Part shown: piece by piece, positions 1 to 40,719 of the stretch
How the letters are laid out: every line of letters starts with the position of its first letter
How positions within the stretch are numbered: the first letter of the stretch is position 1
Origin: Candidatus Thorarchaeota archaeon
Lineage (GTDB): Archaea; Asgardarchaeota; Thorarchaeia; Thorarchaeales; Thorarchaeaceae
Assembly: GCA_003345545.1 (NCBI GenBank)
Contig: PRDH01000030.1
Span: 1-40,719, forward strand
Direction of reading: 5' to 3'
Length of the DNA stretch: 40,719 nt
Notes under the pieces: generated by a model
What the model was told of the DNA's origin: nothing
What the model saw: the letters and a program-made list of their open reading frames with translations, nothing else
Databases searched by the model: none
Translations under genes and position numbers: made by a program

Positions 1-773
1 ATTCCGTACTTGCGCCCAGTGAGTTTTTCGAACTCAGCTTCGACCTGCTTATACACCCTAGGCGCATTCTGTATCGCTTTGTCCTGTTGTTCCTTAAACT
101 CGAAATAGTAGTCTGTCAGTGCCAATGGTCCCATGGTAATCGGGTTATCAGGATCGAGTATCTGGACTGGATCCCTCACACCGACGAACTTCGTCACTTC
201 ATCATCAGGTAGCATTTCTACCCGTTCGACGTTATGGCTAACGATGAAGCCATCAATTCCCACCATCACTGGTAGGAGTACATCATGATGCTCTGCCAGT
301 CTGAATGCCATCAGGGTGGTATCATAGGCCTCCTGGCAGCTCTGGCAGTAGAGCTGAATGAATCCGCTATCACGCATTCCCATACCGTCGCTGTGGTCAT
401 TGTGGATATTGATGGGAGCAGATAGGGCTCGGTTTGCAACAGCGAAGACGATTGGCATCCTCATGGAGGCTGCACAGTAGAGTATTTCCCACATCAGTGC
501 AAGTCCGGCTGAAGCTGAGGCTGTTGCGACTCGCGCTCCAACAGCAGAGGCTCCGACGCAGGCGCTCATAGCTGAGTGTTCAGACTCAACAGGAATGACC
601 TTTGCCTTCACCACACCATCTGCCGCGAACTTCTGATAGTCTTCCACAATGATGGTCTGAGGAGTGATTGGGTATGCTGAAAGAACATCAATATCCGCTT
701 GTCTGAGCGCCTGAGCAATTGCAGCGTCACCAGTCAGGCCTTCAACAATGATCTTTTCTCTCGGTACTGTCAC
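1..773 (-). CDS. porA: 2-oxoacid (pyruvate):ferredoxin oxidoreductase alpha subunit, runs off the left window edge
   Basis: Translated by hand from GTG at 773, which overlaps the porD TGA: MTVPREKIIVEGLTGDAAIAQALRQADIDVLSAYPITPQT...VESEHSAMSACVGA...ATASASAGLALMWE. The YPITP and ESEH motifs are PorA signatures. Absent from the ORF track because it is truncated. Confidence 0.92.
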   Translation of the reverse strand, partial: MTVPREKIIVEGLTGDAAIAQALRQADIDVLSAYPITPQTIIVEDYQKFAADGVVKAKVIPVESEHSAMSACVGASAVGARVATASASAGLALMWEILYCAASMRMPIVFAVANRALSAPINIHNDHSDGMGMRDSGFIQLYCQSCQEAYDTTLMAFRLAEHHDVLLPVMVGIDGFIVSHNVERVEMLPDDEVTKFVGVRDPVQILDPDNPITMGPLALTDYYFEFKEQQDKAIQNAPRVYKQVEAEFEKLTGRKYG

Positions 774-1072
774 TTGCTCTCACTCTCCATATGGATGCTA
801 TTTGTGGGGCATTCATTCGAGCAGATCGCGCATCCTTTGCAATAATCGTAGTTATAGGCATAGGCATACTTGCCATCTTTTTCAATGAGCACGACTGCAT
901 TGTCGGGGCAGAAGATCCAGCAACGACCGCACGTACCATTCTTAATCCAGAGGCAAGTTTCGTCGCTATGAATGGGCCTTTCTGCGCGCCAGCCTCCTGT
1001 TTTGTATTTCATGGCATTGCCGGGTTCAACGATGTTACCAGCCATCGGAATCTCATTGTACTTTTCACTCAT
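770..1072 (-). CDS. porD: 2-oxoacid:ferredoxin oxidoreductase delta subunit (2x[4Fe-4S])
   Basis: KTGGWR motif, CxxCWIFCPD and YDYCKGCAICSNECP; lies between porG and porA. Confidence 0.92.
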   Translation of the reverse strand: MSEKYNEIPMAGNIVEPGNAMKYKTGGWRAERPIHSDETCLWIKNGTCGRCWIFCPDNAVVLIEKDGKYAYAYNYDYCKGCAICSNECPTNSIHMESESK

Positions 1073-1656
1073 CCGATTATTGCCTCCTTGACAGCTCTCT
1101 CTATTGCTACTTTGTTCAGGTCTCCAACCTTTCCGGGGTAGCGAGCAAGGACTTCCCTAATGACGGTGTCTATTGACACGATACCTGTACCAGCAACTGC
1201 TGCAGCCATAGTCGGCATGTTGTAGAATGGACGCCCCAAGACCTCCATTGCGATCCTGCTCGCATCAACAGTCACCACTTTTCCTTCCTTGAAGCCAAAC
1301 TTCTTGCGGATATCCTTTGGCTCACTACTTGTATTGAGCACGAGGGTACCGTCGGTTCTTAGTCCCTCGGTTGGATTCACGACGTCAAGTAAGGAGGGGT
1401 CGATACACACCACAACATCAGGCGCATACACTTGGGCATACACCTGAATGGGTTTCTTACTGATTCTCAAAAACGCCCTCACTGGTGCACCTGTTCTCTC
1501 AGGTCCAAACTCTGGAAAAGCCTGTATATAGTTGCCTTCCGAGAGGGCGGCTTTGCCAAGCATCTGGTTACTCGTGACCACACCTTGGCCACCGCGACCA
1601 TGCCAGCGAAATTCAGTTATTCCACGTGCGAAATCCATCGCCATTGTCAGTCTCAC
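1069..1656 (-). CDS. porG: 2-oxoacid:ferredoxin oxidoreductase gamma subunit
   Basis: EFRWHGRGGQGVVT and FPEFGPERTGAPV motifs. The true start may be a few codons downstream. Confidence 0.93.
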   Translation of the reverse strand: MRLTMAMDFARGITEFRWHGRGGQGVVTSNQMLGKAALSEGNYIQAFPEFGPERTGAPVRAFLRISKKPIQVYAQVYAPDVVVCIDPSLLDVVNPTEGLRTDGTLVLNTSSEPKDIRKKFGFKEGKVVTVDASRIAMEVLGRPFYNMPTMAAAVAGTGIVSIDTVIREVLARYPGKVGDLNKVAIERAVKEAIIG

Positions 1657-1774
1657 CTACGTTGGGAGAAGATACAGGGCAGGCTCTCAGTGGACTGCTT
1701 ATCTATTTAGTGGCATGACTGTCAAAACATCAGTTAATCGTCATACTCACAGTTTCACCGTTTTCGCGTTCTTC

Positions 1775-3013
1775 TTACTGAATCTTCTTGATGATTGCAA
1801 TGACCAGAATAAGGACAACGACCGTCAGGACGGAGCCCCACAGAACCCATTCAGTCCCCAAGCCTCCAAGCATGAACGAGACTGCTGTAACAGTCACTTC
1901 GTCGCTCGCAGTATTACCCGCCGCATCTGTCACACTCATGACTAGGACATGCGCTCCAGCGGACAAATTATCGAGGGAAACAGTGATTTCCCGTCCATCC
2001 CACGTTTCAGCACCGGAAGGGATGTTATCGATGGAGAGAAGATAAGAATATGGAAACTCGTCAGTGGCTATCCATGTCAGGGTCTCTCCGATGCTCTCCA
2101 TGTCAAAGACTCTATCAAGTGGTACATTCACATTTGGTCTATTCATATCTGTGAGTGTCGTGGCGATTGTATCGACGGACAAGGCTGTGCCTGGGATGTT
2201 GTAGTGTCCAGAGCCGATATGGTCTGACCAAGCGTTTCCACTATCAATTCCGTTGGTGAATTGGGTTTCGGCGCCGTCATCGAACGCATTCAAATACCCC
2301 GAACCGTTCCACCCGTTCCAACCAATGCTGTTCTGGTAGACAGTAGTTTCCTTAGAGGCGGCTTCTACGAGCACACCTACCTGTGAGTTCCTGTAGATGG
2401 AATTGCCGACAATTAGTGATCTATTCGAATCTGCTACCAAGACTCCTACAATATTGGTGTGTGCAATACAGCCACGAACTGTGCAGTTGTAGGAGTCTGT
2501 CACAGAAATCGCATTGGAACTAGCAACGCAGGTACTCTCTCTTATTGTGCAGTCCACACAGAATGCGAATTGCGCGCCGCTTAATCCTCCTCTTAGATAG
2601 CACCCCTCAATGATTCCGTTTTCAACTCCGTGGAACGATATGACTGGTGACAGCGTGCCAGTGCACTCTAGGTCAGAGTCCTTGATAACAAAGAATGCCG
2701 TTGTATCACGCACGTAGATACAGCTCCCCGACGTGACTTTGGTCAATCCCGAGAGTATGTACGGATCAGACCTCGTTCCAACCCCTCCTCTACTCTGTTG
2801 TGAGAGCTCAGCATTTCCGACAATCAATATTGGCTCGGTGGCCTGACTTGGAATAGCAACACTGCGAAGAGGGTCGACCTGCAATACTTGCTGGATAGGT
2901 GCACAAGAAACCATGCCAACCAGCATGATACCCAATAGGAAGACTGCGATGGCTCTTACTCTCACGTTATTGCTCTCCCATTTGCTCCAGCATTGTCCAG
3001 GTATGCACATCAC
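1775..3013 (-). CDS. Secreted/surface right-handed beta-helix (NosD/CASH-like) protein with an Ig-like domain and a C-terminal membrane anchor
   Basis: Hydrophobic N-terminal segment, GxGTxxDPYI motif, parallel beta-helix repeats (NCTVRGC, GNSIYRNSQVGV), GNAWSD, DAAGNTASDEVTV Ig strand, C-terminal TM helix followed by KK. Confidence 0.8.
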   Translation of the reverse strand: MMCIPGQCWSKWESNNVRVRAIAVFLLGIMLVGMVSCAPIQQVLQVDPLRSVAIPSQATEPILIVGNAELSQQSRGGVGTRSDPYILSGLTKVTSGSCIYVRDTTAFFVIKDSDLECTGTLSPVISFHGVENGIIEGCYLRGGLSGAQFAFCVDCTIRESTCVASSNAISVTDSYNCTVRGCIAHTNIVGVLVADSNRSLIVGNSIYRNSQVGVLVEAASKETTVYQNSIGWNGWNGSGYLNAFDDGAETQFTNGIDSGNAWSDHIGSGHYNIPGTALSVDTIATTLTDMNRPNVNVPLDRVFDMESIGETLTWIATDEFPYSYLLSIDNIPSGAETWDGREITVSLDNLSAGAHVLVMSVTDAAGNTASDEVTVTAVSFMLGGLGTEWVLWGSVLTVVVLILVIAIIKKIQ

Positions 3014-3059
3014 AATGCTTCTTGAAGATTACCAATCCATCATTTCATTGCCACCGACT

Positions 3060-3659
3060 TTACGGTTTTCTCTTGTCTTTCATACTCTCAACGAACATCT
3101 CGTTCAACTCAACGAATCTGCTTCTGTAATCATTATTTGTCATGATCACTTCCACTGTATCTTTTGCCCTGTCTATATTCTCGAACTTCAACGCCCGTTC
3201 AAGTGCCCTAGGAAATAGGCCGTAGAGAAACGCGGCGGTAAGTGCCGCGGCGAAGACGGCCAGACCCAGAACAGGTTCTGTCACCGACCTTGAGTGAATT
3301 AAGGCAGTATTGATTTGGAGAAGAAAGAAGAGAATCGGATAGAAGAAGATGAAGAAGCCCGCTGCGGCAACGAGCTTGGTTCGGACACTCCTCACACTCT
3401 TGCTGCCATGCGCTAGGCAGGTGGGAACGGGAAAGGTGGTGGCTCCCCTTGCTGTTTCCAGTGCTACAGACGCCTTGTCTTCTCCCTTAATCATGGATGT
3501 TGATTCATAGCTGTCAGGGTGCAGTTGCTCCATGACGGTAACAAACACGAGATCTTCAGCCTTGTCAGAACAGACCGGACAGACTTCAGGGAATTGGATT
3601 CTTGACAGATTGGTTCTTACACGATGCCCAGTCCTCTTGTCCGTAGAAGGCTCGGTCAC
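3060..3659 (-). CDS. Hypothetical membrane protein with two TM helices and a possible Zn site
   Basis: FPEVCPVC ... PTCLAH, followed by two hydrophobic helices. Confidence 0.65.
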   Translation of the reverse strand: MTEPSTDKRTGHRVRTNLSRIQFPEVCPVCSDKAEDLVFVTVMEQLHPDSYESTSMIKGEDKASVALETARGATTFPVPTCLAHGSKSVRSVRTKLVAAAGFFIFFYPILFFLLQINTALIHSRSVTEPVLGLAVFAAALTAAFLYGLFPRALERALKFENIDRAKDTVEVIMTNNDYRSRFVELNEMFVESMKDKRKP

Positions 3660-3701
3660 ATGGTCACGCTCTTATCATGATGGCCATCTGCTTGATGGTG
3701 A

Positions 3702-4076
3702 CTATTTTGGTGGAAGGACGATTATCTGTACACTTGTGATTGGGCTATTATCCTCTGGGTCCGTGGCGTCGAATGTATCAAAGGTCATCTCATAGGTGAA
3801 CTTCTTCTCTCCCATCTTGAGTTCGTGAGCGACACGCACGGCGAGACCTATTCCCTTGAAGCCAAATCCCCTGATTGCAACCATTCTTCGGTCATCCCTT
3901 ACTAGACCCTGAAGGGTGTTGACAATCCTTGGAATATTCACTCTTCCGGCCTTATGGGAGATCTCAAGAAGCACGTATTCACTCGTCGGAAACACAGCCA
4001 AGTCCTCCTCCATGGTGATTCCAATCATTGCATCACCAATTCTCAACTGATCTGGTATCCGGTCTCTGAGTGACAT
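3702..4076 (-). CDS. Alba-superfamily nucleic-acid-binding protein (Rpp20/Pop7-like pattern)
   Basis: VAIRGFGFKGIGLAVRVAHELK ... FDTFD ... ITSVQIIV follows the Alba beta-alpha-beta-alpha-beta-beta pattern. Confidence 0.6.
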   Translation of the reverse strand: MSLRDRIPDQLRIGDAMIGITMEEDLAVFPTSEYVLLEISHKAGRVNIPRIVNTLQGLVRDDRRMVAIRGFGFKGIGLAVRVAHELKMGEKKFTYEMTFDTFDATDPEDNSPITSVQIIVLPPK

Positions 4077-4182
4077 GCTCAAACCCTAATGTCCTTGTAC
4101 TAATCAACTTGATGGCACCGGAAGCCTTATTCTCAACCCTCATATGCCAATTGACGATTCGTGACTTTAGAGGCTTTGAAAG

Positions 4183-5175
4183 TTGGAGAAGGACAAAGCG
4201 ATTGCAGTCGGTGTGGTTGTCATTGTCGTTGTGGCAATCGGAATCATCGCTCTCTGGAATCCAGCACCGACCCCGGACGTACGAATTGGCTACCTATCCA
4301 AGGACCTCCATCAGCTTGCTCTACGGGTAGCTCTGGAGAACGGCCTATTTGAGCGAGAGAATCTTACCGTGGAGCTTGTCCAGTTTGGTAATGGAGGTCT
4401 CGAAATGGATGGGTTCCTTGCAGGGCAGATAGATATGGGTTACTTGGGAGCTGCTCCTGCGATTGTGAAACGTATCAACCAGGACATTCCAATCACAGTC
4501 CTGGCTGCGGCGAATCTTGAGGGCTCTGCCATAATGGTATCAAAAGAAGAATATGATGCTGGGCACGTCACAACCATTACTGATCTTGTTGGCAAGGGTG
4601 TCTATCAACCTGGTCCTTCAACTGTTCAAAACTTTCTGCTTCGCTTGGCCCTAAATCAATCTGGTCTCAGCTATTCGAACATCACGGCACTTACGATACA
4701 GCCTTCCCTCATGGCTGATTCTCTTACTGCTGAGAATCCTGCCTTTATTGCATGGGAACCATTCAATGCAAAGGCTGAGTATGATAACAAATCAGTACCG
4801 CTTGTTCTCTCAAGTGACATCTGGCCGCGTCATCCCTGCTGTCTAGTAGCTTCGGATAATACGTTTCTCACTTCTCATCCAGATATTGTACAGAAGGTTC
4901 TAGATATTCATGTCGAAGCTGAAGGGTGGATTCTGAACAACACAGAGGATGCAATATCAATCGCTCAGGACTGGCTTGAGATGGAAGAGAGCCCCGTAAC
5001 GACAGCTTTCAATCGAATCATCTTTGACTATAATGTGAATAGAACTGGCCTGGAGATCTACCTCAATTTCCTTATCGATGAAGAACAACTCCTTCCGGAT
5101 AAGATACCTGCTGACACCTCGGCGTTCTTGGATGCTTTCATAGACACGACCTATGTTGATGGTCTTCATTTGTGA
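4183..5175 (+). CDS. ABC transporter substrate-binding protein, NitT/TauT (SsuA/NrtA-like) family
   Basis: N-terminal TM anchor, VRIGYL, GQIDMGYLGAAP, AWEPF, WPRHPCC. Confidence 0.9.
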   Translation: MEKDKAIAVGVVVIVVVAIGIIALWNPAPTPDVRIGYLSKDLHQLALRVALENGLFERENLTVELVQFGNGGLEMDGFLAGQIDMGYLGAAPAIVKRINQDIPITVLAAANLEGSAIMVSKEEYDAGHVTTITDLVGKGVYQPGPSTVQNFLLRLALNQSGLSYSNITALTIQPSLMADSLTAENPAFIAWEPFNAKAEYDNKSVPLVLSSDIWPRHPCCLVASDNTFLTSHPDIVQKVLDIHVEAEGWILNNTEDAISIAQDWLEMEESPVTTAFNRIIFDYNVNRTGLEIYLNFLIDEEQLLPDKIPADTSAFLDAFIDTTYVDGLHL

Positions 5176-5229
5176 CACTGTAAAACGGTAGACAAAAAAG
5201 CGTAGCATCTCCTAGGAGCCCCGAGAAGA

Positions 5230-6063
5230 ATGTCATTATCAGAAACGGAGCAGAATACTAGGCTTAATAGTACCAAGAGCGGTCGCAAGAACCTTCGTGG
5301 TTCTTTTCAATGGATTATTCTTAGAATCATCATACCCGCAATCATCCTCATCGTGCTCTGGCAGCTCATAGCATACCTGACACAGACATCGTTATTTGAT
5401 GTAATCAATGCTCTAGTACGCCTAGCGCTCGTGGGCGATAGTGACGGTCATCTTCTCTCAGAGCACATACAGATGAGCTTGACACGAGTGATTATTGGCT
5501 TCACGTTTGCTGCCGCCACAGGCATTCCCTTAGGTATTCTGATAGGACGCTATCATTTGTTCAATTCTGTGCTCGGCCCTGTTGTGGAGGCAATGCGTCC
5601 CATTCCTCCAATTGCGTGGATTCCTCTAGCAATACTTCTCTTCCGCTCAAACATGCTGGGTGCCCAAGTCTTCATCATATGGGTCGGAGCTTTCTTCCCC
5701 ATTCTCATCAATACAACAACAGGAGTCAAACGAACAGAGCCTGTGCATATTGATGTTGCCAAGACCTTTGGCGCAACCGAATGGCACATTCTGTCAAGAG
5801 TGGTGGTTCCCTCAGCAGGACCAGAGGTGTTCGCCGGTCTCAGAATTGGCTTCGGTATCGGTTGGATGTGTCTTGTCGCAGCTGAGATGATTGGGGGCGG
5901 GCTCGGGCTTGGTTACCTTGTCCTTATCATGCAGCAAGTAGGTCAGACGGGTGCCGTCATTGCGAGCATGCTCCTTATTGGTCTGGTTGGCTTTCTCATC
6001 AGTTACCTCTTCTTGTACATTGAGAAATACTTGCTTAGGTGGAGACAGACTGTTTCGGTTTGA
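5230..6063 (+). CDS. ABC transporter permease, NitT/TauT family
   Basis: SLTRVIIGF, RPIPPIAWIPL, EAA-like loop AKTFGA, LVAAEMIGG. Confidence 0.92.
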   Translation: MSLSETEQNTRLNSTKSGRKNLRGSFQWIILRIIIPAIILIVLWQLIAYLTQTSLFDVINALVRLALVGDSDGHLLSEHIQMSLTRVIIGFTFAAATGIPLGILIGRYHLFNSVLGPVVEAMRPIPPIAWIPLAILLFRSNMLGAQVFIIWVGAFFPILINTTTGVKRTEPVHIDVAKTFGATEWHILSRVVVPSAGPEVFAGLRIGFGIGWMCLVAAEMIGGGLGLGYLVLIMQQVGQTGAVIASMLLIGLVGFLISYLFLYIEKYLLRWRQTVSV

Positions 6064-6856
6064 ATGATCTCTTCATTGCTTTCTGTTGCTCAATACTTAG
6101 GATGTCAAGGATCTTGCTACGGTAGGAGAGACACTCTTGTGAGGTTCTTATCCGAGGTCTCGGAATCTCCACCTTGTATTCAGCGATGATTCTTGCAGGC
6201 AGGTTGCTCAGCACTAGAATCCTATCTGACATGAAGACTGCCTCATCAACATTATGTGAAACAAATGCAATCGTGGATCCGGTCAAGTCTTGGATTCTGA
6301 GGAACTCCTCTTGAAGATAGTTTCTGGTTTGCGCATCGAGATTGGAGAAGGCTTCATCAGCAACTAGTATATCAGGCGACACCACAAGACTACGCGCCAT
6401 CTCTGTCTTCCTTGCCTGGCCTCCGGATATCTCGTGCGGGTAATTCTTCTCAAGACCTTCCATTCCCACGATTTTAATGATCTCCTCAGACTTCTCTCTT
6501 CGCTCCTTTTCTGGAACTCCCTTTACCTCCAGGCCGAACTCGATATTCTGCCTGACTGTCCTCCAAGGAAACAATGATTCCTGTTGGAATATGTAGCCTA
6601 CACGATTATGACCTGCTTCCACTTCTTGTCCATCGATGAGTATCTGACCTTCATCAGGCTCGAGTAGTCCTGCAATGATTTTGAGGAGCGTTGTCTTGCC
6701 GCACCCACTTGGTCCGACGATACCCAAGAATTCACCCTTAGATACTTCAAAGGATATGTGATCTAAGACTTGGGTTTCTCCTGAGTCGTCATTTGGATAT
6801 GCCTTTGTCAGATTTCGGACCGAGAGCTTGAACATTTTTGCATCCATTATGGTCAT
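6035..6856 (-). CDS. ABC transporter ATP-binding protein, NitT/TauT family
   Basis: Walker A GPSGCGKTT, Q-loop FQQ, ISGGQ signature, Walker B LVADEAF, H-loop SHN. Confidence 0.93.
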   Translation of the reverse strand: MTIMDAKMFKLSVRNLTKAYPNDDSGETQVLDHISFEVSKGEFLGIVGPSGCGKTTLLKIIAGLLEPDEGQILIDGQEVEAGHNRVGYIFQQESLFPWRTVRQNIEFGLEVKGVPEKERREKSEEIIKIVGMEGLEKNYPHEISGGQARKTEMARSLVVSPDILVADEAFSNLDAQTRNYLQEEFLRIQDLTGSTIAFVSHNVDEAVFMSDRILVLSNLPARIIAEYKVEIPRPRIRTSQECLSYRSKILDILSIEQQKAMKRSFKPKQSVST

Positions 6857-7027
6857 GTATCAGTTATCTGTTAAATACTGCGCTCTAAACCTGTATTCTG
6901 AGTGAGGAGGTTAAGCGCACAAAGTAGAAAAAGCACTCTGAATAGGGGTGTAGGTACACATATTGAGGTCACTTCATAGTCCTCGATACACACCGTGTGC
7001 TAAGTACATCACGAGAAGGTAAACTAC

Positions 7028-9343
7028 TTGGGTTCGCCAAAGATACTCTTCGAAATAGAAGACGATGAGAGCACTAGTGCGATTGCAGTCGGCGATGTCA
7101 CCGGTTCCGGAACAATGGAGCTGTGTACTGGTGGACGTGACGGTGTCCTCCGGCTTTATAGTGCCAGTCATGCAGAGTTCTTGTTCCTTACTCAATACGA
7201 TGTTGGTGGCAGCATCCTTTCCATCGAGATTGCTGACGCCAACAACGACGGGCTGATGGAGATCATAGTTGGTCGTGCTATTGGCCCAAAGGAAACACCC
7301 GGTATTGCTGGTACAGTTCAAGTATTCAGGTATGCTCTCAAGGGTCAGTTCGAAATACTTGGCGAGTACGCCGTGGACAGATTCGTTACAACGGTCCGTG
7401 TGACTGACGTTACCGGCGACGAGAAGAATGAAATCATGGTCGGTGGCAGTGACTCTACATTGCGGATTCTCAATATGGACACTCAAAACAACATCACGCA
7501 GTTTTCTATGCACCGACTCCATGATATGCCCCTCGCTATCGGGATCTGCGATGTCGATGGTGATGAGATTGATGAGATTGTCACAGGCAACAGGGATAAC
7601 ACTCTGAGAGTCTTCAAAGTGCGGGACCATTCCTTGGACCAGATTGATGTTCTTGAGCTTCCCAGTCCGATTGTATCCTTGGCGTCTGGAGACATGCTTG
7701 GCGATCGCAAGATGGAGCTAGCTGTTGTCACACGTGATGGTTCAATCCGCGTATATCGCAATGAAGAGAGTAAACTCGATCTGTTCTCCAAACTGGAAAA
7801 CGTGAAGGCCATGTCTGTGAGGGTTCAAGAAATCAACGCAGACCACTTGGACGAGGTTATTGTGGCCACCCAAGATCATAAGGTACGATTCTACAGTCTT
7901 TACATGGCTGACCTGTTACTGCTTTCAGAGATTGACATCGGAAGCAAGATTCTTGCAATCAATGTCGGTGACGCGGGAGGCGACGGTCGGAAAGAGGTAC
8001 AGGTCGGTGTTTCCAATGGGCCTCTCAAGGTGATTGAGGGTCTCTACAAGATTATTCCTGTCTTTGAAGTCAATCCCGAGGCAAAGACTGGGACTGCTCT
8101 CCGAGGAAAGCTTACAGTCTATAACGTCAGTGATGAATCGGTGAATGGCATCGCTGGCAAGATCTATCACTTCCCGAAAGATGACATGGATGTTGAGCCA
8201 CAGCAGCTTCGATTTGACCTAGCTCCTGGAGAGAACAAGAGCATCGAGATTCAGCTCAATCCAAAGAAAGAGGGGACTATAATCATTCGTCCCATTGTAT
8301 TGATGTGGACCGACGTGTCTGGTCAGGTGAGGCAGGTCACCACACCAGAAACGGCTATTCTTGTCAAGATGGGCGCAGCTGTTGCAGCTCATGCAGCTAC
8401 GCCCCCGGTACCAATCGAGCCCACCGCCACTGTTTCCGCGAAAGAGACCCTAGTAGAAGAAGAGTCTCCCTTCGGGCCGGTCGTTGGTACAGGGTTCAAA
8501 GACCTTGCGCAGAAAGTGGCTGCCGCCAGGATTCTTGAGGAAACCATGCCAGAGGGCGGTGCCGACTCGCTCAAGGCTGCAGAGGAGCTCTTGGACCAAT
8601 TGTTCGGAGCAGATGAGTCCAGTAAGGCGATGACCGAGTTTGATGATGTGGAGAAGCTCATGACTGAGCCTGCTCCCGTTGTGACTCCAGCTATTGTTGA
8701 AACGACTGATACTGAGAGCGCCATCGTGACTGAGATTCGGAACAGACGACCCAAAGCTCCACGACCCGGTTCTGCTCCTGATTCATATCAGTACCTGTTC
8801 AAACTAATGGTCGTTGGAGAAGGTGCAGTTGGAAAGACAACCCTCGTCAATCGATATGTCACAGGTACCTTTGAGCGTGACTACAAGACCACTATCGGCT
8901 CCCAGTTCGCCGTGAAACTTACTCACATATCACCCCCTGATGCTGAGTACGCCACTGGTATCAAAATCCAAGCATGGGATGTTGCTGGACAGGCTCGATT
9001 CAAGGCTGTACGCAAAATGTACTATTCCGGAGCAGCTGGTGTCATCATTGTCTTCGATGTCACACGAAGACGTTCATTCACAGAGTTGTCTAAGTGGGTG
9101 CAAGAGGCAGATGAGTCCATTGGGGCTCGCGTACCCACGGTCTGTGTCGGTAACAAGACGGACCTACCTGATCGTGCAGTACCCTCTGACGAGGCCAAGC
9201 GTTGGGCGGAAGATCAGGGCTTCGTCTATATGGAGAGCTCTGCTAAGACGGGTGATGGTGTCGCAGACATGTTCACTGTCCTTGCTGAGATAATGTGGCG
9301 CGAGGCTCGAAAAGCCCAAGAGGGCAGGAAGACAGAAATCTAG
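7028..9343 (+). CDS. FG-GAP-like 7-blade beta-propeller + Ig-like domain + acidic/Pro-rich linker + Rab-like small GTPase fusion
   Basis: Seven repeats of hxxxDxxGDxxxEhxxGxxDxxhRhY/F. The C-terminal G domain has GEGAVGKT, YKTTIG, WDVAGQ, NKTD and SAK. Confidence 0.9.
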   Translation: MGSPKILFEIEDDESTSAIAVGDVTGSGTMELCTGGRDGVLRLYSASHAEFLFLTQYDVGGSILSIEIADANNDGLMEIIVGRAIGPKETPGIAGTVQVFRYALKGQFEILGEYAVDRFVTTVRVTDVTGDEKNEIMVGGSDSTLRILNMDTQNNITQFSMHRLHDMPLAIGICDVDGDEIDEIVTGNRDNTLRVFKVRDHSLDQIDVLELPSPIVSLASGDMLGDRKMELAVVTRDGSIRVYRNEESKLDLFSKLENVKAMSVRVQEINADHLDEVIVATQDHKVRFYSLYMADLLLLSEIDIGSKILAINVGDAGGDGRKEVQVGVSNGPLKVIEGLYKIIPVFEVNPEAKTGTALRGKLTVYNVSDESVNGIAGKIYHFPKDDMDVEPQQLRFDLAPGENKSIEIQLNPKKEGTIIIRPIVLMWTDVSGQVRQVTTPETAILVKMGAAVAAHAATPPVPIEPTATVSAKETLVEEESPFGPVVGTGFKDLAQKVAAARILEETMPEGGADSLKAAEELLDQLFGADESSKAMTEFDDVEKLMTEPAPVVTPAIVETTDTESAIVTEIRNRRPKAPRPGSAPDSYQYLFKLMVVGEGAVGKTTLVNRYVTGTFERDYKTTIGSQFAVKLTHISPPDAEYATGIKIQAWDVAGQARFKAVRKMYYSGAAGVIIVFDVTRRRSFTELSKWVQEADESIGARVPTVCVGNKTDLPDRAVPSDEAKRWAEDQGFVYMESSAKTGDGVADMFTVLAEIMWREARKAQEGRKTEI

Positions 9344-9437
9344 GTGCATGCCTAGAGTCTTCATGTGTCCTGGTGATGCGAATCAGTCCAGAGTCTTGTT
9401 ACGGACTGCTACTACTTCAAGATGTGAGTGGTGTAGC

Positions 9438-9884
9438 TTACTGCTGCTTTGTCTTCCAACAGGGTAGATTGAGTCTACTCTTTATCCATCGCTTTTCAGG
9501 GCTCTCTTCAGTTGACCTGCCAGGATTTGTGCAGTTACACCAGCTTGAACCACCGATAGTACGGACTGTCACGCAGTAGTAACAGTTTTGGCATCTCCGC
9601 ATAGGAAACAGTCTTTCAGACAATACAGGGGGTTCATATTTCTCCTTTTTCTTGATGGGTGTGCTCTTCTCTGCGTGTCTGTCGTTGCTGGAAGTTTCTG
9701 GCTCCTTCCTGTACTTGGCTAGTGTCTTCCTTGCATCTTTCTTGAGCATGGATGTCACATAATCCTCGTCAGTCACATCTGCTGATCGGGAACGATTGTC
9801 GGGTATGTCCAGGCTCACAAAATCATCGAGTAGTTCTGAAACTGTAACATCCTCAGCTGACTTGTCCTTCTTTTCTTTCCTCAT
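9438..9884 (-). CDS. Hypothetical protein with a charged N-terminus and a Cys-rich C-terminal domain
   Basis: CQNCYYC...WCNCTNP...PCW, a probable metal-binding module. Confidence 0.6.
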   Translation of the reverse strand: MRKEKKDKSAEDVTVSELLDDFVSLDIPDNRSRSADVTDEDYVTSMLKKDARKTLAKYRKEPETSSNDRHAEKSTPIKKKEKYEPPVLSERLFPMRRCQNCYYCVTVRTIGGSSWCNCTNPGRSTEESPEKRWIKSRLNLPCWKTKQQ

Positions 9885-9988
9885 GGTTCAGTCCTGTTCT
9901 TTTCCGACTAGCGGTTTTGCAGAGGATTCTAAACACTCCACCACTTTGGACTCCGTGTAACCGTCCTAAAAGTGCTTCTGGTCATGCT

Positions 9989-10585
9989 CTAGTTCGCTTG
10001 AATCGCATTGACTCCCTCATCAAAGGCAGTCAAATTGGCTGTATCAGAGCCCAGAAGTGCTTGCAGGGACTTTCGAATGTTTGCTCGACTCAAAGGGCTT
10101 TGTGGAAGACTTGACATAGAACCCAACATGAATGAATTCAGCACACGAGGAGAACCGATTCGGGAAAGTGCTGCATCTGTATCAAGCATGTATATCTGCC
10201 TACAGAGTTTTGAAAGTGCTGCCGAGATTCTCTCTAATGCTGGATACTCAATCTCTCCAGAGTCAATGTCTGCTGTTGGGACTTTCGTAAGACTGGTTAT
10301 GGCTATGGTGCGTCCTCCTGCGTACTCCGCTGCTGCTCTGAACGCCTCCAATGGCTCAAGCCCAAGCAAGATATCGACTTCTCCCTTGGGGATGAGTGGT
10401 GCCCAGTCCCTTGTTCCAATGCGGAGGTGCGTCAAGACGCTGCCTCCTCGTCGTGATGCCCCAAAGGTATCACCAACTACTGGTTGTAGGCCTTGTCGTA
10501 TTGCAGCATCTGCCAGTACCCTTCCACAGACAAGGTTCCCCTGTCCTCCTACACCGGCCACAAGAATATTGAAGGGCTCTCTCAC
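9989..10585 (-). CDS. iorB: Indolepyruvate:ferredoxin oxidoreductase beta subunit
   Basis: ILVAGVGGQG, GASRRGGSVLTHLRIG, LEPLEA; overlaps the iorA stop. Confidence 0.9.
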   Translation of the reverse strand: MREPFNILVAGVGGQGNLVCGRVLADAAIRQGLQPVVGDTFGASRRGGSVLTHLRIGTRDWAPLIPKGEVDILLGLEPLEAFRAAAEYAGGRTIAITSLTKVPTADIDSGEIEYPALERISAALSKLCRQIYMLDTDAALSRIGSPRVLNSFMLGSMSSLPQSPLSRANIRKSLQALLGSDTANLTAFDEGVNAIQAN

Positions 10586-12453
10586 TGTAGTTTCTCTCCC
10601 TTGATTGCATCATGAGGGCAGACATCAATACAGGCTCCACATCTGACACACATCGAATCCAAAATGACCGGTTGCTCATTTGCGCTGTCCCAACTGATAG
10701 CGGGACAACCGAAATCCGCAAAGCATATTCTACATTTCTCGCCTCTACAGATTTTTGGATCTATCAGGAAAACATCATTCTTTGATTCTTGCTTACTTGT
10801 GTCCTGATCAAGCCTACAGATGCTATTCAGAAGAAGAACCTTCAATCCGCTTCTGCTGATAGTCGAGTGAAGGAGGTCAATAAGACCTTTGATGTCATTT
10901 GCATCTCCCCTGGCATAACTGTCTGGCTGTAGAGCCTTCACGATATCCTCTATCTCCACTCGCCTGAAGCCTTGCGCTTGGTGGCGGGATCCTGGATGTG
11001 TCTGGAATCCTGTCATTGCTGTCGTTGCATTGTCCAGAATGACGAAGGTGAGATTGGCGTTCTTATGTCTTGCATTGACTAGTCCTGGTAAGCAGGCATG
11101 AAAGAATGTTGAATCGCCAGCAACAGCAACAACCTTGGAATCAAACCCGAATCTCTCAAGTTTGCTGAGACCACAGGCCACTCCAATCCCAGAACCCATT
11201 GCCTGCATGGTGTTCATAGCCTCATCATAGAATACACCAAGGGAGTAGCATCCAATGTCGCCTGCAACGACAAGTTTTCCACCCACCCTCTTCTTGACTT
11301 TTCGGATAGCCCAATAGAAATTACGATGGGTACATCCGGCACAAAAGGTCAAGGGTCTCTTGATGAGGAGGTCTGCTCCTGCTGCCTGTCCCAGTTGTTT
11401 CTCATCCACACGAGTTCCATCTATCCTTCCAATGGCTGTCCTGACAGTATCCGTGTCCATCTCTCCGTAACTCGGAATGTGTCCTGTCCGCTTGCCATAA
11501 AACGCCGGTAATTCCTCAAGGTCTGCTGAGAGAGTCCTGACTTCATCTTCCACGAAGGGGTCGGTTTCTTCAACGAAGAGAACTCGATTGGCGTTTTCAA
11601 GCAGACTAGTTAGAGTCTTCTTAGGCAATGGATGTGTTGTCACTATGTTTAGATGGCCAATCTTCGTAGACTCAATAAGGTGTAGAGCCTCACGTACATA
11701 CATTGAACAGATGCCACTCGAGATTACCAGTAGTTCCATATCTTTGATGTTAGTATGCATGTTAAGGTCTGACGTTTCAAACTCCCTGACGATTCTTTCC
11801 ATTTTTTCCAGCAAGTCTCTATGCCTGAGGTGCGGCATAGGCACATTATACAGTTTCTCAGGTAGCACCCCAGCTGCCTTCTTCCTCTTTGAAAGCATCC
11901 CTTTTCCTACCAATCCTCGGGAGTGAGAGAGCCTTGTGGTGCTCCTCACCATGACAGGTACTTCGAACTGCTGAGAGAGTTTGAATGCAAATCGTGTGAC
12001 ATCCTTTGCCTCTTGATAGGTTGAAGGTTCTAACAACGGGATTTGGGCTGCCTTTGCATAGAATCTAGAGTCTTGCTCGTTGCTGGAACTATGCCCTCTC
12101 GGATCATCGCATACCACAATGACAAGACCCCCCTTTCCTGTGCCTGAGAGATTCACATTGAGAAGAAAATCGGAAGCCACATTGAGGCCGAGGGATTTCA
12201 TCGAGCATAAAGCGGGAATCCCTGCCCAGCTGGCTCCAGCGGCGGCTTCAAGTGCTACCTTCTCATTTGTGCTCCACTCTACATAGATATCGTGCTTATC
12301 TGCAAGATCGAACAATTCGGTTGCAATCTCGGTTGCTGGAGTCCCTGGGTAGGATGTACAGAATCCAATCCCTGCCTCTATTGCTCCGCGAGCAATTGCC
12401 TCATTGCCGCTCATCATAGTTCTATGCTGAGAGTCGTTCATCCCGTCTGTCAT
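10582..12453 (-). CDS. iorA: Indolepyruvate:ferredoxin oxidoreductase alpha subunit
   Basis: GNEAIARGA, YPGTP, NEKVALE, SSSNEQDSR, FCAGCTH, GDIGCY, GDSTFFH TPP motif, C-terminal ferredoxin CVRCGACIDVCP. Confidence 0.93.
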   Translation of the reverse strand: MTDGMNDSQHRTMMSGNEAIARGAIEAGIGFCTSYPGTPATEIATELFDLADKHDIYVEWSTNEKVALEAAAGASWAGIPALCSMKSLGLNVASDFLLNVNLSGTGKGGLVIVVCDDPRGHSSSNEQDSRFYAKAAQIPLLEPSTYQEAKDVTRFAFKLSQQFEVPVMVRSTTRLSHSRGLVGKGMLSKRKKAAGVLPEKLYNVPMPHLRHRDLLEKMERIVREFETSDLNMHTNIKDMELLVISSGICSMYVREALHLIESTKIGHLNIVTTHPLPKKTLTSLLENANRVLFVEETDPFVEDEVRTLSADLEELPAFYGKRTGHIPSYGEMDTDTVRTAIGRIDGTRVDEKQLGQAAGADLLIKRPLTFCAGCTHRNFYWAIRKVKKRVGGKLVVAGDIGCYSLGVFYDEAMNTMQAMGSGIGVACGLSKLERFGFDSKVVAVAGDSTFFHACLPGLVNARHKNANLTFVILDNATTAMTGFQTHPGSRHQAQGFRRVEIEDIVKALQPDSYARGDANDIKGLIDLLHSTISRSGLKVLLLNSICRLDQDTSKQESKNDVFLIDPKICRGEKCRICFADFGCPAISWDSANEQPVILDSMCVRCGACIDVCPHDAIKGEKLQ

Positions 12454-12545
12454 TCTTACTCGGCATCAAAAAACACTTTCGTATCTACCCTGTGTTTTCC
12501 AGAAGAGAAAATAAGGCATTTGTTCAACCACATGACGAGCGCAAA

Positions 12546-13619
12546 ATGGCTGAAGGACAAGAAAGCGAATCTGCAGGGGCCAAGAGAATTACTTCTCTCC
12601 TCTCATTCTCCCACGATAAAGATGTTGACGGATTAGCTTCAGCTGCTATTGTATGGCGGTATGCCAACTCAAAAGCGCTTGAGTTCGGTGTGAATCTCAC
12701 TGACTATGGTGCCTTCGAACAAGTGTTCACGGGAGTTGCATCACGTCGTGATACACTGATTGTTGTCACCGATCTCGGAATGGATGAAACAACGCAAGAC
12801 ATCATTATCAGGGGTCTCTCACGTGCATTGACTCAGGGATGCCGCCTTGTCTGGTTGGACCATCACCAATGGTCTGATCAGTCAATCAAGGCAATACTTT
12901 CACTTCCCAACAGACCCGTGTTGAAGCTAAACCATGACTACTGTTCAGCCGAGATAGCACAGAAGGTGCTAATGCCCCGTGATGAAGTCTGTGCTGAGCT
13001 TGCAAAAATCGCTCACGACACTGATTTCAATCTCAGGGAGATACCTGTTGCCAACGCACTGACGGATGCTGTGTCAGTCCTCCGATTCGGGGCAATTGAC
13101 AGACGTGAAGAGGTTCTAGACGCACTCTATCCAGTCCTTTCAAAGCTTGCAGAGAGTGGCGTGGTCGGAGTCTGGGATGATGCGAACAAGAAGTTCAGGG
13201 ATCAACTACTAGAGAAACGTGTTGACAATTATCGGAAAGAGAAAGCCAAGAAGATGCGAAAGGCGCTTGCAGGACATAGTGACCATGTTCTCTATAATCG
13301 ACTCGTCCGGATAGTTGAGATTCCCAATGGTCTGACCTCCACGGATATGGGCACTTTTGCCTCTGATCCAGAGAATCTGATTTTTGATGGTGAGTCATTG
13401 GACGTCGCAGATCTACTTCTCATGTTGAGCCAGGGTGGAATGCTTGGAATACGGAGAGGGCGAGAAACCGTATTGTGTAACATGGCTGCAAAGCTCTTCA
13501 ATGGTGGTGGTCACCCATATGCTGCTGGCGGCGAGTACGGGCTGTATGAGAATTTTCAGGCCGCCTGTGATGACATATTTGTGACACTCTCAAAGGACAA
13601 GACTTGGGTAGTAGAGTAG
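12546..13619 (+). CDS. DHH/DHHA1-family phosphoesterase (NrnA/RecJ superfamily)
   Basis: SHDKDVDG, VTDLG, WLDHH and GGGHPYAAG motifs. The ATG at 12546 is preferred to the GTG at 12492. Confidence 0.85.
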   Translation: MAEGQESESAGAKRITSLLSFSHDKDVDGLASAAIVWRYANSKALEFGVNLTDYGAFEQVFTGVASRRDTLIVVTDLGMDETTQDIIIRGLSRALTQGCRLVWLDHHQWSDQSIKAILSLPNRPVLKLNHDYCSAEIAQKVLMPRDEVCAELAKIAHDTDFNLREIPVANALTDAVSVLRFGAIDRREEVLDALYPVLSKLAESGVVGVWDDANKKFRDQLLEKRVDNYRKEKAKKMRKALAGHSDHVLYNRLVRIVEIPNGLTSTDMGTFASDPENLIFDGESLDVADLLLMLSQGGMLGIRRGRETVLCNMAAKLFNGGGHPYAAGGEYGLYENFQAACDDIFVTLSKDKTWVVE

Positions 13620-13626
13620 GCGTCGA

Positions 13627-14583
13627 CTACTGCGAGCTCACCTTCTGAGTTATGGGGGCGATGATATCAAAACCTGTATTCCAGAGTCTATCGAATGTTT
13701 CGATGGCGTCATCCACGAGAACTGGGTTGTCTTTCCGATGTATGAGTGCTGCGATGTCTGATGCTTTTGCTTGCGTGAGATACAATAGAATCTTCTCGCT
13801 GTTGAGACTGACCATTCTATATGTCTGTAGTCGTTCTCCTGCGAGCCTCAACTCTATGTTCCCAGTACTGACACCTTGCACGAAATCCCCCGAGAGTGTC
13901 CTGAGATGGCCTGCAATAAGACTCATAGTCAGTTCAGTCTGTTCGACAGGTATCAGCAGAGCGCGGACCTTTACACCTCTGAAACCACTCTGAATAATCC
14001 GTAACTCAGTAATTCCACCAGGCCCTAATCCCTCTGCAAGAGTGCCTGCGGAAGCCAGAACTCTGATACTGTCTCCTGGCTTGGCACTATCTGCAAACTC
14101 TCTAATCACCATACTTCTGACATTTTCGATTCCTTCTATCATGATTGATCCGCCTTGAGATGAAATCCCAACGAGGTCATTGTACGCAGTGATTGCAATA
14201 TCCTGAGGTGCCGCTTTTTCAAGCAAGTCTAGTTTCGCTGTTATTCTTTCTCGTTTGCAAATGAGCTCTGATATGGCCCTCTGGCTCCTACGTTTCAGTG
14301 CATCAGCGACTGAGGATTCGACAATCATGTATTGCTTTGGATGCTGTACTGTGTCAATCGAAATGAATCCTTCCTCTTCGAGGCTATTCAATTGGCTGTA
14401 GACATATGCTTTGGTGTACTTCTTGTGCACGGATTTCTTCAGAGCTTCCGAGATTGCAGCATAGGTCACTGGTTTTGAAGTGCCCCCTGCTGCCATCAGA
14501 ACCGCCCTAAAGATCATCATACTGCTTGAACTCATATCGACTTGGAGTCTTTGAAGGATTTCACCTGATTCTCCCACTGTCAT
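13627..14583 (-). CDS. TrmB-like regulator paralogue 3 (winged helix + coiled coil + PLD-like effector domain)
   Basis: YTKAYVYSQLNSLEEEGFI winged helix; C-terminal YRMVSLNSEKILL...NPVLVDDAIETFDRLW. Confidence 0.65.
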   Translation of the reverse strand: MTVGESGEILQRLQVDMSSSSMMIFRAVLMAAGGTSKPVTYAAISEALKKSVHKKYTKAYVYSQLNSLEEEGFISIDTVQHPKQYMIVESSVADALKRRSQRAISELICKRERITAKLDLLEKAAPQDIAITAYNDLVGISSQGGSIMIEGIENVRSMVIREFADSAKPGDSIRVLASAGTLAEGLGPGGITELRIIQSGFRGVKVRALLIPVEQTELTMSLIAGHLRTLSGDFVQGVSTGNIELRLAGERLQTYRMVSLNSEKILLYLTQAKASDIAALIHRKDNPVLVDDAIETFDRLWNTGFDIIAPITQKVSSQ

Positions 14584-14589
14584 TTCCAG

Positions 14590-15498
14590 TCACCCCCGAA
14601 GGATGGAAATGTCCAGTCCTTCTGCATAGTCCCTATCAAAGCTCTGAATTGCGTCATCCACTAGTTCTCGATTTGCGCTTCTGGGGAACCAAGTGGCAGA
14701 CAATGGACTCTCTGATACTATTAGCACAATTCCCTCTGAATTACGAGCCACGAACTGATATGTTGAGTCTTCCCTCAGGCGCATACGAAGTCCCACTTTG
14801 TACCCCATTTGACGATAATATTTGTAGTATTCAGCTAACCTGTGGAATCTCTTCTTGTCCCCCTTTCCATGTTCTAGACCTCGTAACTCAATGCCTCTCT
14901 TTAGCAATGACTCCAATTTGGCTGCTCTAGGCTCCTCCGCCTCTTCAGGTTGGTCATACCACTCTAGCGTGTATCTAATCACATCATTCTTCTCAAGATT
15001 CTGATAGATTCTGGTATCTAGGATCTTCTGGATGCTTTGCCATCCCTGGGCGAATACGGGCTTTTCTAATGGTTGAGCACCTGTGGCACGTGCAACCATA
15101 TGCGCGGCAATCACTTCTGAGTCCATGTCCGATATCAACTGAATCTCTTTATCCAAAAGCAGAAGGTCTTTAGCGAGCGCTGATATTCTTTCTTTTATTA
15201 TCCGCTTCATGACTCTACTCATCAACGCGACTCCAGAATTGTAGCCATGTTTGTGCTCACTTCTATCCACTTTGATCAGACCGGTCTGCTCAAGCCATGA
15301 GAGACTGCGATAGATGAGAGAGTCTTTCCCCTTTCTTCCACCCTCATCCAATTCTAGTTGTTCTCTCAGTGTCTTGAAATCCACATACGTATCTGGATTA
15401 TTCTGCGCTTTCAGGAGTGCTCCTAGAACAATCATGTCTTTCCGATTCAGCTCTAGGTGAACGGCCTTCAGCACTTCCTGACTCTTCTCCATAGTCAT
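14590..15498 (-). CDS. TrmB-like regulator paralogue 2
   Basis: SLIYRSLSWLEQTGLIKV winged helix; YQFVARNSEGIVLIVSESPLSATW...NRELVDDAIQSFDRDY. Confidence 0.65.
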   Translation of the reverse strand: MTMEKSQEVLKAVHLELNRKDMIVLGALLKAQNNPDTYVDFKTLREQLELDEGGRKGKDSLIYRSLSWLEQTGLIKVDRSEHKHGYNSGVALMSRVMKRIIKERISALAKDLLLLDKEIQLISDMDSEVIAAHMVARATGAQPLEKPVFAQGWQSIQKILDTRIYQNLEKNDVIRYTLEWYDQPEEAEEPRAAKLESLLKRGIELRGLEHGKGDKKRFHRLAEYYKYYRQMGYKVGLRMRLREDSTYQFVARNSEGIVLIVSESPLSATWFPRSANRELVDDAIQSFDRDYAEGLDISILRG

Positions 15499-15509
15499 TA
15501 CCCTCCGGC

Positions 15510-16562
15510 CTACCTCTGTATCTTCTCCTCATCCTCCCTGGTCTTGGGATTCACCAATTTACTGATCATCCCACCCGGGGCCATTCCTAGAGCTGCTGCG
15601 TTCTCTGGTGTCAACCCAAAAAACGATTTTGCTCTCTTCCAGTCTCTATCAAATGATTTCACCGCATTATCTATGAGGTCTGGGTTGAACTGCCGAGTAA
15701 TCCAAGTAGCAGTCAACGGATTCTCAGATATCACCAGAGCCATGCTATCATTATTGAAGCTGACCTGGTTGTATGTCTTTGGGCCTTGATAGAATCGCAC
15801 GTCGAATTCTATGCCCTTCTTCCTAAGCTCTAAAATAAAGTGAATCAATGCCAGACGACTTTTCGTGTCAGGCATGAGTCCAACTCCCTCCTCAAGCTTT
15901 AATGCATCAGCTGTGACCAAGTACCTTACATCAGCCCCTCTCTCTGCAGCCTTGACGAAGCTCATGGTTCTGTTTCCAGCGTTCTCGTCTATGAAGGGTC
16001 CCAGCCATAGCATGGATGCTCGAACGATATCCCCCTTCTTTGCCACATCAAGCATGTTATACCTCAGTACCCTGTGCAGTTCCTCGACGCCTCTGACAAC
16101 TCTTGAACTGATCTCCTGCTGTTTACCTGTTTCGTTCTTCACGAACTCCTGAGCAAGAGTACCGCAATCAAGTGCACTCACCCTCGCCAGGTGTTCTTGT
16201 ATCCGCTTCATTTCGTCCTCAAGCTGTTTTACCCTCTGGCTCTTCAATTGCTCCAGACCCGCCATGATTGTATTGACATCCGCGATGTACCCCTTCCGAT
16301 GAGTTGTCGGATTATCAATACGAATCATTCGGACTTCGATGAGTGCCTTCAGCACCTTGTGGATCCACGCCTTTGTGAGGTGGGTATTTGGATTATCCTT
16401 CTCAATCTGCCTATGAATCTCCGAGAAGGTAGGCGGTCTTGGAGTGTCTATCTGAATTCTCAGTGTCGCATTGAGGATATTCAACAATCGTGATTCCTGT
16501 CTGTCTCTGGACACAAGTCCACACAGTTCAAGGGCTTCTCTGAGTTCGTCATTGTCTGACAT
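15510..16562 (-). CDS. TrmB-like regulator paralogue 1
   Basis: LTKAWIHKVLKALIEVRMI winged helix; AAERGADVRYLV; YNQVSFNNDSMALVISENPLTATW...NPDLIDNAVKSFDRDW. Confidence 0.65.
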   Translation of the reverse strand: MSDNDELREALELCGLVSRDRQESRLLNILNATLRIQIDTPRPPTFSEIHRQIEKDNPNTHLTKAWIHKVLKALIEVRMIRIDNPTTHRKGYIADVNTIMAGLEQLKSQRVKQLEDEMKRIQEHLARVSALDCGTLAQEFVKNETGKQQEISSRVVRGVEELHRVLRYNMLDVAKKGDIVRASMLWLGPFIDENAGNRTMSFVKAAERGADVRYLVTADALKLEEGVGLMPDTKSRLALIHFILELRKKGIEFDVRFYQGPKTYNQVSFNNDSMALVISENPLTATWITRQFNPDLIDNAVKSFDRDWKRAKSFFGLTPENAAALGMAPGGMISKLVNPKTREDEEKIQR

Positions 16563-16806
16563 AGGAACACATCCCTACTCATTGATGAGTAGAATACGAA
16601 ATCATCATGTTACTAACTTGATGTCTGTATACAATCAAGCGATATTTAAGTCGAATTGATGCTATTGAAGCTTGCAACTAGGCGTTGCTACTCCGGGCGG
16701 ATGCCTTCAGAGGTAGCCCAAAACGGGCATAGTACGAGGCATACTGCTAGAACACCCGTATGCCGAGCTGGAAGGGGGGGGTCCCTTGCTTTTTCATTCT
16801 ATTGAT

Positions 16807-18042
16807 CTACAGGCCAGTCATAGCGATTGCTTTCAGGTATCCAACACCGATTTTTGCCACCATTGGTAAGAAGTCCGTCATGAGTGTCATGTACGTAGCA
16901 ATGCTTGCATGACCCTGAATGAGCTCATTGAGCGTTCTTGCATCAAGCTGTCCAAGCACGATCTCAGCTGCCGCAATTGGATCATTGAGCATAGAGTACT
17001 TGGATACTGCCCACATTCCCTTTCCAGTGTTATTGATGTTCGAGGCAAGTTTCGACCTCCTGTACTCCTTCTCATAGAGGTACACACTCTTCTTGGAGAA
17101 GTCATTGCTGTCTACCATTCTCTTTGCATGTTTCGCCAGAACTTGTCCTGCATGAAGACATGTCGTGACTCCACCCCCTACTATCGACGAGACCTGACCT
17201 GCTGCGTTCCCGCAGAGTGCCACGCCTGCATCGGTGAATCTTGGTATGATTCCTGCGCAGGGAACAACTCCTCCATTGACAGAGACGATCTTGGCGTTCG
17301 CCGTTTCAGGATGTGTCTTCATGTATTTCCGGAGTACATCCTGCATTGGAGGTAGCCTGCGCCAGTTCTGTTTTGATGATGGCACTCTCCCAATTCCGAG
17401 ATTCACTTCGGTCTCAGATCTTGGGTATAGCCAGAGGTATCCGAGTCCGATGTCCTTGCCGACATAGAAGTATGCAACATTCGGGTCAACATTCTTGCAG
17501 TTTGCAAGCTTGAATCTGTGCCCATAGCTGAGAAGCCACTTTGGGTGGGTAAAGCCTGCAGTTTCTGAAACCCTGCTGAATGACCCATCTGCGCCCACCG
17601 CTAGGCTCGCTCTGGCTTCATTGCTGCTGTCGTATTTGACACCGACCACCGAGGCTCCTTCTTTGACGACTGACTTGACACTGCTATTGTATCTGAACTC
17701 CCCACCATCCGACAGAGCTCTATCTCGCATGAGCTCTTTGCAGTTGTGCTCGTCGAGGAGGAAGGAATTACCAAGAAGGGTCCTATCGACCACGATGTTT
17801 GATCCTGTATCAAGGCTCTCTCCGACAATCGAAGTAAACTTATTCCCGACATATTCGGAGTCTGGTTTAACTCTGAGAAGATTCAGCGCTCTGTCTGTCA
17901 CGAGCTCGCCCATCAACGAGTCTGTTGCAGAAGCATGTTTCTCCAATACTAGCGTCTTCAGTCCTTGCATGGATGCATGCTCAGCGGCCATCAGTCCCGC
18001 AGGACCTGTGCCAACCACGATTATGTCGTAACCCATGGTCAT
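16807..18042 (-). CDS. Geranylgeranyl reductase family FAD-dependent oxidoreductase
   Basis: YDIIVVGTGPAG, GADGSFSRV, GYLWLYP, GGVVP, CGNAAGQVSSIVGGGV. Confidence 0.85.
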   Translation of the reverse strand: MTMGYDIIVVGTGPAGLMAAEHASMQGLKTLVLEKHASATDSLMGELVTDRALNLLRVKPDSEYVGNKFTSIVGESLDTGSNIVVDRTLLGNSFLLDEHNCKELMRDRALSDGGEFRYNSSVKSVVKEGASVVGVKYDSSNEARASLAVGADGSFSRVSETAGFTHPKWLLSYGHRFKLANCKNVDPNVAYFYVGKDIGLGYLWLYPRSETEVNLGIGRVPSSKQNWRRLPPMQDVLRKYMKTHPETANAKIVSVNGGVVPCAGIIPRFTDAGVALCGNAAGQVSSIVGGGVTTCLHAGQVLAKHAKRMVDSNDFSKKSVYLYEKEYRRSKLASNINNTGKGMWAVSKYSMLNDPIAAAEIVLGQLDARTLNELIQGHASIATYMTLMTDFLPMVAKIGVGYLKAIAMTGL

Positions 18043-18184
18043 GTCTCCTGGTCAGATAGTTGTGCGATTTCAAAGAACTCTCTATATCTCTTTCTAAAAG
18101 GTCTGCTGAGGAGAGCTTTTACTTTGCCCTTTAACAAAACATAATACTAAATCAAATAACTGAGGACTTCCCGAAGTGTAGACT

Positions 18185-19051
18185 ATGAGAACCAGGTCCC
18201 TTGCATATACCGCCTACATGGTTTTCTCTATCATGGCGAGCCTGACTATTGCAGCAATTCCCGCAATTCTGCTGTTCGGTTACTTCCTGCGGCATTTCAC
18301 CAATTTCCTGATCAGTCTTGGTTTTCCCTTTGCAACACTCTACGATTTGGCAAGGCCACTGCTCGAGGGAACTTTCGACCCACTTGTCATCCAATACTTC
18401 TGGGTCTTCGTGCTTTTTGTCCCTGTAGGTCTGATCTGCTATGCAGTGTTCCTCGGGTTCTTACTTGGCATGTTCAAGCTTTCTCGACGGGTCATTCCAT
18501 TCTTGCAAGATGGCTATTATGAAGCTGAAACTGAGGCCTGGCTGCTCTACGAATACTACGAAGTGTACTACGTCCTCTTCCCATACTTTGCTGGATTCTT
18601 CTCTGTATTCCTAGACACAAGACCTCGACATCAGGCCTTTGGCACCAAGGTTGGCAGAAGTACAATTGTTGGTAATGGCCGTCTATTCAACCCTGAGCGG
18701 ACTATAATAGGGGACAATTGCTTCTTTGGCTACAATGCAATCCTGAGTGGCCATGTATATGAAGGCAGACGACTCTACCTCAAGACAGTCAGATTGGGCA
18801 ACAATGTCACTGTCGGAGCTAATGCCGTTATCCTCCCTGGTGCAAACATCGGCGACAATGTGATTATCGGCGCTAATACCGTTGTTCCAAAAGACACGAC
18901 AATTCCATCAAATACAATCTGGGTCCACGGAAAGGCAATCCCACGGGGGCCTGAAAGCAAGGAGGAAATTCTCCACCAGCCTATAGGCGGGCCACCGTCA
19001 CTCACTTCTGAGGATCATGTAGACACTCCTGAGAATGGCGAACGATTGTAG
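18185..19051 (+). CDS. Membrane-anchored left-handed beta-helix (hexapeptide) acyltransferase-like protein
   Basis: N-terminal TM helices, then IGDNCFFGYNAILSGH, VRLGNNVTVGANAVILPGANIGDNVIIGANTVV. Confidence 0.8.
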   Translation: MRTRSLAYTAYMVFSIMASLTIAAIPAILLFGYFLRHFTNFLISLGFPFATLYDLARPLLEGTFDPLVIQYFWVFVLFVPVGLICYAVFLGFLLGMFKLSRRVIPFLQDGYYEAETEAWLLYEYYEVYYVLFPYFAGFFSVFLDTRPRHQAFGTKVGRSTIVGNGRLFNPERTIIGDNCFFGYNAILSGHVYEGRRLYLKTVRLGNNVTVGANAVILPGANIGDNVIIGANTVVPKDTTIPSNTIWVHGKAIPRGPESKEEILHQPIGGPPSLTSEDHVDTPENGERL

Positions 19052-19214
19052 ATCAGTGATGCATGTTTGGTTCATTGATGTGGTGATCTGAGTCTGAGAC
19101 GCATTTGGAAGAGTATTTGTTTGCATGAATATGCGAGCCATTCTCAGTTTCGATTGTCCAGCTGGCAATGGTGATTTAGATGGATTCATAACTCAACACA
19201 CGGATGAATGTATA

Positions 19215-20651
19215 ATGTCCGGGCCCAAGAAGAAGTACACTCCACGAGGGTATCAAACCTATATCCTTGATAGGGTCAGTGAACTGAAGGGCACACCAGT
19301 CCTTTTGGAGCTGGACTGCGGGCTTGGAAAGCGATTCATCACTCATCAAATTGTGGCGCAACGATTCCCTGCCACGGGGATTCTCATTGTTGTGCATTCG
19401 TCCTCTTCCCTAGCCGAAACTATTGACTATCTAAAGGGCGAGTATGGTGGAATTGAAGATGACCTCGGCGAACTCTCCTCCCGAGTACAATCAGGTCGTC
19501 GCATTCGCGAGCTTCGCGAGAAACGGGTAATTGTAACAACACCTCAGGTTCTAGCCTCCATGTTTCAGAAGGAACCTTCTTTGTTTGATAGATTCCAAAT
19601 TGTACTAATCAATGAGGTGGACACACTTGTAAGGCGCACCAGTGGAAAATCGGCTCTTGTCTTTCCCTGGGCACCTCTTCTTTCATTTCTGAAGGGAAAA
19701 TGGATCATTGGCATGAGTGGAACCCTTAGGGATGATCATGCAGTATTCACGAGAGAGCAAATCGTGATACGTGATGAGCTCGCTACTCTACGGGAGTATA
19801 TTCCGGGTGCAGAACTCATCACAATGGAAGACCTCTACGATACGGATGTCGAAGACTTTCTTGAACCGACTTTTCTCACAGTAAGCAGGGTCACAGATTA
19901 TGAAATACGCTCGATCTCAAAGGTCATAGACGAGCTGATTCGCGACACCCGAAATGAGATAATGAAGGAACTGGCAGCAGAGGACAATCTTGAGATGGTC
20001 GCTGGCGATGCTCGGAGAGTACATCTGCTCTTAGAACGGCTCCCGGTGACAGAGGAGCTAAAGGGCAGATACTCAGGGCTCCTGATGTTGCGAAAGTACA
20101 TATACGCCATGCCCCCGAAGCAGTTTCTACGCATGTTCTATGGCGACTATCTGAAACACTATTTCAACATCAGTGACTTGAAGCGTGCTCTTCCATCTGT
20201 TTCAGCCAAGACAACTCGAGTACTGAAGATTGCTATCGAACATAACAAAACGCTTGTGCTGACTTCGTACCTTGAAATGGTTTCACAGGTCAAGGATGTC
20301 CTTAAGAAAGCAGGCCTATCTGTGCTTGCAATCACAGGGCAGACTCGTGATAAGGGAGAGATACTACGCTCATTCAGAGAAGATGCGGGCAAAAGTGTGC
20401 TTGTTATGTCGCCCGTAGGTGAGCGTGACTTGGACATCCCTCATGCTGAAGTAATGATTGTCTGCGACTCGATCAACACAACGAAGACAATGTATCAGAA
20501 GTTCAAGAGAACCAGAGGTGGTCTTGTTGTACTGCTTGCGTACTCAGGCACCTCTGAGGAGAGGAAGGTCCAGAAGCTGATGGAACGGATCCTGACTCGT
20601 TACCCTTGGTCTACATCTATTATCGAGTCTTCTGGGAGCGAGCTGGAATAG
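19215..20651 (+). CDS. SF2 helicase-like protein (Hef/FANCM/ERCC4-like) with degenerate motifs
   Basis: PRGYQ Q-motif, LDCGLGKR, VTTPQV, INEVD, GMSGT, VGERDLDIP, YQKFKRT. The ATG at 19215 is preferred as start. Confidence 0.75.
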   Translation: MSGPKKKYTPRGYQTYILDRVSELKGTPVLLELDCGLGKRFITHQIVAQRFPATGILIVVHSSSSLAETIDYLKGEYGGIEDDLGELSSRVQSGRRIRELREKRVIVTTPQVLASMFQKEPSLFDRFQIVLINEVDTLVRRTSGKSALVFPWAPLLSFLKGKWIIGMSGTLRDDHAVFTREQIVIRDELATLREYIPGAELITMEDLYDTDVEDFLEPTFLTVSRVTDYEIRSISKVIDELIRDTRNEIMKELAAEDNLEMVAGDARRVHLLLERLPVTEELKGRYSGLLMLRKYIYAMPPKQFLRMFYGDYLKHYFNISDLKRALPSVSAKTTRVLKIAIEHNKTLVLTSYLEMVSQVKDVLKKAGLSVLAITGQTRDKGEILRSFREDAGKSVLVMSPVGERDLDIPHAEVMIVCDSINTTKTMYQKFKRTRGGLVVLLAYSGTSEERKVQKLMERILTRYPWSTSIIESSGSELE

Positions 20652-20772
20652 TCAAGAGCAGTATGCACGCAGATGGTTCCTGTTGTTTCAAGCGGGAATA
20701 CCTGTTGTCCCTTGACCAACAGTCATCATGTGATTGGATCAGTCGAAGATGAGCACCGAAGGTCTGCTATGT

Positions 20773-21684
20773 CTAGCCTTCAGTCACGAATGCCGTGGCA
20801 AAGAGGTCAAACAGTTTCTCCAGATATCTCGTATCCAGTTTGCTGTAGACATACTTGCACATATCAATGAAGCGTGTGGCCCTTTCGTCTGCGTACTCCC
20901 CAATTCCGATTATGCTTCTGGTTCTCTTCGAGAGCTCCCTGACGACGCCCTTGTGAGTGCTATCCTCTCCGAAGACTTTCGCGGTTTCCTGCTCAATCCT
21001 CTGTAGAACACTCTTGGTGCGGATGTCAGATATGTCATCACTACCGAAGCTCTTCACGAGGTCCATAATCACATCTAGGATGCCATTGTGCAATCCTGCT
21101 ACCAAGGCTTCAATCTCAAAGGCGGTGAATTTAACTGTGCCTTCATCGCTCTGGAGTTGCCACTTCAGATCGCTTGTTCTGGTGATGCTAATCCTCTTTT
21201 GTCCTACTATGATTACCTCATCGTAGTATCGTGAATCGATGCTGCTTTGAACTGAGGTCTTGAGGATTGCAGTTTCAGGAAGTCTCAGTTTTATTGTGTT
21301 TCCCCCATTTGTAACTACAAGACAGACGCCTTGTGATGGAGGGATTTTCTTAACGTAGTCTGATGGTGGAGCAACTTGCACTGGCGGCAGATGCCTCAGT
21401 TTCCCAGCGAGTTCCCGTATCTCGGGTTCTGTGCAGATGTATGACTGCCTATCTCCAGAGATGGTGATCATCCCATCATCTGCACGCACAAAATCAATCT
21501 TGTTGCCTCCGCCCACATTCGTGGTCTTGATATAGGTCTGCTTGTGATTTCGTGCAGTCTGCGCTAGTTTCTCTAATGCAGCAGCAATCATGTGAGCCTC
21601 GCCAAATCCCATTGTGATTTCAGTGTCACCTTCAGTACCGCGGCCGATACCAAGTGACCCATCCGTGCGAATTTTCACGTACAT
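20773..21684 (-). CDS. Hypothetical protein with four beta-strands-plus-helix repeats and a helical C-terminus
   Basis: Long ORF with protein-like composition and internal repeats ending xxExxxLxxxL. The ATG at 21684 is preferred. Confidence 0.7.
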   Translation of the reverse strand: MYVKIRTDGSLGIGRGTEGDTEITMGFGEAHMIAAALEKLAQTARNHKQTYIKTTNVGGGNKIDFVRADDGMITISGDRQSYICTEPEIRELAGKLRHLPPVQVAPPSDYVKKIPPSQGVCLVVTNGGNTIKLRLPETAILKTSVQSSIDSRYYDEVIIVGQKRISITRTSDLKWQLQSDEGTVKFTAFEIEALVAGLHNGILDVIMDLVKSFGSDDISDIRTKSVLQRIEQETAKVFGEDSTHKGVVRELSKRTRSIIGIGEYADERATRFIDMCKYVYSKLDTRYLEKLFDLFATAFVTEG

Positions 21685-22010
21685 TTTTTCAACCCATGAA
21701 ATGGATGTGCACAATGCAGAAAACTGTTGTCATTACAGTCCGGTCTTGATTCTTGCTAACTATACACACAACAAGAGTGCAATGTTGAGCATGGACAATG
21801 CAGAATGACTATCGACAGTCTGTCTGACAGTGAACAGGAACTCATCGTCTAATCCTTTGTAGAGCCAGAGAAGAAGAGAATAGTCATTGTCCCTATATCC
21901 ATCAGCCACATTGTTTTGCTCGTGATGAATCTGCCTATCTTCTTCCAACTTGATAGGGCATCCTAAATAGAGTGGATTGCAGAGGCTTCTTTGTCCCCTG
22001 CAATTATGTC

Positions 22011-22370
22011 CTAAATTGAGTCCGTGACATCAAAGGCGAGCTTTCCAACTTCCTTCGTTGTAAGTGATATGTCTATCTTGTGGTCTCCAGCCGGAAGTGT
22101 GGCTCCCTTGACATGAATCGAAATATCCAGTCCGACCTTGATTGGGAATGATTTCTTCTCAGAGATCTCGCTTCCGGTCACCTTGCCATCAGATGAACTG
22201 ATGATTGTTGCATCAAGGGGGTACTCTGTTCCATTGACTTTGATGGGTTCAATGTGGATAGCCGTGCCTGACGATATTGTGTTCTTCAGTTTGAACGTGA
22301 AACCATCACCGTCATTCTTGAGGCTTCCTTTTATGTAGAGTTTCCTTAGGAGAAATGTAGGTATCTGCAT
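22011..22370 (-). CDS. Conserved hypothetical beta-sandwich protein
   Basis: MQIPTFLLRKLYIKGSLKN N-terminus, all-beta pattern, GGAGG upstream of the ATG at 22370. Confidence 0.7.
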   Translation of the reverse strand: MQIPTFLLRKLYIKGSLKNDGDGFTFKLKNTISSGTAIHIEPIKVNGTEYPLDATIISSSDGKVTGSEISEKKSFPIKVGLDISIHVKGATLPAGDHKIDISLTTKEVGKLAFDVTDSI

Positions 22371-22608
22371 TTTTATTGCCTCCAACTGACTCTGATGTCT
22401 AATCTGTGTATCTTTTATAAGTTCCGCAACTCGATATTGAGGCGTGCAGTTACAGTGCGATGATGTGCTGCTCACCCTTTTTATGTTAAGTCATCAGTTC
22501 TGAATGATTTCAAGCAAGGAGGATTCGATGGTAGAATGCATGTACAAAAGATATAAAGTGTCAGTCATCGACAGAATACAAGGCTCTTCAATCTGAGGTG
22601 AAGCAAAA

Positions 22609-22977
22609 GTGCAGTTTTATCCTTGGGACATTTTCCCGAGCATCTTTGGGACGATCGGTGTGTTTTTCGTAATCATCCCAATCATATTCGTAGTGATTTT
22701 CATCATCATTGCCGCGACGGTCTGTCGAAGTGGTGCTCGCGTGGCAGGAAACGTTGCACGCGGTTTCACCATGGATGCGCCTGCCTTTGTCATTCCAGAG
22801 AATCAGCGCGGGCAGACGAGATCTGATGGCACTGAGATGACTACTGTCCGGCTTCCAGAGAGATGCCCATCTTGCGGTGCCACCATCTCCCAAGGAACAA
22901 TTGACTGGGTTGGCCCCTTGGAGGCAAAATGCAACTACTGTGGTGGCACGCTCAGAGCAAGATTCGAGCGTGTCTAG
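22609..22977 (+). CDS. Membrane-anchored zinc-ribbon protein
   Basis: Long N-terminal hydrophobic helix; CPSCG...CNYCG. Confidence 0.75.
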   Translation: MQFYPWDIFPSIFGTIGVFFVIIPIIFVVIFIIIAATVCRSGARVAGNVARGFTMDAPAFVIPENQRGQTRSDGTEMTTVRLPERCPSCGATISQGTIDWVGPLEAKCNYCGGTLRARFERV

Positions 22978-23159
22978 GCCTTAGAAGAAGACTAGCTGTG
23001 TAATATCCGCGCTCTTAGTCAGCCGTTTTCTTCATACGCCCCTTGCAGATGTGACGCACCCACATAGGCAAAGTATTTGACCGAATGAATCTGACAATGG
23101 TGCAGCGCTGTTGCCCATACGGTGCCCACAACAGGGCTGCACATCTCGAGGAACATCAG

Positions 23160-23441
23160 ATGGCCAATGCTCTCGAAATGCATGATGACGGAACATCAGA
23201 GTCAGTGTGCATCACGCGAAACGGTCTAACATCCGAGCGTGTACTCTGTGTCATTGATGATGAGGGCAAGAACGTCTATTTGTGGCTGGGAAAAGAGGCA
23301 CCGGTTCGAAAGCGGTTTGTGGGAGCACACACTGCAAGTAAACTTCGTGATGAACAGGGCACAGGGTTCCGAGTGCGCTCCCTCGATGAGGGAAGCGAAC
23401 CCCTCCAGTTTTTCAACTCCCTAGAACGCAAGGGCTGCTAG
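23160..23441 (+). CDS. Single-domain gelsolin-like protein (Asgard actin-regulator family)
   Basis: LTSERVLCVID...VYLWLGKEAP...A...L...DEGSEPLQFF matches the gelsolin-repeat consensus (LnSxdvfild...iyvWxG...eGxEpxeF). GAGG lies upstream of the ATG at 23160. Confidence 0.82.
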   Translation: MANALEMHDDGTSESVCITRNGLTSERVLCVIDDEGKNVYLWLGKEAPVRKRFVGAHTASKLRDEQGTGFRVRSLDEGSEPLQFFNSLERKGC

Positions 23442-23504
23442 TATTCGAACATATCCATAAGATTCTATAACCGACTGTGCACAGCTCAATTGAGGTCGTA
23501 GACT

Positions 23505-24548
23505 GTGAGAGCATTGATGAAGACCGCTAGAGGTCCTGGAAATCTCGAACTGAGGGAAATCGAAGAACCTCGCCCCGGAAAGGATGAGGTTTTGATAGAG
23601 GTTGCAGCTGCAGGAATCTGCGGTACCGATGTTCACATCAAACATGACCAGACATTCTATACTCCTCCGATTGTGCTTGGGCATGAGTACTCCGGCAGAG
23701 TCGTGGAAGTCGGAGATGATGTCACAGGGATTGAGGTTGGCGATCTTGTTGTATCTCCTGCAACCGCCTATTGTGGGAAATGCTATCAGTGCAAGACTGG
23801 ACATATGAACAGATGCACCTCGGAGAAGAAACGGATTCTCGGCACATCACTTGCCAATGGGGCTTTCGCGAGGTATCTCACTGTACCTGAGTACATCATT
23901 CACAAGATCCCCAAGGGCGTCGCCCTGAAGGAGGCGGCAATGGCTGAGCCTACAGCTTGCGTCGTACATTCAGTCATCGAAAAGTCTCCAATCACTCCCG
24001 GAGATGTAGTTGTGGTGCAGGGGCCCGGAACTATGGGTCTACTTGCAGTTCAAGTTGCCAAGGCTATGGGCGCTGGAAAAGTCATAGTGACGGGGGTTTC
24101 TGCTGACCAGTGGCGCTTCGATATTGCAAAGAAGATTGGTGTTGACTTGACGCTCAATGTCCAGCTTGATCCTGACCCCGTCAAGACAATCAAGGAAGAA
24201 ACCGATGGCCGTGGTGCTGATGTTGTCATCGAAGCGTCAGGAGCATGTATTGCATGCAATCAGGCCCTTGACTTTGTCAAAGTCGCCGGTCATGTCACTC
24301 TTCTCGGAATCCGTGGACAGCCACTCGATATTGACCTTGATGCTATTGCATTGAAAGAACTTACGATGTCTGGTACCTGGGGAACACTTCCATCAACATG
24401 GGTCACGACGCTCCGTCTGATGGCATCCAAGAAGGTCAAGGTGGCTCCACTAATCACACACAGGATCTCCCTTGATCTCTGGGAAGAGGGTTTCGATCTG
24501 ATGGAGAAACAGAAAGCTATCAAAGTCCTCTTCACTAAATTCGACTAA
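23505..24548 (+). CDS. Zn-dependent medium-chain dehydrogenase (sorbitol/threonine/butanediol dehydrogenase-like)
   Basis: GICGTD, GHEYSG, CGKCYQC...C structural Zn site, GPGTMG Rossmann motif. Confidence 0.9.
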   Translation: MRALMKTARGPGNLELREIEEPRPGKDEVLIEVAAAGICGTDVHIKHDQTFYTPPIVLGHEYSGRVVEVGDDVTGIEVGDLVVSPATAYCGKCYQCKTGHMNRCTSEKKRILGTSLANGAFARYLTVPEYIIHKIPKGVALKEAAMAEPTACVVHSVIEKSPITPGDVVVVQGPGTMGLLAVQVAKAMGAGKVIVTGVSADQWRFDIAKKIGVDLTLNVQLDPDPVKTIKEETDGRGADVVIEASGACIACNQALDFVKVAGHVTLLGIRGQPLDIDLDAIALKELTMSGTWGTLPSTWVTTLRLMASKKVKVAPLITHRISLDLWEEGFDLMEKQKAIKVLFTKFD

Positions 24549-24550
24549 GC

Positions 24551-24898
24551 CTACTGTCTTGGAGCCCATGTATCAAGGCAATCTTGAACCACCGAAACGT
24601 ATGAAGCCGCTGGTCCTCCGCCCATGACAACGGCAACTGAGCAAGCCTCCATTACTTCCTCCCGCGTTGCTCCAAGGGTGAGCGCCTGCTTGGTATGGTA
24701 GACGATGCACTCCTCACAGGGAGATAGAACCGATGCCACGATGCATATGATCTCCTTGAATTTGGCAGAGAGTTTTCCGTCCGTATGTACTATCTTCTCA
24801 AGGTCTGTGAAAGCATTCCTGGTATCAGGGATATCTCTGTTCAGGGCGCCAAAATGCTTCATGAAGCTCTTCAATGTCTTCTCAACATCATCTGTCAT
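24551..24898 (-). CDS. AhpD/carboxymuconolactone decarboxylase family protein
   Basis: DGKLSAKFKEII, CEECIVYH (CxxCxxxH), GATREEVMEA, MGGGPA. Confidence 0.88.
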   Translation of the reverse strand: MTDDVEKTLKSFMKHFGALNRDIPDTRNAFTDLEKIVHTDGKLSAKFKEIICIVASVLSPCEECIVYHTKQALTLGATREEVMEACSVAVVMGGGPAASYVSVVQDCLDTWAPRQ

Positions 24899-24913
24899 TG
24901 TTTTATTCCTCGA

Positions 24914-25717
24914 CTACGGCGCAAATGTGGCTGGCGTTCCCAAGTTCCATGAGGGCTGCGTGTATTGTGAATGATATAAAGCCTGTGCAGTATCGATTTC
25001 GCTCTCTGTGGCATGTCCCTCTTTGATTGTGGCTCCTGCCGTTTCTTCCAGCGTTTCGATAATCGCTGCCTGTATCTCATCTGATGATGGACCGTTCTCA
25101 ACTTCGAAACTGATTTTCGTGACCGTGTCATGCTTGCTGTCCATACATCGGATTCTTGTCTTGTCTCTGAGATAGGATTGTTGCCGCTCTGGCGGAGTAA
25201 GACATCTCTGAAGCATATCCAGATCTGAATCGATGAGCAGCGTGCCGTGAATAAACGAGACACCTCGCTTTATCCATCCTGCAGTGCCTGAGATCTTCCT
25301 CCCATCGATTCTGATGCATGAACCCACGGTATCAAACTTGGCTGGAATGTTGAGTGAAACCAGACTCTGTGTCACTATTCCTATGAATGCACGATAGAGT
25401 TCCTTCAAGCCCCTAGGGACATATGGGTGCGATTGATGAAGTCGAAGCGCGAAGTTGAGATTGCCCATATCATGGAATACCGCTCCACCACCTGTGAATC
25501 TTCTGGCAATGGATATGTTGTTATCTCTGCAATACGCTAGGTCAACCTCTCTGTGCACACATTGAAATCTCCCAATCACGACTGCCAGCTGGGATCTCCA
25601 GAATCGAATCGTGTTGAGGGTGTTGTTCTCTCTGAGTTCGGTCTTGGCTATGGCTTCATCCATAGCAAGATTGGAGTAGATATCAAGACCATGGTCATTT
25701 AGTAGTCGCCAAGACAT
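24914..25717 (-). CDS. lplA: Lipoate-protein ligase A family (catalytic domain)
   Basis: NLAMDEA, VVIGRFQ, RRFTGGGAVFHD, RKISGTA, HGTLL. The real start is probably MSWRLL at 25717, not the upstream extension in the ORF track. Confidence 0.88.
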   Translation of the reverse strand: MSWRLLNDHGLDIYSNLAMDEAIAKTELRENNTLNTIRFWRSQLAVVIGRFQCVHREVDLAYCRDNNISIARRFTGGGAVFHDMGNLNFALRLHQSHPYVPRGLKELYRAFIGIVTQSLVSLNIPAKFDTVGSCIRIDGRKISGTAGWIKRGVSFIHGTLLIDSDLDMLQRCLTPPERQQSYLRDKTRIRCMDSKHDTVTKISFEVENGPSSDEIQAAIIETLEETAGATIKEGHATESEIDTAQALYHSQYTQPSWNLGTPATFAP

Positions 25718-25772
25718 ACCGGACCAATGGCTACTATCTCTCATTAATCTGTTGTAGAATAGTGGTATAGCA

Positions 25773-25948
25773 GGCAGAAAGTAGAGCCGATGGCCGAAGG
25801 AAGTTGCTCGCCATCGGCGAAGCGCCTCAGAGCAACAGGTGAGGCAGAGCAGATGTCGTATTCGAGGCTTGGCACGATTGATTCGTGCAATGATGAAGTG
25901 TCGCTTCCTTAATTTAAGGTCCACTTGACTCAGAAGCAGTCTTCTGCC
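25773..25948 (+). ncRNA. Candidate structured RNA with a kissing-loop pseudoknot (family unknown, strand inferred)
   Basis: Hairpins GCCGATGGC/GCCATCGGC and GCCTCA/TGAGGC whose loops GTTGCTC and GAGCAAC are perfectly complementary; further hairpins; ends GGCAGAA/TTCTGCC can pair. Confidence 0.5.
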
Positions 25949-26017
25949 ATTGAATCTCAATTGGCGCAGAGGGTGGGAATCAATAGCGATGTTCCAGTGA
26001 GCATCAGAAAGAGTAGT

Positions 26018-26195
26018 GAGGTTGATTCTGAAAAGAGCATCCAAAGAACGAAACCATTTAGAAGCCAGATGTTTCGTTTTGGGAAACGAACTTCTCCACT
26101 CTCAGTGTGAGGACTTCGTTGACTGTGCAAACTATGACATGGTGTGTCCAAGAGATGCAATTCGATGAAAACATCCGTGTGGACTTTCGGGACAT
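26018..26195 (+). pseudogene. Decayed FixX-like ferredoxin remnant
   Basis: EVDSEKSIQRTKPF [frameshift] ARCFVLGNELLHSQCEDFVDCANYDMVCPRDAIR*KHPCG. This is CxxCxxCxxxCP with two Cys codons changed by one base each (TTC, TAT), and TGA at the conserved Trp position. Confidence 0.5.
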
Positions 26196-26213
26196 CCCAA
26201 AGAACGGATTGAA

Positions 26214-26525
26214 TTAGATGTTATTGCCGCACTCTGGACAAGAACGGGCTCCTGGTCTTACAGAAGTCCCGCAGTAGGGACATGATCTTATTTCTTCTAT
26301 TGGGGCGTTCAGGACAAATCTTCCAGATTTCCTGATGTTATAGAGACCCCCCTCATCTGCATACATCTCGGTGTACCCACAGTCCGCGCATGTGAAGGCT
26401 TCAACGGTTGCAGTTGGTAATCCCGGAAGATCTATTGCCAAGTGATATCCATCACCGCTATGCATCTTGTGTGGACCCGCGATTCTTCTGCTGCCGCATT
26501 TCGGACACTGTTTTGAGTGAATCAT
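26214..26525 (-). CDS. Double zinc-ribbon protein
   Basis: CPKCG...CADCGYTEMY and CPYCG...CPECG. Confidence 0.8.
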   Translation of the reverse strand: MIHSKQCPKCGSRRIAGPHKMHSGDGYHLAIDLPGLPTATVEAFTCADCGYTEMYADEGGLYNIRKSGRFVLNAPIEEIRSCPYCGTSVRPGARSCPECGNNI

Positions 26526-26592
26526 AACTCATCGTACTAGACTGAGTCATGAGGGCAAATAATTCTTCGCAGCAGTCAATCTATTGTGAAGG

Positions 26593-27840
26593 CTACATCT
26601 TCATCATGAATGGGCTCTCGAGGGTGTCTTTCAGGGCTGCTAGGAACAGGCCTGCTGGAGCTCCATCCAACACCCGATGGTCAACTGCACAACTGGCCAT
26701 CATCATTGACCTGATTGCTATCGTGTCATCAACCACAACTGGCTTTTTCTTAATCTGTCCGAGTGCCAGAATGGCGGTTTCTGGTGGATTAATGACTGGA
26801 ATGAACAAGTCCACCTGAAACGGTCCCAGGTTTGACACTGTGAAGGTGCTGCCAGTAAGTTCCTCTGGAGTGAGTTCGTTGCTCTTCGCCTTCTTTCCCT
26901 TTTCCTTCGTTTCAATGGCTATCTCAGTGATTGACTTCTTATTTGCATGTCTGACCGTGACCACGATGAGGCCCTGGTCGGTTGCCATAGCCACGCCAAT
27001 ATTGATATCATCGAATATGATGACGTCATTGCCAGAGAGAGTGGCATTGAATCTTGGAAACTTCTCTAGGGTGTCTGCGACAGCCTTGACGATAATGTCG
27101 TTGAAAGAAACCTTGATTCCATGACTTTTCTCGACTCTCTTATTGAGGTCTTCCCTTAGAGCTGCAGCTTCAGTCATATCAATCTCAGTGATCATGGTGA
27201 TGTGAGGATTCTGAGAACTCTGCGTCATTCTTCTAGCGATGGTCCTTCGAAGAGGGGTGAGTGTTTCAACCATGCGAATCTTCCGTTCATCTAGCACTGT
27301 GACCTGAGTGGTCGCACGCTTCCTTGCAGTCAGATCCTCTTCCACGATTCTCCCATCTGGACCCGTGCCCATCACAATTGATAGATCGATGCCCAGTTCC
27401 TCAGCCTTCTTCTTGGCTCTGGGTGACGCCCTGATTTTCCCTCCTGGAAGACGAGAGAGAGCATACTGTGGCTTTGTCTGAGTGGCTAGAGCTTGTTTGG
27501 CAGCTATACTGCTTGGCACTAGTATCTTTGCTGGAGTGGCAGCAGTTGTTGCAGCGTTTAGCTTCTTCGGTCGAGTATCAGGGATTGCTTCTCCTTCTTT
27601 ACCGATGAATGCGATTGGCTCACTTATCGGGATTTCATCATTGACATCACAGAGAATCTTAAGGAGGATTCCGTCATCCGGCGCTTCAAGTTCGAACTCG
27701 TTCTTCTCTCCGAAAATTTCGACAACCGCGTCGCCTTTCCTGACCTCGTCGCCTTCCTTCTTGAGCCACTTGAGTATCACACCATATTCCATGGCAACAC
27801 TCATTCGCTGCATGATCATGGTCGTGACCATCGTATTCAC
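26593..27840 (-). CDS. Dihydrolipoamide acyltransferase E2 of a 2-oxoacid/acetoin dehydrogenase complex
   Basis: Lipoyl domain (WLKKEGDEV...EK...LEAPDDG), subunit-binding domain ASPRAKKKAEELGIDL...GTGPDGRI, catalytic DHRVLDG. Confidence 0.93.
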   Translation of the reverse strand: MNTMVTTMIMQRMSVAMEYGVILKWLKKEGDEVRKGDAVVEIFGEKNEFELEAPDDGILLKILCDVNDEIPISEPIAFIGKEGEAIPDTRPKKLNAATTAATPAKILVPSSIAAKQALATQTKPQYALSRLPGGKIRASPRAKKKAEELGIDLSIVMGTGPDGRIVEEDLTARKRATTQVTVLDERKIRMVETLTPLRRTIARRMTQSSQNPHITMITEIDMTEAAALREDLNKRVEKSHGIKVSFNDIIVKAVADTLEKFPRFNATLSGNDVIIFDDINIGVAMATDQGLIVVTVRHANKKSITEIAIETKEKGKKAKSNELTPEELTGSTFTVSNLGPFQVDLFIPVINPPETAILALGQIKKKPVVVDDTIAIRSMMMASCAVDHRVLDGAPAGLFLAALKDTLESPFMMKM

Positions 27841-28815
27841 CTACATGATATCTCTGATTGCTTGTGCGATTCTCTTGTTATCAGGAATGAAGTAGTTCTC
27901 AAGAGGCGGACTAAAGGGTACTGGTGTATCTGGTGCATTGACTCTCTTTATGGGCGCATCGAGCCAGTCAAAGGCCTCCTCTTGAACAATGGCTGCGATC
28001 TCAGCAGTGGTTGCTCCTGTCTTTGTTTCCTCTGTGACAAGCACTAGCCTGCCTGTCTTCTTGACGGACTCGATGAGCGTCTTGGTATCAAGGGGAACGA
28101 GTGTGCGCGGGTCAATCACTTCTACGCTTATTCCTTCCTTCGCTAACTCGTCAGCGACTTCCAGTGCCTTGTGGAGCATGAAGAATGTACCCCAGAGTGT
28201 GACGTCCGCTCCCTCTCTTCTAATCTTTGCCTGCCCGAATGGAATGAGGTACTCCCCGTCAGGCACTTCTTCTTTCTTGTCATATACGAGCTTGTGTTCA
28301 GCGAAGAGCACAGGATTGGGGTCTCGTATCGCGGTCTTGATGAGCCCCTTTACATCTGAAGCAAAGGCTGGCACTGCCACCTTGAGTCCTGGTGTGTGCA
28401 TGAACCATGCCTCTAGACTCTGAGAGTGATGGGACGCGATGTTCTTGCCTCCGCCAAAAGGTGTTCTTAGGACCAGTGGGACTGATGTCTGTCCTCCGAA
28501 CATATAGCGCATCTTTGCAGCTTGGTTGCATACTTGATCCATGGCCAGGGCAATCAGGTCTCCGAACATGATTTCTGCAATTGGTATCAGCCCAGTGATA
28601 GCAGCACCAATTGCTGCGCCTACGATTGTGTTCTCTGAGATTGGGGTGTCTCGTACTCTGACCTCACCGAACTCCTCTGCGAGTCCCTTCGTCACTTTGA
28701 AGGCCCCGCCCCAGTTTAGAGCGATGTCCTCCCCAAGGAGAAACACACGCTCGTCACGAAGCATCTCTTCTCTGATTCCCGCCTTGAGAGCATCCCTATA
28801 GGTCATCTCTGTCAT
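27841..28815 (-). CDS. 2-oxoacid/acetoin dehydrogenase E1 beta subunit
   Basis: GEDI, VRDTPISE, AEIMFGD, HHSQSLE, VIDPRTLVPLD. Confidence 0.93.
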   Translation of the reverse strand: MTEMTYRDALKAGIREEMLRDERVFLLGEDIALNWGGAFKVTKGLAEEFGEVRVRDTPISENTIVGAAIGAAITGLIPIAEIMFGDLIALAMDQVCNQAAKMRYMFGGQTSVPLVLRTPFGGGKNIASHHSQSLEAWFMHTPGLKVAVPAFASDVKGLIKTAIRDPNPVLFAEHKLVYDKKEEVPDGEYLIPFGQAKIRREGADVTLWGTFFMLHKALEVADELAKEGISVEVIDPRTLVPLDTKTLIESVKKTGRLVLVTEETKTGATTAEIAAIVQEEAFDWLDAPIKRVNAPDTPVPFSPPLENYFIPDNKRIAQAIRDIM

Positions 28816-29790
28816 TCAGGGCACCTCCGCGTAGACGTCTTCTAGGGCCTCTTCAGGGCTCGGATATTCCGAGTTCTTGGCGAATTCTGCAGCCTTGTCA
28901 ACTTCCTTCTGAAGAGCAGCACGGATCTTCTCGGCTTCCTTTTCAGTGATAGCGCCCTGTTCGATGGCAATCTTCTTGATGATTTGAACAGCATCCCTTT
29001 CAGGGCTGAGCCAGCGATCCGCCTCCTCCTGAGGTCGGTACTTGGCTGGATCGAATCTTGAATGGCCTTTCATTCTATATGTCTGGCACTCAATCAGAGT
29101 GGGGCCGCCACCCTCCCGTGCTCTCTTCACAGCTACTTGGGTGGCCTCATAGACCTCTAGCGCATTGTTACCATCCACTACGCCACTCGGAATGCAGTAC
29201 CCCTCTGCTCTTTGGGCTATTGTTGCACTCGGGCATGTCATCTTGATTGGTGTGCCCATTGCATAGAAATTGTTCTCCACAATCCAGACAAGGGGAAGCT
29301 TCCAGATTGCTGACATATTCAGCGACTCGCCGAATGTACCATTGTTTGAGGCGCCGTCACCGAAGAAACATACAACGACATCGTCTGTCTTCCTAATCTG
29401 ACAGGAGAGAGCTGCACCCACTGCAATTGGCAGACCTGATGCAACCACACCTGTCGCGCCAAGTACACCAACGTTGAACTGTGTAATGTGCATGGAACCT
29501 CCCTTGCCCTTGCACGAGCCTGTCTTCTTTCCGAGTAGCTCTGCGAGGGCTAAATTCATGTCCGCACCTTTTCCGACGACATGTCCATGTCCTCTGTGCG
29601 AGCTCTGAATCCAGTCCGTATCTTTCAATGCAGTAGTCACTCCAGCAGCAACACCCTCTTCTCCAAGATACAGATGAAGTGTGCCAGGCACAATATTCTC
29701 TCCAAAAAGGTTCCAAACTTTTTCCTCAAAGAGTCTGACTTTCAGAGTCCTCGTGTATAGCTCCTTGAGCGTCTTCTTGTCAATCGCCAT
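28816..29790 (-). CDS. 2-oxoacid/acetoin dehydrogenase E1 alpha subunit (TPP-dependent)
   Basis: GTLHLYLGEE, HRGHGH, GKGGSMH, FFGDGASN...ENN TPP motif, TYRMKGH. The start MAIDKK at 29790 is preferred. Confidence 0.93.
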   Translation of the reverse strand: MAIDKKTLKELYTRTLKVRLFEEKVWNLFGENIVPGTLHLYLGEEGVAAGVTTALKDTDWIQSSHRGHGHVVGKGADMNLALAELLGKKTGSCKGKGGSMHITQFNVGVLGATGVVASGLPIAVGAALSCQIRKTDDVVVCFFGDGASNNGTFGESLNMSAIWKLPLVWIVENNFYAMGTPIKMTCPSATIAQRAEGYCIPSGVVDGNNALEVYEATQVAVKRAREGGGPTLIECQTYRMKGHSRFDPAKYRPQEEADRWLSPERDAVQIIKKIAIEQGAITEKEAEKIRAALQKEVDKAAEFAKNSEYPSPEEALEDVYAEVP

Positions 29791-30157
29791 CGTCTGCTCA
29801 CAACCTAATGATGACCAAGCGCTTAGTGCCGGCCTCCTCGAATCTGAGTGATAAAGCCTTCGAATTGGCATAATGCCATTTCCTGATTTTGGCAGATGTA
29901 TGAGCAAATATGTGTGCTCACATACACAATGATGGTAATATTCGAGTTGTGCAGGAGAAGCGATAGGGATGTGGAATCTCTGACGTTGCGATAGAAGCGA
30001 TATGTCGGAAAAGGATTGGATTGGATGTCCGCATCCCTCAATTCTTTCTCATTTCATTCATTTCACTCCAAGACTTCTTAACCCGATCTGAGCTTCTCTG
30101 ATTCGTGAGTGATTCACCAGCATGCTCGACGCTGAGTGTATCTAGGAGCGTTTCCCG

Positions 30158-30949
30158 GTGCCTGAAGAAAAGATAGACCTCTTCTCGGGATTGAGTCCTG
30201 GCTATGATGGTGTCGGAGAGTTCTACGACCTATTCACAGACGATTCTGACATTCCCTTCTACATTCAGCACGCGGAAAAGATGGGCTCGCCCATCCTTGA
30301 TGTTGCGGCAGGCACTGGAAGGGTCAGTCTTGCCCTAGCTCGTGAGGGATTTGAAGTAGTTGCATTGGATTGTTCAGCCTCTATGCTTGCTGACTTTAGC
30401 CGCAAATTGCAGCAAGTCCCACTCCCAGTTTCTGGGCGCATTACGCTCATCCAGGCGAACATGGAGCAATTCAAGCTGAAGCAGAGATTCTCACTCATCA
30501 TCATCCCCCACTCGTTTAGTCACGCTATGACGACAGAGGCGCAACTTGCATGTCTCCATTGCGTTCGACAACATATGAGCGAGAATGGTCTGTTTATCCT
30601 TGATCTGTACAATCCGGAAGCGCAGTATGCGCATGCAAGATTCGAAGATCTGCCTGTAAGCATTGCGAATGGTAGAACGGTCGAGCGACATGGTGAGATA
30701 TCTTCAGATAGCGACCGCAGAATACTGCGGGTGGATCTCCAGTACATCGTCAGAAGTGCCGATGGTTCAATAGTTGAGACCGTCAAAGATACATCCGGAG
30801 CGGCCCTTATCTCCGATGTGGAGGCTGATTTGCTCATACGAAAGTCTGGCTTCGAGGTTATTTCAGAAGCGGGCGGGTTTGACAACTCGCCATACGATAC
30901 AGACAGCAGTAGAAGGATACTATTTCTAAGAAAGAAAAGGCGAAAGTAG
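30158..30949 (+). CDS. Class I SAM-dependent methyltransferase
   Basis: ILDVAAGTGR, VVALDCSASML, QANM, GLFILD. Confidence 0.88.
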   Translation: MPEEKIDLFSGLSPGYDGVGEFYDLFTDDSDIPFYIQHAEKMGSPILDVAAGTGRVSLALAREGFEVVALDCSASMLADFSRKLQQVPLPVSGRITLIQANMEQFKLKQRFSLIIIPHSFSHAMTTEAQLACLHCVRQHMSENGLFILDLYNPEAQYAHARFEDLPVSIANGRTVERHGEISSDSDRRILRVDLQYIVRSADGSIVETVKDTSGAALISDVEADLLIRKSGFEVISEAGGFDNSPYDTDSSRRILFLRKKRRK

Positions 30950-31008
30950 TGTCAAGGGCTGAGCTATCCCGCCCACGACCAGGAAGAGGTGAAGGCCTTC
31001 CCTGTCGA

Positions 31009-32250
31009 CTACTTGAGCTGTTGCGGGGGCGGGAGTGCATCTACTTTTCTGGGCTCTTCCTTGAATTGAACACCACTTTCTGACTCAATACTCTCTGTGT
31101 AGAGGGTTTCGCCTTCTACAACAGCATCTCGTTCGATGTAGATTATGCGTCCGTAGATACTGCCTACTCGGGCACGTTCCTCAATTCTGATGTCATCACC
31201 GTATAATGAGTCGGTTCTCGCACGCTCCCGTATAAGAATCTCTCTTGACTCGACGAATCCGCTCACCTCTGCACGTTTGCCAATTCTAAAACCATCTGTT
31301 GCCTTGATGTAGGAAGCAGAGATCTCTCCGCCGACTACTATTCGGAAGGTGTCTATTCTACCTTCGACTTTGACTGTTCCGCCGACCTTGATCTTGTCGT
31401 CGCATTTCAGGTTTCCATCGACTGCGACAGTTCCGCCGACATCGAGTCCCTGAGCCAGTGTGAGGTTTCCCTCTGCTTTCACGGCGCCTCCAACATCTAT
31501 TGAGTCGCCGTGAGCGTTGCCTTCTATTTTCACTGTGCCGCCTACATCGATAGCACCGAACTCGAGGTCGCCCTCTGCTCTGAAAGTTCCACCGATATCG
31601 ACATTCCTTACCTTGGAGCCAGGACCAACGCTTGCAGAGCCTCCGACATCAAGATCATCTATCACAATGGCTCCTTCTGCCTTGAAACTACCACCTACTG
31701 ATACTTTCTTGATGGCGCCGTCCACTGCTTTTCCTGAGCCGCCCGCATCTAGCTCCTCTGTTTCAATCCTGCCTCCGACTGACACAGAACCTCCGCCAGA
31801 CATTCTTTCGACCTTGCAGCGACCTCCAACTTTGACTGAGCCGCCTCCAGTCAACCTCTGCGCTTCGGCATCTCCTTCAACTGCGACAGATGCACCTGCT
31901 TTTGCAGCGATGCATTTTAGGTTGCCACCAACCCTCAATGTGGCACCGGCATCAATATCTCGGGCCTCGAGGTTGTCTTCTACCTCGATAGAGCCCTTTC
32001 TGGCATCAATGGATTTGGCAACGTAGAGACTCCCATTGACGACCACGCGGTCTCTCGTCTTCAACTCGAGTCTATCACATCGAAGGTCTCCTTCGACGGA
32101 TAGTTCCTCATAGACAATAAGCGCTCCGCCAATTGCGATTTCCTTGCTCTTCTTTGGCCTCAGTGTTCCGCAGTCCCGAATAACGACATCGCCCTCAGCT
32201 GTGTCTAGTTCGACTGCATCTTCGTTATGATATTCTAAGTTGTTGCTCAT
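31009..32250 (-). CDS. Large bactofilin-like (polymer-forming cytoskeletal) beta-helical repeat protein
   Basis: About 15 roughly 17-aa repeats of hDVGGxhxhEGxh. Confidence 0.75.
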   Translation of the reverse strand: MSNNLEYHNEDAVELDTAEGDVVIRDCGTLRPKKSKEIAIGGALIVYEELSVEGDLRCDRLELKTRDRVVVNGSLYVAKSIDARKGSIEVEDNLEARDIDAGATLRVGGNLKCIAAKAGASVAVEGDAEAQRLTGGGSVKVGGRCKVERMSGGGSVSVGGRIETEELDAGGSGKAVDGAIKKVSVGGSFKAEGAIVIDDLDVGGSASVGPGSKVRNVDIGGTFRAEGDLEFGAIDVGGTVKIEGNAHGDSIDVGGAVKAEGNLTLAQGLDVGGTVAVDGNLKCDDKIKVGGTVKVEGRIDTFRIVVGGEISASYIKATDGFRIGKRAEVSGFVESREILIRERARTDSLYGDDIRIEERARVGSIYGRIIYIERDAVVEGETLYTESIESESGVQFKEEPRKVDALPPPQQLK

Positions 32251-32297
32251 CCAGCCTTCACCTAATGATACAATCTAGTCAAACACTACCAAATTGC

Positions 32298-32340
32298 ATA
32301 TATAAGCCAAAGTCACAAAATGAAGTCACAAGTTGTGACT
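32298..32340 (-). promoter_or_regulatory. TATA box plus palindromic/direct-repeat operator upstream of the bactofilin-like gene
   Basis: Minus-strand TTATATAT at 32305-32298; perfect inverted repeat AGTCACAA-G-TTGTGACT at 32324-32340; extra AAGTCACAA copy at 32310-32318. Confidence 0.6.
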
Positions 32341-32365
32341 AGCTCTTTTTGTGTACAGAGTGCGA

Positions 32366-32704
32366 TTACATCCCGATTATGGGCTCTGGAATAGGAATGC
32401 CGACAAGTCCAGCGAGTCTCTTATAGAGCTCAAGATACTGGTGTCCTCTGACTGTCACCTTGTAGACCCTCATCCCTTCATCATCGTCCTCTTCAAGCAA
32501 TCCTCGCTCGCACAGTTCGCCGATTGACTCCTTCGCTCTGTCAACAGGCATATTTGTGGACCTTGCAGCCCTTGTGAGCGGGCAGTATCCCCAAATGTAG
32601 ACTACACGAAGTAACTCTGCGTAGATATCATATCGTGTTCGTTTCTGGAGGTCCTTCCTACTGCGTTTCGTTGGCTCCTTGAACGGGAAGTCTTCATCTG
32701 ACAT
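32366..32704 (-). CDS. Small archaeal winged-helix transcription regulator
   Basis: RTRYDIYAELL...LTRAARSTN...LCERGLL...YKVTVRGHQYLELY. Confidence 0.82.
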   Translation of the reverse strand: MSDEDFPFKEPTKRSRKDLQKRTRYDIYAELLRVVYIWGYCPLTRAARSTNMPVDRAKESIGELCERGLLEEDDDEGMRVYKVTVRGHQYLELYKRLAGLVGIPIPEPIIGM

Positions 32705-32839
32705 CTGATACCGACCACTAACCCTAGTGACTTCATCCAGATTAAAGTCTGCTGACTTGCGACAAACGAGGGCGTGTCATTATCCACCAACAACTCTTAT
32801 GACGCGCGTAGGATAATGGTGCAGTAGGCTAGGTCTACA

Positions 32840-33601
32840 TTGATAAGCTGTCTGTATATTGTCACAAGTGATGGCGACCCGCTCTATGGCAGGTCGTTTG
32901 AGGAAGACAGTCGTATCGATCTGAAGACTCTCCCTGTGTTCATCAGGAACACTGTTGTCCTGTTTCGTTCGAGTCCTAGTACCTCTTCAGACCGTGTCTA
33001 CATCTTGGAACATGAGGATAGTGTGTGGGCCTATGCATTCTTCCGGTCTTTTACGTTGGTGGCTCGTACACAACACGGACAGTATCTCGCACCAATGAAG
33101 GACATGATGATTGCACTAGGTCGTACCTTGATGAATCACTACGGTGACATGATTCGGCCGTGGAGCGGTAGTATGTCCGACGTGGTCAATCTCGATAGTA
33201 TCATTGATGAGTACACCTCACTGAATCTGACATCCCCTTCTGAACACCTCCTGAACTCCATCGACCGGCTTATTGACTTGAAAATGGAACTGCATGAGAT
33301 CTCCTTTGTCGGTGTTTTTGACTCAAGAGGAAAGATGCTACGGGGAAATGTCCCTGAAGGCCACCTCTTCAGGCTCGAGGTGGAGATTTCCCAGGGCACA
33401 ATCAAACCGGTCATGGATATTGTTCCGACAAGCGTCATATCGGGTGATCACAAGGTGCAGCTGCTTCGAGTCAAGTCGCTTACTGTCGCTGTTGCAGCAG
33501 ACCCCTCGGAGAGCACCTTGCACGCTGTGTCGGTGGTAGGAGAGCTGGCTCATTCTCTGAATGAACTGCTGTCGAGCGGGTACGACGAAAGACAAAAGTA
33601 G
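32840..33601 (+). CDS. Longin-like domain + roadblock-like domain protein
   Basis: MISCLYIVTSDGDPLYGRSF is a longin beta1-beta2 start. The second domain reads ISFVGVFDSRGKML...VQLLRVKSLTVAVAA plus a final helix. Confidence 0.6.
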   Translation: MISCLYIVTSDGDPLYGRSFEEDSRIDLKTLPVFIRNTVVLFRSSPSTSSDRVYILEHEDSVWAYAFFRSFTLVARTQHGQYLAPMKDMMIALGRTLMNHYGDMIRPWSGSMSDVVNLDSIIDEYTSLNLTSPSEHLLNSIDRLIDLKMELHEISFVGVFDSRGKMLRGNVPEGHLFRLEVEISQGTIKPVMDIVPTSVISGDHKVQLLRVKSLTVAVAADPSESTLHAVSVVGELAHSLNELLSSGYDERQK

Positions 33602-33752
33602 CTTGTCGAGGTTCTACCTTATGTCCTCGGAGAGGTTACCTGATGTTCATAGCTGGTCTGTCTGGACTCCCCATGTACATGAAGTCGAAGATGTCCGTCC
33701 TCTCGAATGTTATTGAGGCCACAAGGCGAATCAAGTCTGCTGAGGGAAGTGT

Positions 33753-34313
33753 ATGAAGAACAGAACCAAAGGGCTTGTTCAGGTCTATACTGGAAATGGC
33801 AAAGGAAAGACCACTTGTGCGCTCGGGGCTGGCCTCAGAGCTGCTGGACACGGTCTTGAGGTGTTGGTCATCTCGTTCATGAAGGCAAAGGTTGCTCAGA
33901 GAGGCGACGGAACCGATATCAACTATGGTGAGTTTCGTGCAGTTGATCTGATTCCCAATTTCACGATTATCCCGATGGGTAGGGATACCTTTGTGGATAG
34001 AGAAAATCCTGACCCAATCGATATCTCGATGGCTCAGGATGCTCTGAAGCTGGCTGAAGCGGCACTCAGGGGGCACAAGTGCGATGTGCTCATACTAGAT
34101 GAAATCAATGTCGCCGTTGAATGGAACCTCATCTCACTTGAGAAGCAACTGAATCTTATCGCTCTCAAACCGCCTGACGTTGAATTGATAATGACGGGGA
34201 GATATGCAAAGCAAGAGGTACTTGACGCTGCAGATCTTGTGACCGAGATGCGAGAGATAAAACACTATTTTGCCACCCAGAAGATGAAGGCACGAAAGGG
34301 CTTTGAATTCTGA
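33753..34313 (+). CDS. cobO: Cob(I)yrinic acid a,c-diamide / cob(I)alamin adenosyltransferase
   Basis: GLVQVYTGNGKGKTT, LILDEINVA, ELIMTGR, ADLVTEM, KHYF...ARKGFEF. Confidence 0.93.
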   Translation: MKNRTKGLVQVYTGNGKGKTTCALGAGLRAAGHGLEVLVISFMKAKVAQRGDGTDINYGEFRAVDLIPNFTIIPMGRDTFVDRENPDPIDISMAQDALKLAEAALRGHKCDVLILDEINVAVEWNLISLEKQLNLIALKPPDVELIMTGRYAKQEVLDAADLVTEMREIKHYFATQKMKARKGFEF

Positions 34314-34394
34314 TTAAGCCGGTATGCCCTCATATCGAACAGTTAATATTAGATACCACGTTCGGGGGCGTGCTTCACTACAGAGGAAAACGCC

Positions 34395-36077
34395 ATGGGT
34401 ACGGATAGGAAATCGGACGATATTGAGAAGGCATATGACAGGTGGGAGAAGGAGACCCTACATCCGCATCAGCAGAAATGTGCCGATCGTCGAAAGGAGT
34501 TTGTCACAACCTCCAGCAGGCCTGTCAAAGTGCTCTATACGCCCCTTGATGTGCCCAAGTTCGACTACATGAAGGACTTGGGATTTCCGAGTGAATATCC
34601 CTTCACGCGGGGTGTTCAGCCAACTATGTATCGTGGCCAGCTCTGGACCATGCGACAGTTTGCTGGCATGGGCACCGCTGAGGAATCAAATGAGCGGTTC
34701 AAATTCCTATTGGCAAATGGGCAGACTGGTCTTAGTGTCGCCTTTCACCTTCCCACTATCTTTGCCCGTGAGTCAGACCATCCCTACGCTCTTGGGGAGG
34801 TGGGAAAACTCGGTGTTGCTATTGACACGCTTAAGGACATGGAGATTCTCTTTTCCGGGATTCCCCTTGACAAGGTCACGACATCTATGACGATCAATGC
34901 GCCAGCGTCGATATTGCTGGCAATGTACATGGTCGCAGCAGGAAAACAGGGTGTTTCCTCTGACAAAATTGGTGGCACGATTCAGAATGATATCCTCAAG
35001 GAATATATGGCTCAGAAGTCTTGGATTCTTGCTCCAACGCCGTCACTGCGAATCATTGGTGACATCATGGAGTACTCAACAAAGCACATCCCGCGTTGGA
35101 ACACCATCTCAATCTCTGGGTACCACATCCGAGAGGCAGGGTCCACAGCGGCCCAGGAGCTTGCGTTCACACTTCTCAACGGTATGGAGTATGTGAAGGT
35201 CGGCATGAAGCATGGCCTTGACATCGATACCTTTGCGCCCCGTCTGTCCTTCTTCTTCAATGCTCACAATGACATCTTCGAAGAAGTCGCGAAGTATCGT
35301 GCTGCGCGTAGGATCTGGGCTCGTGAGATGAAGGAAACCTTCGGAGCCAAGAATGAGCGCTCGCTGTGGATGCGGTTTCACACTCAGACTGCTGGATGCT
35401 CACTCACTGCTCAACAGCCAATGCTCAATGTTGTGAGAACCGCCTATCAGGCTTTAGCGGCAGTCCTTGGTGGTACACAGTCGCTCCACACAAACAGCAT
35501 GGATGAGGCGCTCTGTCTTCCCACAGAGGATGCGGTGCGTGTAGCCCTCAGGACACAGCAAGTCCTCGCCCATGAGAGTGGTGCTGCCAATACGATAGAC
35601 CCCCTAGCCGGCTCATATTATGTGGAGTCTCTGACCAATACGATGGAAGAGGAGGCCTACCACTACTTTGAAAGAGTTGAAGCACTAGGAGGCGTCGTAG
35701 ATGCCATCGAGAAAGGATTCTTCCAGAGGGAAATTGCCGAGGCGTCATATCGCTACCAAAAGGAAGTTGAGAGTGGAGACCGCATAATCGTCGGTGTCAA
35801 CGAGTATGTTCTCGAGGGCGAAGACCTGACTATTCCTGTGCTCAGGATAGATCCCAAAGTGGAACGAAAACAGATTGCACGTCTGCACAAGACGAAGCGC
35901 GACCGTGATAATATGAAGGTTCAGAAGGCTTTGGACGGTCTTCGGAAGGCTTCCGAGGGCACTGAGAATGTTATGCCTCACATCGTGAACTGCGTCAAGG
36001 AGTATGCCTCTGTTGGTGAAATCTTTGATGTCTGGCGCGAGTTGTGGGGTGAATGGGAAGAGCCGAAGATTTTCTAG
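34395..36077 (+). CDS. B12-dependent acyl-CoA mutase large (substrate-binding) subunit, isobutyryl-CoA mutase-type active site
   Basis: [42 protein letters not shown]; F89 and Q207; no DxHxxG B12-binding domain. Confidence 0.9.
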
Positions 36078-36172
36078 AGTATTGGCACAATATGGATGTA
36101 ATCTACAAATCATCCGGACTAACATCCAGAAAGTGTTATCTGGGGGATTGAGATGGGTATTACGGGAGTCTC

Positions 36173-37753
36173 ATGTTTGGCGCTATGGCTGACCATTATT
36201 CCCCACCTTCTAGGGATGAGCTGTATTTCACAAGTCATGTGCCCACTCAGATAATGACTGGATTTGCTATTCCTGGCCTGTTCTTCATGGCATTCCTGCT
36301 ATATGTGTCAGCACCAATGTTCTACTATGTTTTCCTGCTTCTCTATTTTCTATTCATACCTCTCCCATGGTACATATATTCCTATAGAAAAAGCAACACA
36401 CCCCTCTACGACACAGACATCCAGTCAATTGTTTCTGGTGCCGAATCGAAACTTGGCGTATCTAGAAGAATAAAGCTCTATCGCACTGAGAAGAAGTCCA
36501 ATCTTCTTACTAGTGCTCGAACTCCTTTTGTGTGTGGGATTCTGTTGTCTGACAGGGCTGTTGAACTGATCAAAGAACGACCAGGCGAAGGTGAAATAGT
36601 CTTAGCTCACGAACTTGCGCTTCTCAAACGTGATCATCTCTGGTTGGCTTCTGTCAGGAACCTTGCAGTGGTTTTCTATGCCATTCTAACTGAGGGATTG
36701 ATTCTTGTCATTGAACCTCTGCTCCCGTTATTGAGTCAACCTACACCGTGGATTTTCTTCTCGGTCTTATGCTATCCTTTTGGTGTCGGCATCTTCATCC
36801 GGTACTGCCGAAAATCTGCGGCAGAACTTGAAATTGAATTAGTCTATGGCATGAATCCTCAATTGGCTATGTTTCACGTCTTCTCAAGAAAAGGAATGAG
36901 CGATGCTGGAAGAAGATTCTACGTTGATGAAATCCGGTCTAGCATAGAGTCACGTAAATCGAGAACAGCCTTCGTTTCTCTTGGTGTTACCCTGATTGCC
37001 TCTCTCTGCGTATCAGCTCTGGTCTATCTCATTTTCATCACGATTCTGATGCCTCTCGAATTTGCGATATTAGCATCACTGCTACTTGGAGGTCTGTCCT
37101 TTTCCTTTGGTGTTTATCACTTTGAATCCAAGGGGACTAAAGGATTGAAGCGGCCAAACTATTCCGTGGCTGATTTGCCAAGGTCGACAGATGCTGTATC
37201 AGTTGAGGTCGAGAGGATCTTATCCATGAAAGTGAGTATCCCTGATTGTAGAGTTTTTCGTTACTCATTTGATGATTATTCAGTGGAAGATGAAGAATCT
37301 GGGTACATGGAAGCCCAAATTGGGGATGATAGAATACTGATAGAGCAAGAGGAATGGGATGGACTTCGTGAACCCGAGTTAATTGCATCATATCTAGTCG
37401 GAGGGTACACCGAGAGAAAAGCTGGAATCAGCTCAAATCTATACTCCTTTGTCCTCCTAGCCACCTTGGTATTACTTCTTTCAGGTACTGTCTATCTGGC
37501 ACTAGTACGTGTGCCACACTTTACGACATTTATCTTTTGGATATTGTTCTGCGGGGTTTCGGCTGCGTTGTTCCTGTTCGCCCTTAATACTAGGTCAACT
37601 CATAGGAGAACGATAGCTCTGAGAGGCCTCGCAAGACGAGATGAGAATTACAGAAGAGCGTTGGAGAAACTTGCTGAGAGTAAGAATATACCCAAGTATG
37701 TACAACGAAGCGCGAAACGGGCACTAGTCAGAATAACATCAGTACAAAGGTAG
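36173..37753 (+). CDS. Polytopic membrane protein, M48/HtpX-like fold with a degenerate zinc motif
   Basis: Multiple TM helices; ILLSDRAVEL...EIVLAHELALLK (HExxH changed to HELAL). Confidence 0.6.
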   Translation: MFGAMADHYSPPSRDELYFTSHVPTQIMTGFAIPGLFFMAFLLYVSAPMFYYVFLLLYFLFIPLPWYIYSYRKSNTPLYDTDIQSIVSGAESKLGVSRRIKLYRTEKKSNLLTSARTPFVCGILLSDRAVELIKERPGEGEIVLAHELALLKRDHLWLASVRNLAVVFYAILTEGLILVIEPLLPLLSQPTPWIFFSVLCYPFGVGIFIRYCRKSAAELEIELVYGMNPQLAMFHVFSRKGMSDAGRRFYVDEIRSSIESRKSRTAFVSLGVTLIASLCVSALVYLIFITILMPLEFAILASLLLGGLSFSFGVYHFESKGTKGLKRPNYSVADLPRSTDAVSVEVERILSMKVSIPDCRVFRYSFDDYSVEDEESGYMEAQIGDDRILIEQEEWDGLREPELIASYLVGGYTERKAGISSNLYSFVLLATLVLLLSGTVYLALVRVPHFTTFIFWILFCGVSAALFLFALNTRSTHRRTIALRGLARRDENYRRALEKLAESKNIPKYVQRSAKRALVRITSVQR

Positions 37754-37857
37754 TTGTGCTGGCCCGGTAAGGTCAAAATGACTAGTTGCGTCGCGAGCAT
37801 TGTATCGCATAAATTAATACGGCATGGCCGCTCACGTGTGCTTAGGAGTGGATACAC

Positions 37858-39132
37858 CTGGCTGGTCACAATATTCAGGCTCTTCTCATTAAGGAGCGCG
37901 GAGGAATGCCTCTGTTCTTCATGAAGTTGGACCCCAAAGCGCAGGACTTGGATCCCATGCTTGTTTCAGGATTCTTCACAGCAATCCAGAGTTTTTCCAA
38001 AGAAGTCATCGAACGCGACAGTTCCATGTTCCAGGTCGATTATGGCGCACGCCTTTTTACGGTGATATCAGGCGAGGTCACGGATTTCGTTATTGTCAGC
38101 CTTGGCGAGTGGGACGATGATGTGACTCCTATCTTGAAGTCCCTTCTTGAGGAGTTTGAGGGCATCTGGATTAAGGACCTCTCCAGAAAAGAAAAAGATG
38201 CCTTGAAAATCGATGTGGAGTTCCCTGATTTTCGGGAAGGAATTGTTCAGAATCTGTCCTTCAGAAAGTTGTCTGGGAGTTGGGTTCCATTCCTCGTCGA
38301 GTCTGATGGAAAAGGCAAAATCAAGTCGGATAGTGTAGTTCTGTCATACATCAATGGTCTCAGCACGGTTGACGATATCTCGATGAACAGCGGACTCGGA
38401 GCCGACGAGGTAGTGGCCGAGATTACGCGGCTCTGGGCTCTTGGGAAGGTGAGATTCGGCAGTATACTCAGTCGAGCTGATATTCTTGCATCGACGTCGA
38501 AGATTGATCGTCTGCTTCAACTCTCATCACCCCAAAGAGCAGAACTGTCGCGAAGGAATCCCGAGGTCATTGCTCTGCTGCCTCGCCTGTCAATGATGTT
38601 TGATGGGCGACGATCCGTGGGGGCAATAATCGATGGTCTTGCCAAAGAATACAAGGAGAACCAAGTAATGGAGGTCATAGATACACTACTCGAAACGGGT
38701 GCGATTGTTGCTCTGTCCCCGGAGAAGAGAAGGCTTCTTCTTGTGCAAGAGGCTCTTGAACTTGCAATTCGTGTTGCCGAGCGAATCTACACCCCCGTAG
38801 CTGCTAGGCAGTTCTTGAACATTGCTATGAACAAGGTTCCAGCTACTGAGGTTGCCGGAGTCTTCAGGATGACAGATACCTCATGGAGCATTGACTATAA
38901 CTCTCGACTGTATGAACACCTCGATCCGCGGAGGCTCATGAACCTCTATGCTGAATGGATGAAGCTTCTGGCGCAATACATAGGCGCCCTAGACAAGAAC
39001 AGGATATTGAAGTTTGCAGAGGCACTGACTGAGATCTATCGAAGCTATCTGTTCGAGCGCTATACTAGTAGTGACTTGCGTGGCTTTGAGGAGTTCACGT
39101 TTTGGCTTGAGATGAATTGCTTAGGAGTCTGA
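37858..39132 (+). CDS. NPRL2/Npr2-like protein (longin domain + winged-helix repeats)
   Basis: Longin helix DPMLVSGFFTAIQSFSKE; VPFL...VLSYINGLSTVDDIS...LWALGKVRFGSIL; second winged helix FDGRRSVGAI. Start extended from ATG 37906 to CTG 37858 (see findings). Confidence 0.7.
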   Translation: MAGHNIQALLIKERGGMPLFFMKLDPKAQDLDPMLVSGFFTAIQSFSKEVIERDSSMFQVDYGARLFTVISGEVTDFVIVSLGEWDDDVTPILKSLLEEFEGIWIKDLSRKEKDALKIDVEFPDFREGIVQNLSFRKLSGSWVPFLVESDGKGKIKSDSVVLSYINGLSTVDDISMNSGLGADEVVAEITRLWALGKVRFGSILSRADILASTSKIDRLLQLSSPQRAELSRRNPEVIALLPRLSMMFDGRRSVGAIIDGLAKEYKENQVMEVIDTLLETGAIVALSPEKRRLLLVQEALELAIRVAERIYTPVAARQFLNIAMNKVPATEVAGVFRMTDTSWSIDYNSRLYEHLDPRRLMNLYAEWMKLLAQYIGALDKNRILKFAEALTEIYRSYLFERYTSSDLRGFEEFTFWLEMNCLGV

Positions 39133-39148
39133 TTCAGAAGGAGGTATT

Positions 39149-39502
39149 GTGATGTCTGATATTGCACGACCAATTCACGAGGTTGCTGACATATTGAGCC
39201 GTCGGGGGCAGACAATCTATGGCAAAGGAAAGATGATCGAGTTATGTTCAGAGGCCGGGGTTTCTCTCATGGATGACATTGCTGCTGAGCTTGGAGAGTC
39301 GGACACGGAGGCCTCTCTCCTACGCTTTGTCGTCAGCTATGCAAAACTGAACCCCGCCGCAAAGCTCACTGTCCTGACGGTCTCGAAGCTTCATGACCTG
39401 TCCATACCGAAGGAGCTCCTCGAGAAGCGCAAAGTCTTCACGGATATTCTTGACTCATTGTCTGACTTTAGACACGATATGACTGAACGTCTTCGTGGCT
39501 GA
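39149..39502 (+). CDS. Small helical hypothetical protein, probably co-transcribed with the NPRL2-like gene
   Basis: Starts 16 nt after the upstream stop, with a strong AGGAGGT Shine-Dalgarno. Confidence 0.75.
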   Translation: MMSDIARPIHEVADILSRRGQTIYGKGKMIELCSEAGVSLMDDIAAELGESDTEASLLRFVVSYAKLNPAAKLTVLTVSKLHDLSIPKELLEKRKVFTDILDSLSDFRHDMTERLRG

Positions 39503-39578
39503 AAAAACCACTGAACATAATTCGTGCTTAGTTGGTGTGAGTTATATTTGGGAGGCATGTCAGGACCCTTGATAGACA

Positions 39579-40719
39579 ATGCGATTTCAATGTGGCTGCT
39601 ACGGCATAGGCATTCAGCAGCGACTTGCTATCATGTCTGTTCTATTTCTGCTCTCGACTTCTCTCCATGCACCATCAGCGTCCTTTGCAGGAGCTTTTCA
39701 GGCGGTGGAAGTCCCATCACGTGACTATTGGCCTACAACTGGTTGGAGGAATTCAACCCCAGAAGAGCAAGAGATGAGTTCGGTTCGATTGCAGGAGATG
39801 GTTGACCATATCGTTGAAGTGGATTTGGATGTACATTCCGTGATTGTGATTCGCCACGGATATGTGGTTCTCGAGGAATATCCCAATCCATCTCAAGGTC
39901 AGAGTCGTACACAATCAGTCAGCGGCACGCACTACCTCTACTCTGCCACGAAAAGCTTCTCATCCTGCCTTATTGGAATGTCAATCTATCAAGGATTCAT
40001 TCACAACACAAGTCAGACAGTCTTGTCCTTCTTTCCTGATATGACCATTGCAAACGTGGATGAACGTAAGGAACGAATGACAGTATGGGACCTCCTAACA
40101 ATGAGAAGTGGTCTTCCTTGGGATGAGCTAAGCGCTCCCTTCTCCTCTCCTGATAACGACGTATGGCAGGTCAATAACAACGCAAGTGGAGGAGTTCAAT
40201 ATGTTCTTGACCAGGCCATGGAATATGATCCTGGAACGGTATTCCACTACAATACTGGTGCATCACACCTTCTCTCCGGGATTCTTCAGGAAACAACTGG
40301 CATGACAACACTTGAGTTTGCGACCGAATCCATATTCACGCCACTCAACATTTCGCCCGTCTATTGGCCGTCTGACAGAAAGGGTGTGAACTTTGGCGGC
40401 TATGACCTTCAAATGAGACCTTTGGACATGGCGAAGTTTGGTTACCTCTACCTCAATAATGGTACTTGGGAGAACACGCAACTCCTACCTGAGGAATGGG
40501 TCAGAAACACAACTACCACGGTCACAGTATTGTCCTCTACACATGGATATGCTGCGCAATGGCATACTATGCCCGATCTTGATGTCTATTACGCTGCAGG
40601 GTTGTATGGTCAATACATCTTTGTTTCGCCTGAGTACGATGTCGTGGCTGTTTTCACATCAGGCTATGGGCTCAACGATTTAGACGAAAATCCACAGATG
40701 TTTCGCGACTACATCATTG
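39579..40719 (+). CDS. Secreted serine hydrolase, beta-lactamase class C/AmpC-like family, runs off the right window edge
   Basis: Translated by hand: signal-like N-terminus, DYWPTTGW...TPEEQ, YSATKS (SxxK), LLTMRSGL, FHYNT, AAGLYGQ. Absent from the ORF track because it is truncated. Confidence 0.85.
   Translation, partial: MRFQCGCYGIGIQQRLAIMSVLFLLSTSLHAPSASFAGAFQAVEVPSRDYWPTTGWRNSTPEEQEMSSVRLQEMVDHIVEVDLDVHSVIVIRHGYVVLEEYPNPSQGQSRTQSVSGTHYLYSATKSFSSCLIGMSIYQGFIHNTSQTVLSFFPDMTIANVDERKERMTVWDLLTMRSGLPWDELSAPFSSPDNDVWQVNNNASGGVQYVLDQAMEYDPGTVFHYNTGASHLLSGILQETTGMTTLEFATESIFTPLNISPVYWPSDRKGVNFGGYDLQMRPLDMAKFGYLYLNNGTWENTQLLPEEWVRNTTTTVTVLSSTHGYAAQWHTMPDLDVYYAAGLYGQYIFVSPEYDVVAVFTSGYGLNDLDENPQMFRDYII

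Follow-up and report, generated by a model that had tools for sequence, protein, structure and literature searches.

Ras-superfamily G domains that sit within a long chain beside protein-interaction modules are familiar from Rab44/45/CRACR2A, where the partner domains are of the EF-hand/coiled-coil type, and from Roco proteins (LRRK2), where they form an LRR-COR-kinase-WD40 arrangement. Asgard Rab-like GTPases rank among the eukaryotic signature proteins, and one of them, Thor-Rab (PDB 7EZB, 7EZD and 7EZE; PMC10933270), described by Tran et al. in 2024, is a single domain of 182 aa that carries the G1–G5 and RabF-like motifs and no prenylation cysteine; in HeLa cells, Thor-Rab and other Asgard proteins failed to target membranes (PMC10933270). 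Cytosolic seven-bladed FG-GAP-like propellers followed by an Ig-like (GAE) domain occur in the BBSome subunits BBS1, BBS2, BBS7 and BBS9 (PDB 6VBU, 6VOA and 4V0N), which work with a small GTPase, ARL6, whereas ITFG2 (PDB 9V6E and 9O5A) is a stand-alone propeller in the four-subunit KICSTOR complex. Prokaryotic FG-GAP_3 propellers with Ig domains are widespread, mostly in secreted or surface proteins with signal peptides, dockerin or DUF11 and no GTPase.

Here, we describe a gene of a Candidatus Thorarchaeota archaeon that joins such elements in one chain. The window, meaning the whole stretch of DNA analyzed, comprises 40,719 nt (contig PRDH01000030.1 of GCA_003345545.1, positions 1 to 40,719, forward strand). 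The gene occupies 7028–9343 on the + strand, from a TTG start to a stop codon at 9341–9343, as a single intact frame of 771 aa whose N-terminus agrees with those of its orthologues. It encodes, in order, a propeller (aa 1–340), an Ig-like sandwich (341–450), a 135-aa acidic linker and a Rab-like G domain (586–771). A preliminary description of this DNA had placed seven FG-GAP-type blades, a β-sandwich of ~100 aa, an acidic, Pro-rich linker of ~140 aa and a full G domain with equivalents of all five RabF motifs in one cytosolic, unprenylated polypeptide; this architecture is borne out by the intact frame, by Pfam and structural models and by conservation in relatives, as detailed below. Our preferred explanation, to which we assign a probability of about 60%, is that the product is a Thorarchaeales-specific cytoplasmic multidomain Rab-like GTPase, tethered to its own interaction platform, with an origin in a prokaryotic FG-GAP_3 + Ig cassette.

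The gene appears to be monocistronic, the upstream ABC ATPase gene being divergent. Its neighbors encode an ABC transporter and an indolepyruvate oxidoreductase; comparison of the neighborhood with other genera revealed no operon partner, and what gene order is shared seems to reflect colinearity in general. A 148-aa ORF at 9438–9884 (− strand) lacks a Pfam match, and none of 10 other genera has an equivalent. With a highest 19-residue Kyte–Doolittle mean of only 1.38, the 771-aa protein has no predicted TM segment, nor is a signal peptide predicted; both absences support the cytosolic location. Cysteines are present only at positions 33, 174 and 706, and the C-terminus reads ...AQEGRKTEI, lacking the prenylatable cysteine (CC, CXC or CAAX) of a eukaryotic Rab proper. 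The protein is thus predicted to be cytosolic and unprenylated.

The G domain (8783–9340, + strand) is matched by Pfam Ras (4e-46, aa 592–754) and TIGR00231 (1.7e-23). All five G motifs are in place, and their conservation was assessed in an alignment of 14 orthologues: the G1/P-loop GEGAVGKT (aa 597–604; 8816–8839, + strand) is invariant, as is T622; in the G3/switch II motif DVAGQ, with the putative catalytic Gln655 (aa 651–655; 8978–8992, + strand), D, G and Q are invariant; so are N, K and D of the G4 motif NKTD (aa 709–712; 9152–9163, + strand) and S and A of the G5 motif SAK (aa 738–740; 9239–9247, + strand), its K being retained in at least 90% of the rows. The RabF-like strings can be read directly at aa 623–679, as IGSQF (623–627), KIQAW (646–650), RFKAV (657–661), YYSGA (665–669) and IVFDVT (674–679), and across 120 orthologues the switch regions display a mean column identity of 0.99–1.00. 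In a PDB sequence search, Thor-Rab (7EZB) was the best match at 4e-43, followed by Rab14, Rab11, Rab1, Sec4 and Ypt1, and all of the 60 matches listed belong to the Rab family. The closest paralogue in the same genome is a stand-alone GTPase of 195 aa (51% identity) that itself matches 7EZB at 3e-55. In a phylogenetic tree, the fused G domains, including that of the 42%-identical orthologue P0123, form a clade of their own with a support of 94/96. By sequence, the fused domain is therefore a catalytically complete, Rab-type GTPase and a paralogue of Thor-Rab.

A Rab-type domain of this kind might also serve a signaling or polarity GTPase, with the propeller-Ig part acting as a sensor or oligomerization domain (as in Roco- or MglA-type proteins) and the likeness to Rab reflecting common descent. 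Neither a lipid anchor nor an amphipathic N-terminus is seen in the fusion, its gene has no membrane-related neighbor, and the HeLa observations on Thor-Rab and other Asgard proteins (PMC10933270) point the same way; the genome, moreover, holds about 26 Ras-superfamily matches, and multidomain G proteins are common in it because several of these lie within larger frames of 447–649 aa. However, COR, kinase, roadblock and longin domains are all missing from the Pfam matches of the 771-aa protein, and the best eukaryotic matches of its G domain are Rab1, Rab11 and Rab14, with RabF-like motifs to match. We consider such a role unlikely, while noting that a trafficking role for the fusion is only an analogy because the 771-aa protein contains no obvious membrane anchor.

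The linker that connects the G domain to the platform (aa 451–585; 8378–8782, + strand) is of near-constant length across 120 orthologues, of low complexity and rich in Ala, Glu, Pro and Thr, with a net charge of −13 over aa 453–585. It is punctuated by conserved islands. The first, PFGPVVGTGF (aa 481–490; 8468–8497, + strand), has a mean column identity of 0.81 across the 120 orthologues. The second, DSLKAAEELLDQLFG (aa 513–527; 8564–8608, + strand), is a candidate amphipathic helix with column identities of 0.70–0.86 in the same set; it coincides with the maximum hydrophobic moment of the linker (0.54) and is found in every aligned orthologue except P0123, the most distant. Finally, a conserved basic/proline stretch, RNRRPKAPRPG (aa 571–581; 8738–8770, + strand), lies shortly before the G domain and is retained even in the orthologue of 42% identity. 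The known gamma-ear/GAE-binding motif prompted a comparison with the acidic cluster and FGPV of the linker; the idea that these form a GAE-ear ligand was rejected because the Gly and the residues that follow it vary among orthologues, the Phe being succeeded by different residues in FG, FS, FT, FA, FP and FL.

The propeller (7028–8047, + strand) was identified by Pfam, by an AlphaFold2 model, by Foldseek and VIA and by a scan for blade motifs. The last of these found at least five blades with the pattern D-x-x-G-D...E-(I/L/V)...D-x-x-(L/I)-(R/K)-(V/I/L)-(F/Y), and the blade string quoted in the preliminary description sits at aa 171–197. Pfam FG-GAP_3 (PF13517) matches at 1.4e-18 in five stretches (67.7 bits; cut-off, 26.9), and BBS2_Mid (3.7e-15), Beta-prop_BBS7 (1.3e-14) and Itfg2 (1.6e-9) each score above their own cut-offs. 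The AlphaFold2 model of aa 1–455 (pLDDT 89, pTM 0.84) consists of seven four-stranded blades and a β-sandwich at 342–447, which follows blade 7 directly, with no helix between. This Ig-like domain (aa 341–450; 8048–8377, + strand), identified from models, fold searches and a weak Pfam ASH match, reaches a pLDDT of 94 when modeled by itself. It had been called GAE-like; fold searches placed the GAE domain of BBS1 level with CARDB, macroglobulin and TRAP-beta, and as modeled the domain appears to be of a generic kind. Nor does the protein, which had been put forward as a candidate proto-coat or tether, show the protocoatomer arrangement of coat and NPC scaffolds, a propeller followed by an α-solenoid, since it contains no helical repeat region: in the model, DSSP assigns an all-β structure up to aa 447, after which come the linker and the G domain.

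Of the solved structures, those of BBS2, BBS9, BBS7, BBS1 and ITFG2 match the propeller best in Foldseek and VIA, as the preliminary description had anticipated: the first nine Foldseek matches in the PDB are BBS2, BBS9, BBS7 and BBS1, at 2.4e-19 to 4e-14, with a Z margin over unrelated WD40 propellers of only 1–3 units. Searching PDB sequences with the family profile returned ITFG2 as the best match (3.7e-8, against 0.3 for integrin alpha-V). A language-model search ranked an Asgard cluster first and the eukaryotic proteins just behind it (BBS2 at 0.91 and 0.90, BBS7 at 0.90 and ITFG2 at 0.89, above a generic FG-GAP cluster at 0.88), although by the tool's own calibration scores near 0.9 are leads only; the same search with the whole 771-aa protein gave no usable match. 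A 2026 preprint includes one Asgard-eukaryote-exclusive structural cluster labeled BBS7/ITFG2 (10.64898/2026.10.28.762692). These observations would suit a common lineage of the propeller, perhaps with its Ig domain, and eukaryotic BBS1/2/7/9 and ITFG2, in which case the fusion would record an ancient partnership of the ARL6-BBS1 kind.

Other comparisons indicate that the likeness to BBSome subunits is common to ordinary prokaryotic FG-GAP propellers. The Pfam BBS2, BBS7 and Itfg2 cross-matches also occur in FG-GAP_3 proteins (origin unknown) that bear dockerin or DUF11, and the Itfg2 match in the 771-aa protein spans only about 90 of 330 positions; in a scan of 400 Asgard genomes, Itfg2 matched in 29, each time only in part (about 100 of its 330 positions), with no match in the host genome at the per-stretch threshold, a result that carries no weight for or against kinship. 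In single-sequence searches, the 771-aa protein matched BBS2 at 1e-3 and ITFG2 at 7e-3, whereas a control propeller from Helarchaeales (MHC1591288.1, P0182) matched them more strongly, at 5e-6 and 6e-6. In the ESM Atlas, the Asgard propeller cluster was followed by bacterial FG-GAP+Ig proteins (with DUF11, ASH/HYDIN-like Ig, FlgD_ig or dockerin), which fit propeller and Ig domain jointly at TM 0.67–0.74. The coiled coil, platform and α-hairpin of BBS2/7/9 are absent after the propeller, as is the helical insertion of BBS1; Pfam finds no BBS C-terminal domain in the 771-aa protein, and sequence identity to BBSome subunits is 12–17%. The fused GTPase is Rab-like rather than Arf/Arl-like, and the 31 other Asgard families surveyed (314 genomes) yielded no copy of the fusion at E ≤ 1e-20. 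An NPRL2-like longin gene lies within the window 28 kb downstream of the fusion gene; as an echo of KICSTOR-GATOR1 it was rejected, since in other genera its orthologue is found on a separate contig or at a distance of about 550 kb.

The BBSome/KICSTOR link that the preliminary description had proposed thus survives in part: the fusion is genuine and conserved and its best solved matches are BBS proteins and ITFG2, but a specific link is unsupported as the cross-matches are generic. Extracellular bacterial VCBS/FG-GAP proteins with a CARDB-like Ig domain were named there as the match that would speak against it, and the joint fit of bacterial FG-GAP+Ig proteins in the ESM Atlas comes close to that. 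The propeller belongs to the same broad class as BBS1/2/7/9 and ITFG2 and is not their demonstrated ancestor. A closer tie keeps a small probability because BBS2, BBS7 and ITFG2 outrank bacterial FG-GAP proteins both in the comparison with solved structures and in the language-model ranking, and on the whole we regard specific kinship as improbable. Bolder still, and a long shot in our estimation, is the proposal that Asgard cytosolic FG-GAP-type propellers, whether stand-alone, longin-fused or Rab-fused, were the source of BBS1/2/7/9 and ITFG2, with the fusion preserving an ARL6-BBS1-like partnership and the linker helix serving as an auto-regulatory ligand.

Outside its orthologues, the propeller is closest in sequence to FG-GAP_3 proteins and to stand-alone propellers of Asgard archaea (Helarchaeales and Promethearchaeota). 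The latter are represented by P0182, by P0153 from Promethearchaeota and by a 337-aa paralogue in the host genome, and both searches of the ESM Atlas placed their cluster nearest; they share the blade type of the fusion and have no signal peptide, but they lack the Ig domain, linker and GTPase and are about 28–35% identical over parts of the propeller. The prokaryotic FG-GAP_3 + Ig proteins belong to the same repeat family, and their propeller-then-Ig arrangement superposes as a unit; the fusion differs from them in its cytosolic location and in an extra WD-like strand, D-x-x-(L/I)-R-(V/I)-(F/Y), in its blades.

In the survey of Asgard genomes, 77 of the 85 that belong to the same family carry a single-copy orthologue with an open frame of 757–826 aa, as does the only genome sampled from the sister family (1/1); as judged from these genomes, the fusion is restricted to one Asgard order, Thorarchaeales, and the gene is nearly universal within its family and strongly constrained. 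Full-length sequence clusters of the fusion number more than 120 (63–87% identity, at least 95% coverage); every shorter match that carries a source name is labeled partial, and short forms occur solely as fragments at contig ends. When the propeller profile was run in a word-indexed search, for which distant relatives are beyond reach, it retrieved only such fragments and a few FG-GAP proteins; neither a true split form nor a eukaryotic protein was among them. Absence from relatives or a misassembly, raised earlier as a concern, is not what was found, and a chimeric assembly, two-gene read-through or decaying pseudogene is ruled out by full-length orthologues without internal stops in 78 other genomes, on contigs of up to 3.16 Mb, with strong conservation across all domains.

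Returning to the preferred reading, a Rab-like GTPase tethered to its own platform, we infer from the sequence that the protein may function as a propeller-tethered switch. The G domain would cycle between GTP and GDP, and its invariant switch/RabF surface would bind a conserved partner, either in cis (its own propeller, Ig domain or linker helix) or in trans (a GEF, GAP or effector). A complex prediction between aa 1–455 and aa 456–771, both supplied as alignments, scored 0.10 against a mark of 0.32, a result that counts neither for nor against such contact in cis. The propeller-Ig module may be a protein-binding platform whose availability or location is set by the switch, and the fusion would keep the Rab beside a built-in effector/adaptor platform. 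The cassette itself would derive from the propeller + Ig architecture that is widespread among prokaryotic FG-GAP_3 proteins, and its cytosolic use would parallel that of the other Asgard stand-alone propellers.

With a switch covalently joined to a large platform and present as a single copy in nearly every genome of the family, the fusion offers a tractable experimental route to what an archaeal Rab-like switch controls. The labels 'BBS2', 'BBS7' and 'ITFG2' that Pfam and Foldseek attach to Asgard proteins denote a class common to ordinary prokaryotic FG-GAP proteins, and should not be counted as ancestors of the BBSome or KICSTOR without phylogeny.

Set beside the large Rabs and Roco proteins, the fusion implies no homology outside the G domain. 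Compared with Thor-Rab, its G domain ends a 771-aa chain, after propeller, Ig domain and linker. In the BBSome, as in the fusion, a small GTPase works with a propeller, but ARL6 is a separate Arf-like protein and the GTPase of the fusion is a built-in Rab-like domain; similarly, ITFG2 stands alone where the propeller of the fusion is covalently joined to its GTPase. The likeness to the eukaryotic BBSome and KICSTOR propellers is one of propeller class, with ancestry not demonstrated. In the literature, no description of a propeller-Ig-Rab-like architecture was found, its only trace being one phrase in a 2026 preprint.

The gene at 7028–9343 (+) of the window encodes a real, conserved and Thorarchaeales-specific multidomain Rab-like GTPase, read as a single 771-codon frame from a TTG start; comparison of the orthologues shows a common N-terminus, with the same first residue and the motif M-x-S-P-(K/R)-I-L. 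Pfam searches assign the C-terminus to Ras (4e-46 over aa 592–754), with Roc and Arf also matching, and the N-terminus to FG-GAP_3 (1.4e-18, in five stretches), BBS2_Mid (3.7e-15), Beta-prop_BBS7 (1.3e-14) and Itfg2 (1.6e-9), together with a sub-threshold ASH match at aa 353–418. An AlphaFold2 model of aa 1–455, for which an alignment of 15 orthologues was supplied as input, predicts seven four-stranded blades with a beta-sandwich directly after them (pLDDT 89, pTM 0.84), and this Ig-like sandwich modeled alone reaches a pLDDT of 94. The protein is cytosolic in character; a whole-protein scan shows no TM-like segment (19-residue hydropathy peaks at 1.38), and the C-terminus carries no Cys.

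The same architecture recurs in more than 120 protein clusters at 63–87% identity and at least 95% query coverage (nearly all 99–100%), most of them annotated simply as 'GTP-binding protein [Candidatus Thorarchaeota archaeon]', with some of the genes on contigs as long as 3.16 Mb; the shorter matches bearing a source name are all labeled partial. To survey distribution, 400 Asgard genomes were translated in six frames and searched with aa 1–455. Within the same family, 77 of 85 genomes have one copy each, and complete orthologues are open frames of 757–826 aa without internal stops. One copy is also present in the sole genome sampled from a sister family of the same order; none was detected at E ≤ 1e-20 in 314 genomes from 31 other Asgard families. 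Clustering at 50% adds just three more representatives; one of them, the most distant orthologue (P0123, 781 aa, 42% identical), also ends in a Ras domain. The fused domains group as a single clade in the G-domain tree (support 94/96), as expected if the fusion arose once. Both the fusion described preliminarily and its sequence strings, all of which were found in the protein, are confirmed, and the fusion is conserved in relatives.

The best PDB match of the fused G domain is the crystallized Thorarchaeota Rab 7EZB (4e-43), followed by Rab14, Rab11, Rab1, Sec4 and Ypt1. Among approximately 26 Ras-family matches in the source genome, its nearest paralogue, at 51% identity, is a 195-aa stand-alone Rab-like GTPase (contig 29, 14846–15433, +; positions 5847–6434 of locus L026), itself a close match to 7EZB (3e-55). 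Downstream of this paralogue, after 88 nt, lie a 194-aa ORF without a Pfam family and then an NAD kinase gene. The catalytic motifs of the fused domain are intact: G1–G5, among them the switch II Gln, vary little or not at all in 14 orthologues down to 46% identity, and the blocks of switch I and switch II average 0.99–1.00 column identity across 120 orthologues. Judged from its sequence, the domain most likely functions as an active switch whose binding surface is conserved. The linker preceding it (133 residues, rich in A/E/P/T, net charge −13) is almost constant in length among orthologues and is more than a featureless leash, containing three conserved islands: aa 481–490; aa 513–527, a candidate amphipathic helix with the linker's highest hydrophobic moment; and aa 571–581, a basic/proline stretch that adjoins the G domain and is retained even in P0123.

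Gene order around the fusion is conserved in ten other genera, running from the binding protein (NMT1-type), permease and ATPase of an ABC transporter (4183–6856) through the fusion to the indolepyruvate/2-oxoacid:ferredoxin oxidoreductase and DHH-family protein genes (9989–13619) and TrmB-like genes. The fusion is transcribed divergently from the gene upstream and convergently with the gene downstream, and none of the flanking genes compared across these genera points to a shared function; the conserved flanks represent long-range colinearity and do not form an operon with the fusion. A 148-aa ORF (9438–9884, −) between the fusion and oxidoreductase genes belongs to no Pfam family, lacks a counterpart at the syntenic loci in the ten genera, and may be a lineage-specific insertion or no gene at all. 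The longin/NPRL2-like gene flagged earlier, 28 kb downstream (37906–39132, +), and its small partner (39149–39502, +) have no Pfam match. In other genera the orthologue of the longin/NPRL2-like gene is either on a separate contig or ~550 kb away from the fusion, so no functional link joins the two genes.

We propose that the Rab-like switch would be held beside its own propeller–Ig platform. Its nucleotide state would control whether it contacts the propeller, Ig domain or linker helix in cis, or instead whether the platform is brought to a partner in trans. The literature searched contains no description of a propeller–Ig–Rab architecture. In Tran et al. 2024 (PMC10933270), which covers the crystallized Thor-Rab and GTPase–longin/roadblock fusions, a term search finds no mention of a propeller, and a preprint of October 2026 names, in one phrase, a 'BBS7/ITFG2' Asgard–eukaryote-exclusive structural cluster among those matching existing eukaryotic-signature-protein catalogues. 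The fusion is a moderately interesting handle on Asgard GTPase effectors.

Cytosolic propellers of the FG-GAP-type class occur in several architectures among Asgard archaea. The source genome encodes a 337-aa stand-alone paralogue (contig 12, 82049–83062, +; positions 1495–2508 of locus L002) that is 28% identical to blades 3–7 of the fusion and matches FG-GAP_3 (8.5e-10), BBS7 (7e-9) and Itfg2 (1e-6); as it lacks a signal peptide, the genome also has a free cytosolic propeller of this class. A 2277-aa ORF (contig 9, 36625–43458, −; locus L003), with FG-GAP-like blades 30% identical to blades 5–7 over 126 residues, probably belongs to the giant FG-GAP surface proteins that make up most of the distant matches. 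In a 796-aa Promethearchaeota protein (P0153), a further architecture on the same class, the same kind of cytosolic propeller is joined to a repeat array resembling winged helices (Pfam DUF5817_CT).

Structure and sequence searches bear in two directions on the preliminary proposal of a proto-BBSome/KICSTOR scaffold. The top nine solved structures matched by Foldseek are BBS2, BBS9, BBS7 and BBS1 (2.4e-19 to 4e-14), ahead of integrin alpha6 (4e-14) and ITFG2 (1.4e-13); the family profile matches ITFG2 (3.7e-8), BBS7 (1e-3) and BBS2 (7e-3), and integrin alpha-V at only 0.3. A language-model search, with scores that are lead-level by the tool's own calibration, ranks an Asgard propeller cluster first (0.92), then eukaryotic BBS2 (0.91 and 0.90), BBS7 (0.90) and ITFG2 (0.89), with a generic FG-GAP cluster at 0.88. 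Among the ten matches listed by the ESM Atlas fold search, however, an Asgard cluster labeled BBS2_Mid/BBS7 comes first and the other nine are eight bacterial entries and one from Bathyarchaeota; most of these nine are FG-GAP proteins that also carry an Ig-type or surface module (DUF11, ASH/HYDIN-like, FlgD_ig, Big_3_5, dockerin) that superpose on propeller and Ig domain jointly (TM 0.67–0.74). Outside the orthologues, the closest sequences that an exhaustive HMMER search finds are large multi-propeller FG-GAP_3 proteins (1e-30 to 1e-14) and ~400-aa stand-alone propellers; these proteins, one of them bearing a dockerin and another DUF11, give the same BBS2_Mid/Itfg2/BBS7/BBS1 cross-hits in Pfam. 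A control stand-alone Helarchaeales propeller (MHC1591288.1), in which no signal peptide was found, matches BBS2 (5e-6) and ITFG2 (6e-6) better than the fusion does as a single sequence (1e-3 to 7e-3). Taken alone, the Ig domain is of a generic type, with TRAP-beta, MSP, CARDB, macroglobulin MG, BBS1 GAE, ASH and the adaptin ear within ~3 Z units of one another. The post-propeller coiled coil, platform and hairpin of BBS2/7/9 are missing from the fusion, which also has no alpha-solenoid. Because the controls share these matches, the Ig domain is generic and the regions that define BBS2/7/9 are absent, the proposed scaffold is an unlikely reading, unsupported beyond class-level similarity, and we take the likeness to the BBSome and KICSTOR not as evidence of specific ancestry but as a sign that these propellers all belong to one broad class.

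Follow-up and report, generated by a model that had tools for sequence, protein, structure and literature searches.

The gap between lplA and a zinc-ribbon gene of a Candidatus Thorarchaeota archaeon very probably holds a genuine RNA gene that is uncatalogued, family-wide and encoded on the minus strand, with expression predicted. We analyzed a stretch of 40,719 nucleotides (contig PRDH01000030.1; hereafter the window) together with related genomes. As far as sequence comparison reaches, this shows the strand of the element, three covarying hairpins, a core between the first two of them (P1 and P2), a TATA box at a fixed distance and independence from lplA. As to its role, we propose tentatively, with a little less than even confidence, that it is a stand-alone gene for a small regulatory RNA predicted to act in trans by antisense pairing.

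A covariance model of the element, R1, matched positions 25783-25892 with an E value of 2.8e-26, the one copy in the source genome. By BLAST, the region was present in 26 of the 27 genomes of the source genus, and among the 85 genomes of the family R1 gave 63 credible matches and a second model, R2, gave 67, with one further R2 match at E 0.36 lying beyond these 67. The RNA was found in 11 of the 16 genera of this Ca. Thorarchaeota family, nearly always in single copy, and is missing at intact loci in several near-complete genomes. No match came from 124 Asgard genomes of other families, which were searched with the covariance models under stricter filters and include incomplete genomes. When genome and viral contigs were scanned with patterns, the named contigs bearing the element were those of Ca. 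Thorarchaeota; other matches reached at most 18.4 bits with the model, the scan patterns being too loose, and a search of sequencing runs returned one partial match of 38 nt at low identity. The RNA belongs to no known Rfam family: Rfam 15, which covers the lysine, cobalamin, FMN and TPP riboswitches, SRP RNA and RNase P among others, gave no match to it at the gathering score, a looser threshold returned only whalefall-1 (E 5), outside the element, and eight loci from other genera had no match up to E 1. Searches of papers found no published description of this RNA. An earlier sequence-only reading of this stretch had suspected an uncatalogued structured RNA here, and the Rfam result agrees with it.

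Across the family the element follows one plan: TATA box, P1, near-invariant core, an optional P2, P3 and a pyrimidine tail (Table 1). Conservation of the structural type is limited to 25786-25888 among the 28 homologues of the genus, a block flanked by two short conserved motifs. We placed the probable ends of the RNA from the promoter spacing and the pyrimidine tail.

Table 1. Features of the RNA gene and its surroundings (positions in the window).
Feature	Position	Strand	Basis or remark
Structured small RNA	25786..25888	-	~103-110 nt, ~105 bases; R1 match; 67/85 family genomes
P1, 5' hairpin	25872..25888 (25888-25883 with 25877-25872)	-	Covariation
Near-invariant core, candidate seed	25847..25868	-	CCUCGA, variable spacer of 1-6 nt, GACAUCUGCUC (25857-25847)
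P2 hairpin, loop with K1 GUUGCUC (25836-25830)	25824..25845	-	Covariation
P3 hairpin, loop with K2 GAGCAAC (25809-25803)	25786..25818	-	Covariation
Potential 7-bp loop-loop helix K1/K2	25803..25836	-	Specific to source genus
Putative RNA promoter: TATA box TTAAATT (25917-25911) and conserved BRE-side flank (25922-25918)	25911..25922	-	Promoter function predicted
Pyrimidine-rich tail, likely transcription end	25776..25785	-	C+U content
lplA, lipoate-protein ligase catalytic domain	24914..25717	-	PF21948
Separate lplA promoter, predicted: TTAAT box 30 nt before ATG, leaderless geometry	25743..25754	-	Box spacing
Double zinc-ribbon gene	26214-26525	-	Pfam; upstream neighbour
E2 acyltransferase	26593-27840	-	Pfam; upstream neighbour

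The strand was read from the stems of the 28 homologues, which on the minus strand comprise 837 Watson-Crick cells, 33 G-U cells and 1 A-C cell. On the plus strand those 33 cells become A-C mismatches, so the RNA is assigned to the minus strand, which is also favored by the folding z score (-3.58, against -2.04 for the plus strand). Within the genus nine pairs have changed on both sides, a number reached by none of 500 shuffles: two of five in P1, three of six in P2 and four of nine in P3, where one pair shows four standard types. Slid controls dropped to 31-47% paired. Family-wide, in an alignment fitted to the model, both sides have changed in 18 of 23 pairs and in all five pairs of P1; these covariation counts ignore kinship among the sequences. 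The same data bear on whether the block might be a regulatory array in the DNA, made of operator palindromes and a promoter, and not a functional RNA. Such an array would fit with a TATA word that can be read on the plus strand as well, but the 33 G-U cells against a single A-C cell, the compensatory changes next to loop lengths that vary freely across the family, and the loss of whole hairpins while the core stays make it very unlikely.

The sequence-only reading had drawn a plus-strand RNA of ~180 nt with a K-turn and two mutually exclusive 5'/3' folds, possibly the leader of a ferredoxin-like remnant. Every pairing in that model can indeed be drawn in the source genome: the stems 25786-25794/25810-25818 and 25824-25829/25840-25845 are there, the loops 25803-25809 and 25830-25836 are exact reverse complements, and the hairpins at 25872-25888 and 25907-25919, ATGATGA at 25890-25896, TTGA at 25925-25928 and the segments 25773-25779 and 25931-25936 all occur. 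The homologues, however, retain neither the strand nor the length of that model. Of the two arms of the supposed switch, GGCAGAA and its 3' partner are each present in 1/28; the box C motif (RTGATGA, 2/28) falls within the promoter spacer on the non-transcribed strand; and the hairpin 25907-25919, also 2/28, has the minus-strand TATA box as its right arm. What had been taken for the 3' part of the RNA is, on this comparison, promoter DNA. A box C/D sRNA or K-turn RNA was rejected, the transcribed strand having no conserved boxes. The remnant itself (plus strand, 26016-26168), a decayed CxxCxxxCP-like motif, finds no support in Pfam and no counterpart in related loci; it lies in a 265-nt stretch, 25949-26213 of the window, that is private to the source genome. 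Together with the strand asymmetry, this leaves the plus-strand model scarcely credible.

Upstream of the RNA, the first T of the TATA box stands 28 nt before the first base of P1 in 26 of 29 parsed loci of the genus and 29 nt before it here. Other genera have a G at +28 in 28/36 loci and an unconserved spacer. TTAAATT also precedes tRNA-Gly and sits upstream of the 23S gene in the source genome. At the other end, the C+U fraction of the tail is 0.74 in 39 loci of other genera and weaker, 0.59, in the source genus.

Gene calling can conceal the element: a naive ORF call from the TTG at 26044 stretches lplA across it and would hide the RNA gene. The gene truly begins with the ATG at 25717. Followed upstream from there, the lplA frame stays open across the RNA at one locus of 27, that of the source genome, and all three phases occur; a coding extension of lplA was rejected on that count. 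A TATA-like box stands 30 nt before the lplA ATG in 10 loci and 56 nt before it in 10 others, and the TTAAT word peaks at -30 genome-wide (11 versus a background of 2.1). One genome of another genus, G029, is without the RNA, yet retains the lplA promoter motif of its genus.

The RNA appears to be a stand-alone gene, because a convergent gene lies 23-60 nt past its 3' end in five genomes (four of genus g10 and G068), because G036 (93% complete) keeps the RNA while only LplA paralogues of ~30% identity, and no lplA orthologue, were found there, and because in seven genomes the lplA orthologue is not preceded by the RNA. In four of those seven, E2, with or without the zinc-ribbon gene, reaches up to lplA. 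Zinc ribbon and E2 form the usual but not obligatory upstream context of the RNA, and we read its adjacency to lplA as inherited gene order.

These loci also decide how much weight a minus-strand riboswitch or attenuator can carry. Such a leader of lplA and the following CMD gene would bind a ligand (lipoate or a thiol cofactor) at the core, and a choice between P2 and an alternative helix would set read-through at the pyrimidine tail. Its main argument is that the lplA start lies 38-138 nt downstream of the RNA in most loci. The alternative helix, which joins the first half of the core to the 3' arm of P2, could form in 96% of cells; it is also the minimum free energy fold of the source copy as a single sequence, where it occludes some of the core. 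Aptamers typically have invariant junction bases, which counts for the same side. Yet the gap widens to 284-696 nt in three genera-level cases, the position expected of a riboswitch is contradicted by the convergent genes and by G036, and lplA appears to own a separate promoter. No conserved expression platform emerged: the switch arms occur in 1/28, the alternative helix, unlike P2, shows no covariation, P2 itself is missing in four genera (g5, g6, g10 and g36), and pairing of the core with the lplA start (-8.5 kcal/mol) has no excess over controls (-7.8 kcal/mol). We therefore regard an lplA leader, one of the roles first suggested for this stretch, as improbable; another, a standalone ncRNA, gains from the RNA's own TATA box and its comparative independence from lplA. 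In one genome, G083 (L257:2441-2536), the 5' arm of P2 is deleted and the core is left enclosed by the alternative hairpin.

The wider neighborhood on the minus strand (24551-29907) comprises genes for E1-alpha, E1-beta, E2, the zinc ribbon, lplA and a CMD/AhpD-like protein, in an order conserved across the family; no E3 gene follows E2 in this cluster. In G013 (C21, L372:368-7040) an insert of 6.4 kb, with a TnpB/Cas12f-like gene (PF07282) at its end, interrupts a first copy of the RNA gene at a direct repeat of 7 nt. A second copy, intact and preceded by a TATA box of its own, lies directly before lplA; the disruption of the first has thus left one intact copy in place. The same two junctions occur on separate contigs of G016 (L373/L374).

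The part of the RNA that defines the family is the core GACAUCUGCUC, not the kissing loop, and the sequence-only reading overlooked it. The core does not vary in 28 sequences of the genus and is near-invariant across genera. Three positions inside the seed vary, by A>G or C>U, changes that would keep pairing to a fixed partner through G-U, a weak hint of antisense function. K1 is similar to the 3' end of the core, and the P2 loop of genus g3 holds a near-exact second copy of the core; we suggest on these grounds that a duplication of the core probably gave rise to P2. A degenerate copy before lplA in G035 (L303:1270-1440) retains the TATA box, P1 and P3 and has an altered core, a loss-of-core variant.

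A core this constant might instead be a protein-binding site, the stand-alone RNA, with the same strand and ends, serving as an RNP scaffold or decoy (for example for Sm/Lsm proteins). This reading, which we hold to be rather unlikely, draws on a core that is near-invariant in 11 genera without a conserved partner in rRNA, lplA starts, lsm or the exact-match sites, on the mostly single copy number, and on the ability of the 5' half of the core to fold into a stem of 3 bp capped by a variable loop. It is weakened by the finding that no cognate protein gene travels with the RNA, and by the absence of the RNA from intact loci of several near-complete genomes, which argues against an essential RNP; it would also make the conservation of the tbp leader, described below, a coincidence.

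The kissing loop fared differently from the core. Neither K1 nor K2 differs among the 38 distinct sequences of the genus, while the loop bases beside them (2-3 and 8-9) vary freely at near-fixed length, which shows, on alignment evidence, that these 14 bases are under selection; the pairing itself is potential. No covariation was seen for K1/K2 in the genus alignment, and because none of the seven pairs ever varies, pairing is indistinguishable from sequence constraint. The helix first noticed in the sequence is strictly conserved within the source genus but shows no compensatory change and is absent from other genera; the stems do covary. Elsewhere the longest loop-loop helix has at most 4 bp, and the loops are mostly C/U-rich, many with CCUC or CUCC. 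The window contains the loop-loop pattern, chosen post hoc, a single time, where 0.01 occurrences are expected. With only 5 nt separating P2 from P3, a kiss would require the two stems to be packed alongside each other, or it could be intermolecular.

In the antisense mechanism that we favor, TBP and TFB would start transcription at about 25888, transcription would end in the pyrimidine tail near 25780, and the end hairpins would protect the RNA. The single-stranded core, joined in other genera by the C/U-rich loops, would pair in trans with purine-rich translation-start regions and so block 30S loading. The K1/K2 kiss would be a later, genus-specific addition, K1 resembling a repeat of the seed end and K2 the seed target, and may lock or compact the RNA.

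The best candidate target in the source genus would be the message of tbp, which encodes the TATA-binding protein. In a scan of the start regions of 2,428 called genes, tbp ranked first and was one of only two with a perfect match of 10 nt; its leader and start codon, AGAGCAG-AUG, complement ten core bases, with the predicted start site upstream of them. Pairing of at least 9 bp is found in 17 of 23 orthologues of the genus, and three tbp changes at -3 are C>U and remain paired via G-U. Positions -7 to -1 of tbp are 89% conserved. Of five control genes, four score 38-61% there and the remaining one 85%, the stretch being its Shine-Dalgarno motif. The tbp gene was picked post hoc after the scan and the related genomes are not independent. 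The site is missing in 26/26 tbp matches from other genera, though the core is unchanged there, and start regions with 10-nt core matches are no more numerous than chance predicts (139 of 300 shuffles yield as many). Conservation of the leader could also serve tbp's own regulation. Across the family, the TATA boxes of tbp promoters (L436:2490-2545 in G000:C3; L437-L487) are stacked or palindromic, which suggests that TBP regulates its own gene, and the source genome has two tandem TBP paralogues on C26. The tbp pairing, predicted from complementarity, is a testable lead, not a result, and we consider unlikely the full scheme in which the RNA masks the tbp start codon and represses TBP translation, the kiss gates the seed and feedback runs through the RNA's own TATA promoter.

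A search of 40 genomes for exact complements of the core, with 60 sites examined, pointed to no shared gene, and no target common to the family appeared among the sites examined. Several individual candidates were rejected. A role as rRNA guide rested on an 8+3 bp match to a 23S helix that is no better than shuffles (64-109 of 150 reach the best duplex) and is broken by the 23S variant of G014. A match to the 5' part of RNase P RNA overlaps that RNA's own P1 helix, a 12-nt match upstream of a thiolase gene is unconserved (the gene was found in 8 of 41 genomes), and synonymous changes disrupt the pairing at the lsm start in RNA-bearing genomes.

The element would represent an old RNA gene, shared across its family, in the Asgard archaea. 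These are the prokaryotes most closely related to eukaryotes, and little work has been done on their regulatory RNAs. It has changed in a modular way around a fixed core: four genera have lost a hairpin, most have C/U-rich loops and one has a 7-bp kiss. If true, the tbp reading would mean post-transcriptional RNA control of a core transcription-initiation factor.

Kissing loops occur in several known RNAs, among them the SRP Alu domain and the purine, lysine and cobalamin riboswitches. The Thorarchaeota RNA resembles these in having two neighboring hairpins with complementary loops, but it has no Rfam match to them and its kiss is confined to one genus. SRP RNA, which in archaea spans ~300 nt and has a helix 8 motif, was rejected, 36 of 38 relatives holding a separate full-length SRP gene; the source genome, a 93%-complete assembly, gave no match to RF01857, its SRP RNA being probably unassembled. 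RNase P RNA was located elsewhere in the source genome. Set beside trans-acting antisense RNAs, the comparative evidence points to a promoter and an end independent of the neighboring genes, and to a seed-target match with tbp that is present in the source genus and not in other genera, with the match count at chance. In the RsaE-type C-rich-motif sRNAs of Staphylococcus and Bacillaceae, conserved unpaired pyrimidine-rich motifs pair with ribosome binding sites (PMC2790875). The loops of other Thorarchaeota genera carry CCUC, CUCC and UCCC motifs, but RsaE is bacterial and shows no homology; in the source genus K1 and K2 occupy the loops, and what is invariant is another sequence, the 11-nt core. 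The archaeal sRNA162 of Methanosarcina mazei has no sequence or Rfam similarity to our RNA, and a loop-loop helix is not part of the abstract describing it (PMC3510493); its pairing was shown experimentally, whereas that of the Thorarchaeota RNA is predicted. Although the Thorarchaeota RNA is a member of neither the sRNA162 nor the RsaE family, we infer that it works most like these two, the archaeal sRNA162 (PMC3510493) and the bacterial RsaE (PMC2790875).

What the first reader, a model, noticed from the sequence alone, without database searches (positions are those of the whole stretch)
37858..39502. NPRL2 (GATOR1)-like longin/winged-helix protein in an operon with an unknown small partner
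Seen: an N-terminal longin domain followed by VPFL...VLSYINGLSTVDDISMNSGLGADEVVAEITRLWALGKVRFGSILSRADILASTSKIDRLL. From memory this closely tracks the segment after the longin domain of eukaryotic NPRL2 (VP...ILPYIDG...ISAEADV...LLYYG...SIL...TPKVQDLV). A second winged helix and a helical tail follow. Known: NPRL2 is the GAP subunit of GATOR1 acting on Rag GTPases, and Npr2-like proteins have been reported in Asgard archaea. Inference: the tightly linked 117-aa helical protein is a dedicated partner of a proto-GATOR-like regulator.
Basis: partly seen in the sequence, partly recalled or inferred. Interest (0 to 1): 0.72.

Follow-up and report, generated by a model that had tools for sequence, protein, structure and literature searches.

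The report
Archaeal NPRL2-like GTPase regulator operon
A Thorarchaeota (Asgard archaea) gene encodes a real relative of the eukaryotic nutrient-signalling protein NPRL2, and it sits in a conserved operon with a small helical partner and its own Rab-like GTPase, so a regulator and its likely client GTPase can be tested as a pair.

Summary
Window 37858-39132 encodes a 424-aa protein made of a longin domain, a linker strand, two winged helices and a ~135-aa helical tail. A 116/117-aa helical ORF follows 16 nt later.

The NPRL2 likeness is statistical, not only remembered. A family profile hits human NPRL2 (E 4.6e-9; hhalign 93%). NPRL2 and Npr2 rank first and second of 48,161 PDB folds (Z 9.6 and 9.4). 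The similarity lies in the linker and the two winged helices. The longin domain is generic in fold and shows no sequence match to NPRL2's. No equivalent of NPRL2 Arg78 could be shown.

The partner reading is strongly supported. The small gene lies directly downstream in every informative clade-A locus and is fused in frame in a paralogous clade.

It follows in 46 of 52 loci. In this lineage it lies just past the contig end, behind an inserted beta-lactamase-fold gene.

The family was already reported computationally (Liu et al. 2020/2021). I found no report of the partner, the fusion or the GTPase operon. The most likely function is a GAP, less likely a GEF, for the operon GTPase.

The parts
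37814..37819 (+). TATA-like box (TTAATA) about 40 nt upstream of the start codon; probable promoter of the operon
   Evidence: The ATTAATACG / CTTAATAC motif is kept at the same distance from the start in most relatives (DNA alignment). The promoter role is an inference.
37845..37850 (+). Shine-Dalgarno-like GGAGTG, 7 nt before the CTG
   Evidence: Read directly from the sequence. Relatives have GAGG or GGAG at the same place.
37858..39132 (+). NPRL2-like protein, 424 aa, from a CTG start (408 aa if translation starts at ATG 37906)
   Evidence: There are 148 homologues, nearly all from Thorarchaeota, and none has a Pfam annotation.
37858..38265 (+). Longin domain (residues 1-136). It carries a G-x-P turn before strand 2, a conserved LDPxAxDxDP loop, and a DYGxR turn with Arg65.
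   Evidence: AF2 topology. VIA Z 10-12.5 to TRAPP, Sec22b, MglB and Ragulator longin/roadblock domains.
38266..38334 (+). Linker with the conserved W-V-P strand, aligned to the 'DVPVF' segment of NPRL2 (TINI-like)
   Evidence: HMMER and hhalign alignments.
38335..38718 (+). Two tandem winged helices (residues about 160-287), homologous to the NPRL2 C-terminal domain
   Evidence: by sequence; by structure on the paralogue. Both domains are acidic, pI about 5.
38719..39129 (+). Helical tail of about 135 aa (residues 288-424), absent from NPRL2/3, with no recognisable relative
   Evidence: Only Z<6 helical noise.
39149..39502 (+). Small helical partner protein (117 aa from GTG, 116 aa from ATG 39152)
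   Evidence: There are 51 homologues, all in Thorarchaeota, with adjacent locus tags. The gene is directly downstream in clade A and fused in clade B. In the fused paralogue it models as a confident four-helix unit.
39579..40718 (+). Beta-lactamase-fold gene with a hydrophobic N-terminus. It is a lineage-specific insertion between the partner and the operon GTPase, and it runs off the contig end.
   Evidence: Pfam PF00144, E 2e-25. It sits in this position only in L001, L002, L003, L005 and the near-identical contigs L074/L075. The contig ends at 40719.

Best explanation
This is the first gene of a three-component small-GTPase switch module of Thorarchaeota.

The components are:
- a regulator with NPRL2-type architecture (longin domain, linker strand, two winged helices) extended by a helical tail;
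- a small four-helix protein that binds the regulator, probably on the tail; it is a separate gene here and a C-terminal domain in the paralogue;
- a dedicated Rab-like GTPase encoded at the end of the operon.

The most likely mechanism is as follows. The longin domain docks on the nucleotide-binding face of the operon GTPase and controls its GTP/GDP state, most probably as a GAP as in GATOR1, folliculin and C9orf72-SMCR8, and less probably as a GEF. The winged helices, tail and partner mediate assembly, possibly with the second paralogous module in the same genome, as NPRL2 pairs with NPRL3.

Shown here: homology of the winged-helix region to NPRL2; the conserved gene order; the partner fusion; the Rab-like nature of the GTPase.

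Inferred: physical binding, the GAP activity, and the heterodimer.
For: NPRL2 homology:
- PDB profile search, E 4.6e-9.
- hhalign 93.2%.
- Foldseek top 13 hits and top 12 hits are all NPRL2/3 or Npr2/3.
- The exhaustive VIA scan ranks NPRL2 (Z 9.6) and Npr2 (Z 9.4) first and second of 48,161 chains.
- The ESM Atlas shape search returns NPR2/NPR3 clusters.

Partner:
- The small gene starts 2-44 nt after the regulator gene in every informative clade-A locus.
- It is fused in frame in 24 clade-B loci and in the genome's own paralogue L054.
- In the fused model (pTM 0.83) the partner domain is confidently folded.

GTPase:
- A Ras/Rab-family gene (PF00071, E 1e-45; nearest PDB entry is 'Thorarchaeota Rab' 7EZB, then Ypt1/Rab1/Rab8) lies downstream on the same strand in 46 of 52 genome loci.
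- In contigs with a 100% identical regulator it starts 40 nt after the inserted beta-lactamase-fold gene.
- The GTPases linked to clade A and clade B are 50-57% identical to each other, but at most 38% identical to any other GTPase in the genome. They share the WDLGSQ signature. The whole module was therefore duplicated as a unit.
- The GTPase keeps the catalytic Gln. It has Pro where MglA and Thor-Rab carry an intrinsic switch-I Arg (PMC10933270). This fits a need for an arginine supplied in trans.
- Arg65 of the regulator is conserved in 100% of clade A and 96% of clade B.

Expression: one 151-nt contig from an RNA library, 100% identical, bridges the regulator stop and the partner start. 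This is a weak hint only.
Against: - No sequence similarity between this longin domain and the NPRL2 longin domain (hhalign 1.6%).
- Structurally the longin domain matches TRAPP, Sec22, MglB and Ragulator as well as anything else.
- By strand topology Arg65 sits in the beta3-beta4 turn. From memory, NPRL2 Arg78 sits in the beta4-beta5 loop. A homologous arginine finger is therefore not shown.
- Many longin/roadblock platforms are GEFs or scaffolds rather than GAPs.
- The GTPase is Rab-like, not Rag-like. It has no roadblock C-terminal domain, and its Gtr1_RagA score is below the Pfam cut-off.
- No DEPDC5/IML1 relative was found in a genome that is 93% complete.
- Pfam's own NPR2 model does not hit the protein.
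- No complex model could be made with these tools.
- A sub-clade of fused paralogues (L033, L037, L049-L051) has no adjacent GTPase.
Confidence: 0.65

Rival explanations
1. The same module, but the regulator is a nucleotide-exchange factor (GEF) for the operon Rab-like GTPase, as the TRAPP, Mon1-Ccz1 and DENN longin platforms are for Rabs.
For: - The best single-domain structural matches of the longin domain are TRAPP subunits Bet5/Trs23/synbindin, Z 11-12.5.
- The client is Rab-like.
- No arginine could be shown to be homologous to Arg78.
- Liu et al. proposed GEF activity for the analogous Asgard DENN/Rab-like operon.
Against: - The only specific homology is to NPRL2/3, which are subunits of a GAP complex.
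- The GTPase lacks an intrinsic switch-I Arg, and the regulator keeps a near-invariant Arg65.
Confidence: 0.2
2. The regulator is an effector or scaffold downstream of the GTPase. The GTP-bound Rab-like protein recruits the longin/winged-helix protein and its partner, which pass the signal on, and neither hydrolysis nor exchange is altered.
For: - The extra helical tail and the partner have no known catalytic relatives.
- Operon linkage shows a functional link but not its direction.
Against: - Known longin/roadblock-GTPase pairs encoded together (MglA/MglB, the Asgard DENN operon) are regulator-client pairs.
- The longin loops are the most conserved part of the protein.
Confidence: 0.1
3. It is a winged-helix transcription factor whose longin domain is a sensor. 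The NPRL2 likeness would then be only a shared tandem winged-helix arrangement.
For: - Weak profile hits to MarR and LexA (E 0.3-1.5).
- Single winged-helix structural matches to TFE, RPA32 and MecI, Z about 5.
Against: - Both winged helices are acidic, pI 5.0 and 5.25.
- NPRL2 and Npr2 are the only hits that cover both winged helices as one unit, and they stand above the rest.
- The sequence similarity to NPRL2 is significant; that to DNA-binding families is not.
Confidence: 0.04

Closest known systems
NPRL2 / Npr2 (and NPRL3 / Npr3), subunits of GATOR1 / SEACIT, the GAP for RagA/Gtr1 (PDB 6CES, 7T3A-C, 8FW5, 8ADL)
   Same: - N-terminal longin domain, a linker strand and two tandem winged helices in the same order.
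- Significant sequence-profile and structural similarity over the linker and both winged helices.
- Paralogues co-exist in one genome, as NPRL2 and NPRL3 do.
   Different: - The longin domain has no detectable sequence similarity to NPRL2's, and no Arg78 equivalent was shown.
- The turn before strand 2 is G-x-P rather than GP.
- An extra helical tail of about 135 aa and a dedicated four-helix partner are present.
- The linked GTPase is Rab-like, without a roadblock domain.
- No DEPDC5 relative was found.
- The Pfam NPR2 model does not hit the protein.
'NPRL2-like proteins in Asgards' of Liu et al. 2020/2021 (bioRxiv 10.1101/2020.10.19.343400; Fig. 5c)
   Same: [quoted passage not shown] This is the same taxonomic range as the family found here.
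   Different: The text I could read mentions neither the small partner, nor its fusion, nor an operon with a Rab-like GTPase for this family. I could not see the figure or the asCOG tables, so I did not verify that it is the same family.
Asgard operon of a LAMTOR1-like roadblock protein, a Rab-like GTPase and a DENN protein (Liu et al.), and bacterial MglA/MglB
   Same: A longin/roadblock-superfamily regulator is encoded next to its small GTPase, and the GTPase in the operon is not of the Rag family.
   Different: The regulator architecture differs: NPRL2-type winged helices rather than DENN or a bare roadblock domain. The GTPase family also differs, with its WDLGSQ switch II.
Thor-Rab (PDB 7EZB/7EZD/7EZE; Tran et al. 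2024, PMC10933270)
   Same: It is the closest solved relative of the operon GTPase (E 3.8e-36). Both are Rab-like and lack a C-terminal prenylation cysteine.
   Different: Thor-Rab has the canonical WDLAGQ motif and a switch-I Arg37. The operon GTPase has WDLGSQ and a Pro at that position.

Membership tests
NPRL2/NPRL3 (Pfam NPR2 PF06218 / NPR3 PF03666) | N-terminal longin domain | tested here: met
   The AF2 model has beta-beta-alpha-beta-beta-beta-alpha topology. VIA Z is 10-12.5 to longin/roadblock domains. This is a match at fold level only; hhalign against the NPRL2 longin domain gives 1.6%.
NPRL2/NPRL3 (Pfam NPR2 PF06218 / NPR3 PF03666) | Post-longin linker strand and tandem winged-helix C-terminal domain homologous to that of NPRL2 | tested here: met
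   hmmsearch E 4.6e-9. hhalign 93.2%, E 2.9e-7, residues 138-288 against NPRL2 169-328. VIA Z 9.6 and 9.4, ranks 1 and 2 of 48,161 chains, measured on the paralogue.
NPRL2/NPRL3 (Pfam NPR2 PF06218 / NPR3 PF03666) | Scores above the curated Pfam NPR2 or NPR3 threshold | tested here: not met
   No NPR2 or NPR3 hit at E<=1 for the protein. No PF06218 hit anywhere in the genome.
NPRL2 (catalytic subunit of GATOR1) | Arginine finger equivalent to human Arg78 | tested here: inconclusive
Arg65 is near-invariant but lies in a different turn. Arg19 follows the G-x-P motif in clade B only.
Longin GAP subunits (NPRL2, FLCN, SMCR8, C9orf72) | GP motif just before or at the start of strand 2 (PMC12290439) | tested here: inconclusive
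   The family has a conserved G-x-P at that position (G16 conserved in at least 90% of both clades). It is not a contiguous GP, and from my own knowledge G-x-P is also common in ordinary roadblock domains.
GATOR1 complex | Heterodimer with a paralogue (NPRL3) and binding to DEPDC5/Iml1 | not testable with these tools
   Paralogues exist in the same genome (L054, and the tandem pair in L056). No IML1 family hit was found, but the controls did not ring either.
GATOR1 complex | Client is a Rag/Gtr GTPase (G domain plus roadblock C-terminal domain) | tested here: not met
   The operon GTPase is 171-178 aa. It scores 149-154 bits on Pfam Ras but only 17.6-20 bits on Gtr1_RagA, below the cut-off of 22, and it has no C-terminal domain.
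Rab-like small GTPases (for the operon GTPase) | G1-G5 motifs and closest similarity to Rab/Ypt | tested here: met
   GxxxxGKT, switch-I Thr, NKTD and ETSVK are present. Top PDB hits are Thor-Rab, Ypt1, Rab1 and Rab8. G3 is atypical: WDLGSQ, with Ser where Ras has Gly60.

The most novel reading that the evidence does not exclude
The operon is a self-contained ancestral form of the GATOR1-type longin GAP. It works on a Rab-like GTPase rather than a Rag GTPase. The two paralogous modules found in many Thorarchaeota (one split, one fused, each with its own WDLGSQ GTPase) pair up as NPRL2-NPRL3 do. If so, the NPRL2/3 architecture and its GTPase-regulating role arose before Rag specialisation and before DEPDC5 and TOR existed.
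Probability: 0.3. Interest if true: 0.8.

Novelty: new variant of a known kind. Interest (0 to 1): 0.62.

Why it matters
Asgard archaea encode dozens of small GTPases and over a hundred longin/roadblock proteins. Which regulator acts on which GTPase is largely unknown. Tran et al. 2024 state that the genome layout of the cultured Lokiarchaeon gives little help, because GTPase genes are generally not in operons with roadblock or longin genes.

Here conserved gene order and a gene fusion name a specific trio: an NPRL2-like regulator, a partner and a Rab-like GTPase. These proteins can be co-expressed and assayed directly. That would test whether the GATOR1-type longin/winged-helix architecture already controlled a GTPase in archaea, and whether it did so as a GAP or a GEF. 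It would also show what the atypical WDLGSQ switch II means for hydrolysis.

Tried and rejected
- Pfam and NCBIfam scans of both proteins found nothing useful. The only hits were WIYLD at E 0.1 and PqqD at E 0.006, both below threshold.
- A longin-only profile against the PDB gave only noise: apolipoprotein, TFIIH p62.
- Longin-only hhalign against the NPRL2 longin domain gave 1.6%. Arg78 equivalence therefore could not be established by sequence. Model coordinates are not exposed, so no superposition was possible.
- VIA-align on the full model was dominated by the longin domain and listed no NPRL2. This was resolved by modelling the paralogue without its longin domain.
- The search for related loci with the 49-sequence alignment failed because there was no conserved stretch. 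It was repeated with the 19-sequence alignment.
- I looked for the operon GTPase in the window's own assembly. The contig ends at 40719. A candidate fragment on contig C4 is a different, canonical WDLAGQ GTPase in another context. Near-identical public contigs were used instead.
- Distant family members (P0124, P0133, P0165; 21-38% identity) have no partner or GTPase neighbours. The operon is therefore confined to clades A and B.
- The ESM Atlas gave nothing informative for the partner.
- The upstream 526-aa membrane protein is not a conserved neighbour.
- RNA evidence amounts to two 151-nt contigs in one metatranscriptome. That is too little to claim co-transcription.
- The IML1/DEPDC5 family search found nothing, but it also rang in no control genome, so it does not show absence.
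Full report
**What is in the sequence.** One frame is open from a TAG at 37843 to a stop at 39130-39132. The first canonical start is the ATG at 37906 (408 aa). Homologues carry about 16 more N-terminal residues (xxGHNIQALLI[M/K]ERGG), which form the first strand of the longin sheet.

A codon-level alignment with 20 relatives supports a start at CTG 37858:
- These 16 codons keep their amino acids through many synonymous changes.
- The window's CTG at 37858 aligns with the relatives' TTG (most), GTG (L006) or ATG (L002) start.
- In L009, L012, L013 and L021, in-frame stops lie just upstream of that codon.
- A TTAATA box about 40 nt upstream and a GGAG about 10 nt upstream are conserved.

This agrees with an earlier scan note on the same codon. 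The second ORF (39149-39502, 117 aa; 116 aa from the ATG at 39152) starts 16 nt after the stop.

**Who has it.** The protein has 148 close homologues in a 5.8-billion-protein collection. They come almost entirely from Thorarchaeota MAGs, with a few labelled Loki/Promethearchaeota or Hermodarchaeota. All are 'hypothetical' and none has a Pfam domain. An exhaustive HMMER scan of 1.84 billion cluster representatives finds only 57 clusters, so the family is small and confined to Asgard archaea. In the window's class, 66 of 87 species genomes have a match at E<=1e-20, and in its genus 27 of 27 do.

**Is it NPRL2-like?** Pfam and NCBIfam models do not see the protein. The reverse search does:
- A 19-sequence profile hits human NPRL2 at E 2.9e-7.
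- A 49-sequence profile hits human NPRL2 at E 4.6e-9 and yeast Npr2 at E 0.03. Nothing else is below E 0.29.
- hhalign against an alignment of 14 vertebrate NPRL2 proteins gives 93.2% probability and E 2.9e-7. It aligns residues 138-288 with NPRL2 169-328. The NPRL2 sequences were retrieved with a typed 78-residue N-terminal fragment that matched primate NPRL2 at 100%.
- The aligned region is the W-V-P strand of the linker plus both winged helices.

The structural evidence agrees:
- The AF2 model is confident (pLDDT 86.8, pTM 0.76).
- Foldseek against the PDB puts 13 NPRL2, NPRL3, Npr2 or Npr3 chains on top (E 1e-6 to 9e-5). Generic longin/roadblock domains follow only at E about 3e-3.
- Rigid-body alignment of the whole model is dominated by the longin domain. 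I therefore modelled the genome's own paralogue without its longin domain (pLDDT 87.5, pTM 0.83).
- For that model, Foldseek's top 12 are again all NPRL2/3 or Npr2/3.
- An exhaustive VIA scan of 48,161 PDB representatives ranks human NPRL2 first (Z 9.6, 149 residues, rmsd 4.2 A, NPRL2 168-328) and yeast Npr2 second (Z 9.4). All later hits (Z<=7.6) cover only a single winged helix.
- The ESM Atlas shape search also returns eukaryotic NPR2/NPR3 clusters.

**Limits of the likeness.** The longin domain matches TRAPP Bet5/Trs23, Sec22b, MglB and Ragulator subunits at Z 10-12.5. It has no detectable sequence similarity to the NPRL2 longin domain (hhalign 1.6%; PDB profile search gives only noise). 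An equivalent of the NPRL2 arginine finger (Arg78) could therefore not be placed.

The candidates for a catalytic basic residue are these:
- The only near-invariant basic residue of the longin domain is Arg65, in a DYGxR turn (100% in clade A, 96% in clade B). By strand order it lies in the beta3-beta4 turn. From memory, Arg78 lies in the beta4-beta5 loop.
- The turn before strand 2 carries a conserved G-x-P. This is the position of the 'GP motif' that marks GAP-type longins (PMC12290439). It is not a contiguous GP.
- In clade B an Arg follows the G-x-P directly (87%). In clade A that residue is Leu.

After the second winged helix the protein continues with a helical tail of about 135 aa. NPRL2/3 lack this tail, and it has no recognisable relative.

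**The partner.** The 117-aa protein has 51 homologues, all from Thorarchaeota. Their NCBI locus tags are consecutive with those of the regulator, for example JW779_11685/11690 and E4H12_07110/07115.

Across 52 genome loci from different species the family splits cleanly in two:
- In clade A (at least 45% identical to the window protein) the partner is a separate gene starting 2-44 nt after the regulator's stop.
- In clade B (37-42% identical) the same sequence is the in-frame C-terminal domain of a protein of about 530 aa.

The window's own genome has both forms. The fused paralogue is a 533-aa ORF on contig C15. In its model the partner part forms four confident helices after a disordered linker of about 14 residues. 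A gene fusion together with invariant adjacency is strong evidence that the two polypeptides work as one unit. The ESM Atlas and the structure searches gave no relative for the partner.

**The third gene.** Directly downstream of the fused paralogue lies a 171-aa small GTPase. Using it as a query shows a homologue downstream on the same strand in 46 of the 52 loci, in both clades. Usually it begins within about 100 nt.

The six loci without it are:
- one locus cut by a contig end (L014);
- five from a sub-clade of fused paralogues (L033, L037, L049-L051).

In the window's closest relatives (L001, L002, L003, L005) a beta-lactamase-fold gene of about 1.3 kb is inserted between the partner and the GTPase. 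That is the ORF starting at 39579 in the window. The window's contig ends at 40719, inside this gene. Two public contigs whose regulator is 100% identical show the full order: mutase, membrane protein, regulator, partner, beta-lactamase-fold gene, then a 178-aa GTPase 40 nt later, followed by genes on the other strand.

The GTPase has these properties:
- It is Ras/Rab-family (PF00071, E 3e-45). Its Gtr1_RagA score is below the Pfam cut-off.
- Its nearest solved relatives are the Thorarchaeota Rab 7EZB, Ypt1, Rab1 and Rab8.
- All operon GTPases share an unusual switch II, WDLGSQ, with Ser where Ras has Gly60 and the catalytic Gln retained.
- They also share NKTD and ETSVK, have no C-terminal Cys, and have a Pro just before the switch-I Thr, where MglA and Thor-Rab have an intrinsic Arg.
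- The GTPases linked to clade A and clade B are 50-57% identical to each other, but at most 38% identical to the other Rab-like GTPases of the genome. The regulator, partner and GTPase were therefore duplicated together.

**Mechanism.** The shown facts are a regulator whose winged-helix region is homologous to NPRL2's, an obligate small partner, and a dedicated co-inherited Rab-like GTPase. They point to a GTPase switch module.

I favour GAP activity for three reasons. The only specific relatives are subunits of a longin GAP complex. The GTPase lacks an intrinsic arginine. The regulator keeps a near-invariant arginine. This remains an inference, and GEF activity (as in TRAPP, Mon1-Ccz1 and DENN for Rabs) is a serious rival. 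The winged helices are acidic (pI about 5), which argues against DNA binding and for the protein-protein role they have in NPRL2-NPRL3. The GTPase is basic (pI 9.4) and the longin domain acidic (pI 4.6). This is compatible with binding but proves nothing.

Whether the clade-A and clade-B proteins heterodimerise like NPRL2 and NPRL3 is open. The clades differ at Arg19/Leu19, Lys23/Gln23 and Arg126/Gly126. That is the kind of asymmetry a catalytic/non-catalytic pair would show.

One 151-nt contig from a wetland RNA library, 100% identical, spans the regulator stop and the partner start. This is a weak hint of co-transcription.

**What is known already.** Liu et al. [quoted passage not shown] The core identification is therefore not new. 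Their text reports a conserved roadblock/Rab-like/DENN operon, but no operon, partner or fusion for the NPRL2-like family. I could not see the figure or the tables.

Full-text searches found no other paper linking GATOR1/NPRL2 with archaeal longin proteins, apart from the 2025 Traffic paper on GP motifs. Tran et al. 2024 note that in the cultured Lokiarchaeon the GTPase genes are generally not in operons with roadblock or longin genes, which makes pairing hard. This operon is a counter-example. I rate it a new variant of a known kind. The literature search covers open-access text only.

**Verdict.** It is extended by the operon GTPase and the module duplication. The catalytic mechanism remains unproven.

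Noticed in passing
L056:1435-2337 and L056:2337-3164 (own genome, contig C24, about 7808-9537): Two tandem, overlapping genes (300 and 275 aa) encode short proteins made of a longin domain plus two winged helices, from the same superfamily but without the helical tail or partner (hhalign against the family 97.6%, E 3e-12). Their size and architecture are closer to eukaryotic NPRL2/3, and a tandem pair suggests a heterodimer. This may be the family that Liu et al. described.
   Followed up: partly
L074:8971-9507; L054:533-1048 (-); all loci: The operon GTPases have WDLGSQ in place of the near-universal DxxGQ (Ser at Ras Gly60, Gly at Ala59). This is conserved in both clades; the one exception, L016, has WDLGGQ. 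The effect on hydrolysis and switch II dynamics is unknown.
   Followed up: partly
window 39579-40718: A beta-lactamase/PBP-fold gene with a hydrophobic N-terminus sits inside the operon in this lineage. In L008 and L009 it lies after the GTPase instead. It is a loosely associated neighbour of unknown relevance.
   Followed up: partly
window 36173-37753: A 526-aa multi-pass membrane protein with an HELAL...RDH stretch reminiscent of a degenerate M48-type motif. It has no family hit and is not conserved next to the operon outside the closest relatives.
   Followed up: no
L033, L037, L049, L050, L051: A sub-clade of fused paralogues (about 60% identical to the clade-B protein) has a more divergent C-terminal domain and no adjacent GTPase. 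It co-occurs with an ordinary clade-B module in the same genomes, for example L033 and L042 on CP070658.1.
   Followed up: no
model m28836dbdba07, ESM Atlas rows 6-7: Bacterial clusters carrying the PatA_N (PATAN) domain appear among the nearest shapes to the tandem winged-helix plus helical region (TM 0.33-0.38). This is a possible distant structural link. It was not tested.
   Followed up: no
window 8789-9289 (inside the ORF 7028-9343): A Rab-like G domain, 36% identical to the operon GTPase, is embedded in a 771-aa protein. An earlier scan note already covers it.
   Followed up: no
window 38851-39001 and 39082-39232: Two 151-nt contigs, 100% identical, from a wetland metatranscriptome run (X7). 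The second bridges the regulator stop and the partner start.
   Followed up: partly
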